Assembly: GCA_034780895.1 (NCBI GenBank)
Contig: JAUZTB010000118.1
Span: 57,704,898 to 57,768,897 of the forward strand
Source: Rhynchobatus australiae
Lineage: Eukaryota
DNA: 64,000 bases
Direction: 5' to 3'
Made by a program: the position numbers and the translations under genes. Below are positions 1-64,000 of the stretch, piece after piece (the first letter of the stretch is position 1; each line of letters starts with the position of its first letter). The notes under the pieces were generated by a model. The model was given only the letters and a program-made list of their open reading frames with translations. It was not told the origin of the DNA and searched no databases.

Positions 1-1278
1 CAATAACCACGGTACACTCAATAATGAATGGATCGATTGACTTGGAATCAAACATTGGTTCTCTTTTTAGACTGTTATGGGGAAGTCAAAACGATCTTGA
101 GTAAGAAAATAAATATTTTAAGAGAATTTTCTTGTGTTACAGATAGATTAATAATCCTTCAATATATATTTTAAACAGCTGTCAATTATGATGACAAGGC
201 AGAATTCTCCTGTTTTGTGAAATGAATAATAGAAAACAGGGCAATCACATCACACCTGTAACAAGCTTCCCTTGCATTTTTGAAACAGCTAAATAATTTA
301 AGTGTGGCCAATAGGAAGCATAATAATGAGTATGGAGTGCAAATATTCACATGTAATGACTCTGGGGAAAGTGAAAATCGTGATTAACTTGCAAAACATA
401 TTCTTCCCCAAGAAGTACATTTCAGTGAGCCTGTCCCCAACTTCTGGACAGCCTTACATACAAATGAGCTCCCATAATATTATTAAATCCAAAATTGTTA
501 TTAATGACAACTAGTTTCATTTCTCTCTCCACTATTATCAATCTTTTCTTTAAATCAGTCTTACCATTACTTACCATTCATTACAAAACTGTGGCAATAT
601 GGCTACCATATCGAATGATTTTTGTCTATTTTCTGATTTATGGACAAAATTGACTTGTAGATGTCTATTAAAAACAGAACCCATTCATTACCCGGGGACC
701 TGTACATGTTTGCTACTAGAAATTTATATTTGCTCATCAAGGCCAATTAGATGTGTCTAATGATCTCAACAAGCACCAAAGGAGAAAGTCAATGCCAGCT
801 TTTAATTTAAACAAGTATCACACAAGGTAACTGTGCTTTCACTTTTTCCCTCTGCTTATGAGAAAGTCAAGAAGTCCTTCGATCTTCAAAGGGTAAATCA
901 GTCACCAAATAATGTGAAAGGGACCTAAAAAAAAAAGTGATATTATCCCTTCAGGTTGTTGCAGAATGCAACAGCTTCAAGGCATTCAATCTATCTTCTG
1001 CTTGAAAACGGCCAATTGTGTGTTTTGGATCTTCAGAGAGGTTAATGAAATCTTTGGCCTTTGTGCCATAGATTTCAGCTGTAGCCATGAGATGGGAACA
1101 AAAGCAGTCAGTCATTGTAAGCATCTCACATATTGGACTCTTGCCAAGTATGGGGTATATGAATGTTTCAGTGAGCCCCGTTGGTGCTATCTTCTCACTG
1201 TGTACAAGGTCAGCTGTGGTGGTCAAGTGCTGCCAAAGGGAGTTAATTTGCATCTGACGCCACTGTTTCCATCCACAG

Positions 1279-1380
1279 GTGAGCTCAATTCAGAACCAAA
1301 TGCAGTCCAAGGGCGGGTATGCAGGTCCTCCCATGCCAGTGAATGTTCAGATGCAGCTTGTGGACACAAAAGCTGGATAA
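1279..1380 (+). CDS. CDC42SE2: CDC42 small effector 2, last coding exon
   Basis: After acceptor ccatccacag, phase-0 translation is VSSIQNQMQSKGGYAGPPMPVNVQMQLVDTKAG*, nearly identical to the recalled C-terminus of vertebrate CDC42SE2 (VSSIQNQMQSKGGYGGGMPANVQMQLVDTKAG). Donor gtaagt at 1401. Absent from the ORF track; upstream exons lie left of the window. Confidence 0.93.
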   Translation: MSSIQNQMQSKGGYAGPPMPVNVQMQLVDTKAG

Positions 1381-2860
1381 CATTTAAAATAAAGCCTGTG
1401 GTAAGTACTAGTGCCAAGTCTCTCAGAACGACCAACATAATGACTAAAAAAAATGGCTCAACTTAAAAGCTGTTAGAAAAACAATCTCCTTAACAAGCAA
1501 TTAGAGGATGATCTCTTTAACAGGACAACTTGTACAAACGTGTTCAATAAAGAACACAATATACTGTACACCCTGAAGCATTGAACAGGCTTTCTTGGGC
1601 CTGCACTCAGGTTCTCATGGGTGCAAACTTGGGAAAATCATTTCATCAGAAGAATTCCATTTAGAGTCATTTTGGGAAATTCACTTGAAATACTGTGACC
1701 TGATCTTGCATTATGAAGTTCACGTGCATTGATTTGTAATTGGAGTTATGTTCATGGAGCTTTTTTGTACCAGAAGTTATTATGGAGCATTTTATTCTAA
1801 TCCTTTCTTTAATTTTAATTAATAACTTGTAGAAGTGTTTTTTTTTCATCCACTGTTTTCACTGCCTTTCCAAAAAGCAAATTCCATTAACACACTGAGC
1901 ATAAAGGCTAGTTGCTGTCTCTCACAACATGGGAGTTGGCATTCCTCGAGTGTGAACCGAGATGGCAAGGATTTTTAAACTATATCACAAGTCTAATTTA
2001 ATCTGCACTCAAAGCATTCACGTGAACTTTCCATTTAGAATCACTGGATGCTGATCAGAAGTTGAGGTCAATTAACTGGGACCAATGGTAAAACTCCTCC
2101 TGTCTTCACAGCTGAGATTAGCTAAAGTATCACAGATTTAAGGATGGATCCTACATCCTTCCAGTTTTTTTCCAAGCAGTTCTTTTGCTAAGTCAGAAGG
2201 TGTTTTTTTTTGTTTCACTGCTGGGCTCCCTGAAGAGTGATGGAAAGGCAGACTGAGTCAGTGGAACTTGTGAAGCAACCATGTTTATGCTCTGAGGTCA
2301 TTTAGTCTTGCCGCAGCTGAATAATAGTAATGTTGGGCAGTGGAACTCAATAACTCCGCCCATCTCCTTATTTGGAAAAGTGATCAAGAGTAAAAGGAGA
2401 AAAAGGGAAGAAAAGAGCTTGTAGAGAAAGTAATGACCTACATGGAGAGAATTGCTCATACCTGTCATGGGAACCTTTTGCTCTGGAAAACAATTTCACT
2501 TTTGCTCTTCTAATTGGTCTCAAATTAAGCTCATACCATTTCTAGATGCTGACAGTCTGTACACCCCCTCCTGATCCCTCCTCTCTTTTCCATCACATTG
2601 CTTTGGACCAGCTGGAATTTCTACTATTAAACTCCGAGGAGACTGTAGTCAGTGTTTATAGACTCTGCATTCTCAGCACCAGTCCCATTCATCTTCCCAA
2701 CTCCTGCTTTGCAGCTCTCAGCATTAGTCTGCAACTGGATCCCAAGGTGAGCTTCCAATTCCATATTCTCTCCTTAAAGACTGCCGCTGTGACATGGCCC
2801 ATCTCAGGTCATTTGATGCTGAAACTCAAGCCACGTTTCCGGTGCCACCAGACCTAACTA

Positions 2861-3196
2861 CAGTAAAGATCCAATAATCTGCCATCCAATTGTTCGGAAA
2901 TTCCACTGGTTCAGCACCCTGCTCACCAAGTGCTGATTCCCACATTCCCTTTAAGCACTGGGACCCCAGTTCCCACATTCTGTTTTCAATAAATGTTCCG
3001 TTGAAACTCATTTAGTTCTGTTTCCTGTATTCTCTTGAAACTGGACATTTCACCTTTCTACTATACTGTGTAACATCTTTAAAAAGTAAATTAAAGTTGT
3101 TAGAATAATTGGACTAACATCCAATAGTCTGGAAAATCTGCCAACCCGGCACCACCAAAGCCCCAAGTGTGTCAGATCTATAACAGAGTGTTACTG
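2861..3196 (-). mobile_element. Tc1/mariner (Tigger/pogo-like) MITE
   Basis: TA|CAGTAAAG...GTTACTG|TA: imperfect terminal inverted repeats with TA on both sides; internal sequence is the reverse complement of the element at 20207-22883, including about one minisatellite unit. Confidence 0.7.
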
Positions 3197-3677
3197 TATT
3201 CCAATCACCCAAGTTCCACTGATATTTATCCAAAACTCTACATGCTTTACCTGCACTTATCACAAGTGTGCTTATGAATTTACTTTGTTGTCTCAAATTT
3301 AAAGTTCCACACCTCATATTTAAATCCATTGATTACTTGGCCCATCCCTATTCCTATTCTCTCCTCTGGACGTGTAATTCCCCCTTCTCCCAGAAATCTG
3401 CCTCTCCCGCATCCCCTTGCACTCTTCTCTTGGCTGCCTTGAAGAACAGACACAAAACTGAGCTCTCCACTAAGCTTTAAGTCGTCATTTCCTCTTGCCA
3501 TTTCTACTTTTGTCTGATGAAACCTATGTACAGTATTGGGACATGTTTCCACATTAGAGGCATTATGTTAAAGAGTTGATTTTGGCCTGACCTTATAATA
3601 ATGTGTAGTCTGCCTAAAGAACTAAAGTTTCATTAGATGACTTGTATATTAACAGTGTACACATTTATTTCCTACAG

Positions 3678-4699
3678 ATTCCTCCAAGTTCATGTATTTC
3701 TTCCTCTCGTTTTCTCCCTTTTCACTATGGTGACTGCTTCTCTGAGTTCTTCATGATGAGAAAGGCATTACAACAACCCATCACCTGTTCCTGTGGCAAT
3801 TCTTTGGCTGGAGTCTCTCCTGTTCTGCTCTGAAGATATCATTAATAGGACTGCTCCGTCTCAAGGCAGTGATTTGAAAGGATTTGACCTTTGCCGAAGT
3901 CATGGACATAGCTTCTCATATTTTTTTTTAAAAAGATACAAATAGAATTTTAGCATTTTCTTCTCTTCAAGTTCCACAAGTGCCAGAGCAAACCATTACC
4001 GTGTATATTTCAATTTGCCCATCCTTCTATAACTGTGCAGCATTTTTTTCTTTAATTTTTGATGCTTTTTATTTGCATTTGTTTTCAGTGTTAGTTTGTA
4101 ATTGAGGATGTCTAAAGGTCTGGAACCTGAAAGCACAATTACATTATCACACTCCCTCTTAGTAAGTCAGCATGGTAAATGACTGCATGTGATGTAGCTC
4201 AGCCAATGGCAAAGTGTTTGTTGCAGCGGAATGATGATACTAATGCTGACAAGTTTCTAGCCAGCATGTCAGTTTTGCCAGATGCCTGCCTCCTTATCCC
4301 TGAGCCTACTTGCCTGCATACTTTTTACATTTTTTTCTGTTTGAAGCCCCTCTTGAAAATAACCGAATACAGTAACTGGCATTTTTTTGTATAATGGCCT
4401 GTGGTAAATGTGCAATTCAGCATACTCCTGTATTTTATATGAACAGATTAAAGAAAAATGCATTTGACCATGAGCAGGTAACCAGTACAATTGCACCTGT
4501 GATGCAGTAAAATGGTAGTGCTCCATGTGTCAACCTTTTGTTGCATAGCAACAACTGTTTTTAAAAAAAAATGCCTGGATCCTGAATTCACAAACTGGCC
4601 AACAACAGGAGTGTAGTCCTTATCAATTGCTGTACAGTTTTTTAGACTTTTCTCTGCAGCTCTTTGAGTGAATCTCAAATTTTTAAAAGAAATACTTTT
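3678..4699 (+). other. CDC42SE2: Probable non-coding terminal (3' UTR) exon of CDC42SE2; 3' end unresolved because it runs into a gap
   Basis: Strong acceptor atttatttcctacag ending 3677 can pair with the donor at 1401; downstream sequence is repeat-free, U-rich and UTR-like. Confidence 0.6.
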
Positions 4700-6289
4700 N
4701 NNNNNNNNNNNNNNNNNNNNNNNNNNNNNNNNNNNNNNNNNNNNNNNNNNNNNNNNNNNNNNNNNNNNNNNNNNNNNNNNNNNNNNNNNNNNNNNNNNNN
4801 NNNNNNNNNNNNNNNNNNNNNNNNNNNNNNNNNNNNNNNNNNNNNNNNNNNNNNNNNNNNNNNNNNNNNNNNNNNNNNNNNNNNNNNNNNNNNNNNNNNN
4901 NNNNNNNNNNNNNNNNNNNNNNNNNNNNNNNNNNNNNNNNNNNNNNNNNNNNNNNNNNNNNNNNNNNNNNNNNNNNNNNNNNNNNNNNNNNNNNNNNNNN
5001 NNNNNNNNNNNNNNNNNNNNNNNNNNNNNNNNNNNNNNNNNNNNNNNNNNNNNNNNNNNNNNNNNNNNNNNNNNNNNNNNNNNNNNNNNNNNNNNNNNNN
5101 NNNNNNNNNNNNNNNNNNNNNNNNNNNNNNNNNNNNNNNNNNNNNNNNNNNNNNNNNNNNNNNNNNNNNNNNNNNNNNNNNNNNNNNNNNNNNNNNNNNN
5201 NNNNNNNNNNNNNNNNNNNNNNNNNNNNNNNNNNNNNNNNNNNNNNNNNNNNNNNNNNNNNNNNNNNNNNNNNNNNNNNNNNNNNNNNNNNNNNNNNNNN
5301 NNNNNNNNNNNNNNNNNNNNNNNNNNNNNNNNNNNNNNNNNNNNNNNNNNNNNNNNNNNNNNNNNNNNNNNNNNNNNNNNNNNNNNNNNNNNNNNNNNNN
5401 NNNNNNNNNNNNNNNNNNNNNNNNNNNNNNNNNNNNNNNNNNNNNNNNNNNNNNNNNNNNNNNNNNNNNNNNNNNNNNNNNNNNNNNNNNNNNNNNNNNN
5501 NNNNNNNNNNNNNNNNNNNNNNNNNNNNNNNNNNNNNNNNNNNNNNNNNNNNNNNNNNNNNNNNNNNNNNNNNNNNNNNNNNNNNNNNNNNNNNNNNNNN
5601 NNNNNNNNNNNNNNNNNNNNNNNNNNNNNNNNNNNNNTGCTCTTGCATATTTGTTGTACATTGTTCTCTAAATGAAGTCATTGATATCAACATACTTTAC
5701 AATTCCTTTCAGCACAGAACACACTGTCTGTTCCAATGATGGAAACTAATTCAGTGCTATAATTTTTGACTCCATGGTTGAAATTTGTTCAGGAACTGAA
5801 CAGATTGGTGGTGTTAATCTGCAATCACAGGCAGAGAAGAACCATGCATAACCCCAGATGAAACAAATGAAAGCTGATTATCTTTTTTAAAAAAAAACTT
5901 GACGACCAAGGATAGTCCACATGATACTTGAAAAAGAGAAGGATGGGGACTTGTCATAGCTGCACATATTCCCAATATCCTAATGTTTATTGGTAAACAA
6001 TCCCTGGAATTGTAGGCATTTGTAAATGTGTTGGTGGAATAAGAAATAAATATGGGGAGATGTGACTGGGCAAACTGGTTTATTCCCTTAGGGAACCTGG
6101 GACATCACCGGTAAATTTGCATTTTGGCATGCTTTAGTGATTTTTTGCTAACATCCTGAAGCCAGTGGTTGTACCATTCAGTTGAAAATAAACTTCACTG
6201 GAAGACCTACTAATATTTTTAAATACAAAACTGAAGACGGTCGCAGGGAATTGAATGTAGGACAGACTCCAGATGCATTGCAACAAAAG

Positions 6290-7275
6290 CTTGAAGCATT
6301 CCTCTCATCTGGCAGCATTCATGGGGAGAGAAGCAGAGTCATCATTTCGGGTTAAAGATCCTCCATCGGAACTAGAAGAGTGAGAAAAACCAAGCGTGTT
6401 TCAATTGCAGAGAGGGAGGGTAAAGAGAACAGAAGGAAAGCCTGTGACAGGGTGCAGACCAAAGTTGTCAAGGTACAAACAATCTGCTGGAGGAACTCAG
6501 TGGGTCGAGCTAAGTGTTGACAAGGTAACATTTATTTTCAAAACTGCCAGTTAGAGAAATGGGAAAAAAAGAACGGAAACACGGGGATACAGCCATATCT
6601 ATGGAGAGAGAGAAAACAAACTGGTTATGTGAAATTTGTTGAATTCAATAGTAAGTCCCAAAGGCTTCAACAGACTCAGATAGAAGTAGATACATTTGGT
6701 GTCATTTAGCATAATGTTAAAGATATACAAGTCAGAGGGTGAAAATCAAAACACTGCAGATGCTGGAAATTGAAATAAAAAGAGAAAATGCTGGAAACAC
6801 TCAGATCAGGCAGCATCAGTGGAGAGAGAAAAAGAATTGACGTTTCAGATTTGAAACGCTTAACTCTGTTTCTCTCTCCACAAACACTGCCTGACCTGCT
6901 GAGTGTTTCCAGCATTTTATGTTGTAGAGTCAAAGGGAGAGTGGCTTGAGGAATTGCACCTCATCTTTCATCTGGTTTTGTTGCTTAAGATAACTGCATT
7001 TGATGCACACTCTCCACAACTGTGGCATTACCTCTCTGTTTTGGTTTGTTTCTTTATTCCTTTCTTTAATTGCCAGTTTTGAAAGTAAATGATACCTTGA
7101 TAACTTTGGTCTGCACCCTATCACAGGCATTCCCTCTCTTCTTTCCACCCTCCCCCTTAAAACATCCTTGTCTTGCTTTTGCTGTTCTGATGAAGGGGCC
7201 GTGACATCCCACTACAGCTCTGTTTCTCTCTGATGCTGAGTGTTTTCGTTTTGGATTTCCAGCATCTCTATTTTT
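6290..7275. mobile_element. Penelope-like terminal sequences arranged as a nested inverted repeat
   Basis: Arms ~6440-6565 and ~7058-7128 are reverse complements (gcctgtgacagggtgcagaccaaagttgtcaaggta / taccttgataactttggtctgcaccctatcacaggc); central palindrome ~6770-6925 of the recurrent gctggaaacactcag...ctgagtgtttccagc motif. Confidence 0.6.
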
Positions 7276-8319
7276 TTGCTCCAATTAAATACATTAACAC
7301 AGCCTTAGCATATCCTAGCTATCTGTGTGATTATATACTGAAAATGAATGGAGTATCAGGTGAGCTCAGAAGTGGGTGTGCATTTACTTCCACACAGTAT
7401 TCAATGCACAACATGCATACACATCTAAATAAAAACAATCTATTCTCCCACAACATTATAATGGTTTGGGAGTTTTAGCCTTCAGTGTGACTTGGGAGCC
7501 GGCATTTACTCTGACACCTGAGTGGGGTGTTCATTATGAAAAAGCTTAATGAGAAACTTTGATTCTGAATTAAAATTCTGAGTTAAAATCAATCAAATAG
7601 TTAGGCTTGGATTGAGGCAATTGACCATCAATTAATTATTGAGCTTTGATGAAATAAAATTGGGGATAAGTGCCCTCACCAGTGCTGCACTGACAACAGT
7701 TAACTTGACAAGTACATCTGCTCTTAAGTAAAGGAAAGAATTCATCAACATAAATAAAATATTGAATGTTTCAGAGAGGAAAGGGCAATTATGCACCATA
7801 GAAAATGCCTAGAGTACTTGGAAAATGCAAAGAGGTTATTAGCTTAGGTGGAGGAGATAATCTAATGAAATAGGGTATTTGCTGAGAGGATATTTCCTTT
7901 GGTAGGGGAAGCTACAGCTAGGGAGCATTGTTTTAGGACCTAGGGGTCACCCATTTAATACTTGAAGAGGCACTCTCCTCCACTGCCATCTCCCTCCTCC
8001 ATCACAGTCATTATACATGTTGCTGCTGTTTGCTTTTCACAGAAAGGGTACCTTCTCCGACTGCTGACGGTGAGTTATTGGAAGTTATGCTCAGTTGAAT
8101 GTAATCCTGTTGGGAAATGCACAGATTTCATTTTAGTGCATGATTATTTGAGTAAATTATCCTAGCAGTTTCCAATGTATTTTGGGCCAATTTTGTAATT
8201 TTTTTTTAGTGGGGGGGGGAATCCAATTAATTGCTAGCACTATATGCAGCATTTCTCACCAAAAAGGGATGAAATTCATTTTCTAGTCAAGTGTCTTAAA
8301 GGGGGAAAGAGAGAGGTTA

Positions 8320-8700
8320 AGGAGAGAATATCAGAGATTAAGACTTGGTCCATTGAAGATACAGGCAACAAATGGTAAAGTAATCAAGGGCTCAAAGTCA
8401 GTGCGGAGTGCAGTGCAGTTACCACAGAGGATCAAGAGCTGAAAAAGAATTTGGAGATAGAAAGGGGAAAGGCCATGGAACAATCTGAAAACCAGGATGA
8501 ACATTTTAAAGGCAGAATGTTGCTGAACTAGGACCAGCTTAGGTTGGCTAGCAAAGGGATATTGGAAGAACAAAACCTGGGATATGTGCAACAGAGTTTT
8601 AGGTGATGGTGTGTAAGATAAGGAGGAGCAGACAGAGGTACATTGGAACAGTTATGCCCAGAAGTAACAAAAGCATGGCTCATGGCTTTGGTTATGGGAA
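8320..8700 (-). mobile_element. Degenerate L2 LINE 3' fragment
   Basis: Minus-strand translation FKMFILVFRLFHGLSPFYL resembles the L2 ORF2 C-terminal FKILxLxFKxLHGLAPxYL motif. Confidence 0.55.
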
Positions 8701-8950
8701 TGGAAGCACAGTAGTTTTGTTAATGGACAAGTAACTGTAAAGCCTGAATAAGTGAATTTGACCGGGATTCAAATACAGCAGTGAGGGAATTTAAATCCAG
8801 TTAATGCATTAAGACTGGAATAAAAAGATATTGTGGTGAACATAAAGGTGTTACAAAACCCATTTAGGTTTGCTTAACAGCATGGAATCTGCATCCTTAG
8901 CTGGTCTGGCCTGTGTGCAATTCTAGACCCATACCAAAGAGTTTGAGTCT
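8700..8950 (+). mobile_element. Old SINE-like repeat, probably RTE-associated
   Basis: Recurrent motif aaaacccattta...ggaatctgcatccttagctggtctggcc; a related reverse copy lies at ~54390-54580. Confidence 0.35.
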
Positions 8951-11809
8951 GGTACAACATTCAGTTATATCAAACTGAGGTTTAAAAAAATGACAATGAA
9001 AGAGATAAAATTGGACAAACCACCCAACCTTGGTCCAGACTCAGACACCCTGCCCAGTCAATTCTGGAAAGATGTCCTCATTTTTAGAGGTGAAATCTAA
9101 TGCCCTTTTTTTTGCAAATTTTGTGGATCAATAAGAAAGAGGACTTCTGTAAATAGAATTAACAAGTTTTATGAAGTGATGGTAAATGATATTACAAATA
9201 CTACTAAGTAATATTTCANNNNNNNNNTAGTCGTGATAAATTCCTTCACTAAATATGTTGCTTGCACTGATGGAAAAGTAACTGCTGCTTTTAAACTGCA
9301 GCCTAAAGCAACTAAATCTTAGTCAGGACTACCAATGAGGGAGCCTACAGGACACCATTTCATTTTGCAATTCTTTCTACAGGGTCTCAGCAAGTTCTAT
9401 GTTTAAAAGTAGCTGTGTTTTGTTTTCTCATGGAAGTATGCTGCTTCTGTGTTAAATTTCAATTCCCTAGATTCTATGAAGGCCCCAGTGGATTGGAAAA
9501 CTGTAAATGTAAACTTCTACTAAAAAAATGCCTTGTGTTAATTCCAATAATTTTCAAACTTGAATTTTCAAAATATGGTGTGACTGCAACTCCTCTGTGC
9601 AGCAATACAACTTGCCACATCCCTCAGTTCTTTCAGAAAAGAAAATATTCCCTTTGTATATGTTTTGTTCTGAAAACTTTGGATTTTTGTTCAGTGGTAG
9701 GAGGTGGATTTTCATGTGCATGGAGCTGCTGAGTGGCCTTACTCATGAGAATACAGTCAAGTCAGAGGAGGAGGAGCCCATATCCTTTATGGAACCCAGC
9801 CAATTTAATATCCATTAATTTAAATGGATGGAAAATTGTTTATACTTTCTTAGACCCAGGTGGTGCCATTTTTCTTTTGTTTGTTGTGACTGAATCATGT
9901 AATATAGCCTACAGAAGCAGGAGCAAAGAAAATTTAACCTTGGAAATTCAGTTAAGTTGGGTTTATAAAACAAAAGGAGATGCAATAAAATGTTACCAAC
10001 ATTCCAAATCAATTGCAAAACATTCATTTACAATCCTCCAATCATTGCTATTAATTTATATCGCTCAAAGTTCCTTATAGATTTCAAACATTGCCAACCA
10101 AGTTCTTGTATTTCTGTATTATGTTGCTAATAGATTTTTTTTGTTCCAGCTACGGTATCTAAGGTTAGTCCCCAACCATTTCATAATCATGCTCCTTTGT
10201 CATTGCGTAAATCTCTGAACCAAGGAAACCTCATCCCAAATATTATGCTTTTAGCACAGGATTTTCATTTAATAGAAGAAGCTGTACAAAATGCTGGGAT
10301 ACATGTTTACTATTCTACCCTCCCCCCTTTTGTTAATCTGCTAGTTGGTTTTCCTGTAACAAAATGTGTAAACAACCAATAATCAAGAGTTTTTTCTCAT
10401 TCTCTTTCTCTCTGTCTTGATTTCTGTGTATCAGAATTTCTTATAAGAACCTGAGATTTCTACATAAGTTTTTCATATCTTCCATGTGGAAGAGATGTAA
10501 TTGTGCACTGTGGAAATTGTTATATGACTTCTGCAATGTTTAAATTTGTTGAATATTTCATTAAGAAGAGCTTCATGGATTTGTGATATTCTCAGATTTC
10601 ATCATCTGCCATCTGTACTGAGAAATGTCACTGGTATTTTTGGGTTGTAGCTGACACTGTTCCTGAGACTTTAAGCAAGACTGGTGTTCATGCATCTCCT
10701 CCGCCTGGCATCTGTTGTATGATGGCAGTAAGATTTTCACTAATGACCAATTTGACCCAGGTTCTGTTTTTGGAGTCTTTTGAAGTGGTTCAGAAAGATC
10801 TGATTGTAAAACGCTGCATTTCACAAAAACATTGGTTGTTTATAAAATTTCAATGTTTTTCTACTAGAAATTGTGTATCAATCATACTAAAATGAGTTGA
10901 TTGTCCTGAATAACTTTTGTAGGAACATCTGTTTAACAGAACATTGATAGTTAACAAACCATTTCCTAAGGCTTGCATTATATGCCCAATCACCTAACTA
11001 TTCTTTTTGTTGTTACTTAAAGATTGATAGTTTCCTCCTCTCCTATTTTCATTTCCCTCCTGTGGATTTTCTTATTGGTTTATATGCAGTCCAAACACAT
11101 CGGGATTTAAAATCAGCAAAGAATGTAATTAGTAGAATAAGATCTTTGCTTGTCTGCCTTAAGTATGCAGTTTTCTTGTTTTCACAATATTTTCCTGTAC
11201 CTGCTTTAAAAAAAAAATGATCTCATTACAACTGCAAATGTACAAAGTGTGGAAAACACTTCCTAATTTACAGAGGGCTACTGTCAATCTTTAAGTCCAA
11301 GAATGATGGTTTTGGGATAGCTGAGTATGTTACCTCCAGCTGAGAGTAGATTGCTGGCACATGAAGAAATTGCTCAAGGAGTTGGCCTGCAGNNNNNNNN
11401 NNTTTGCAAATCACGCTAGGGCTAAATACCTGATCCACACCCTTAATCAGAGTGCCCCTGGGACATCAACCCACTTCAGAGTTGTGTTGAAAAATGCTTT
11501 GGAAAAACTGATCCCACTTTCCATTCATTTATAAATCTGAATGAGAAAAATGTGTTAAACCACAGAGGGCATGTTTGGTCTAATTAAGTGGATGACCTAC
11601 AAAGTAAGGTTTGACGTTTTGGTTTCTGACTGTTTGCTGCAGGAGGACGAGGGAGAATAAGGGGTGGGGGGGGGGGGATAGTGTCAGGTGGGGAAACAAC
11701 AGAGTGCAGNNNNNNNNNNNNNNNNNNNNNNNNNNNNNNNNNNNNNNNNNNNNNNNNNNNNNNNNNNNNNNNNNNNNNNNNNNNNNNNNNNNNNNNNNNN
11801 NNNNNNNNN

Positions 11810-11848
<39 letters not shown>

Positions 11849-13574
11849 AGAGTGTCAGGTGGGGAAACAACAGAGTGCAGAGAGGGAAAGTTGCTGAAAT
11901 TCTGCTCACAGTGCAGCAGCCTTCAGCCAGGAGTGCAAATTTGGTGGAAGTCATCAAAGTTAAATATGGAAAGGATGATGTAGCAGTCATGGGATCATTA
12001 TCATGCAAGAGCCTTTGCTGTGAAACTTCTCAATAGCTTACTAACTGCATACAGCAGGAGTGATCAGTCAAAAGAAGTTGCAGACAATTTCATGCCATAT
12101 AAAAATCATCTTAATAATTTATTTACCATTTTAATGCAAGTTTGCAAATAAGTGTTTCTGACGCTTGGATATGACAGCATGTTTTGCGATTTGGCAGAAG
12201 TTGGGAGAATTGAGATTGCAGAGAGCACACCTCACACTTCCTCTCCCCACCCTCAACCCCAGTCACAGTACAGATTTTATTGGGTCTGTGGCTGCACCCC
12301 AAAATCCGCATTCCAATCCAAACTTCTGCAAGGTGCTCCGAGCAGCAAATTTACAAAACAAAAATTCCATTGGAGGGCCAACAACCAAAGCTGTTTTTTG
12401 ACACCCCCATTGCTAGACTCAGATCATCAGAAAAAGAAAAAGTCCCAGTTTAAATGGCTGTGAGAGGAATGTATTGCTCTCATGCCCCCTTGTTGCAATA
12501 TTATTGAATGCGACAGAACTGAAGGACTTTTTTGTTTCAAATCTCTCCTTCCTCCTGAGAAGAGTTAGCTCCACAGATAATGGAGTCAATAATAACACAG
12601 ACAAAGTAGCTTAGATCAAAGACCTATATATATATAAAGCCATTGTCTATCCATTGACAAAGATGGCTTTTGCATTTTCAAAACCACATTTAAGATTGTG
12701 GAACTTTTTTGAGATCTACAACATTCTTCAACTAATATAAAATCAGATGTAGAATTGCAATGTTCTTTATACTACTGGGACCTCATGCTGTTTTATTAAA
12801 ACTTGGCAGTATTTAGAAGTTTAAGTTTCATTGTGTATTTCTGAAATTATTCTTAAAGTCTTTGATGTGACTTTTTGAAAGCAGGCTTGAGCTTCATGCT
12901 ATAAAAATAAAATTATGGATTAATTTGTTCTGTTAAATACTCTACAGGGATCTAATTTGACTTCATTTTCATATCACATGTTACCAATAAATGACTCAGG
13001 TTTCTAGTGTGTTGAAACATATTGAAATTAAATATCTCTGAAACCTGTCATTATATCAGTAAAAAGACCCCTATGGAGGCAGGTAAGATTAATAATTTCA
13101 TATTGCAGGCAGTCTCCCAGGATTGGTTATGAACTGTTTGTATATTTCCACAATCTGCTATGTATTACTGTATTTCCTGCAATATGCAAGGTATTTGTAC
13201 GTGAAGGTCCAGAAGGGAAGAATTAAGGTGTTGAAGAAGGCTAACACACATTGTCAGATTGGATGCACAAATTACAGAGTTCTTTGAGGAGACAGTAGAA
13301 GGAACCATCTACATCAAGTATGATCTCATGCTGAAAATTGACTGAATTACACAATTAGCAATGACACTGGCAATTGCAGAGTGATGCAGAGATCCTGTGA
13401 GGTGAAGGAAATGGTTCTGAGGATATGGGTTTGGATAAAGTATCAATATCAAGCATCTTCAAATTCTATTGGTACATGATTTACTATAATATTTAAATTT
13501 GACATCAGCCATTACAGGAACACACGCCATTACAGGAATTAAATACAAACTGAATGCCGTGGAAACGTGAAACC

Positions 13575-13760
13575 AAAGAATTGTCAGTTTTCATGGAAAG
13601 AAAAACAAGGCTGATGTTTCAAGTCAAAGACCTTTGTCAGTTCTGTTGAAAGGTCTTTGAACTGAAACATTAATTTTCTTTACAGAGATGTTGCCTGACC
13701 TGCTGAATACATCCAGCATTTTCTGTTTGTATTTCATATTTCCAGCATCTGCAGTTTTAA
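13575..13760. mobile_element. Palindromic Penelope-like terminal fragment
   Basis: gatgtttcaagtcaaagacctttg...aaaggtctttgaactgaaacatt followed by gttgcctgacctgctgaa...ccagcatctgcag. Similar palindromes at ~19180-19345, 43725-44125 and 47219-47335. Confidence 0.55.
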
Positions 13761-14539
13761 AAAAAATTTTAGATCACGTGTTCCAATTGCTCTGAATTCA
13801 TTAACCATAAGGGAAGAATAAAATATTTCTCTCCAAAATTGATTGCTAAGATATTCTGGTGGGAGAAGCAGGATTTGAAAGAAATGAGAATGTCATTATT
13901 ATATTAACTGAGAGAAACGTGACTTCACTGGATCATCAATACAACTGGATAATTAACTGCGATCGGCTTATTAATCAGTCATGATTTAAATTGATTCTAG
14001 AACAGGCTTAATTGGATTAAGATCTACTCTTTTTCCTCAGTTACTGCAAAATTAAGGCAAAGCAGTGCCACTTCAAAATGGTGCTGCAATGTACATGCAC
14101 ATTTTTGGGGGAGAATCTTGAGGTCGTCATAATGCATACAGTGACAACTGTAATTTTGAAGCTTAATGTTTCAGCTAGTCTCTTGCACAGCTGAACAGGG
14201 ATTCAGCATTAGAGATTTAACCATGAGGAGATATCCCTCTACCTGTGCTGATTAAAGGATCAACTAACTGCTGGATCGGGGCTAATAGATTTCGTCTGGT
14301 CATTGGTATAATTCCACAAGTGTTTTATACTTTTTGGAGTTTTTCAAATTGTTGAAATCTACAGGGAGGGGTGTATCCAAGTGCTGAAGGATTTTATTTT
14401 GATTTTAGTTTCTTCAAAAACCAACTGTTCCCAGATACGGTGCATTTGCATACATTCCCTTTGGGATACAGCATGATTGGTGAATCAGCAGAGGGCACGC
14501 AGAGCAGGAGTGAGGAGGAGGGAAAGGGCTTTCAGTTCA

Positions 14540-14960
14540 GGAACGTAGAAACAAGAGTAGGCCATTTATCCNNNNNNNNNNTCCTTTTAAGCCTGTTCCA
14601 TCACTCAGCAAAGTCATAACTAATTTGAGAACCAGCTCCAAGTTCCTGTCTTTTTCTCATAACCCCTAAAATCAGCCTTGGCCTTAACACTAACAGTTGA
14701 TCTAGCATCAATTGTCCTGTGTAGAAGAGAATTCCAAACTCCTACCACCCTATTGCACACAATATTTCCCAACGTCACTCCTAAAAGGCTTATCTATAAT
14801 TTTTAAAGTAGGCTCACAGTACTCCAAGTATGGTCCACTGAAAGCTTTACTGTCTGTAATTTTGGCAGCTATACTACTCTACTCCACTGCATTAGACACA
14901 AAGGCCAGTGTGCCATTACCATTTCTGATTGTATTTTTCTGTACCTGCCTATGACATTTT
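14540..14960 (-). mobile_element. Old CR1 LINE 3' fragment
   Basis: gaacgtagaaacaagagtaggccatt... and cacagtactccaagtatggtc are reverse-complement CR1 3' UTR and RT C-terminal (RPHLEY-like) motifs. Confidence 0.55.
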
Positions 14961-15574
14961 AATGGTTTGCAGGACAAGCCATATCCTTCCAGGGCACTCC
15001 TTGACCAATTGTCCCAACATGAATATCAGTGAAAAGAGTGTTTGAGGTTTCTGTGCTTCAGGAAGGATGTCTGAATTGAAATCTGCCACATTTCTCTAGC
15101 TACTACTGTAACTTCAAGCAGGGGATAGGCTGCATTGGCAGTGACTGTTAATCTGATCTGGCCATGAGCCTGTTCATCAACTGCTTCCCACTCGTGCTGA
15201 AGTTGAGGGCACCATATTCTCTTTCCCCAGAGGGCAGCAGGTGAAGCAAGCACACGACTTTGGCAGTGTGCATGCACCCCCCCCCCCCCAGACCAGGATG
15301 ATATGAGCTGCATGCATATTAATTATGCATGCTGCACATCAGTTCTGCTCTGTTCCAAATTCCACTTCCTCACTACCCATCTGGTGCATGGCCATGGGCA
15401 ACAAATCACATGGGGCAGTTCCTATTTTCCATGCAGCAGGCTTCTGCATAACTGCAGCTGAGCCAACACGGTAAAACTAAAGGGTAGTTATCAGGTGATA
15501 ACTGATGTCTCCAGTCTGCAAGCCAAGCACAAGTGGGTAGCTTGCAATTAATCCACAGTGCTCCATGAAATCCA

Positions 15575-15640
15575 ATGAAGCAGGCTATGGATATGATTAA
15601 ACAAACCCTCCAATGTCTGGACTGCTCTGGTGAAGTGGGT
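15575..15640 (+). pseudogene. PIF/Harbinger (HARBI1-like) transposase relic
   Basis: MKQAMDMIKQTLQCLDCSGE resembles the IEQTIGxLKxRFRCLDRSGG motif of Harbinger DDE transposases. Confidence 0.4.
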
Positions 15641-16859
15641 ATCAGGATTTCTAAAGATCATCAGCATGGGATACAGCTTCATCATTATAAGAGGATAGAT
15701 TTTGGCACCAGTTTCATGGTGATTCATTGTAGAGCAGGTGGACAAAGAAGAGGATGGGATGAGGCAAAGTAGAAAGTCCCTTTCTGCCAGATAGTTCATG
15801 AAGAACTCATTTGATTGATAACAACTTTGCTCAGCCCCAATTCCGCTTTCTCCAACAGTCCCAGATGATTCTTTCCATCTGTCACTGACTGCCATAATGT
15901 CCTTTTGGTTATCACAAAATAAATGACATTTATACATTAAACCATGTTGTTATAAATTACTGTTTGCTGAAATAATTAAAATGAGGTGGTAGCAGTTGCT
16001 GCCTGTAATTCAATCAACACAGCGATAAAACATCACCTCATACACACTTTTGTTTTAGCCCTCAATATTTTTAAATCATCATTACTTCGGTCTCAAGCTT
16101 AGAAATTCTATTGTCTTTTATGACCTCTATGTTAATAGTACAGTTGAATTTTTTAATTTTTTTTTAGAGAAACTCAGAAACCGATGCAGGGTTTCAACCC
16201 AAAACATTGACGAGTCCTTTCCTCCCACAAATGCTGCTCGACCTGCTGAGTCCCTCCAGCAGATTGTTTGTTGCTTCAGAAACTTAGTAGTTTTACTTTT
16301 CTGCCTGGGTGCCTTTACTTTTCTGCCTGGGTTGCTTATTTGTTCAGTGTGTTAAAAAATGGAGACGCCTGGACTTCCTCGGCAGTAGCCAACAGCCTGG
16401 ACCTTGCTTCTCAGATTTTCAATTCTCCGTGGACATTGCAGACCACTCAAGCAGAAGCAGCCTTTCACAGCACATTAGATGTCTGCTCCTTTATTAGCTA
16501 AACAGGACCTGTCCAAAAAAGATACAGGCTATGGAATCTAATGGAAACAGCCTGCTTCATTAAGTTAAAAATTTGACCTCATAGTAGTTCTTCCTTGCAG
16601 CCTGCCAATCCAGTTGAAAAGCCAACCCTAGCATCTTGATTGCAAGGCTAACCTGTCCCTGACTCTCCCTCTCCTCCCTCCGGTCCTCATTCCCTTGTAC
16701 ACAATTCAATTCCAACCAACAAACCAGGCCTTCAACCATCCTCTTCTGAGCTCTGCCATNNNNNNNNNNNNNNNNNNNNNNNNNNNNNNNNNNNNNNNNN
16801 NNNNNNNNNNNNNNNNNNNNNNNNNNNNNNNNNNNNNNNNNNNNNNNNNNNNNNNNNNN

Positions 16860-16914
<55 letters not shown>
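16860..16914. repeat. (CA)n microsatellite abutting a gap
   Basis: Pure AC run directly visible. Confidence 0.98.
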
Positions 16915-16917
<3 letters not shown>

Positions 16918-19619
16918 TTAAAGGAACCTCACTAGTTGTAACCTAGTCCGTAACACTTAAGCATTCAAGGCCAATCAATAGCACATGAAGCCTTTGACCT
17001 TATGCACTGGAGAATATTTCAATGGCAGCAGGACTGGAAAGAAGGCTGATGGTTTGCTGGGCTGGGAAAGAATTTCCAGGCCAGGACATCTGTATAAATG
17101 AGTAATATTGCTGGATCCTGGCAGATGATGCCAAGCACTTCTTTCTTCTTTTAGAAGAAATGGAAGATAGATACTCTGAACTGTTTTCAGGAAAATTTTA
17201 TCAGAACAGTAAATATTTTCTAAAGGATTAATGAGGTAATTTATTTCTGGCAATAATATTGTGCGGTACAATATATGAATAATTTGAATCAAGTCACGTG
17301 AAAAGGCAGCATGCTTGGGAGAACAGGTAACTTTGGATCAATGGTTTCCAAAGCGCTCCACCAGTGAGGATTGCTTCTGCTCATATTTGGGTCTTTAGAA
17401 TATTAATAAAGAGTGAATCCTATAATTAATCACAAACTCCATGATCATTGCATCATTGAACTGTCAGGCTAGTTGAAACATGATGGACCTTTTGATTTTC
17501 TTCTAGCAATTCCTACTTTCCATAGACATTTGAGAATATCAGCAATTTCTTTATAGATGTTTTTACAGTATTTGGTTTGCTTGGAAAAATAATCACGTGG
17601 AAGCCAAGCATAAAGAATGGGATTGGACCAGAGGTAAAAGCATTCAACCCAAAGCTCCATACTTTTCCTGTGTATAATTATTGCTCAACCCAAACTCTGC
17701 CAAATTGCATCAAATTCCCCATTAGCAAGTTTTAGTCAGCCAGAGCAATGATCAGCGAGCAACAGGCAGCTAATATATGCATATATGTGACCTGCATCTT
17801 CTGAAGTATGAGCTATCAGACAGACTTTCAAGAGCTTGTTACTCATTCAGTATAAAGCCTGTCCTGGGTTCTTGGTGACATTGGTCAGGAAGAAGATTGT
17901 ATCAGCATCTCTTAAACAGGTCCTCAAATTATCTTGTCTGCTCTTACTGAGAAGCTGCTGGATTATTTGTCCCCATGATGTTCACAAAGATACCCTGCCT
18001 TGGGTGTCTCTGCTTCCCCTGTGACAAAGCTATGTCACCTACTACAGCAGCACCCACACCAGGTCACAGTCCATCAGTAGCTGAAACTAGGATTGTCAAT
18101 CCTTCCGGCTAATTTCTAGGACACTTAAGGACAAAAATTAAGAAAATGTACTTTTCTTTCATTATCATGAACACTTATGTTTGTTAATTGGATAAGTTGG
18201 ATAAGGGATAAGAGACAGCATTCCTGACAAGAATCAACTAATTCATTAATAAAAATTCTTTTCACTTTCCAGAGAGCTGATGTACCATTAGGATAGACAT
18301 GTTAGTTGACCAATGAGGTGGACCTGGGGTGTCACAGTTGGAAGCAGGACATCATGTGATGAAACCTCCAGCCAACCAAAGTTATCAACTGTCGGCTCAG
18401 AAGGTTCCCCTGTTCCTGATTTCCCAAACCTAGAGGCTATTATAGGCTGCAGCAAGTGAGATTTGTTCTGAAAAAGAATGTGCAATGCATGATTTTGTCA
18501 AGGTAGTGATTGATGAACTCTTTACTAATCACTTTCCTTCCAGAGATCACATTAGCAGGATCAGCGGGATCATAGACTTTTCCGGGTGGGGGCTGCGTTG
18601 ATTACACTCGAGTGGTCATGCAAGATTCATTTTAAGATATTCATTTGGTCCGTGACCAGAGATAAAACACCAGGCTGGTCCATGCTTGGTGTCACAGCAG
18701 TCACCACAAGACTTTATCTTCCAGCCCAGATCATCGACTGTCAGGGTAGCTGTTCGGGGATAAGAGGGAATTCACTGAGCACAATACCTGTTGGGGATCA
18801 GACCAGACGAAAGCTGGAGAAATGTAAGCTGTAGTTGTTCAAATGTCCAGCATCCTGAGCCAGAGATTTTGCCCTCTAGAGGGGTCTGGAAGCATCCTTG
18901 TTACCATTTGCTGCATTTTTCATGAATTACTCTATGGAAGGGTAACACTTGGAGCCACCTGAAAAGGAAGAAGATTGGCAGATATGTGAGATTGGTTTCT
19001 CTAGATTAATGACCAGGCAGTGAGGGTAAAAATTCCACCAGTGATTTATAAGTGCTCTCACATTTAATACATGTAAGTCTGAGTTTAAAATCATGGCTAT
19101 ATTTAGATCATAAAGCAGATGCACTAGGGATGACTTGAACCAAGCTTACCTGGCTTTCCTGACTGGAATTGGGAAGCAGCTGATGGAAATCTGAGATAAA
19201 GAAGAAAATGGTAGAAATATAGAGAGTCTAGAAAGAGAAACAGATTTATCGATTCAGGTGAAAAGTCACCGACCTAAAATGTAAACTTTCTCTCTCCACA
19301 GATGCTGCTTGACCTGCTCTATATTTCCAGTTTTCTGTTTTCAGTTTCCTGGCTGAAATCTCATGTCTGTCAGAAAGTCAGGGTATAAAGTGAGTGGCCC
19401 ATCCAATCCTGTGAGCTTTTGCTGAAAGAGATCATTTCAAATAAATCCCCAATTATATGAAAGGACAGTTGAGTATTCCTGCTGTCAGCTTGTAATTATT
19501 GCAAGAAGGACATGAGGGTTAAAACAGGATAAATATAAACCTTAGAATTTCTCAGACATCGGTCACAAACTTTTAATACATTGTTTATTGATAGAATACA
19601 AGAAACAATAGTTCTATAG

Positions 19620-19950
19620 AACCCTAGAACCATAGAACAATACAGCACAATACAGGCCCTTCGGCCCACCATGTTGTGCCGACCTTTAAACCACGCCTAA
19701 GNNNNNNNNNNNNNNNNNNNNNNNNNNNNNNNNNNNNNNNNNNNNNNNNNNNNNNNNNNNNNNNNNNNNNNNNNNNNNNNNNNNNNNNNNNNNNNNNNNN
19801 NCACTTCTATCATGTCTCCCCTCATCCTCCTTCTCTCCAAAGAGTAAAGCCCTAGCTCCCTTAGTCTCTCCTCATAATCCACACTCTCCAAGCCAGGCAG
19901 CATCCTGGTAAATCTCCTCTGCATCCCTTCCATCACTTCCACATCCTTCC
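19620..19950 (-). mobile_element. CR1 LINE 3' end, interrupted by a 100-N gap
   Basis: Minus-strand EVMEGMQRRFTRMLPGLESVDYEERLRELGLYSLERRRMRGDMIEV; tail motif catagaacaatacagcacaatacaggcccttcggccc. Confidence 0.9.
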
Positions 19951-20362
19951 TATTTCTCTCATTTTAAAATTGGACACTCTAATTTAGCAAAATAGCTGAA
20001 GTGTCCAGAAAGCTGTACATAAATCATAAGCTCCATTCAAGTGAAAGAGTGAATTTTCTCATGGGCCACTGGGCCATCTGACAGCACACCAGTCATTTTA
20101 AGATGCTGCAAGATGGGATCAGTTCATAGTGCATTATAACAAATAAGGTGCAACTTCCTCCCACTGCCTTGATTTTCATCTGAGCCTCCCTTCTGTGGGA
20201 AGGCTACGGTAAAACTCCATTAAACCAGCATGCTCAGAACTTTGGGCGCTGGACTGGCAGACTTTCCAGACTATTGACCGTTATTCCACCTAATACTCCA
20301 ACACACTTTTCGTTCACTTTTTTTTAATGTTACACAATAGAATAATAATGTTTCCTGCAAAC

Positions 20363-20697
20363 CCAGTTAGTTTAAAGGGAGTGCGGGAAAGAGAACATGG
20401 TGCATTTCAAGGCAGTGCGAAAACTGGTCCAGTGAGTTTAAAGGGATTGTGGGAACCATGGTCCCGGTGAGTTTAAAGGGAGCACAACAAGAACTGGGGC
20501 CTCAGTGAGTTTAAAAGGAATTTAGGAACCCTGGACCCAGTGAGATTAAAGGGAGCTCAGGAACTGGGAGCTAGTGAGCTTAGAGGGACCACAGAAACTG
20601 TTGCCTTGGTGACTTTAAAGGGACTGTGGGAACCAGAGCCCTGGTGAGTTTAAAGGAACCAGGACCCCGGTGCATTAAATGGAGTGTGGGAACGGGG
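20363..20697 (+). repeat. Degenerate ~35-bp minisatellite, about 10 units
   Basis: Recurring core ggtgagtttaaaggga..gggaac..ggnccc; a final partial unit (ggggccccaatgtgttaaa) resumes at ~22775 after the retrotransposon. Confidence 0.85.
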
Positions 20698-20734
20698 GCT
20701 CCTCAGCCTTTTGGCTAAGATCAAGTGTAGTATC
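20698..20734 (+). pseudogene. U2 snRNA 5' fragment (nt 4-40) forming the head of a Tx1 element
   Basis: gctcctcagccttttggctaagatcaagtgtagtatc matches vertebrate U2 nt 4-40 at 35/37 and includes the branch-point-pairing GTAGTA; the rest of U2 is absent. Confidence 0.9.
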
Positions 20735-20902
20735 GACTTGTGGTGGATCTCTACAGACACCGACATTGAAGGAAAGGCATCGATGACTCTTCGTGATCAA
20801 GCAGCTACCTGATGAGAGCTTAACATGCTGACACAGAGGAGGATCCTAATGCTGGTTGGGAAACCAGTTTAACCCCTCTATTCAGCAAGCAACCACACCA
20901 GG

Positions 20903-22283
20903 ATGGCGGCAACAATGAGCACCTCGGGAGGAGGGATCCGCAATACGGTCCGGCTGACGGTGAAGAATCTCAGCGAAGGGAACTCTTTCACGCGGGACCT
21001 CTCCATCAGAAAGGTCTTGCTGGATATTTGCAAGTTCGAGGTGAAGGATATCTACTGCCTCCAGGACTTCACGGGTAACGGATACTTCGACGTTGCCTTC
21101 AAGCTCCCGACGGGATGGCAGGAGCTGCTGCGGGACTTTCGGGAGAAGGGGAACGAAGCTCCGCTGTCACCGCTGAAGGTGCAGCCACTCTTCACCCTCC
21201 CCACCCAGTAGCAACACGTGGTAACGGTGCACATGCTTAACCCACATGTGCCCGTGGTGGATGTCCTCACCTTCCTGGCTCGTTACGTCGAGGGAACAGG
21301 AAGCTGCGTTGACATCTAGGACCTGCTTGGAATCTGGACCAGCAAGCGCCAGGTGAAGGTCAAGCTGAGAGTTGATGCAAATGGATCCATTATCCACCCT
21401 CCCCCCCCCCCCCGTGTTCACCATCAGAGGGAACATGGATACATGGTGTACACGGGACAACCCAGGAAGAGTCACAACTACAACAAACCCGGACACGTGG
21501 CGGCCCAGTGCAGCGCAGTCATCTGCAAGAGCTGCAAGCAAAGGACTGTCGGGAAAGCAAATGTTGCAACCTGTGAGGGGAAGCAGCCACCTCTACAAGG
21601 CCTGCCCCAAAATGGTCCTGTACCTACACACAGCCAATAAGAGGGGGCGTCAGCACCGACAACACCCTGATGAACACCAACACACACCCCACCAGCACAG
21701 TGGCCCCAGAAGAATCGGAGACCAGGAGGGGTGAGGACAGGCCGACCGCCTCGAGCTCCCAACCCCCAGCCACAGACCCCCCAGCCCCCTCCCCAAGAGG
21801 AGGAGTCAATGGAAGAGGGAGTGAGGGAGGGACAAGAAAGGGAATGGCAGGTGGTGAAGAGGAAGGCGGCACAGAAGACACCACCCAAGAGATAAAGGGC
21901 CACAGAAAACAAGGGTACCGGAAAGAAAAGAGTAATGCAGCAGATGGACACCAGCAACCTCTCTTCGTCAGAGGATGAAAACAACAGCGGAAGCCGATGA
22001 CAGAGACAGAGGAAGTGGCAAAATGGAGGAGAGAAAACAGAAGAGAAGCAACAGACAGGAACAAGTGAGGGAAGAACCCTGCCCGCCGACCCCCAGCTCC
22101 AGGAGACCAGGAGCAGCACAGAGGCTGTCACCTCCCAGCACAGCATCCGATGCACCCCAGCACTGGGAGATGAAAGAAACTGGACCACCAGAGGAAAGAA
22201 CAAGGGCACAGATGGATCCCCCACCCCAGCAACACCACCAGCCTCACCACAAGGGGCCCCACACCCGGGGGAGACCACTCCCA
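20903..22283 (+). pseudogene. Disrupted Tx1 ORF1 (ZCCHC3-like RRM + CCHC knuckle gag-like protein)
   Basis: MAATMSTSGGGIRNTVRL...IYCLQDF..GYFDVAF...VTVHMLNPHVP...GIWTSKRQVKVKL...YTGQPRKSHNYNKPGHVAAQC..CKSCK, with in-frame stops (21209, ~21317), a frameshift in a poly-C run and a low-complexity tail. Confidence 0.8.
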
Positions 22284-22383
22284 NNNNNNNNNNNNNNNNN
22301 NNNNNNNNNNNNNNNNNNNNNNNNNNNNNNNNNNNNNNNNNNNNNNNNNNNNNNNNNNNNNNNNNNNNNNNNNNNNNNNNNNN

Positions 22384-22536
22384 GCCCGAAAATTGTTGGT
22401 CTCCCAGCACTGTGAGATGTCCGTAGGGGAATGCTGCCAACTGGCACATTGCAAGCTGCAGGAGGACGTGCTGAGGGACGCACTGAAGTTGAGTGCAATC
22501 AACGCAAGGGCTCGGTGGAGAAGCACGACATTTTAG
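22384..22536 (+). pseudogene. Tx1 ORF2 extreme C-terminus
   Basis: ARKLLVSQHCEMSVGECCQLAHCKLQEDVLRDALKLSAINARARWRSTTF* resembles Tx1-clade ORF2 ends; the rest of ORF2 is absent or hidden in the 100-N gap. Confidence 0.7.
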
Positions 22537-24724
22537 GGTTCTTCTGCCACGGGAGAGGGAAGGGTGGGTCAGGCAAGGAAGCCCCTCAATTATTGTAAAT
22601 ATGGGATTGGAGTATCACCCCAGGGAGCCACACGAGTGGCATCAGTGCTGTGTTTTTTATATATAAACAGTAATATTAAGAATTGATCTGTACACAAATG
22701 TAAAGGTTTGAACTGTTTTATTATATTATATAGTTTCTTTTATTATGAATAAGGTTTATTTTGGTTATAAAAGTGGGGCCCCAATGTGTTAAACACAACA
22801 CTGGAATTAGCACCTGCTGAGCCAAATGCCAAACCATCGGGAATTCTGAAAAATTAGATAGCGGATTATTTAAAGCTTTACTGTACGTGAACCTTGATGG
22901 GATGCTGGCTGTACTAAAGGCTCAATTCAAACTAAACAAATGCAACCTGTTGTTGGATTGCTTCAAGGGTGAATTACGAAGCAGGGGATCCAAACATTGG
23001 CCTGGAAACGCTGGCACGCTCGTGTTGGGACATGGACAGGGCAAATGGTGCAATTCTGGGACTTGAATGTCATGGTTTGATATTTCCCTTATTCATTTCC
23101 ATAGCTGTAAATGAAGTGCCGGCCATGGCTGGCTGGGATTGCAAACAATCAGTGGGTGGTAGAGGTTACTGAGTAACTGGGAAAGGCTCAATGCTGCCTG
23201 TGCGCAAGGGTAGCTGAGGTGGATAATACGATGGTGAGGAGAGACCAATATTTTTGTATCATAGACTTGGGAGGTATATTCGAAACACATAGGGGCCTTT
23301 TGAATGTCCAAGTGCTACTTTGGGGGAGTATATTGAGCAGATGGTGAATGCAGTTGGGCATGATCCACCTGGAAATATGTCCTGTATTCAGTGCACAACT
23401 TTTATTAAATCATATATTCCACTGTTACTGTAATCCAGGTCTGCACATCAACGCTCCTACCTGCACCAATATGGCCATAAATACTCATCCAGCTTGCAAT
23501 AATCTTGCACCTCCTGTCCACCTTGTTGAAAGCTAAGAAGTCCACTTAATTTCTGAAATAGCCTTGTAACTGAATTTCTGGTCATGGGTATTAGCATCCC
23601 CAATAAGTGAAAATATTTTATTCAGCTGGAGCAAAGCCTGTCTATATATCTGTATGTTTAAGTATAGATGCATGGTGAGCTTGCATCACACAATGTGTTA
23701 GCGGCATTGTAAACATCGCACTGTGACCTTTCTCACATGCTGAAGGAAGTTTACAGTTTTGCTGTGTAAGAAAGTTAGGAAATCTTCCAATTTGTTTAGG
23801 AAGGACATATTTCAAAGAATCAGAAACACACAATATTGATACTGTTATACTGAATATTTTAATTTAAAAGATGTTTTTCATTTTAAAAAATTCTTTGATT
23901 AAAGTTTTAATTGTCTTAGAGTTGTTTTGAATGTTTCTGAACACTAGAAAAAGATTCCTTAACAACTGGCTGAGTCAGGGGACATGGGTCAGCCAGCTGC
24001 CAACTTTTGTCAGCAGTTTCATGGGGAGGGACTGTCCTGCCCCCTCTACATCCCACTCCCCACGATGCATGAGCAGAAGCCTTGCAATGGTATGGGGCCT
24101 CGGCAATGGATTTGGAACCAACATGATATCACATTGTGAAAAGTGGTTGCAAGAAAGGTAAGTGGTGAGCAGTGACTGAAGCATTGCTGACTCCAGAGTG
24201 CGGAGCATTTATTCCCTCTGATGAGGAAAATCATGAAGCACTTTTCCACACACAGGGCAATTGAAATGTGCAATATGCCCTTCAAAAGTACATAGATGTA
24301 GTCAAATGAAAGTTTCAAGCCTGAGATTCAGTAAAGGTACTGATTTGATGAGTAAAGGTATCAAGTCAACTCAAGGTACAGATTAGCATTGGTTGACTGA
24401 ATGGCAGACAGGCTTTAGATTTTGAGTGTGATGTTCAAACAAAAGCATTTGCAAACCAAATCGTCATCTTCAGGCCTTGCCACAAACTCTGCACAAATAT
24501 TAATTATTTGATTTCTCAGCATAGACTTTGCCTTAGGTTTGTTACAGCTTCAGTCAACTCCAAAGTTACAGCCTCTCCATCTCAAAGACCGCTCGCTTCA
24601 TCTCTGTAAAAGGTCACTGATTATTTGACAACAAATGTGTACAGTTAATACAAGTCAACAAAATCTAAAACCACAAAACACATTTTCTGCAATCTCCCAG
24701 CATTCTACAATATGTGTTTCTTCT

Positions 24725-25625
24725 AATGAAAAATCAACAAGATGCTGGAGGAACTCACCAGGCCAGGCAGCATCCATGGAGAAAAGCAGGCGGTCAATGT
24801 TTCGGGTCAGGAGCCTTCTTCAGGACTGAANNNNNNNNNNNNNNNNNNNNNNNNNNNNNNNNNNNNNNNNNNNNNNNNNNNNNNNNNNNNNNNNNNNNNN
24901 NNNNNNNNNNNNNNNNNNNNNNNNNNNNNNNNNNNNNNNNNNNNNNNNNNNNNNNNNNNNNNNNNNNNNNNNNNNNNNNNNNNNNNNNNNNNNNNNNNNN
25001 NNNNNNNNNNNNNNNNNNNNNNNNNNNNNNNNNNNNNNNNNNNNNNNNNNNNNNNNNNNNNNNNNNNNNNNNNNNNNNNNNNNNNNNNNNNNNNNNNNNN
25101 NNNNNNNNNNNNNNNNNNNNNNNNNNNNNNNNNNNNNNNNNNNNNNNNNNNNNNNNNNNNNNNNNNNNNNNNNNNNNNNNNNNNNNNNNNNNNNNNNNNN
25201 NNNNNNNNNNNNNNNNNNNNNNNNNNNNNNNNNNNNNNNNNNNNNNNNNNNNNNNNNNNNNNNNNNNNNNNNNNNNNNNNNNNNNNNNNNNNNNNNNNNN
25301 NNNNNNNNNNNNNNNNNNNNNNNNNNNNNNNNNNNNNNNNNNNNNNNCCGGTGGATCTGCTCTCCCACCCTCCCCCACATCTCCCTATCTCTACCTCCTA
25401 CCTGCACCTACCTATCACCACCTTGTGCCCACCCTGCCTCCCCTCTTTTGTCCACCTATCACTGCTCTGTTTCTCCCCCTATATGTTGGGCTTCCCCTTT
25501 TCCTATCTTCAGTCCTGAAGAAGGCTCCTGACCCGAAACGTTGACCGTCTGCTTTTCTCCAAGGATGCTGCCTGACCTGCTGAGTTCCTCCAGCATCTTA
25601 TTATTTTTTCATCTAGATTCCAGTC
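24725..25625. mobile_element. Young Penelope-like element with inverted termini (centre in gap)
   Basis: 24730-24830 is the near-perfect reverse complement of ~25508-25612; a pyrimidine-rich tract (25350-25505) precedes the + copy. Confidence 0.75.
25510..25547 (+). ncRNA. Candidate minimal type-I hammerhead ribozyme motif
   Basis: CAGTC-CTGAAGA-AGGCTCCTGACCC-GAAA-CG-TT/GACCG: CUGANGA and GAAA cores, palindromic ACGU stem III, stem I CAGTC/GACCG with one mismatch, weak stem II. Reverse copy at 24791-24828 has ACAT instead of ACGT. Confidence 0.5.
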
Positions 25626-26545
25626 CATTGCTTTTGGACTGGAGTCCATTGTTTCTCCTGTGTTTCTTCTAATATTTCATATTTCCTTGCAACAGAGAAG
25701 GAGGTTGTTTGGCTCATCGAATTGTTACCTATTTCATTTCTTGTCATAGTAGATCTGAGAATTAATGTTGCTGAGGCATTTCACTTTTTATCCTCTCTAC
25801 TCTAATTAATTGAGGTTTCAATTGCTCTTTTTAAAAGGAAGATAAAGTTAATGGTTAAAGGAAAATGGTTTTGCCAATTAGGTTTCCTAAAATTGTCTTT
25901 GTTTATTGACCAGATACCAAAGAATAAGAGAAGTTAATATAACGGTATTTTCATGACTGTCCTGAATTAAATTTTCTTGCATGTGTCTAAATGTCAAGTA
26001 ATTGCACATGATCCCTTAATAAAGTTCAGATATTTAATGTTATTTTAACAAGACGTACTTTGTGCATGAAACCCACACCCAGACTGAGTAATTGCCCATG
26101 CCGGCTTGTATTGCACTAGTGAAGGTCCAGGGGATTGACTGCTTATGCTTTTTACTGTCGAGCAAGATGGAGTTGACTGCTCAGGCTTACCTGGCAACAC
26201 CAGGAATGCAGCAGTATTTATACCACAATACTGTTTCTGGAATCTCCATTATCTTGGCAATATAACATTAGGCCCCAGAGGTTGCTTTACTATCCTTTAC
26301 TGATATTAGAACAGCATTAAGGATGACCTTAATGTTGTTTGTGAAAGTCCCACAGAGATCACAGTCTTCAGTTGTGAGGTTCACAGAACAATATGGTGGC
26401 ACACTCTTGTCAGTCTTAGATGGAACTACTCTGTTGATTTACCTCAGTCTCTTGCAGATACCAACACTTAGCCTTGCAGTTGCAATCTCTGCAGTTGGGG
26501 ACATCCCCAAGACAAGCTGCACTCTTCCAGCTCCATTGTTGCTAC

Positions 26546-26800
26546 TTAATCAATAGTAGAGTTAATGACAGGAGGGAGATGGGAGAGTGCTGCCAGGGGC
26601 AGCAGAGACTTGCACAGGCTGGTTGAAAACACGGGGCATGATATTTGTGCAAGGGACCACAAACACTTAAGAAGTAGAACTAGGTTTTCCTGCCAGGATA
26701 CTTTCAGGAAGATCTCTGAAAGGATTAATATTACATGATTGTGGTCTATGAATGCCTGAACTTTAGGGAAGGCTGCAATGCAGGCAAATCTCTGCACTCA
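26546..26800 (-). pseudogene. PIF/Harbinger (HARBI1-like) transposase relic
   Basis: FACIAAFPKVQAFIDHNHVIL resembles the FxxIAGFPxVxGAIDCTHVxI motif around the first catalytic Asp. Confidence 0.5.
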
Positions 26801-29800
26801 GTCCACTTGTCTCTGGAGCGGGAGGAAAAGCTATATGAAGTCTTTCCTCATTTAGTGACCTCCCTAATGCAATAGTGAAGAACAAACTCTGAATGTGGCA
26901 GAATCACCAGCAATAGCCTGGAGTGATCCTGAGACTACGAGCTGTAACCTGAACTTTCATGCCCAGGTACATATGTGAGATTGCATTTGAGGAGGCAAGA
27001 ATTCACAGATCTCAGTAGAAATGAATGTAGTCCAGGTGTGGTTCTTTAAAAGTTGTACAGTTAGAGTGCAGGATTGGGTTAATAAAAGCTGGTTGTTCTG
27101 TGAGTAAATAAGAATTGTTTTACAGACCAGTGAGGTTGAAAATCACCCAGACACAAGGTGTTGTGCTCCTGTCGAGCACAAACCTCACCAAGATGTCAGG
27201 ATTTGTATTTCATAATGAATGTTCCAACAGCCACAAATGGGCAGAGTAGTGCTCTGATACAAATTAAATAACCTTCAGCTGCACAGCACCATTTTTGTTT
27301 CAGAAATGTAGAAAGGAAATTCTAGGCCTTGTTTTCAGACAATGGAAACTGTTGTCTTATTGCAAAAATAGGTTAAACCCTGGCTGCTGGTAATAAACAA
27401 TGTTGAAACTGTTCATGAATTTCACAAACTGTCTGGAGATAGAATTCTACAGGCTATTCAGGCTTATATCAGTACTTATGCTCCACAAAAACCTTAATCA
27501 TCTCACCATATCAAATCCTTCTTTCTTTTCTCCTCAAGTACTAATAAACACCCCTCTCAATGATATTGAGTCAATTATTACATGTGTCAGAAAGTTCCAT
27601 ATTCTTATTGTCCTTTGGTTTGGGGCTTGTCCTGAACTCCTCACTGGGTTTCTTATATAGACATTTATACACGTTTTGAACTCTCCATCAAGTTTTTTGT
27701 TCATTTACAGGATGTGGCACAGGCAACATTTATTGCTCATATCCCCTGTACTTCCATTCCATTAAATCTCTTGATAATTTTAGATTCCATTATATGTGAC
27801 TCATGAAAACTAACAATTTCTTGATAAAAATGTGGTCAAATTTATGGATAAATCAATTAAATATACACAGATCTATATCCACATCTATACAAATGCAGCT
27901 GAAGCTGCTTGAAGGCAAATACCTAAAAGTACAACCATATGGTAAACTTCAGTTCAGCTGTCAATGGTAAATTTCAATTGTAGTAATTTTGAGTTGTAAC
28001 TCCTTCCTTGGAAATTAACTGGCTGTCCACAACAAAGTACAAACAAAGGTTGGGGAAATATGCTGGATCTGCCCTTTGCCAGTAACTGCTGATCCAGCAG
28101 TATCAATGAAGCTGCAACCATTTATCCTATTTAGTAACCCATGAAAACACAGTCGGGATCTAGGCAGCTNNNNNNNNNNNNNNNNNNNNNNNNNNNNNNN
28201 NNNNNNNNNNNNNNNNNNNNNNNNNNNNNNNNNNNNNNNNNNNNNNNNNNNNNNNNNNNNNNNNNNNNNACCACATACAGCTCATAAAACTATTAAGTTA
28301 CAATAATCATGAATTCATCAGCACAGAGGACACTGTATCTTCTTTCTTCTTGCCCACAATGAGAATTGTTAGTACAGGTTTATTTACACCACATGTTCCA
28401 ATGACTTTCCAGTTGCATGACTAAATCTTTGACAGGAGCAATGCCAATTCTCCATAAGCTAGCAATAGTCATCATTTTGTAGTGCCACAGAATACCAAGC
28501 AAGGACCTTTCAAATACATCTTGAAACAGTTAGACTCTCCTCATTATTATGTTGGCCCTGAAAGACTGTACTTCAAAACCATAAAAGTTTATTATAGCCT
28601 TGGATTACAATCCTGAACGTAATTGAAAATGAGTTACAGGGCACATTCTTGCTTGCTGACTTTTAGAGATTGAAGATGGCTTATGTTTAGGAAGCCACTT
28701 CAGAGACCAATAGAACAGATCATTGCCTCTGAATGGTGAAATTTCTATCTTTTACTATAGCTGCCATTAGAAATCATGCCCCAGGCTGTCCCTTCTGACA
28801 GCATGGGCCATGTTTAGGGCAAGCAGAACATCAATCTGCCTTCAAGCTCCTTGGAGACTGGCTTCCTGGGATGGTACCCTGTCAATCTGGGTCAGATTTA
28901 ATTTTCCCTAGGCAACATTGGATTGCTGTTTCATTTATACGAGAAGTGCACCTTCAACCCCAAAGAATTGTGCTTTGATCTGACGGAATGAATTTCACCT
29001 ATTGTGTCAGAGAATTACGCTTGACATTTAACTTAGTGCACAAGGATATTTCAACTGCAGCTGAGTGTAATAAGTACAGACCAACCATGGCCCAGGTTTT
29101 GGAGTCGGTGGCAAAGGAATAGCCTTGGAAAAATCTGCCCACAAAATTTAAGTATTTTCTTGGGAGCTAGCTTCCCCTATTCTAATATCAAATTCAATCT
29201 GGCATTTTCCATTAAAGAACAGGGGAAGCAGGGTGAACAGCCATCAAATTGAAGAATCAGAACAGACAGCAAAGTTGGAGTAAAACTCAGGAAGCATAAA
29301 TCACATGTTAAGACCTCACTTAGCCCTGAATAAATGTTATCTTTATCATTGTTTCCTACAGCAAGAATATGCTGTTAATTGTTAAAGTCTGCAACAAAAC
29401 AACTATTTCCAACAAATTGCAACTTTAAAGCGTGAATCCCATGGAGGAGCAGGGATGTCATTCTCAGCAGTGAAGGCAAATGCTGACATTTCACCATTTT
29501 ACATAGGAATTCTGGGCCATTTTTCCCAGTGTGATATCACAGGTCAAAAATCAGTGAGTTATGATGTCAAGTATTTGCTAATAGTTTTGGGGACTTGGAA
29601 AGTACTATGGGGAACTAACTGTTCTTTAAGACTCAGTATTTGTCTCAGTAATATTGACCCTTCTCAATATTAGAAAAGGGTCGTCTACAACAACCTTAAT
29701 GCCAGTATGAAAATAATTTGGCATCTTTTACAGAGAAGATCTACTGCATAGATTTTAAAGTTCCTTTCAAGTATTATCTACAAAACAATCACAAAAGAAT

Positions 29801-30019
29801 AGTCATACTTATATCAATATATGGGTGTTTATAGATAGTTTATAACGAAATGATAAATTACAAAAGATAGGACAGAGGGCATCTACTAATGATTTCAAAT
29901 TAGCTTGTTGGGGATTGGGGATAGGCTAGGGCTGTAGAGCTGGGATCTTGCTCTCTACTGGATCCCAATATTTAAAGAACAGTATTTTGGAGAGTGTAGT
30001 AAGAGATTTCAAAGTAAGT

Positions 30020-30445
30020 ATAGAGCATAAGAAGCAGAAGCCATAGGCAAATCAGCTCCTCCACCATTTCATAGGACAACAGTGGATCCAACTTTGGTCT
30101 CACACTATTTACCAGGTCTCTCCCCATACCCCTTGACTCTCTTGTAGTTCAATTGTTTGCTACTCTCTGCCTTGAATATATTCACTGTCTCCAATCCCCA
30201 ACAACTCTCTGATATAGAGAAATCCAAAGAAATTCCTTTTTGTCTCCATGTTAAATGACTGACCTCCTATTCTGAAACTATTCCTCCTAGTTCCAGGAGA
30301 AATATGCTCTCAGCATCCACCCTGTCAATCCGCTTAAGAATTTTTTACATTTACATAAGATGACCTCCCATTCTTCTAGCTGTAATGTGTGTAGGCTTAG
30401 CCTTTCTTCATATATGAACCCTTTCATCCCAGTAATCAACCCAGT
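30020..30445 (-). mobile_element. Old CR1 LINE 3' fragment
   Basis: cataagaagcagaagcc..., ctctgccttgaatatattca and ataagatgacctcccattcttcta are reverse-complement CR1 3' motifs. Confidence 0.6.
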
Positions 30446-32914
30446 AAGTAGATAGGTAATTTAGACAATTTCAATTGTCCAGCAACCCAATTTTTATTGT
30501 GCAAATTTGGCTTTGCTTTTCACTACAGATTGAAGACTAGAGTGCTGTATTCTGAATGGAGAATTTTAATCATAGAACTCTTATCCCTTGCTGAAAGTCC
30601 TCATTTGGTCCATTTTCACCATCTCTACCAGGAGTGAGTTCCAGATCTGGAAACAGTTTCCAGGGACGACATCATCTGATACTTCATAATGATTGTCATA
30701 ATCAAGAATTTTCCTTGTATATTACAACGTCAAAGGAAACCACTCAGCCCATCAAGTCCACACTGGCTCTTCGCAGAGCAAGCTCGTCAGTTTCATTCCT
30801 CCTCGCCCTGTAGCTCTGCAGCTTTTTCACATTTTCTTTTTCACATGCTGATCAACTCCCCTTTGAATCCTTTACCACTTATCTGCACTGTGATTTTACA
30901 GTAGCCATTGAACTGACCAGCATATCTTTGGGATGTGAGAGCAAATCGGAGCACCCAAAAGAAATTGATTCAGCTAGCTTCTTACTGGAGAACAAACAAA
31001 TTATATTCTGCCGCCTCCTGGAAAACTGGAATAATTTCTTCAGTGACTATAGTAGCATGCATCACAATGACCACAGAATGAGTTTAAACCACAAGTCATC
31101 ACAGTAATGCAACTACAGGGAGGATGTAGAAGTATTTGTATCCAAGTGCTATATCCATAGCTCAAAAGTAATGAACAAATATTGTTTTCATGAATAGTTC
31201 ACACTTTGAAGAAAAATAGGTTTATAAATTAGCTGAGTGAAATGATGCTTGTGACATAATTTGGTGAACAATACATGCAGCACATGAACAACTATAAGAA
31301 GCTAGAGTCAGTGTCAACACATATGCTTTCTAGATGACATAATCCGCTTGATGGCATGACAGAGGACACAAAATATACACAAAACTTTAGTTACTAACTG
31401 TTGTTGAAGGACGCGGCCTGAGATGAGAAAATTGTTTCCTATTCCTTTTTATTTTAATGACAGTAAAATGAAGATATTCCTGCTGTGCCATAATTAATAT
31501 GTTTTATTGAACTGCAGGAAATACATTGCTGGACAAGGTACATCATGTTAAACATAAACATTGCCCTTGTTGCCTGAAAGATAAAATCTTGGTGAACAAT
31601 AAATTTAAAGAATTAATTGATGCCACATCCCAGACAGGATGCTGAACTTTTCAAGCCGATCCCACAACTGGCAAGCTGAACAGTTGTTGTGCTTGATCTT
31701 CTTACTTTTATAATTTTGCTGATGACTAATTATTGCAATCTGTGGTTGATGTAGCTTGCAATAAGGGCCTAAAAATTTGGATGCATCATTTTTATTTCAG
31801 TGCTGTATGTCTGAAATCCATTTATTCCTGTAGTGGAATGCAAATGCGACCATTTTCCAGTCTTATCCAGCCACTCCAGAAACCCTACCACCATTTTTAG
31901 TCGCGATTTAACTTTGCGCATCTGTCGTGCATTTTTCCTGGGAAAGTAGGCCACTTTGTTCCGAGGAGCAGTGTTCCTTGTTTTCTCCTGAAACAGCTCT
32001 GCTGTTCACTCTGCAGCAATGAGGTTTAAAGAGGGCCTCTTGAACCATCCTGACCTCCCCAATGAACACCCAAACCGGGCAGGTCTACATCTACTTCAAT
32101 TACTGTAACTCATATGCTCTCCTTAGGTCTTCCCCCCCACTGATTGACTGTGTCCCCACACACTATGCTAATCCCACGTCATCCCCTCTGGCACCGATCT
32201 TGAGCAGGATCAATGATAGCTAATGTAAAATTGGTCGTTCTAATTAATAGAATGTTTGATGTGTCTTTTGCAGTTTCCAGTAAATTGAGATTTCATTGTA
32301 CGTAAAATGCCAACATTTCCTTTTCATGCTGATAGCTTTTTGTTTCATGCCAATAATTGGGGAATACATTGGAAGAGAAAGCTTCTGATCCTGTTTTCCC
32401 AGAAACCAGATTCTTCAAAATCGCCATGTTATATACATTACTGCAATAACCAAGAGTGTATGGTACAAACTGTGCACTAAACGCACATTTTATTTCCATG
32501 TTTTACTTACCAAAATGCATTTCCATAATGAGGCATGAATCAGTTCCAGAAAGGGCATATATTGCAATCCTCAAGGCTTTAGGGAATTGAAATGTTGATT
32601 AGCCTACTAATCATGAGGTCATCTCTTATGGCCTAGAAAAATAAGAATAATAAACATCAGGAATTCCATGAACAGAAAGCTGGGATAGTTAACTCTTCAA
32701 TGCCAAGAGGCATGATTTCACTTCTACACAATTCACAGTTATCATTTGGTTTAGATGCAAGCTGTGTGAAAGAAAAACACTCTCAGATGCATAGCATTTT
32801 GTTTTAATGTCTGAAAGTTGCTAATTTCTGTAGAGGAATGTGATTGCGACCATTTCTCATCTTATTCTGTCCTTCTGAAAATTCAACCATTCATCTTTGT
32901 GTCAGACATAATTT

Positions 32915-33232
32915 CCACAGTGGCACTGCTAGACGACTTCCTGTCCCAGTGACCCAGGTCCAATCCTGACCTCCATCACCGTCTGTATGGAGCTTGCATG
33001 TACTCCCTGTTAATGTGTGCATTTCCTCCGGGTATTCTGTTTTCCTTTCATATCCTAAAGAAATGTGGGTTGGTAGGATAATTGGCCAATATAAATTGCC
33101 CCTGGAATGTAGGTGAGTGGTAGAATCTGAGGAGAAATAATGGGATTGTAAAATTAATGTAACTAGGTACTTGATGGTTGGCGCAGACTTAGTGGGGCAA
33201 AGGGCCTCTTTCTCTGCTGATTGACTCTATAA
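32915..33232 (+). mobile_element. tRNA-derived SINE (HE1/V-SINE-like) with CR1-type tail
   Basis: cacagtggc...gacccaggtccaatcctgacc...gtctgtatggagcttgcatgtactccctg...tttcctccgggtattctg...ggggcaaagggcctct. Confidence 0.65.
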
Positions 33233-33942
33233 CTGCCCCATCTCCATGCCCCTTCCTACACAAGGGTTTGTGCTGCTGAACTCTGAACTGAAGAAAGGTC
33301 ATCAGCTTTCTAGATGCCTGCTGACCTGCTGAGAACTTCCAATAGTTTTATCTTATTGTTATAATTCAATAACTGCTGGAACTAAGAGCAAAGCTGGGGC
33401 ATTGAGCTGGATTTTGCACGGAAATGTGAGCAGACTCATACATAATGTCACAAAATACAAGGGAAAAGAGCCATACATAGAATTTGCAACACTGACACTC
33501 TTGGACCTGCACACAATTGCCTGAAGCATTGAAGATGTACAAGAAAAAAATGTCACAGGCATATATTAAGCTTAGATCACATACCATCCATTTATTATGT
33601 CTTTCTTTTTCTAGAACAAGCATACAGTCTTACACAAATTATAGCATCTTTATCTTCTTACCTTTCAAACTTTTGATTAAAGATATGCTTTCATAAACAA
33701 GATGTGATTAGATTATTGCTACATCAACCAAGCAGGGGCATGTAAGCGGTGTCAATCAACAATCGACATTATAAGATCTCATATCATTTGCATGTTTTTA
33801 AAGCATTGTATCAATTACTGTTAATCTAATATGGTAATGACAGCTGCAGTTTATTTTTTTATTCTGATGTTATGTTCAAAGGATATTGACTATAGGTATA
33901 TGTTCACAAGACATTGAACAGTCAATCAAATCATTGAATTCA

Positions 33943-34083
33943 CAGATCATTGAATCAAGGCAGCCTCAGGCGTGGTGAGGCTAAAGATTTACATGCACCT
34001 CCTCCAACCTCCAGATCATTGAATCAAGGCAGCCTCAGGCTTGTGGTTGAGGCTAAAGATTTACATGCACCTCCTCCAACCTC
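33943..34083 (+). repeat. Two-copy ~70-bp tandem duplication at the 5' junction of the Penelope relic
   Basis: cagatcattgaatcaaggcagcctcaggc...cctcctccaacctc occurs at 33943-34011 and 34012-34083. Confidence 0.9.
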
Positions 34084-34930
34084 ATCCACTGTACTTGTTG
34101 CTCCTCTACAGCAAGAACAACTGCAGACCAGGAGACCTATTTGCAGAGCACCTGTGCTCTGTCCGCAATGGCCATCCAGAGCTCCCAGTTACCTCCCATT
34201 TGAATTCCCCTTCCCATTCCCACACTGACCTGTCCATCCTTGGCCTTCTCCAATGCCAGGGTGAGACCCAACACAGTCTAGAGGAACCTCATATTCCTCT
34301 TGGGTAGTCGACCATCCAATGGAACGAATATTGAATTTTCCAGTTTCAGATAACCCTTACCTCTGGTGCGTTCCCCTGCTCCTGCCTCTTACCCGTCCTC
34401 CCATTTTTCCAGCCCCCACTCCCCACCTATTTTCGCCCCCATCTCCATCCTGGTTCCATCTAACTACTACCTACAAGTTTCATCCATTAGCTTCCGCCTT
34501 CCCCCATCTGGTTCCATCTGATTTTCACCTCTCCTCTCATGGTTCCCATTATTACCTGACTCACTTATCAGATTCCAGCACTGGAAGCCTCCATGTTCCT
34601 GTTTATTACCTTCCTAACTGTTTCCATCTGCACCATCTACCTCCCTTTTTGTTTGGTCTGTCTCCATCTATCATCCACCAGCCCCTATCTGCCAACTTCA
34701 CCCCTCACCCTCCCCATTCCCTACCTGGCTTGATCTGCCTGTCATCCTTCTTCCTTCCTCAGTCCACCAATCACCTCTGGCCCCTGTCTCATCACTCCCC
34801 CTTCTCCTCTTTATACTGGTATCTCCCCTCTCCATTCTCAGTCCTGATACAGGGTCTCAGTCCAAAACATTGACAATTCTTCTCCTCTTCAGGTGTTGCT
34901 AGACCCATGCAGAGTTTCACCAGCAGATTG
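33960..34930 (+). mobile_element. Penelope-like element 3' part: GIY-YIG endonuclease relic, pyrimidine tract and terminus
   Basis: FTCTSSNLIHC...GDLFAEHLCSV...PVTSHLNSPSHSHTDLSILGLL...LEEPHI...NIEFSSFR* matches PLE GIY-YIG C-termini; degenerate cagtcctgatacagggtctcagtccaaaacattgac end at ~34840-34873. Confidence 0.8.
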
Positions 34931-36179
34931 TCGCTCTCAGGTTAGTGGTGCTTGCCTGACAGTTTTACCTGATGTGAAGGTAAATACCTTGGAGAAAGAT
35001 TACAGCCAATGAGAATAATTTTTGACATGGTTGCTTGCTGATAGAGAAGGCAGTGGATCATTCGCTCATTGGAAAATCTGCTCAACCTCCATTTCCATTG
35101 ATTTCAATTAGTTAATAGGGAATTGTTGCTTTCATTCTTGAAGAGGAGGGTTCAGTTCCATCTTGGAACTCCAGGAAGCCCCACAACTATCATCCCTGAG
35201 GACAAAATGCATCAGCAAGTGGGAGTAGGAGAGGTAGAGAAGACTAGAGTGAAGATAAACCAGGAGGAGGTTGCAAAGTGACAGAAAGGCAAGGAGAGAA
35301 TCAGAGGATTGGAGACTCAGGGACAGAAGTAATAAATGTCAGATAGGGCAAAGGGGGAGTTTTTAGTTGCAAAGAAGCATATGTTATTTTGAATTAATTG
35401 TTCTTGTTTTATAATAACTAGNNNNNNNNNNNNNNNNNNNGAAGTGATTATTAGGCAAGAAATGGAAGCTGGCGAAGGAAGACCCATGCAGAGTGCAGCT
35501 GGGTGCAAAACCCATTGCGCAGCTTAGAGGCATAGAGTTGTACAGCACAGAATCAGGCCCTTCGGCCCAACTCATCCATGCCGGCCAAGATATCTATCTG
35601 AGCTAGTGTGCAAAATTGCCCACCTTAAAAAGAGGGTCCTCCTTTGCATTCCTCCTCTTAAAATGTTTTTAAGCTGCAGAAATTTTAACTATGATTTTGA
35701 ATTACAATGAAAATATTACTCAAATATAATATTCAAATATCAACATGATTTCAATGGGACATGTACCTTAGTACACTTTTACTGATGGACTGCAAAGTTG
35801 CACCATAATAATGAAGCAAAGCAGAGTGATATATAGACGTTTGCTGTATATTACATATCTTGATATAGATTTGAATCCCATATGTTTTACATGAACAAAA
35901 TTGTTCAACTGTAGCTAATTAGAGACAACTTATGGGCAGTTTTATGATATGAATATGCACCCACAGAAAACTTGGTTGATATTGCCCAGACTCACTTTAC
36001 TTAGGATCATTAAATGCAGTCTTTGAGATTCAACAATGCAATGCTACATTTAAATTGCACAATCAATTTTTATGTGTCTAAATTTCTTTATAGGTTTAGA
36101 TAGGGTGAATGATTATACAAATCGATGCCTTCACCACAAAACGCACACATTTAAATTTGAACTACTATTCAGAGGACCA

Positions 36180-37170
36180 GAAAACATCCAATGATATTGT
36201 TTCAATGGACTTCCAGAAGGCACTTGCTTGAAGGACAGGAGAGAGACAAAGAAAGCGATTAGATATTCAGCAGAATTTATTGAGGGTACTTGTTGAGGGT
36301 ACAACTAATTTCACTATTTTTAAATGACTTAGATGGTGGAAAGTCCATATCAAAGTTCAGTGATACAAAAAATCAGGCAGAATTGTAAACAATGCTGATG
36401 GGATTATAAAATTACAAAGAGGTAGTAATAGATTAATCAAACGGAGAAACGTTGGGAAATGGATTTCTGTATAAACAAGTGCAAGGTGATCATTGGGCTT
36501 GAAAAAGATAGAACAGAATATTTTCTAAATGGTGAAGAACTAAAATTTGTGTTGAGATCCAGAGAAACTTGGATATGGATCATTAAAATATCATTGCCTT
36601 TTGGGAAGTCCCTGGAGGACGACTGTACAAAGGATGGAGTTATGCTTTGGCTATGCAAAACCTCGTTTAGAACCTACCTGTAGTACTGTGAGTATTTCAG
36701 GCCACTGTTCGTTGGGCTGTGGAGAAAGTACTGCAAAAGTTAACCTGCTTTATTCACAGGATCAAGGGATATTTTAGGGAGCGAATACACAAACCAGGGT
36801 TGTATTCTGTGAATCTCGGACTTTAAGGGGTGATTTGATTGAATGTTTTAAGATGTTAAGGGGAATCGATAAGAGGAAAAAAAAACTCATTCCCCATTCC
36901 CCTTCTTGGAGCAATTAGGACAAGCTTAAGGATTAGAGCCAGTCCTTTCAGGAGCAACATTAAGAAAAACTTCGACATGCAAAGTGTAGTAGAAGTTTGG
37001 ATTTCCTTTCCACAAATAGCAATTGATGGCAGATAGGTTGCTAATTTTAATCTTGAGATTGATAGTTTTCGATTAAACAAAGTTATTACTAATGGAGGAA
37101 GGCCACAGATCTGCCTTGATTTCACTGAGTGGTGGAATGTGCCGAGGCATAATTTGGCTACTCCTTCTGT
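36180..37170 (+). mobile_element. Old CR1 LINE, RT C-terminal half and 3' UTR
   Basis: Degenerate MDFQKA, KF.DT, WEMDFCINKCKVI, L.YCE and LRGDLIECFKMLRG motifs. Confidence 0.75.
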
Positions 37171-40100
37171 TCCTGTTTTTTTTAGAACTTCAGAGAATGA
37201 TTTGCACTCATATTTCCAGTTTGCAAGGCTCTAATTGGTACAATTACTCCAATAATTATACTCCTGCAGCAACACCGATATCTATTGTGCAACTAACTTT
37301 AGTACAGGAAGGTGATGAAGGAAGCACTATGTGTGTTGGCTGGCAAATAGCACTAATACTTTCATTAACGGAAATGTGATTGCATTTGCTGTAGGTTCAT
37401 AATTGCCTTCAGAGAAACAACACTGGTCAACAACTCTGAGCTTAGGAAAAATAGCTTGGGAATTTTTTTTTGCCATTTCTAACATATATACTCTCAGGGA
37501 CTCCAATACCCTCATTATACAGTAACCTGTAAAATAATAAAAGAACATTATGCTCTGTAACAGAGATGTTCTCAATGTATGAATCCTTATACAAGATCAT
37601 TGGATACAGAAGCATATGGAGAGAGTGATTTGTGGCATGTTATTTGGATAGATTTTGTCTGTGTGATACTCATAAAACTGGTGATAGGGAATTTGCAGCC
37701 TGCTTTAATGGAACTACATGTATCATCAAGGATGGAATGGACTGCTGACTCACTCTCACTCTGTTTACACAATCACACAGCTCTGGAACCACTTCCTTTT
37801 ATCCATCTTAGATTTTAACCTATTACTTTACAACTGTCTACTGCATTGCAGGCATGCTAAGGTATGAACTTGTCAGAATGTGTGTGGATTTGATGGCTGA
37901 ATTAAAGTATTTCAGTTGGTTAGCAATAAAACTCCATGAAAATCTCCTGATTGGACAATGGCATTAATTTAAACAGATTTTACAGATGTTATTATACCAT
38001 TCTCAATCAGATCTACAAATTACTTTCTTTGGAAGCATTAGTTGATGTTTTTAAGAAAGAAAAGCTTGCTTGTATATGGTGCTTTATATATGCAGTCACT
38101 GTGGCTTTGTAGTCAAGTATGGCTGTCAATTTGAATATCCCAGGCCCAGATCAGAAAGTAAGGTAAATAACCTGATGATCAGTTGAGAAATCTATCCATG
38201 GCAGCGGCTGGAGAACAGAGCTGTGGCACGCTCTCAACCCTCCAACACTAACTTGTTTCTCATTCCTTAAACATTATTCCAATATTGCACCGTCAGACAG
38301 ACAAAATGCTCTGATAAGACCCCCTCAGCAGCAACACCTTTGAACCTTCCTTCCTGCCTTCAAAAAGATTCCGAGATATCTTTGGAGACTAATGTCTAAA
38401 TGCCAAATCCACCAGTCTCCACGTGACACAGGAAGCACTTTTCTGATGATTCCTTCTATGGGGATTCGGTTATTTTATATGTGTATTTAAATGCAGTTTG
38501 TCTCAATAATAGTTTGTGCACTTCATTCCTTTGGATGTCTCTGCTAAGTCCTCATCTTGGAGACTTGGTTTAAAACTCATATGGACTTTTCACTACACAT
38601 ATTTGACAGTTACTCCTTTCTGGAAAAGAGTTCACCACTGGTCCTCAGTCTAATGTCATAATCTTCCCCCTTGCAGTGTCCTTACAAATTTACCTAACAA
38701 TAACCACATGGTCCCCTATCCTCCTATTGGGAAGTAGTCCTATGTTACACAGTCGTCGAGTAAAGAAATGCTGATGGTGATTCAATTACATGATTTCACT
38801 TCCTTTGCAACACCAGCAAAACTGTCCACTGGATTTTCACTTGTTCCACTTCCCCTTGTTTACATTACTTAATTCAAATTGTTATACAATTGAAAACTTC
38901 TTGGTGCAATGTATTATATAAAATTGTTAGGAATTGACCAGACCAGATACATCCTTCACTTTTTGGAGAAGGATATAACAAACAAAGAATTATGGTATAG
39001 TTTGGATATTGCACAATAATTGAATGTTGAGGGACTGAGAGTTCCTTTGTTCCATCTGATTGATTTCACTATCTGGGTGCAGCCAAGTAAATTCTGGCAA
39101 ATCCTGCAGCATTGTAAAAATGTTGCTGTTTGTCTTACGAGATTGTTAGGCCCCTCCTGGAAAGTGATTAGACTTGCAGCTCTTTAAGTGAGTGTGACAT
39201 TCACCTCAGTTAGACAGGTAGTTTGGTTGACTGCACTGCCACAATAATCTACCTTGATGGCTGGAAGGCATCTGCTGTATATATATATAAAAAAACAAAT
39301 TGCAGCTATCATTTTTGCAGGCTTAAGCAGAGCAGTTAGTTTAAATGAGTGCATATCAGGAACTAGATATTGCAATATTGTGTTATTATTTCTTGGGTGT
39401 TTTGGAAACTTCTAACAAATTGTTTCTCCAACACCAGTGGTTCACCCTTAGTCTGCCAGACTGTACTCTGGATATAGCTTGCCCTGAATTACTTTCTTCA
39501 CTCCAGTGGGGAACTCAAGGCCTTGCTGCAGCCGACTGCAAAAACTTTCAATTTGTCATCTTATCATGGAAATGTTAATAGATTAAATACAAAGAATTGG
39601 GATAAAAATTTCTAGAGCTTCTTTCCATTCACTGTAGAAAATAAGCAAAGAAAGTATTTAAAAACAGCATGGGGAATCCACTAAACTAAATAAATAGCAA
39701 GGAGCACAGAGAAAAAGCATGCGTACTGTCCTGATATGGACTGGTATTCAAGTTGGACACATATAGCAGGTTATGGAGGAGGAGGAATATCTGGGCAGTT
39801 TATCCAAGGATACAATCACATCACATGGAGAGACAGATTAGGGAAGAAGCCTTTGGGAGTAACTGGAGAAATCTAGTGGAGGCAGAGTAAGAGAAACCAT
39901 AGGAGCTGCTTCTATCTAACAGGTGTGATGTTCTCCCTNNNNNNNNNNNNNNNNNNNNNNNNNNNNNNNNNNNNNNNNNNNNNNNNNNNNNNNNNNNNNN
40001 NNNNNNNNNNNNNNNNNNNNNNNNNNNNNNNNNNNNNNNNNNNNNNNNNNNNNNNNNNNNGAGGGGTGAGTTGGGTGAGGGGGCAGTGGAAGGTAGAGCA

Positions 40101-40779
40101 ATATAGAGAGGCTGAAGTACTTGGAATCTAGATCATTTGAAGGATAGAGCATATTCTCTGCAAGCAGAGCGGAGAAGGCAGAATTCCTGAGTTTAGCTAG
40201 TGAATGACAGGTGAACATTCACAGAAGGAAGCTTCAGAAAAGTGTTGTACATGTTATGTGAAGGCTGGTTGGTTTTGCACCAAGTGCCATAAGGTGAAGA
40301 TGCTACAGAGGACTTACCAGAGAATCTAACCAACAGAGCAATATTGGAAAAATAATCGGACAACATGAAGCAATAACTGAAGTTAGTTACAAATAAATTG
40401 GATATTAGCGCGAAGTTTAAAGCCTTCATTACTGGGTTAGGTAGATACCATGCAACCCCTTTCTAGCTTCGGTATTGTGTCAAAGCTTGTTGTCGCCCCT
40501 TCTGGCTTTGGTACTGAGTCAAAGCAAGCTTGTGTTAAAGAAATGCAGAGTTATCATCGAGCAGCTCCCAGGTGGAAATGTGATGCAGATATGTGACCGT
40601 TAACAATCGATGGTGTTTTGAGGTGGTCCCACTTGACCAGGGTTAAATAAAGCCAATGTCTATTTGAATTGATTCTGGTCTTGGAAACTAATCAACTGCT
40701 TCAAAGTACAAATGTTTCAGTGCTGAACAGGTAGCAACCAGTCTGTCTCTGTTGAAGGAAAGTGCAGAAAGGGTACTGA

Positions 40780-41200
40780 CCTGGACTGTAGGCTTTTCTC
40801 TCATTTAATAAAGCACCCTGTTTTGAAACAACAATTATTTTCCAATATCTTGGAGGGAGATACTAAGAACAATTACATATTTCCCAACAAGTGCACGGTG
40901 TGAGGTATTTTGGAGCACTGGTGAGGAAGGGTGAGGAACACATGCTTCATGCTAGAACCAGCAACATAAAAAGAATGTGGAGGAAATTCTGCTAAGAGAG
41001 TATCAGAAGCTAGCAGCTAAATTATAAAAGAGGACCAAGTCATTACCGATATCTGAATCCCCTACCCTTGCCAATACTAATTTGGATAGTGATAAACAGA
41101 ACTGGAAAGCAAATGCATGGTTGTGGGTCTAGTGTGGGGAAGGTAGCATTACCTAAGCTAGAAGGGTTGTATGGTGCATGCCTAACCCCGTAATGAAGGC
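40780..41200 (+). mobile_element. CR1 ORF1 (SGNH esterase-like) relic
   Basis: Translation includes EEILLREYQKLAAKL..RT, preceded by a degenerate H.GTN.I-like motif, typical of CR1 ORF1 esterase. Confidence 0.45.
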
Positions 41201-41269
41201 TTTAAACTTGATGCTAAAAACCAATTTATTACAACTAATTTCAGTGAACAACAATATGATAATTACTAG

Positions 41270-41510
41270 TTAACCTGTTTCAGTGATATTGGTTACCACA
41301 TTAGGAAAACGCCCCCTCTCTTCTTCAAAATAGTCCCATAGGATACTTCATATTCCCTGGGAGCGAAAATGGGGATACAGCTTCCAAACAACAACACCTC
41401 CTACAGCAATGTGGCACTGGACTGTCAGAAGAGATGTTTTGATATTTTGATCAAATCTCTGAAATGAAACTTGAACCTACAATCTTTTGATTTAGAGGCA
41501 AGAACTGAGC
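41270..41510 (-). mobile_element. Deu-domain-type SINE relic
   Basis: ctcttcttcaaaatagtcccatagga...aacttgaacctacaatcttttgatttagaggcaag is a reverse-complement DeuSINE-like body and head. Confidence 0.45.
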
Positions 41511-41539
41511 AAAGACAACTGGAAACCAGGAAACCACAA

Positions 41540-42420
41540 ACATCAGTTGTGGATAAGTTACTGGAATCTAACATCAAAGGCAGAGTGACTGAGTACTTGA
41601 ATAATGTGTAAGCTGACCAGTGTCAGCATGAATTTGTGAAGGATAGTTCATGCCTGTCCAATATAGTTGAACTGTTTGAGATCATTAACATAAAAGGAAA
41701 TGTTTATAGATGCTGCTAATGTCAATGTTAAAGTTCTTTAGCCCTTGGGTTGGGAGAATCTTGTGATAAAAGTAGGTAATTGGCTGAAGTTAGAATAGGA
41801 AAAGGGATGAGAAGACAAGATAGAATAAAGAGTTTGTCAGGATATAGCTAGAGATATACTCCAGTGATTTGCACAGAGATATAATGTTTCCAGCTCAATA
41901 GCCTTTATCACAAAGAGGCTGGATTATAAAGTGACCAAAGACATACATTGGTTTTTCAGAATATCAGGAGTACCATTTTCAGTCTTGGACAATGTAAGGC
42001 TTGAAAGATGCATTGGCCTTGCAGGGGGTGAAGTACAGATAGCAAGCTTTAAAGGGCTATATATTAGCACAGGCTGCAGAAACTTGGCTTGTTCCATAAA
42101 GAGGAAAGCTTGAATATTGATCCGATCAAGGTGTTTAAAATATTAAAAATATTTGATACAGAATCTGGTTGGAGAACAATGAAGTTTGGATATCATTTTA
42201 TAATTAGAGCTAGGAGAAAAACCGAGAAGTGTCTTTTCGCACAAGGTTGTTGATAAGTGGAATTCTCTGCCCTAAGTAATTGTGTCTGCTGAGAAAAATA
42301 GAATGAGAACTCTCAAAACTGAAAAATTTTTGTAGGGTATCAAGGGACACAGAACAGATGTGGGTAAATGAAGTTAAGTACTGATAAGTCATGATTTAAC
42401 ATAATGGTAGAGGAGGCTCA
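41540..42420 (+). mobile_element. Old fragmented CR1 ORF2 and 3' end
   Basis: Motifs TSVVDKLLES, QHEFVKDSSCLSN and DPIKVFKILK. Confidence 0.55.
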
Positions 42421-42789
42421 TTGGGGGTGGGGGTGTGCACGGGGTGGTGGCTGCTGAATGACTTACTCAAGTAAGTTTCAGCAAAATTTTAATGTGCGAT
42501 TATTCTGAGAACAGGATGCACAAAAAAGTGACAGTGCACAAAAAAATAACAGAAATGTGTTCAGTGTGTTTGCTGGTGGCTTTTAAATGCAGCCACTTCA
42601 TTAACTTGTGGGTTTCTATCAGTTCATGCCAGTGGGCATAGCCAAACCCCTAGGATGTGATCCAAACACCAGTCTGTAAAGGAACAATGCAATATGCAAG
42701 TTGGAGTTAAAGCAGTTGAAGTAGGGAAATAAGAGAGAGAATTGTTGCAATGAAAAGTCAGCAGTCAAATGCCATAGCCTCAATTGATG

Positions 42790-42930
42790 GACAGCTCCCT
42801 GGAGATGCTGCTGTGGTCTGTAAGGGCCCAGAGGGAAGAAAAAACCTTTTGGGAAAGCCAAGAAGTTGTGGTTGGATTTGGCAGAAGAAATCAGCAGCAG
42901 GAACATAGTGACGTGCTCTGGATCTAATGA
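42790..42930 (+). pseudogene. Myb/SANT-like DNA-binding domain relic (Harbinger second ORF type)
   Basis: LEMLLWSVRAQRE...KKLWLDLAEEISSRNIVTCS resembles Harbinger-associated Myb/SANT domains. Confidence 0.45.
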
Positions 42931-44534
42931 CAGAAGGAAGCAAGGAAGGCAGCACTGGCAGCCTTTTCACCTGCATACTGATGTGTCTCTCACCCAGCAG
43001 CCTCACGTCCCGTTCCAGGCTCTCTGCAGCACATACAGCACCAAACTGCTGTTCATCAGCTTCCTGTCAGGGAGTCAGGGCCACGTACATATCTGCCAAT
43101 CAGCAATCCCTTGGCGACTCTGCCAAACTGGTAGTGGAGTGCAGCAGTCCCTCCTCTAGCAAATCCTGCACCGCACTGTTCTCATTGGCTTGTGGCAGTC
43201 AGCTGACTGACCCTCACATATATTGAGGACACCAGCACCAAACATACACTCACTCACTAAAGTTGATTATTCAACTTCACGGGCAATGGCTGACACCTGA
43301 CTTCTCCTTACTAGTAAGGAATGTGGAAATAAAAATATATCATTGGGGTTTTGGCAACTAAACAACATTTAACTACATTGGAAAATGGAATCAGAAATTC
43401 ATACTATAGACAAGTGATGAAAGATAATAACAACTACCTCCTTCAAGATTATAACATGTATCAAAGATATATTTCTATATACAGTGCTACAGATTTTAAA
43501 TCCCTGCATGACATAAATGCACAGTTAATCCTAGAAACAAGATCATGGCCAACTCAGTGACAGAAAGTGAACACATTCTTTTGGCCAATAAATTTCATCA
43601 ACGGTATTAAGCAGTGAGGTGGACTTTGTGAACCTCGTGGGAGAGGGTATTACTTTGGGGTATGCTGGTGTTGGTAATGGAGTGGCCCCGGACACAGGTT
43701 GGTACCCATTCTGTGAACATCAAAAAAAAACTGTCGATGCTGGGAATCTAAAACAAAAATAGAAAATGCTGCATCCGTGGGAAGAGAAACAGAGTTCGTG
43801 TTTCAGGTCAGAGAGCCTTTGTCAGAACTCCGACCTGAAACGTTAACTCTTTCTCTTCCCGCAGATGCGGTCTGACCTGCTGAGTATTTCCAGCATTTTC
43901 TTGTTTTGTTTTAGAATTCCTGCATTTGCATTTTTTTTTAAATTTTCACCTGTTGCATTCACTGCTGCTTCTCTTTCAGGATTGCCTAGCATGAAGTTCC
44001 ATTCAGCTCTGTGATGAGATTTCCTTCTGTCTCTCTGGACGTACAATCTCTGACCTGAAACGTTGACTATTTCCACAGGTGCTACCTGACCTGCTGAGTA
44101 CTGCCGGCATTTTCTGTTTTTGCCTTAGGTACCCATCCGGTCCTGAGTCATTCAGTTTTTGTGGCTCGCTGGCTCCACACATCAGTAATCAGTCTAAAAT
44201 TAAGTCTTTGTGGCCCCCTTTTGGTTGAATAAGCAAGTAGTCTTGTCTTAGGTTTCACAAGCTCTTTTGCATCCATCACAACTTCCTAAATAAACAAGAC
44301 ATCTGTCAGACTGCAGCTACTACTGTGATGCCCTGCCCCCAAGTCCAAGACTGGTCCAGAGATGCTGTTCCTTCCCAGACTCACTCGGTCAGAGGCCTCC
44401 TGACTCTGACCCAGCATCACCCGCCCAACCATCATCCCCGACAATCTGGGCAACACCCCACCCTGATCATCTGCCCAACCAATTACCCTGATTCCCTCTC
44501 GGATTCCCCCTGCCCCTCAGTACTCCTCTTATTA

Positions 44535-45145
44535 TGGGACATTATACTGCAGTTGTATCAGTCACTGGCGTGGCCACACTTGGAGTACTGTAGACCGTTT
44601 TGGACACCCTGTTATAGGAAAGACGTGGTTAAACTGGAAAGAGTGCAGAGAAGATTTATAAGGATGTTGCCAGGACTAGAGGGCCTGAGTTATAGGGAGA
44701 GGTTGCACAGGCTGGGCCTTTATTCCTTGGAACATAGGAACATCAAGGGTGACCTTATAGAAGTGTTTAAAATTATGAGAGGCGTAGATAAGGTGTATGG
44801 TAACAGTTTTTTCCCCAAGGTAGGGGAGTCCAGAACTAAGGGGCATGGGTTTAGGGTGAGAGGGGAAAGATTTGAAAGGGACCTGAGGGGCAACTTTTTC
44901 CTGCAGAGGGTGGTGAGTATGTGGAACGAGCTGCCTGTGGAAATGGTTGAGGCAGGTACAATAATATCAAGAAGCATTAGGTACTTGGTACTCGGTACAA
45001 TAGGTATTTGGATAGGGCAGGGCTTCGCAGGATATAGACCAAACGAAGGAAATTTGGACTAGCTGGGTGGGCACCGTGGCCGGCACGGACTGGTTGAACC
45101 GAGGGGCCTGTATCCATGCTATGCTGTTCTATGACTCTATGACTC
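44535..45145 (+). mobile_element. CR1 LINE 3' end (RT C-terminus and 3' UTR)
   Basis: LYQSLAWPHLEYC..W.P.YRKDVVKLERVQRRFIRMLPGLEGLSYRERL..LGLYSLEHR..KGDLIEVFKIMRG...FFLQRVVSMWNELP; ends in ctatgactctatgact. Confidence 0.95.
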
Positions 45146-46679
45146 TCCATGATCCCCTTCCTGTCCTCCTCCATCCTACAGAAAATAGAACAGTCTCCCC
45201 TTGAAAGGAGAGCAGCTGCTGGGATAGTGCTCATGTTATGTGGAAATATGCAGTACATTTTATTCATTCTTGCGCCTGTCATATTTGATCTCCAGAGCGG
45301 ATGCAGCTACTTACCCCATTCAAATTCATCTCATCTTAAACAGACAGAAATTCCAGTAAACTACCTCGAACGCCCCGGTTCCCCTCTTGTCGGATTCCCT
45401 CTATTTGCTGCATCTGGTGGGACCACAAGGCAGCCCATCACCAAAGTGAGGCTGTCTTTGAAGTGGCCAGATCATTGAGTGGACCTGACTTTCTGCCTGC
45501 CCAATTTCTCCCTTTGATGAGGTGCTATAATTAGATACATACTGAGGTCCTATGAAGAGTAATTGCTTTTATTTTAGGAAATTTAATCTTCAATTTCGAG
45601 CCAGTGTAAAGGTAATCCTCTCTTTGCCCAGGGGAGTGGTTGGGTTAAGAAAGTAAGAAAAAGGCAGCAGGAAACACCTGGTTTCTTTTCCTTTTATAAC
45701 ATTTATTTTTCAAGATACGACATTTATTGTTAAGTTTCCTATCATATGCCAAGTCTCAGAGTGTAGTTTCTCCCTTCTCCTACACTCTGCCTCCCCTTGG
45801 GAGTCCCAGACAGAACCAATCCGTCACTCCCCCTGAAGCCTCCCACCACTCTGTGGTCCTGGTGTACTGGAAAATCTCAGCAGAGCCTGAGTTGCTGGTA
45901 GCAGAGGCTGCCCATTGACGCAAAGATGGGGAGATTCCAAGTCCTAGTGGGAAAATGAAAGGAACTGTCTCATTGGAGAGTGGACAGGTGAAGGTTGACA
46001 GGTCAGGATCAGCCCATGCCTCCAGTGAACCACCCAACTTCCAACCCAAAACACAAGCAAGTGTATCAGTTATCAGAGTGTGTCACTGGTGGATCAACAA
46101 ACTTGCCCAATATTCCTCACAATTGCCTAGCTTGCAGGTGCACTTATCCTTTGCTGACTACTCATGCCAGGAAATGGACAGAAGTATAAATGTGAGCACT
46201 TTTGGAGGGCTACATTAAATACACACTCATTGTACATACCTGAGCATGGCTGAGTGTCTTTAATTTACTTAATGTTTATTTGGAGGGGAACGGACAACAC
46301 CACTGCTACCCAACCCACTCTCCTCCCACCCCCTACACACCTGCTACAAAAGCATATCCTCAACTGCGCTTCCATCAATGAACACGTCCCATCGTGTCTC
46401 TTCCCAGAGTCATCTTCAGCAAAAACGCTCCATTCACCAAGTGGCCGTGCATTATCACTATCACTACTAGGTCTCTTCTTCACCTCCCCCAAAACCGCTC
46501 CCCCGCTCCCTCCCCCCTTCCCATGGCAGAAGAGAATAGAGCATCCCAGGACCCAGAATGAGGCAGAAAGTTAGAGATGGTCCTCCAGCCATCAGGGGAG
46601 AAGAAGAAGTGATCAGAGTGTTCAGCACTATCAGAAATAGGGAAGTGGGGCATCACAGCTACTTATTGACAGAATTAAA

Positions 46680-47215
46680 TAGCAGATGGCCATTTGTGGA
46701 ACATAACGCTCAAACATGCTAAACGGACATCAACAGCAAGTGTTATTCATTCAATGATACTCATTCATTCCTTTAACCTGCCACAGGGCTCTCACATAAG
46801 GAGCAGGAGTCGGTCAATGCTGTTGTCAACAATATCTACCAAGGATCCCTCTGAGAATGAATGGTTACAGTACTCGTGCATCAGATATTTGCAACCGAGC
46901 TCGATCAGTTCTGAAAGTGGCAATTTGAATTTGACAATTGAGCAAAAGCAGATAGTGAAATCAGAGATAACAGTGAAGAGTCCATGTCAGAGGCCACAGC
47001 CTTTCCATGGTCTGCTCATTGGACAAGATGCTGTCCTGAAAACATCATTGAAGGAGATAATTATCAAGATACGCCAGAGGTTTTGCAAGTTACTGAAAGG
47101 AATTCCAAGCACACTATCAGCAACTTGAGGACATCTTCTCAACCATGACTGGAATGGTGCTACAGGGCTGCAAGAGCAAAAAAAAACCCTTCCCATACTG
47201 GATGCTTAGGAGGAC
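46680..47215 (+). mobile_element. Degenerate RTE-like LINE 3' fragment
   Basis: Weak similarity to recalled RTE-type 3' regions; no intact frame. Confidence 0.3.
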
Positions 47216-48379
47216 AAGCAGTTCTGATGAAAGATCATCAACCTGAATCATTGATTCTGTTTCTCTCTACACAGATGCTGCCTGCCCTGCTGAGCATTTC
47301 CAGAATTTTGTTGTTATTTTAGATTTCTAGCTTCACAGTATTTGGGTTGATATTCAGCCCTCCACATCTGTTTACTAGTTTTGAAAGTCAGAAAGTTCCT
47401 TGGAGTTGTNNNNNNNNNNNNNNNNNNNNNNNNNNNNNNNNNNNNNNNNNNNNNNNNNNNNNNNNNNNNNNNNNNNNNNNNNNNNNNNNNNNNNNNNNNN
47501 NNNNNNNNNNNNNNNNNNNNNNNAGAACCTATTTGCAACAGATGATCCGAAGGTGACTTGGACACGTCTCTGTGATTTTGGTAGAGGAGTTCTTTCATGT
47601 CACAACCCCCATAGTTTGGGGGTTATTAGTTCTTTGACAGATGTCCATTGTTCATCATAATTAATAGAGGTTTTCTTTTTTTTGATATAGCTGATACATT
47701 TACATTTAATAAAAAGATGTCTCAAAGAGTTCATTTGCCATTTCATTGTTAATGCCAAATTATAAATCATCTGTTGCCAACCATGAACAATTCTCATGCC
47801 TGCTATGCAACAGCACCACTGAGTGGCCATGGGAAAAAGTGAAACTGGAGTATTCACAGCTGATTCCGAAGTCAGCAAATGTTTTGCAGCAAATGAACAA
47901 TAGGTCAAGAATTTCCACACATATGGCCCAGCTCCACCACTGTAACTTTGCTGGTTGTGTAGTGAGCCACATTTACATGTGGGATGGCAGTTTCTCTGCA
48001 CTTCCAGATCAGTGAAAATATGATGGAGAAACAGGAGCAGCTGGGATGAAAGTCCAATAGACTTTCTTATTTTCTATTCAACTTTCTGGTTAACTGTTTT
48101 ATGCAAAGATATCCAGCAGTAAATTATCATCTGTACAAAAACTACAACTTTTCTTTGCAGTACTATATTACTAATACCATAGTAAAATACTACCAACCCA
48201 CAGAAGGATGCAATAGAAAGTGGGTGAGTGTTAAGGAAAGTTCTGATTGAGGAAGAAGTAGCTAGANNNNNNNNNNNNNNNNNNNNNNNNNNNNNNNNNN
48301 NNNNNNNNNNNNNNNNNNNNNNNNNNNNNNNNNNNNNNNNNNNNNNNNNNNNNNNNNNNNNNNNNNGAAGAAGTAGCTA

Positions 48380-49050
48380 GATTTAGTGAGGGAATTCCAG
48401 AGGGTACCTAGAGGATGAAGGCACTAATAAAGAGCCATGTATGTAAGGAGAAGGCACAAGTGGCTGGCAACAAAGCATTGGAGAGCTTGTGGAGAGATTG
48501 ATATGTTGCAAGATGGTTCATAGATTTGGAAGTAAGGGAGGACATGAAGCCAATGAAGCTAGGGGTATTGTTGAGTAAGAATCAGTGAGGGTTAGGCCAT
48601 ATGGAGCTGAGTTCAGCTAAATATATAGAATGTGGAGGATGACGAGGTCAGCTTTGGTTTAATTGAGTTTAAGCATGGGGATTAATCGTTTTATTGTCAT
48701 TGGAAACAGCTGGAAGTAGGAATCCTTTGTATTAGAAACTCTGTGGGATCAGGAGCTCAACTCCCAATAAAATTTATGCAAATTTTGTCAATGATTTGAT
48801 CCAGCCCAAGGTTACAGCTTTGGGGAATGAATGGGGATGCAGAGGGGTCTGCTACCAAGGGAGGCAAGGACAAATGATAATCATTCTAGTCTTACCAATA
48901 TTTGTAGGAACTAGCACCTTCTCTGAAAATGAATATTGGACAAGCTGTGTGGTACCACAGATGCATTGGGATTGGATGGGAGTGGAGGGAGCAAAAGAGA
49001 TGATGGAGACCAATAAATGGGTATTAGCTGTGTATATGTGAAATCTTAAC
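48380..49050 (-). mobile_element. Degenerate L2-like LINE fragment
   Basis: Purine-rich + strand with gagggaattccagag... and ...gtattagctgtgtatatgtgaa motifs, the latter the reverse complement of a YADD-like RT motif. Confidence 0.35.
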
Positions 49051-49884
49051 CAAGGGCAATATATTTAATTGTACCTATTGACCTATGTTTTAAAAGCACA
49101 TGAGTATTGTACACTCTGATACAACATTCTTCATTTTCTCCATAATTAATGGCACATGATTTATTTTAAAGAAACTACTTGCTTCCAAGATGAATGTTAC
49201 TTTGTCCTCGCAAGAATAATATTAATCACAAAGAATTAGCAATGCCCCCCGTTTTGTTATTCAAAAAGGTGTACTCCCTCCTTCTCCTGGTGCCACGGTC
49301 AGTGGCAATGTCAGTGAACCCAGGAAATGGTCGTTCACTTGGGCCAATGGACTAACCTGGGTTCTTCATCTAGAATGGTGCAGTGTGAGACTGAAGTGAA
49401 TCCGGAAATGTTAGTTTTCAGACCTGGTTGATGAGAACTGTTGGTAGGTGAGTGATGTGCTGGAGGTTCAGTTGGTGTGATCTGGCATTGAAAGACGCAC
49501 TCACTGATATTGACCGCACAAGTGAGGACATTGAAGTTTTTTTTGGCACTTAGATGATGACAGATTCAGATAGGGCAAATTGAAGGAAATTTTTCCTATT
49601 GCCAGATGTTTCAATGACCATGGCAACCACATTCAAAGTGATAGGTCAAAGCTACAGAAGTTTTGTAAGGAAAAATTTATTTAGGCAGAATGGTTATGAT
49701 CTGGAACTCACTGCCTGTAAGAACAGTGGAGCAGTCTATCAGGGTTTTCAAAAGGGAATTGGATAGGCAAAAGGTAGGGTAATTCCTCAGGCAAAGAGCA
49801 GGGAATAGGACAGATTAAATTGCTGAACAGGGAGCAGAGTTGGGGACGGGGCTGGACTCAACAGGTTGAATGGCTGCCTGTGCC

Positions 49885-50745
49885 AGAATCACAGAAACAG
49901 GCCATTTCGGCCCACCTTGTCCATGTCAACCATGATGCCTATCCACACCAATTCCAGTTGTTCAGACTAGGGTCATATCCCTCTCTGCTTTTCCTATCCA
50001 AACACCTTTTAAACATGTCATGGTTCTGAGTACCGGCCCTTGATTTGGCTCCTTTGATGCCTTGTTGTACAGCACATGGATCCCATGCTGGACTGATTGC
50101 ATAATGACACACACCTGAGCCCATTAGGGGCCTAACATAAGTACCTGGGTTTCTCTAGCACTAGTTGCCAGAGGATTGGTCAACTGTTGGCTCCTGGCTG
50201 CTTAGAGTGCTTCACTCTAGAGCAGTCCTGTGTTCTCTGTTCTGCTTTGAATATTCCGTTCACGTTGGGATTCCTCCTCAGATCTCCAAGGCAAGATTCC
50301 TTCCAGTTGCTGCCTGTATTTGGTCCTGAGGAAGTATCCTGACTCCAGTCTTGTACCAGTGTTCTGCATTTGGGTTCTCTATGTGCTTGCTCTTTGCTCA
50401 ATGTCGTGACAAAACATTGTAATTGTATCTGCCTTCACTACCTCCTCTGGCAGTGCATTCCAGATATTCACCACCTTCTGTGTGAAAAACTTAGACCTTC
50501 AGACCTTCTTTAAGTTTCTCCCCTCTCACCTGTACCCTTTACTTCTGGACTCCCTTGCCTTGGGGAAAAAGATTCTATCTGTGCCCCTCATAATTTTATA
50601 AACCTTTATAAGGTCACCCCTCAGCCTCCTACTTCCCAGTGAGAATAAACTCTGCCTATTCAACCTCTCCTTAGGATTGCAACCATCCATTCCAGGCAAC
50701 GTCTTGATGAATCTCTTCTGCACTCTCTCAATTGCTACCACATAC
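49885..50745 (-). mobile_element. CR1 LINE 3' end split by a solo LTR
   Basis: Minus-strand AIERVQKRFIKTLPGM...RLRGDLIKVYKIMRG; CR1 sequence is contiguous across the LTR (ccttttaaaca|ttgtaattgtatc). Confidence 0.88.
50016..50411. mobile_element. Solo LTR (396 bp)
   Basis: TGTCATG...CGTGACA inverted termini; 5-bp target-site duplication AAACA at 50011-50015 and 50412-50416. Confidence 0.85.
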
Positions 50746-53700
50746 CACAGAACGATTCCATTGTTTTATCCTATGAGATGAAATTGGAGAAAAAGTAAAG
50801 AAAGATGTATGTTCAGGCAGAGGGCAGGTGGAAACCACAGAGGAATATTCAATAGGTAGTCAAGAGCAAAGGAGGGAGGAGCAGTGCATCCACCTGTATG
50901 ATTTTCATCTTGGTGACAGCAAAATCAATGAGTTTTCCATGGTATGGTGCTGAGGTTGGATGAGATAAGGGAGAAGGGGCTTTGGGAGACAAAACTGAGT
51001 TCCAATCGTGCTTTATGTGGACTAGCCATACCTGGCATTGAATGGCCAAAACAATTGTTAACAATATCTCTTCAGTTTCAATCACCTTCGACTTAAGGAA
51101 CATGGTAGGCTGAGTAACAAGAGGTTCTGGATATCATTCTGACTTGAAAGAAAATGTCATCTTAAAGACTTTGATGTAACACTAACAAAATAATGGAGTA
51201 AATGGAGATTGCCCCATTGAGATGAGATGTGCCCTGCTCATGAGGAGATAGCTGTGAAAGTTAATGCTTGTTGTCAAACCCAATATTTAATGAAGGTTTA
51301 ACATAACCTCTCTGCTTTTTATTTTATGCTTCAGTTTATGAAGCCTGGTTTCCCATATGCCTTATCAACCACTCTCTCCACAGTTCCCTTGACCTTCAAA
51401 GATTTATAGACATATTTATCCAGCTACCTCTGTTCCAGCACATACTTTAGAACTGAGCCAAATGGTTGCTATTGTCTCCCGTTATTGTTTTTACCAGTGT
51501 ATATTACATGATTGTATCAAATTTTGTCTATTCTGCCATCCTATCTTATATCCTCCTGCAGGCTTATGCTATCCTCACCACTGTTCACAAAGCTTCCAAG
51601 TTCTGTTGCTTATGACATTTTTGAAATTATACTTTATAATGCATCTACAGGACACTGGGCCAAACTGAGCTGGATTCACCACTAGTGTCTCCTGCCTGCC
51701 CATTTGCACTTATCCAGCCCTGATACCACAAGTCTATCAAGCTGACCAATTGGACTGGAGAGACCTCTGGCAAGGTGGAGCAAGGCCACAGTGGCAAGAA
51801 GGCCTGGTGTACATTTAGACCCTGCCATTGAACACCCTGAAAGTCTTCCATAGGAGACAAGGTTAGGATTGGACATTTGTCACCTGTCAAAGCTGGAAGA
51901 CTTATTTTGCAATATCCAAACAAAAACTAACATTTCTTTAAAACAATTTAAAAATATTACTTAAAGAAGTAAAAAGTAAGTCAAATATAAAGAAGTTAAT
52001 AAAGTAAAAAAAAATTCTAGTAAAAAGATAAGTACTTAGCTCTACCTCCTAATCTCTATAGTGGCAATCCCTCTTCAAATGAATGGATTCTTCATTAGTA
52101 TATCAGGTCTCAATGGCATAGGATCAAAGTGGCAGATTCTCCAATATAATGCTGGGGATTCCCAGTCTGACCAGGTTTCCCACTGAATTTGTTTACCAGG
52201 AAGCAAATGAATGCTAGTGGTTCCCTTCAGAATCACCAGCAACATTCAACCTAATTCAGCCCAGGAGTATATAGCACAGAAAGGAATGGTTGGAATGCCA
52301 AATCCTGATGAATGCCACTGCCTACCATGTTTAGCTGGTGTTGAACATCCAATCTGAACATTAAAAACATTAAAGCAGAGGTTCCTAAACTTCCATTTAT
52401 TGCGTAGGTCCTCCCAGACTTACAACCTGCCCCCCAGTATCCCTGTCAGCACCTGTTACATTCCAAACCCACTTTCCTAATCGCTCCTATCCCAAACATC
52501 TGCCCAACATCTCTCCCTATAACACTAAATGCCAATGGCTTTACAAATCCACCATTGTGTAAACTCTCCCACGTACCCCTGATCCAGAGATGTTTTGCAT
52601 ACCACAGTTGGGAACTTCTGCATTAAAGAATGTTAACAGTGGGAGGTAAGAGCCATGTGCTCTGCTCTCCCCCTGTTGGCCGTGGCTGACTCAACCCAAT
52701 TTATACACTGTGCTTATGAATACTTGGAGCTGTAATATAAGTGTGAGCATCTGGCAGCTGGAACAATCTCCTTCTATGTAGCCTATCTAAACCTGTCATA
52801 GCATGTATCAGAACCACAGGTGTTAAAGCATGGACATACAGTGAGAAGGCTGAACAAACCTGTGTTGTGTTCTGTGCCGCTTTTAGGCCTTGTAACAATA
52901 AAAGTAATTGCCAACAGAAGCAAAAATGAATCGGTTCACTCAGACCCAATTGAATTATCCAAACTATTGTCAAATAATTTGACATAATACAAGTTAATTT
53001 ACAGGCATCGCATGTAATAAGGATTTTCAGCTGCTGTTTGAAGTAGTATAACCTTCTGAAATATTTCAAAGGCAAGGTGAGTCACAGGACCATGTCAAGC
53101 AGGCGGTGTGTCAGGACAGCAACATTCTAACAGGATATGAATATAAATTGAATTCTGCACAATCCCCAGATACTGAGGTCACGGAGAAACTAATTCCACC
53201 AGGCTGTNNNNNNNNNNNNNNNNNNNNNNNNNNNNNNNNNNTGTCAATTTCTATCATCGCATTGTCTTTTTCTGTTGTGCCAGCTATTGTTTGCAGGTGA
53301 GCCTCATGCTGAACAGTGGAAAAACCATTAATCTTTCATTTGTCAACCCCTACTGGAGCAGTACCAGAATAAGCCTCTTCCAGGTAGAGCAGCTGCTGGC
53401 AATAAACAGGAATAGGAACACTTGTACTTTTCACACAGTTGTATCCTCATGAACTAACACCAGAAAACCTCTATTAACAAATCATCAATTTGCAACAGCA
53501 TCAATCCAGATCCTGGCCATATCACCTAAATGTTACTATTGTATCTCTGTCTCCCCACTTTAGTACATTTATTGTTCCTGCTACATCTTGCTATTTGAAA
53601 TTTTCAGCCTGTCTTTGAGATATATCCGGAAGAGAGGAACTCCAGAGAACCTTTATATGCATTGAAAAGCTAGAAGAATTGACATAACTTCACAAATCTT

Positions 53701-54631
53701 ATCCTTATTATATACTTCTAGTTCTAATTCTAAGCATGTGTTCATATTTTTGGAAAGAAAAACACAATCTGTGAGCAAATGCAGACTACTTCCCCTTTAG
53801 TTGGGTTTCTGTGCTTGACAATTGGTAGCTGGTTTTACAAACAGGAGCTAATCATTCCATTCCATTGTCTAGAAGTAACCCATCAGTGGCTCATTTGGTT
53901 ATACCTGAGTATCAATATTCAACTAATGTATCTATAGAGATACCTTACAAAGTGAAAGCCATATGGACACAATAAGACTGCACTTTATTGAAAGCTAACA
54001 ATAAAATTCTTTTAAAAAAATAGATTGAGAAAGCTGTTGCTAGTGGCTACCAAGCTATATAGTCTATGATGCTATTACAGTGCCAGCGACTGGGGTTCAA
54101 TACCGGCCATCGTCTGAGGTGATGGAGCAGGAGGTAAACATACAAAAGTATTCAGTCTTGTGCTTGCAAAGAACTATTTTCAATCTAGAACAAGAGAGAA
54201 TAATCTTAAAAATATAGATAAGGTATTAATAGTGAACTCAGGAGTCATTTTCTCACCCAATGTGAAGCAGAAAGCTGGAATCCACTACCTCTAAAAGCTC
54301 TGGATCCAATTCTGTTGATAATTTTGATCAATCATTTTTTGTTTACTTAAATACTTTTCTTGCTTAACCAGTTTCTTGAATCAGGCCATCAGGCCGGCAT
54401 TTATTGTCTAACCCTTTCACTTTCTTGAGAAGTTGGTGCTAGACTATTTTTAAGCATCAACCACATGGGGTGGCTCTGGGTTATACAGACAGGCAGGGTA
54501 AAGATGGCAGATTTCCTCCCCTGAAGCATTTTAGTCAACCAGGTGGCATCAGTAACTTTTGTGTTCATGATTACGGGGGCGGTGAGACTTGTAGGGGCCG
54601 GTGGGATTTGTGGGATAGCTGCTGGAGGTCT

Positions 54632-54962
54632 GGGCAGCACGGTAGCGTAGTGGTTAGTGCAACGCTATTACAGCACCAGTGATCGGGGTTCAATTCCCGT
54701 TGCTGTCTGTAAGGAGTTTGTACGTTCTACGGTGTCTGCATAGGTTTCCTCCGGGTGCTCCGGTTTCCTCCCACATTCCAAAGACATCCGGGTAGGTTAA
54801 TTTGGGGTTTAAAAATTCTCATATGTGCAGCGCTCGACACACTGCAGTACCTGGAGGGGGAGGGTTGAAATCCAGATCACAGATAGAGAGACCAAAATAA
54901 CAGGAATACAGACTCATTGGGCCAGAAGGGCTGTAAATAAAATTTAAAATTTTTAAAATTTA
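54632..54962 (+). mobile_element. Young tRNA-derived SINE (HE1-like) carrying a foreign 91-bp patch
   Basis: A box (tagcgtagtgg), B box (ggttcaattccc), body ggtttcctccgggtgctccggtttcctcccacattccaaagac, tail gggccagaagggctgtaaataaaattt. Confidence 0.85.
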
Positions 54963-56489
54963 ATTACTCATTGAAGTTTAGAAGAACAAGAGGCGATCTT
55001 ATTAAAACATAAGATTCTAAGGGGTAAATGCTGAGAGGATGCTTTGTCTCATGGGAGATTCTAGAACCAGAGGACCTTTTCTGAGAATAAGGGAATGCCT
55101 TTTAAGACAGATGAGGAGGATTTCTTCTCTATGAGGATGACGAGTCCTTGTACTCACAGCTCCCTGTGAAAAGGAGCTTCAAAGTCCTTGGATATATTTA
55201 AGGCTGAAATAGATACATTTCTAATCAGTAAAGGAATCAANNNNNNNNNNNNNNNNNNNNNNNNNNNNNNNNNNNNNNNNNNNNNNNNNNNNNNNNNNNN
55301 NNNNNNNNNNNNNNNNNNNNNNNNNNNNNNNNNNNNNNNNCTCCGCCTGTAACTGGAGGGGAGGAACATGATAATTATATCCATTGTAACATGCAGTCTG
55401 AATGAACTCCATAACTTTCCATGTCTCTCTCACATTCTCTCATCACCATAGCAACATGTCCAACAAAAGCCACAACCAGATGTTATCCCACACTCTTCCC
55501 ACTCACAGCTCAAGTTCCCACTCCCAGCATCGAGAATCCTGCTTGGAATCTACAATGATTCAGAGGGAGATGGAGAAGAATTGGTTTCCCACTATCTCCT
55601 CCATCTGGAAATTCCAAAGTTGTCTTCTGCAGACAACCCCTGAATACATGGGAACAAAAAATGGGAAGAAGGGTATTCCTGGCTTCCCCACTGGACTGTC
55701 TCATTATCCTTTGCACATTCACCACTCATTAGCAACAAAAGGAAAGGAAATCTCCAGAGAGCCAACTGATTGGAAAGAAATGTAATTCCTGCTACCCTGC
55801 TTTCTGAAGTCCTGCCGTGATTACACACATTTCCGTTCAGCCAAAGCTCCTGTCTGAATCTGACCCGGAGTTCCTGCCAATATTTCACCCAGTGGGATCT
55901 CCCCATTCTCATCCATGGTCAAACCAACCAATCAGGAGACTGAGGTGAAAATCTGGACTCCTTAAGACTGCTCCATTGCTTAAAAAGATCAAGCTTGATC
56001 TAACTGTAGCCACGTCCCCATCTGTCCCCGTTACCTTTCACCCCTTTGCTTATCAAGTATCCTTCTAGTTCTGTCTTAACATTACTCTGCTTCCAGGGAC
56101 CTCCAAAGCCCCACGACCTTCTGAGAGAAAAATATTATCCTCAATTCTGTTTTAAATGCACAACCTCTAATGTGTAAACAGTGACCCCTGGTTCTCGATT
56201 CTCCCACCAGAGGAAACGTCCACTCCGTATTCATCCCTGTCGAGACTCCTCAGGGTCCCCTCTCATTCTTCTCAGATCCAGCAGCTGCACACCTATTCTG
56301 CCCAACCTTCCTGCATCCGACAATCCAGCTGTTCCAGATGGGAATTAAGTAAACCTTTCTTGAACTGTTCCAATGGAACTATCCTTCCTTAAACACAGAG
56401 GCCAATACGGCACATTGATGTGATCTCACTGGTGCCCTATAGAACTGAAGCATTTGTACTATGTACTAAAATGTTTTGTATTAAATTCC

Positions 56490-57186
56490 CTAGTTATAAG
56501 GAGATACTGGATAGGATAAGACTGTTTTCCCTGGAACATAGAAGGCTGAGGGGTGTCCTTATAGAGGTTACTCAAATCACGAGGGGCATAGATAAGGTAA
56601 GTGGTCACACTCATTTTTTCCAGTGTAGCTATACAGGTCCCTGGTCAGACCCCACTTGGAGTACTGTGCTCAGTTCTGGTCGTCTCACTACAGGAAGGAT
56701 GTGGAAGCCATAGAAAGGGTGCAGAGGAGATTTACAAGGATGTTGTCTGGATTGGGGAGCATGCCTTATGAAAACAGGTTGAATGAACTCAGCCTTTTCT
56801 CCTTGGAGCAACAGAGGATGAGAGGTGACCTGATCGAGGTGTATAAGATGATAAGAGGCATTGATCGTGTGGATAGTCAGAGGCTTTTTCCCAGGGCTGA
56901 AATGTTGCCACAAGAGGACACAAGTTTAAGCTGCTGTGGAGGAGGTACAGAGGAGATGTCAGGGGCAAGTTTTTTACTCAGAGAGTGGTGAGTGCGTGGA
57001 ATGGGCTTCCGGCAATGGTGGTGGAGGCGGATACGACAGGGTCTTTTAAGAGACTTTTGGATAGTTACATGGAGCTTAGAAAAATAGAGGGCTTTGGGTA
57101 AGCCTACTAATTTCTAAGGTAGGGATGTGTTCGACACAACTTAGTGGGCCGAAGGGCCTGTATTGTGCTGTAGGTTTTCTATGTTT
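56490..57186 (+). mobile_element. Two juxtaposed CR1 3' fragments (junction ~56630)
   Basis: SYKEILDRIRLFSLEHRRLRGVLIEV, then a restart at LVRPHLEYCAQFWSSHYRKDVEAIERVQRRFTRML; tail gggccgaagggcctgtattgtgctgta. Confidence 0.92.
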
Positions 57187-57885
57187 CTTACTAAGACTGG
57201 TTGCTGCAAATTCCATTGCTGCTATGGTGGGATTTGAACTCTGTGATAACTCAGCCACTATCATTGCCTTCACTGAATATCAGCACAATTAGCACATATC
57301 CAGTGGTAGGGCTCGGTGGAATTTAAGGACTCCATTGTTCTTCTGGGAGGGAGAAAAGTGGATGAGAGTAGATGTATGGAAAATCAAACAGACACAGTTG
57401 AGATCCCTTAAGGATTGAAATCTGTAACAGAAGTTAAATGGGAGAAATACAGGAAGGTCTGTTGTGCAATAGATCAATCAAGACATGTGATGAATACAAG
57501 GAACAGGCACAAAAAATTAAAGTTCCCAGCTTTTGGAGAGGCACATACATACATCAATAACATTATGGATATGGGGTGAATGTATGTCGATGTGCCTATA
57601 ACCTCATATTACACAATTTTATTTTATTGATTATCGAGGTACCAATATCTCTGTTTCCTCCACCTACCTGTCATCCACCACCATAAGCCCCAATCCCCTC
57701 CAAATAATATACTAACACACACTCAGCTCCAAAGGATCCAGAAAAACTGGGAGGGTGGAATTGAGTTCAGCAAGATGATAAACTTTCAGGGCAGGCAATT
57801 TTAATAAAAAGAAGTGGAGCCTGGAGTAGTAATAGACTTGTTAAGCTATTTATTATGTAAAGAAAGTGGTAAAATTAGGTAAGTG

Positions 57886-58019
57886 NNNNNNNNNNNNNNN
57901 NNNNNNNNNNNNNNNNNNNNNNNNNNNNNNNNNNNNNNNNNNNNNNNNNNNNNNNNNNNNNNNNNNNNNNNNNNNNNNNNNNNNNNNNNNNNNNNNNNNN
58001 NNNNNNNNNNNNNNNNNNN
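57886..58019 (-). ncRNA. Inferred small Pol III RNA gene hidden in an assembly gap (about U6-sized; identity not visible)
   Basis: Inferred only from the upstream promoter geometry and the 134-N gap length; no RNA sequence is readable. Confidence 0.5.
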
Positions 58020-58028
58020 ATCGAGAGC

Positions 58029-58236
58029 TATATAAAACACCGGATTCTGCACCACTCTATGGTTGTGGTGACTTATAATTTAACCATCTTTCTGCTATGC
58101 ACTCCCTGCTCCTTAACTTAATATTCAACAAGTCTATAGCTCGCTTGATCCTCCTCATGACTTTCAATTTTAATCTTTATGAAATAATTTAATGAAAACT
58201 ATTGCAACTATTTGTGGGAGCCGGGCGTATGCAAAT
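58029..58236 (-). promoter_or_regulatory. Type-3 (U6/7SK-like) RNA polymerase III promoter: OCT + SPH, PSE, TATA
   Basis: Minus strand: ATTTGCAT (58236-58229), SPH/ZNF143-like CTCCCACAAATAGTTGCA (58220-58203), PSE-like GTCACCACAACCATAGAGT (58072-58054), TTTTATATA (58037-58029). Spacing matches the U6 promoter for a TSS near 58005. Confidence 0.72.
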
Positions 58237-58705
58237 AAAGAGCACAGCTGCTGGCCAATCGGAATCCGAATCTTCTGAATAATATTTAAAAAGTTGTAAA
58301 TCATGGGTATTGGCACTCCCTGTCTCTGAAAACCTGTGTTCAACGTTAGCAGTATCGAAAATTTAACATTTTGATGAGGACTTAAAGTGGGAATAATTTG
58401 AAAATTTAAAATAGCTGTGACTAGTCAAAGGAGGCAGCAATCCCAAATCAAGACAATTGATTTGCTGGGTCAATACTCCCTTGTGAACATGTGGAAAACT
58501 TTTGTATTGCAGATAAAATCTCAAAATGGCAGGAGCACTCCCGCGTTCGTCGGTGCTCGGTGCCTGCAATCCCTGGGTGACCTCAATTGGCAACAGATCT
58601 AGTGACTGTATCAAAAATGCCGGTAGCTTCTGTCACAAGGACTAAATACGCATGAGTGCAACTCGATGCCATCTTTGATGCTGGCAATTGTCATCACACA
58701 GCAAG

Positions 58706-58759
58706 ATGGCGACAGGACAACAGTGGGTGTTGGTAGAAATGGTCCAGGCCTTTTATGAG
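58706..58759 (+). CDS. SPTLC1: Serine palmitoyltransferase long chain base subunit 1, coding exon 1
   Basis: MATGQQWVLVEMVQAFYE|gtaaga; human begins MATATEQWVLVEMVQALYE. Kozak/YY1-like caagATGGCG context. Confidence 0.95.
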
Positions 58760-58904
58760 GTAAGATGAAACGAGTCACAGAAAATAACTCCAGTTCGGGA
58801 AACAGCGCTTAATTAACTGAAGTCAGGTTGTTGATGACAGTAATTATAGTCCCATTGGGAAGTTACCTGGTCGAGCTCTACATTATTGAGTCCCATTGCT
58901 AGGA

Positions 58905-59030
58905 GGAAGTTCCGGAAGTGGGCTCGGTTGATTTCAGAACTAACCAATTACACCGCAGCTTTTCCCTGACGTCACCCTGAATAGCGTGATTGTTGGCTCA
59001 GCAGGCCAATTGGAAAAGAGCGGGGGCGGT
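58905..59030 (+). promoter_or_regulatory. CpG-rich cluster of Pol II promoter motifs in SPTLC1 intron 1
   Basis: ETS/GABP CCGGAAGTG (58912-58920), CCAAT (58944), CRE TGACGTCA (58967-58974), CCAATTGG (59006-59013), GC box GGGGCGG (59023-59029). Confidence 0.7.
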
Positions 59031-59259
59031 GCTGGTACCGGTCCGTGATGTGGTAATCCAGGGCAGTCATCTAGTGTTTGTGGGTGGACACGGACACTTG
59101 GGGCTGGAGTGGAAACGGTGATACAAGTATTCCATGCATGTGGTCCTTTCATCATTAGGTTTGATTACTTGAACGTTTTGGAAATATGGTTTGGAGGAGC
59201 TCCGGTATACACGAAGATCTGGGTGGAGTGTAGAACCAAGGTGAAGCAGTAAGGCACCT

Positions 59260-60760
59260 TGAATTCTTCTCCAGACCTTAGTGAATACACAGACTGCAAA
59301 GAACTTGGCGACCATCTGATCCTCTTCACTGTACTGAGGGCAGCATGCGTTAGGAGTGAGATTCCAACCATACAGGAAGGATCTGACAGAGAGGGCCCCT
59401 TTCACTGCCAGCTAAGCGAGACCTTGGTCCTTGTTGGTGAGTTCTGGCGATGAGGCATTCTGACAGATAATTCAGACAATGTGCTCTGCACAAGATCCAT
59501 CATGTCTTTGTCCTGCAGGATGTTTCATGCTGACCACTGCCTCGTAGGCTTGTGGTCCAATGGGCTTTTCTGTAAGAAATTCTCCATGAAAGATAGACAG
59601 TGCTGCAGCATCCAACTGACTGGGATGTTGCATGACAATTGGGCCAGGCCTATCCTTCACAACATCAAGAACAGCTAGAACCTCAGCGCACAGCGATATT
59701 TGGTGCCCACGTACCTGGGTTCCAAGCACAACATGATGCAGCCACGTACAAAGGTAGCTGTCAGGGTGAGGGCAATGTTAGGTACACTTTTGCCCCTGAC
59801 CAGTGGATCACTACTACCGCAGGGTTGTTGAAGGTGTTGTAATCTTTAACTCTCCATCAGGAGTCTGGATGTGCTTTCCAGTCTGCTGTCAGCACTACTG
59901 GATCATCCAGCTGCTTTGATGATGCCGGTGAAGTCACCAGCCAGAACGACCAGCTGGGACGTCATTGGCAGTGGTGCGAACTGCTGGAAGACAGCCAGTG
60001 GCTCGTTCCACACAGGCGAGACTTGAATATTGATTAGCCAGAGTGCAGAGTTACGGTACATTGCATTCACCATGGGGAGATGTCCACGAACCACCTCTCT
60101 GATTTCAGTGATTGAGATATTGCCTTGCCAAAGCAAGGCTGGAGTATCCAGGCTGGAAACTCAACAATCATTTCCTCCTGCCATCCCCAACTATACAAAC
60201 AAACTGTGGAACCACCATAGCGACTACTTCCAATAGGTGTAGCAGTCCACACTCTTGTAGAAAAGGTATGTCCGCCTTGACCTTAGCAAGATATTCCAAG
60301 GTGGCTACACATTGCATTGTGCTTTTCACGCTGCAAATGCTGAGTTATTTTACATCCGTAGTTTAGGTGTTTTGAAATTTAGAGTTCACTGACACACAGT
60401 CAGCTGTCGATCATCTTGAGCCCACATTCCCACAACTTTTGTAAACTGCTGCACTGTTTTCAGGTTTAAGTACTGTGAGTGGTCTCCCCTAGGGAGTGGG
60501 TTCTCTTGTGGTGAAGCTGGTGATGTTGCCCGGTGGGGGGGGTGGGGCGTGATCAGTCTGTATTCCTGTTATTTTGGTCTCTCTATCTGTGATCTGGATT
60601 TCAACCCTCCCTCTCCAGGTACTGCAGTGTGTCGAGCGCTGCACAGCTCCCTCCCTCCTGGAACTGGGGGCTGATGGGCATTGCACAGCTCCTGACCTTC
60701 CCGAGCTGAGGGGTTGCTTCCCTCACATGTACCTGGCTGTGGGCTCTCGTCCACCTTTGT
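59260..60760 (-). mobile_element. 5'-truncated, RT-deleted Tx1-clade element in SPTLC1 intron 1
   Basis: Minus strand: ORF1 tail resembling 22255-22283; APE endonuclease (..LEYLAKVKADIPFLQECG..VVLAGDF); then directly the post-RT region (GKSVPNIAL..) and zinc-finger region (GALSVRSFLYGWNLTPNACCP). Confidence 0.82.
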
Positions 60761-61059
60761 GTCCCTTCCTTCCATGGTTCTTTGAACAGACAGTCAATTC
60801 CATTTAGCAAATTTTCAATCAAGCCCCAAAGTCTTGCTTGGCCGGTGGTGAGAAGTGCTTTTACCATCTGAGCCTTCGTGTTCAGCCAAAGACTCAACAC
60901 TGCTCTTCAGATGGCTTGGTGGGGATGAGAATGTTGTCTGTCTTTTTCTGGAATGTGCATTTGCTGAGAAGGTCTGAAAGGGGAGATGAAAGGAAGGAGG
61001 ATCTTTGTTGAGGTTCATCCTGTATAGCTGAGTAACTCGTGGAAATTTAAATGGACAGC

Positions 61060-61295
61060 TGGATCTATTTCCTCCAGGTGCCCTGGCTTCCTCGCAGATT
61101 GCAAAGACACGTTGGATGGTATGTTAATTGGCCACTGTAAATTGACCCTGGAATGTAAATGAGTGGTGAAATCGGGTGGGAATTGATGGGAATGTGGGGA
61201 AAATAAAGTGAATTAGGGCAGGATTAGTGTAAAAATAGGTGCTTGATGGTCAGCATGGACTCAATGGGCCAAAGGGCCTGTTTCTCTCTCTCTAT
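61060..61295 (+). mobile_element. 5'-truncated tRNA-SINE (HE1-like)
   Basis: tttcctccaggtgccctggcttcctcgca...ttaattggccactgtaaattgaccctgg...gggccaaagggcctgtttc. Confidence 0.65.
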
Positions 61296-62049
61296 GGATT
61301 GCAAATGTGAAGTGATAATGGGCAACCCAAAAAATTCATGAGTTGTGTTTAAGGGCAGGAAATGAGCAGCTAGTCCATGCAGTCTGCCCCACTACATGGT
61401 GAAGGGGATCAACTAAAGCAGTAAAATGAAATTAAGAAATTTAGGCCTGTTAGTAGACCGTTAACATTGCAAATTAACGCAGGGGAATAATAACTTGGGC
61501 CAAAACAATAGAATGTAAACTGAGGGGTGTTGTGATCAAGCTGATCATGCTGCATACACATCTGGTTGCTAAAACACAAGCTACATGTTCAAATTTAGGA
61601 GGTGGCAATGATTTCCACAAGTGACAATCTAATGAGGAATATTTATTATTCACAGATATTTTTCCCTTTCCACTCACTTCTTTGTTTATCTTGTTGCCCC
61701 TAAATGCGTCTCAATCTTCTCAGCAACTCCAAATTTGAATTTGCCAATCATATTTCTGATTATGCCATAATGGTTTAATCAAAGTGACAATGGTATTCTC
61801 ACTTTGTAACTACAGTGTTTTTTTTACCCTCTTTCAACCTCTCTGCTCTTTGTGACATGGCTTGCTGCACAATGCTGCTTGATTGTCTGGTTTCATGTGA
61901 TCAGCCTCACTTAGTTCCACTCTTGCATCACTGGGGGTATATCCAATCTTTTGTTTCTCTGACTAGTCCTGCATTGTCAGCCAGTCTTCTGTGGATTTTT
62001 CCCTACCATCCCTATGCTCATCATGAGTTGCCCCATGGTCGCAGCATCT

Positions 62050-62300
62050 GAAACTCTGTGATCAGCTTACATGTGCTGAAACCAGCTCCAAGTCTCCATT
62101 ACCTCCTGACTCCATCCACTGGCTCCGTGCTTGTTAACTTCAGTCATTGATGAGACACAATTTACTCCTTGGCCGTTATAAGGCCTCCATTGCAAACTGT
62201 ATCCTTGCTCAATCAGGTGGATTCCATTTCTGTAGCTAAAGCAGGTTATTCACAGATGTCACCCTTTTAGTTCCCCCAAGATATGATTCATCCCCACATC
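62050..62300 (+). mobile_element. Degenerate L2 3' fragment
   Basis: ..ITS.LHPL.. and ..AVIRPPLQT-like remnants of the L2 ORF2 C-terminal region. Confidence 0.3.
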
Positions 62301-63574
62301 TTCTCCATTGCAACATCTGCCAACTTTCACAGATCTCATCTTGCCTGTCTCCACACCTGCCTTCACCTCCTTTGAAATTTACAATGGTGATGCATTTGAA
62401 TTCGCAATATCTTGCAATGTGACGTGATGAAGTGTTTGTAATGCAATCCTTAATTTCAAAAATGAATTCCATTAGATTATTTTTGTAAGTTGGAGCAATG
62501 TATCTTTCCAAATACATAGTTTTCCTTGGTTTGTCTCTCTGCTTTTCCTTTTCTGCTTTTTGTTTGTTCAATACTTCACCGTTAGTATGTTCATAAGTGT
62601 TGAAAAGAACAAATATTGTCAGAAGGCAAATTAAATAAATTCACATATATCTGCTGTAAAAAAAATGTGCCCCCAGGATCAAGTAACAATGCCAGTACAA
62701 GGAGGAAAACTGATCAAAAACATTACCAGATAAATGTAAATGAGGTAATTTGAATGGGATGGGGAACAATGAGTTATTAGGGAACATGGGAGATCAGAGA
62801 GTGAAGAATGCATATTTCTAGAGATGATTTAGCTGTATCGAAAGTGAGTAAAAAGGTTGTGAAGGAAATTTAAGGTATTGGGGCAAGGTAGAAATTAGAA
62901 TTGGTTGAATAACAAAAGACGTGATGGCGAAAGGCAAACAGAAAGGGAAATTAAGGCAGTATGGAATAAAAATGGTGATAACAGGCCGATTTTTGTCAGA
63001 ATAGTCATGTTCAGAAATGACAGCTGCATTTTCAAGAAGAATTTGAGTCGTGTGTCCTGATTCAAAGAAGTACCCTAGTGTGCTAAGCATTTGGGCTCTG
63101 GGACTTGTTATGAGTTGTGTGGCAAGTTGTACTCTTTAAGGCCAGGATTCATGCAAGCTGGAGTGAGCAAGCATCTGGCGAAGAGGCTTTTGCTGCATAG
63201 GTGACGAGCATGGAGTCCTTTTCAGACTGGTATTAAAAAAAGTTACACATAATTCATATTTCTGAATGAAGTGTTGAGTTCCACAGCAATTTACCTTAAA
63301 TCATGATTTTAACTCATGATTAAGCACCTGTTTAAATAAAAGAAACCATTTTTTTTAAAAACTCCAAGGTTGTAAATTGATGCTTTGGATATTTTGTGTG
63401 GATTACAATGATGGCATGAGATACTGCTGCTTTTGTGATTATAGAGCATTAAATATATATTGAGCAATATAAGATTATTGTATAACCTTTATTTTGTCCC
63501 AACAGGAAGGTTATTTTTGCCCTAACAATGAGTAACAACACATCCAATTAACACATGATTATTTTTGTGCTTAG

Positions 63575-63700
<126 letters not shown>

Positions 63701-63766
63701 TAAAATATAATACATTTTCTGGGTAATGCATTGTCTTATGATTGTTCCACATTGCTTTTTCCCTAA

Positions 63767-63892
<126 letters not shown>

Positions 63893-64000
63893 TAATTATT
63901 TGTTTTTAACTCCTAATTGACATTGATCAGTGGGAACTACATTTTTCTAAATATGTATTTAAATATTTTATATTTTAAAACAACTATTCTTAACAGTTTA

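Follow-up and report, generated by a model that had tools for sequence, protein, structure and literature searches.

Type-3 Pol III promoters form a short list in human, where 14 are described in PMC3499247, and at promoters containing a PSE it is the TATA box that directs the choice of Pol III instead of Pol II (PMC3499247; PMC5855946). According to PMC10498592, Y RNA ranges from 84 to 112 nt, U6atac is about 120 nt and vault RNA ranges from 88 to 100 nt; U6 is about 100 nt, and 7SK, RNase P RNA and RNase MRP RNA range from 270 to 341 nt (PMC10498592; PMC12193147). U6 comes from multiple genes, at least four of which are active in human (PMC5855946), and 7SK, RPPH1 and each of the Y RNAs are single genes in human (PMC10498592), which gives U6 the higher prior as the product of a type-3 promoter. 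Chicken and mammalian 7SK are located between GSTA3 and ICK (PMC2235858). RPPH1 and Parp2 are transcribed divergently from the H1 promoter, and in mouse this unit has 177 bp (PMC13206784).

The 64-kb window, which is the whole stretch of DNA analysed, shows a set of elements of this promoter class on the - strand (Table 1). The first-pass annotation had given an octamer, a PSE-like element and, 16 nt later, a TATA box on this strand: all of them are found in the sequence at the positions first given, and coordinate arithmetic reproduces its placement of the octamer and the PSE and its TSS near 58005. The predicted TSS, 58005, is obtained by anchoring TTTATATA at -31, with a precision of about 2 nt, and since it is itself anchored on the TATA box, the meaningful test is the spacing between the TATA box and the PSE. 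The PSE-like 18-mer scores 12/18 against the mouse U6 PSE and 10/18 against the human U6 PSE, the references being the mouse and human U6 18-mers listed in Table S3 of PMC11541246. An SPH-like site adjoining the octamer had also been claimed; it is placed correctly, and its best 17-mer agrees at 13/17 positions with the consensus read off Fig. S10 of PMC3499247, but it is weak when taken alone, with 233 sites in the window that are equal or better. The octamer and the SPH-like site are unchanged in two contigs of close relatives, which is uninformative at such low divergence: with 22 differences in 835 nt in one of these contigs, the expected chance of no change in a 25-nt stretch is 0.51. The inverted CCAAT box, which immediately precedes the octamer, may belong to the distal element; CCAAT-type words are common, with 187 occurrences in the window, and tilapia and human U6 promoters are reported to contain motifs of this type (PMC11541246). 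A Pol II snRNA gene of the U1/U2 type, with a TATA-less PSE promoter, was considered and rejected, since a TATA box is present at the Pol III spacing.

Table 1. Coordinates of the promoter elements, the gap and the neighbouring features, numbered from the first letter of the window; negative positions are relative to the predicted TSS.
Feature	Position	Strand	Remarks
Inverted CCAAT box	58260-58255	-	-255 to -250, just upstream of the octamer
Octamer ATTTGCAT, exact	58236-58229	-	Predicted POU2F1/Oct-1 site; -231 to -224
SPH/ZNF143-like 17-mer CTCCCACAAATAGTTGC	58220-58204	-	-215 to -199, 3' of the octamer; weak
PSE-like element GTCACCACAACCATAGAGT	58072-58054	-	Predicted SNAPc site; starts at -67
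TATA box TTTTATATA	58037-58029	-	16 nt past the PSE-like element; TTTATATA at -31 to -24
N run	57886-58019		134 N; contains the predicted TSS, 58005; putative site of a small RNA gene (- strand)
First visible T4 past the gap	57874-57871	-	Would bound the transcript at 135 nt, given an exact gap length and the absence of a terminator within the gap
CpG-enriched region	58001-59200		Spans the putative type-3 promoter and the SPTLC1 start
SPTLC1 coding exon 1 (MATGQQWVLVEMVQAFYE)	58706-58760	+	Points away from the promoter; a YY1-like word overlaps its ATG

The distance from the PSE start to TTTATAT is 35 nt in human U6 and 36 nt here, and the distance from the octamer to the PSE is 155 nt in human U6, 162 nt in mouse U6 and 164 nt here (PMC11541246). 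The octamers of human U6 genes are located between -214 and -241, those of U6-1, U6-7, U6-8 and U6-9 between -214 and -224, in the same orientation as here (Fig. S9 of PMC3499247). In human U6-1, U6-7 and U6-8 the SPH site is upstream of the octamer (PMC3499247), whereas here it is downstream, and salmon U6 shows the same order as here, octamer and then SPH (PMC11541246). A likeness seen by eye between the PSE-like element and a word in the salmon U6 upstream regions presented there was dropped, because its TATA spacing is off by about 4 nt. Chicken 7SK shows the PSE at -67, the TATA box at -31 (36 nt) and the octamer followed by the SPH site, all as here, with the difference that the octamer here is 9 nt further upstream (PMC2235858). 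Judged by its predicted elements and their spacing, the layout is that of a textbook type-3 promoter. This layout cannot tell one type-3 gene from another, as chicken 7SK has equal PSE and TATA positions and the same order of octamer and SPH site.

The window contains 60 sites that match the PSE at 12/18 or better, and only one of them is followed by a TATA word at the expected spacing; this one also has the octamer. The composite, defined as a PSE of at least 12/18 (mouse or human U6) with a TATA word and an exact octamer 120-200 nt upstream, is therefore found once in the window and appears in one of 400 block-wise dinucleotide shuffles; the PSE and TATA box taken without the octamer appear in 123 of the 400, which is not significant. 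Because the 12/18 cut-off was chosen with the score of the site already known, the test was repeated at six settings (three PSE cut-offs by two octamer definitions), using 250 Markov resamplings. At all six the site is the only composite match in the window, and the chance expectation per window ranges from 0.008 (strict) to 0.52 (loosest), so that the composite is significant on the strict reading and not on the loosest. Among 120,784 possible PSE positions, only 576 (0.48%) place the TSS within a run of at least 80 N, which argues that the promoter and the gap are probably linked.

The N run is one of 17 gaps in the window, eight of which have exactly 100 N. The predicted TSS leaves 14 N before it and 120 N after it to the end of the gap. 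A transcript of 106-107 nt would fall in the middle of the gap, flanked by 14 N on its 5' side and by 14 or 13 N on its 3' side, and RNAs of 87, 100 or 125 nt would be off-centre; this depends on an exact gap length and on a TSS placed with a precision of about 2 nt. U6 has 106-107 nt and tRNA-Sec has 87 nt. With the gap length as given, the sizes that fit the limit of 120-135 nt are those of U6, Y RNA, tRNA-Sec and U6atac, and the room of at most about 120 nt first estimated, suited to U6 or to an RNA the size of Y RNA or tRNA-Sec, agrees with the 120 N after the TSS if that length is right. On the same proviso the sizes of 7SK, RNase MRP RNA and RNase P RNA are not reached within the 120 N, and no Rfam remnant is found beyond them. 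The first-pass annotation also had a multicopy RNA explain why the assembly broke here, and this claim is weakened: the known sequence stops 14 nt before the TSS and not within the RNA, so the collapse of a multicopy sequence would be neither the sole nor the most natural cause. Where known sequence breaks off before the putative RNA on either side, the usual behaviour of assemblers would suggest trimming or blanking rather than a contig entering a collapsed repeat.

Rfam at the gathering threshold gives no matches in the whole window; taken by E-value, it gives four matches in 57300-59100 and three in 57500-57885, all of them far below gathering and none to a Pol III RNA. ARAGORN finds no tRNA in the window, and the promoter pattern has no matches in metagenome contigs. 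Contigs of four public runs align to the window in 19 pieces, none of them within 57771-58095, the segment that contains the PSE, the TATA box and the gap. One of these runs contains all of the sampled words of the window (1.00) and contributes only five short pieces, each under 90%, so the blank at 57771-58095 is counted neither for nor against the gene. Elsewhere in the window, the gaps at 48267-48366 and 11710-11809 have 100 N each and show duplicated flanks (a 15-nt overlap and a repeated 24-nt word), which is typical of scaffold joins of nominal size, and most of the other gaps are ordinary breaks, several of them at simple repeats. Just left of the 134-N gap, at 57878-57885, the + strand shows a splice-donor-like word, GGTAAGTG, for which a crude exon scan found no matching upstream exon.

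The gene on the other side of the promoter is SPTLC1. Its ATG, at 58706, lies 701 bp from the predicted TSS, in agreement with the approximately 700 bp first claimed, and its identity is confirmed: exon 2 (63575-63682) and exon 3 (63770-63864) match residues 20-55 and 56-86 of solved serine palmitoyltransferase 1 chains, with E-values of 3.9e-17 and 6.5e-13, respectively. SPTLC1 shows Pol II-type words at 58703-59030: a YY1-like word at 58703, and ETS, CRE, CCAAT and GC boxes at 58854-59030. Within its intron 1 these words form a cluster, with ETS at 58912, CRE at 58967, CCAAT at 58854, 58944 and 59006 and a GC box at 59023, and no other exact ETS or CRE word occurs in the window; the cluster could be a downstream enhancer or an antisense or alternative promoter. 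Of 602 one-kb segments, the three with the highest CpG observed/expected ratio (0.62-0.63) are those that make up 58001-59200, and the ratio of the window as a whole is 0.22. This richness at the promoter is as expected for an unmethylated, maintained promoter, and SPTLC1 alone could explain it. A second CpG-rich stretch, at 20101-22600, contains broken open frames which resemble the first ORF of a Tx1/L1-type retrotransposon.

For the left-hand neighbour, the crude exon scan gives 13 rows; SPTLC1 exon 3 is the one row that can be recognised, and exon 2 is missed. Pfam, run on the 146 of 421 stop-free frames of at least 52 aa that are located in 37037-57801, gives one weak match below the cut-off. 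Two fragments, at 44241-45059 and 56393-57190, have no Pfam match and resemble the 3' end of CR1-type LINEs.

The layout is divergent from SPTLC1, as the claim of a divergent Pol III/Pol II pair had it, but pairs of this kind are already known and the pairing is absent at the one other SPTLC1 locus found. At RPPH1 and PARP2, too, a Pol III promoter of type 3 and a Pol II protein gene point away from each other, in one compact shared unit (177 bp in mouse), whereas the 701 bp from TSS to ATG here are four times larger (PMC13206784). Neither a Pol III gene beside SPTLC1 nor a shark or ray U6 promoter was found in the literature, mostly non-subscription, that was searched. A search with the SPTLC1 exon-1 pattern gives one locus (L001) in metagenome contigs, none in genome contigs and none in viral contigs. 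A UnaL2-like word, with an E-value of 0.0087 and a score below gathering, is the reason for calling this locus fish-like; apart from SPTLC1 exon 1, the locus shows no credible similarity to the window. Neither an Rfam RNA nor an exact octamer nor a PSE and TATA pair is present in the approximately 2.96 kb upstream of its SPTLC1 ATG, and the absence of such a promoter at this one distant locus counts against an ancient conserved pair. L001 also shows a UnaL2 LINE 3'-element-like match at 681-735 (+), in SPTLC1 intron 1 (30 bits against a gathering threshold of 55), and an open frame at 3915-4103 (+) that ends near a GT donor-like word. This frame is divergent from SPTLC1, about 2.7 kb upstream of it, is possibly an exon of a neighbouring gene and has no credible match in the window.

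A real type-3 Pol III gene very probably follows the promoter. The layout at 58029-58260 (-) would drive an ordinary small Pol III RNA, and on balance we favour U6 snRNA, predicted to lie within the gap. The U6-type promoter firing into the gap that was first claimed thus keeps its type-3 layout and, if the gap length is right, enough space for a transcript of about 120 nt, and its weak point is the SPH site. By analogy with the known promoter class, Oct-1 and ZNF143 would bind the distal element and SNAPc would bind the PSE, TBP/BRF2/BDP1 would bind the TATA box and recruit Pol III, and Pol III would start near 58005 and terminate at a run of T within the gap. The open CpG-rich region would be common to the gene and the divergent SPTLC1 promoter, and the two need not have elements in common. 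U6 is our best guess among the type-3 RNAs because it is multigenic and because an RNA of 106-107 nt is centred in the gap; against it, no base of the RNA is seen, the SPH site is weak and L001 has neither promoter nor RNA.

The same promoter could precede another known short type-3 transcript, namely a Y RNA, a tRNA-Sec with a trailer, U6atac or a vault-type RNA with upstream elements. The sizes of Y RNA, U6atac and vault RNA are within the limit of 120-135 nt (PMC10498592), and human Y RNA and tRNA-Sec promoters have octamer and ZNF143 sites at -200 to -260 (PMC3499247), but such RNAs would be off-centre in the gap and Rfam shows no 3' remnant past it. Within this set, the human U6atac octamer is poor and near -125 (PMC3499247), and the Y RNA genes, being single-copy in human, have a lower prior (PMC10498592). 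A short RNA other than U6 appears rather unlikely, if well within reach. If the gap length is underestimated, it may hide a longer type-3 RNA, 7SK, RNase MRP RNA or RNase P RNA. Scaffold gap sizes can be estimates, as the eight gaps of exactly 100 N illustrate, the geometry equals that of chicken 7SK (PMC2235858), and RPPH1 offers a known case of divergence from a Pol II gene (PMC13206784). However, 7SK, of about 330-340 nt, is too long for the gap as given (PMC2235858), a longer RNA needs 150-220 nt beyond the gap, where no 3' part is visible, and the neighbours described are GSTA3 and ICK for 7SK (PMC2235858) and PARP2 for RPPH1 (PMC13206784), not SPTLC1, which makes a longer RNA very unlikely.

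The possibility that the promoter is an orphan, decayed or a chance assembly of words, and that the gap contains an unrelated repeat or unique DNA, draws on the weak SPH site, the PSE score of 12/18, the frequency of the PSE and TATA pair in the shuffles, the 0.52 composites expected at the loosest thresholds, with none at L001, and the ordinary nature of most other gaps in the window. Set against these are the rarity of the strict composite, the low base rate at which a TSS falls in a gap, and the intact exact octamer and canonical spacing, and we consider this explanation improbable. Finally, the hidden transcript may be a Pol III RNA that is specific to the lineage and not yet described, and SPTLC1 may share a truly bidirectional promoter with it: the CpG-rich region is common to both, and nothing relevant on SPTLC1 together with Pol III or snRNA was found in the literature searched. 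In its fullest form, an RNA of at most about 135 nt would be specific to the lineage and its octamer/ZNF143 distal element would also drive SPTLC1. The known type-3 genes, few as they are with the 14 human promoters of PMC3499247, are much more likely to be what the gap contains, Pol II-type motifs of SPTLC1 itself are present at 58703-59030, and the distance to the ATG is much looser than the mouse H1 unit (PMC13206784); both the undescribed RNA and the shared distal element are accordingly rated as highly improbable.

A U6 gene here changes no concept: type-3 promoters are established, and so are multiple U6 loci and divergent Pol III/Pol II pairs. The locus would be surprising only if the gap contained an RNA of a new kind or if control were shared with SPTLC1. 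In that case, if true, an undescribed RNA with a shared element would link sphingolipid synthesis, at its first step, to a small RNA. With U6 in the gap, as we favour, the locus is a probable functional small-RNA gene that is invisible to sequence-based annotation of this assembly. Promoter strength varies between fish cell lines, and native promoters are sought for this reason (PMC11541246); the promoter described here is a candidate native U6-type driver for the expression of guide RNA or shRNA in this lineage.
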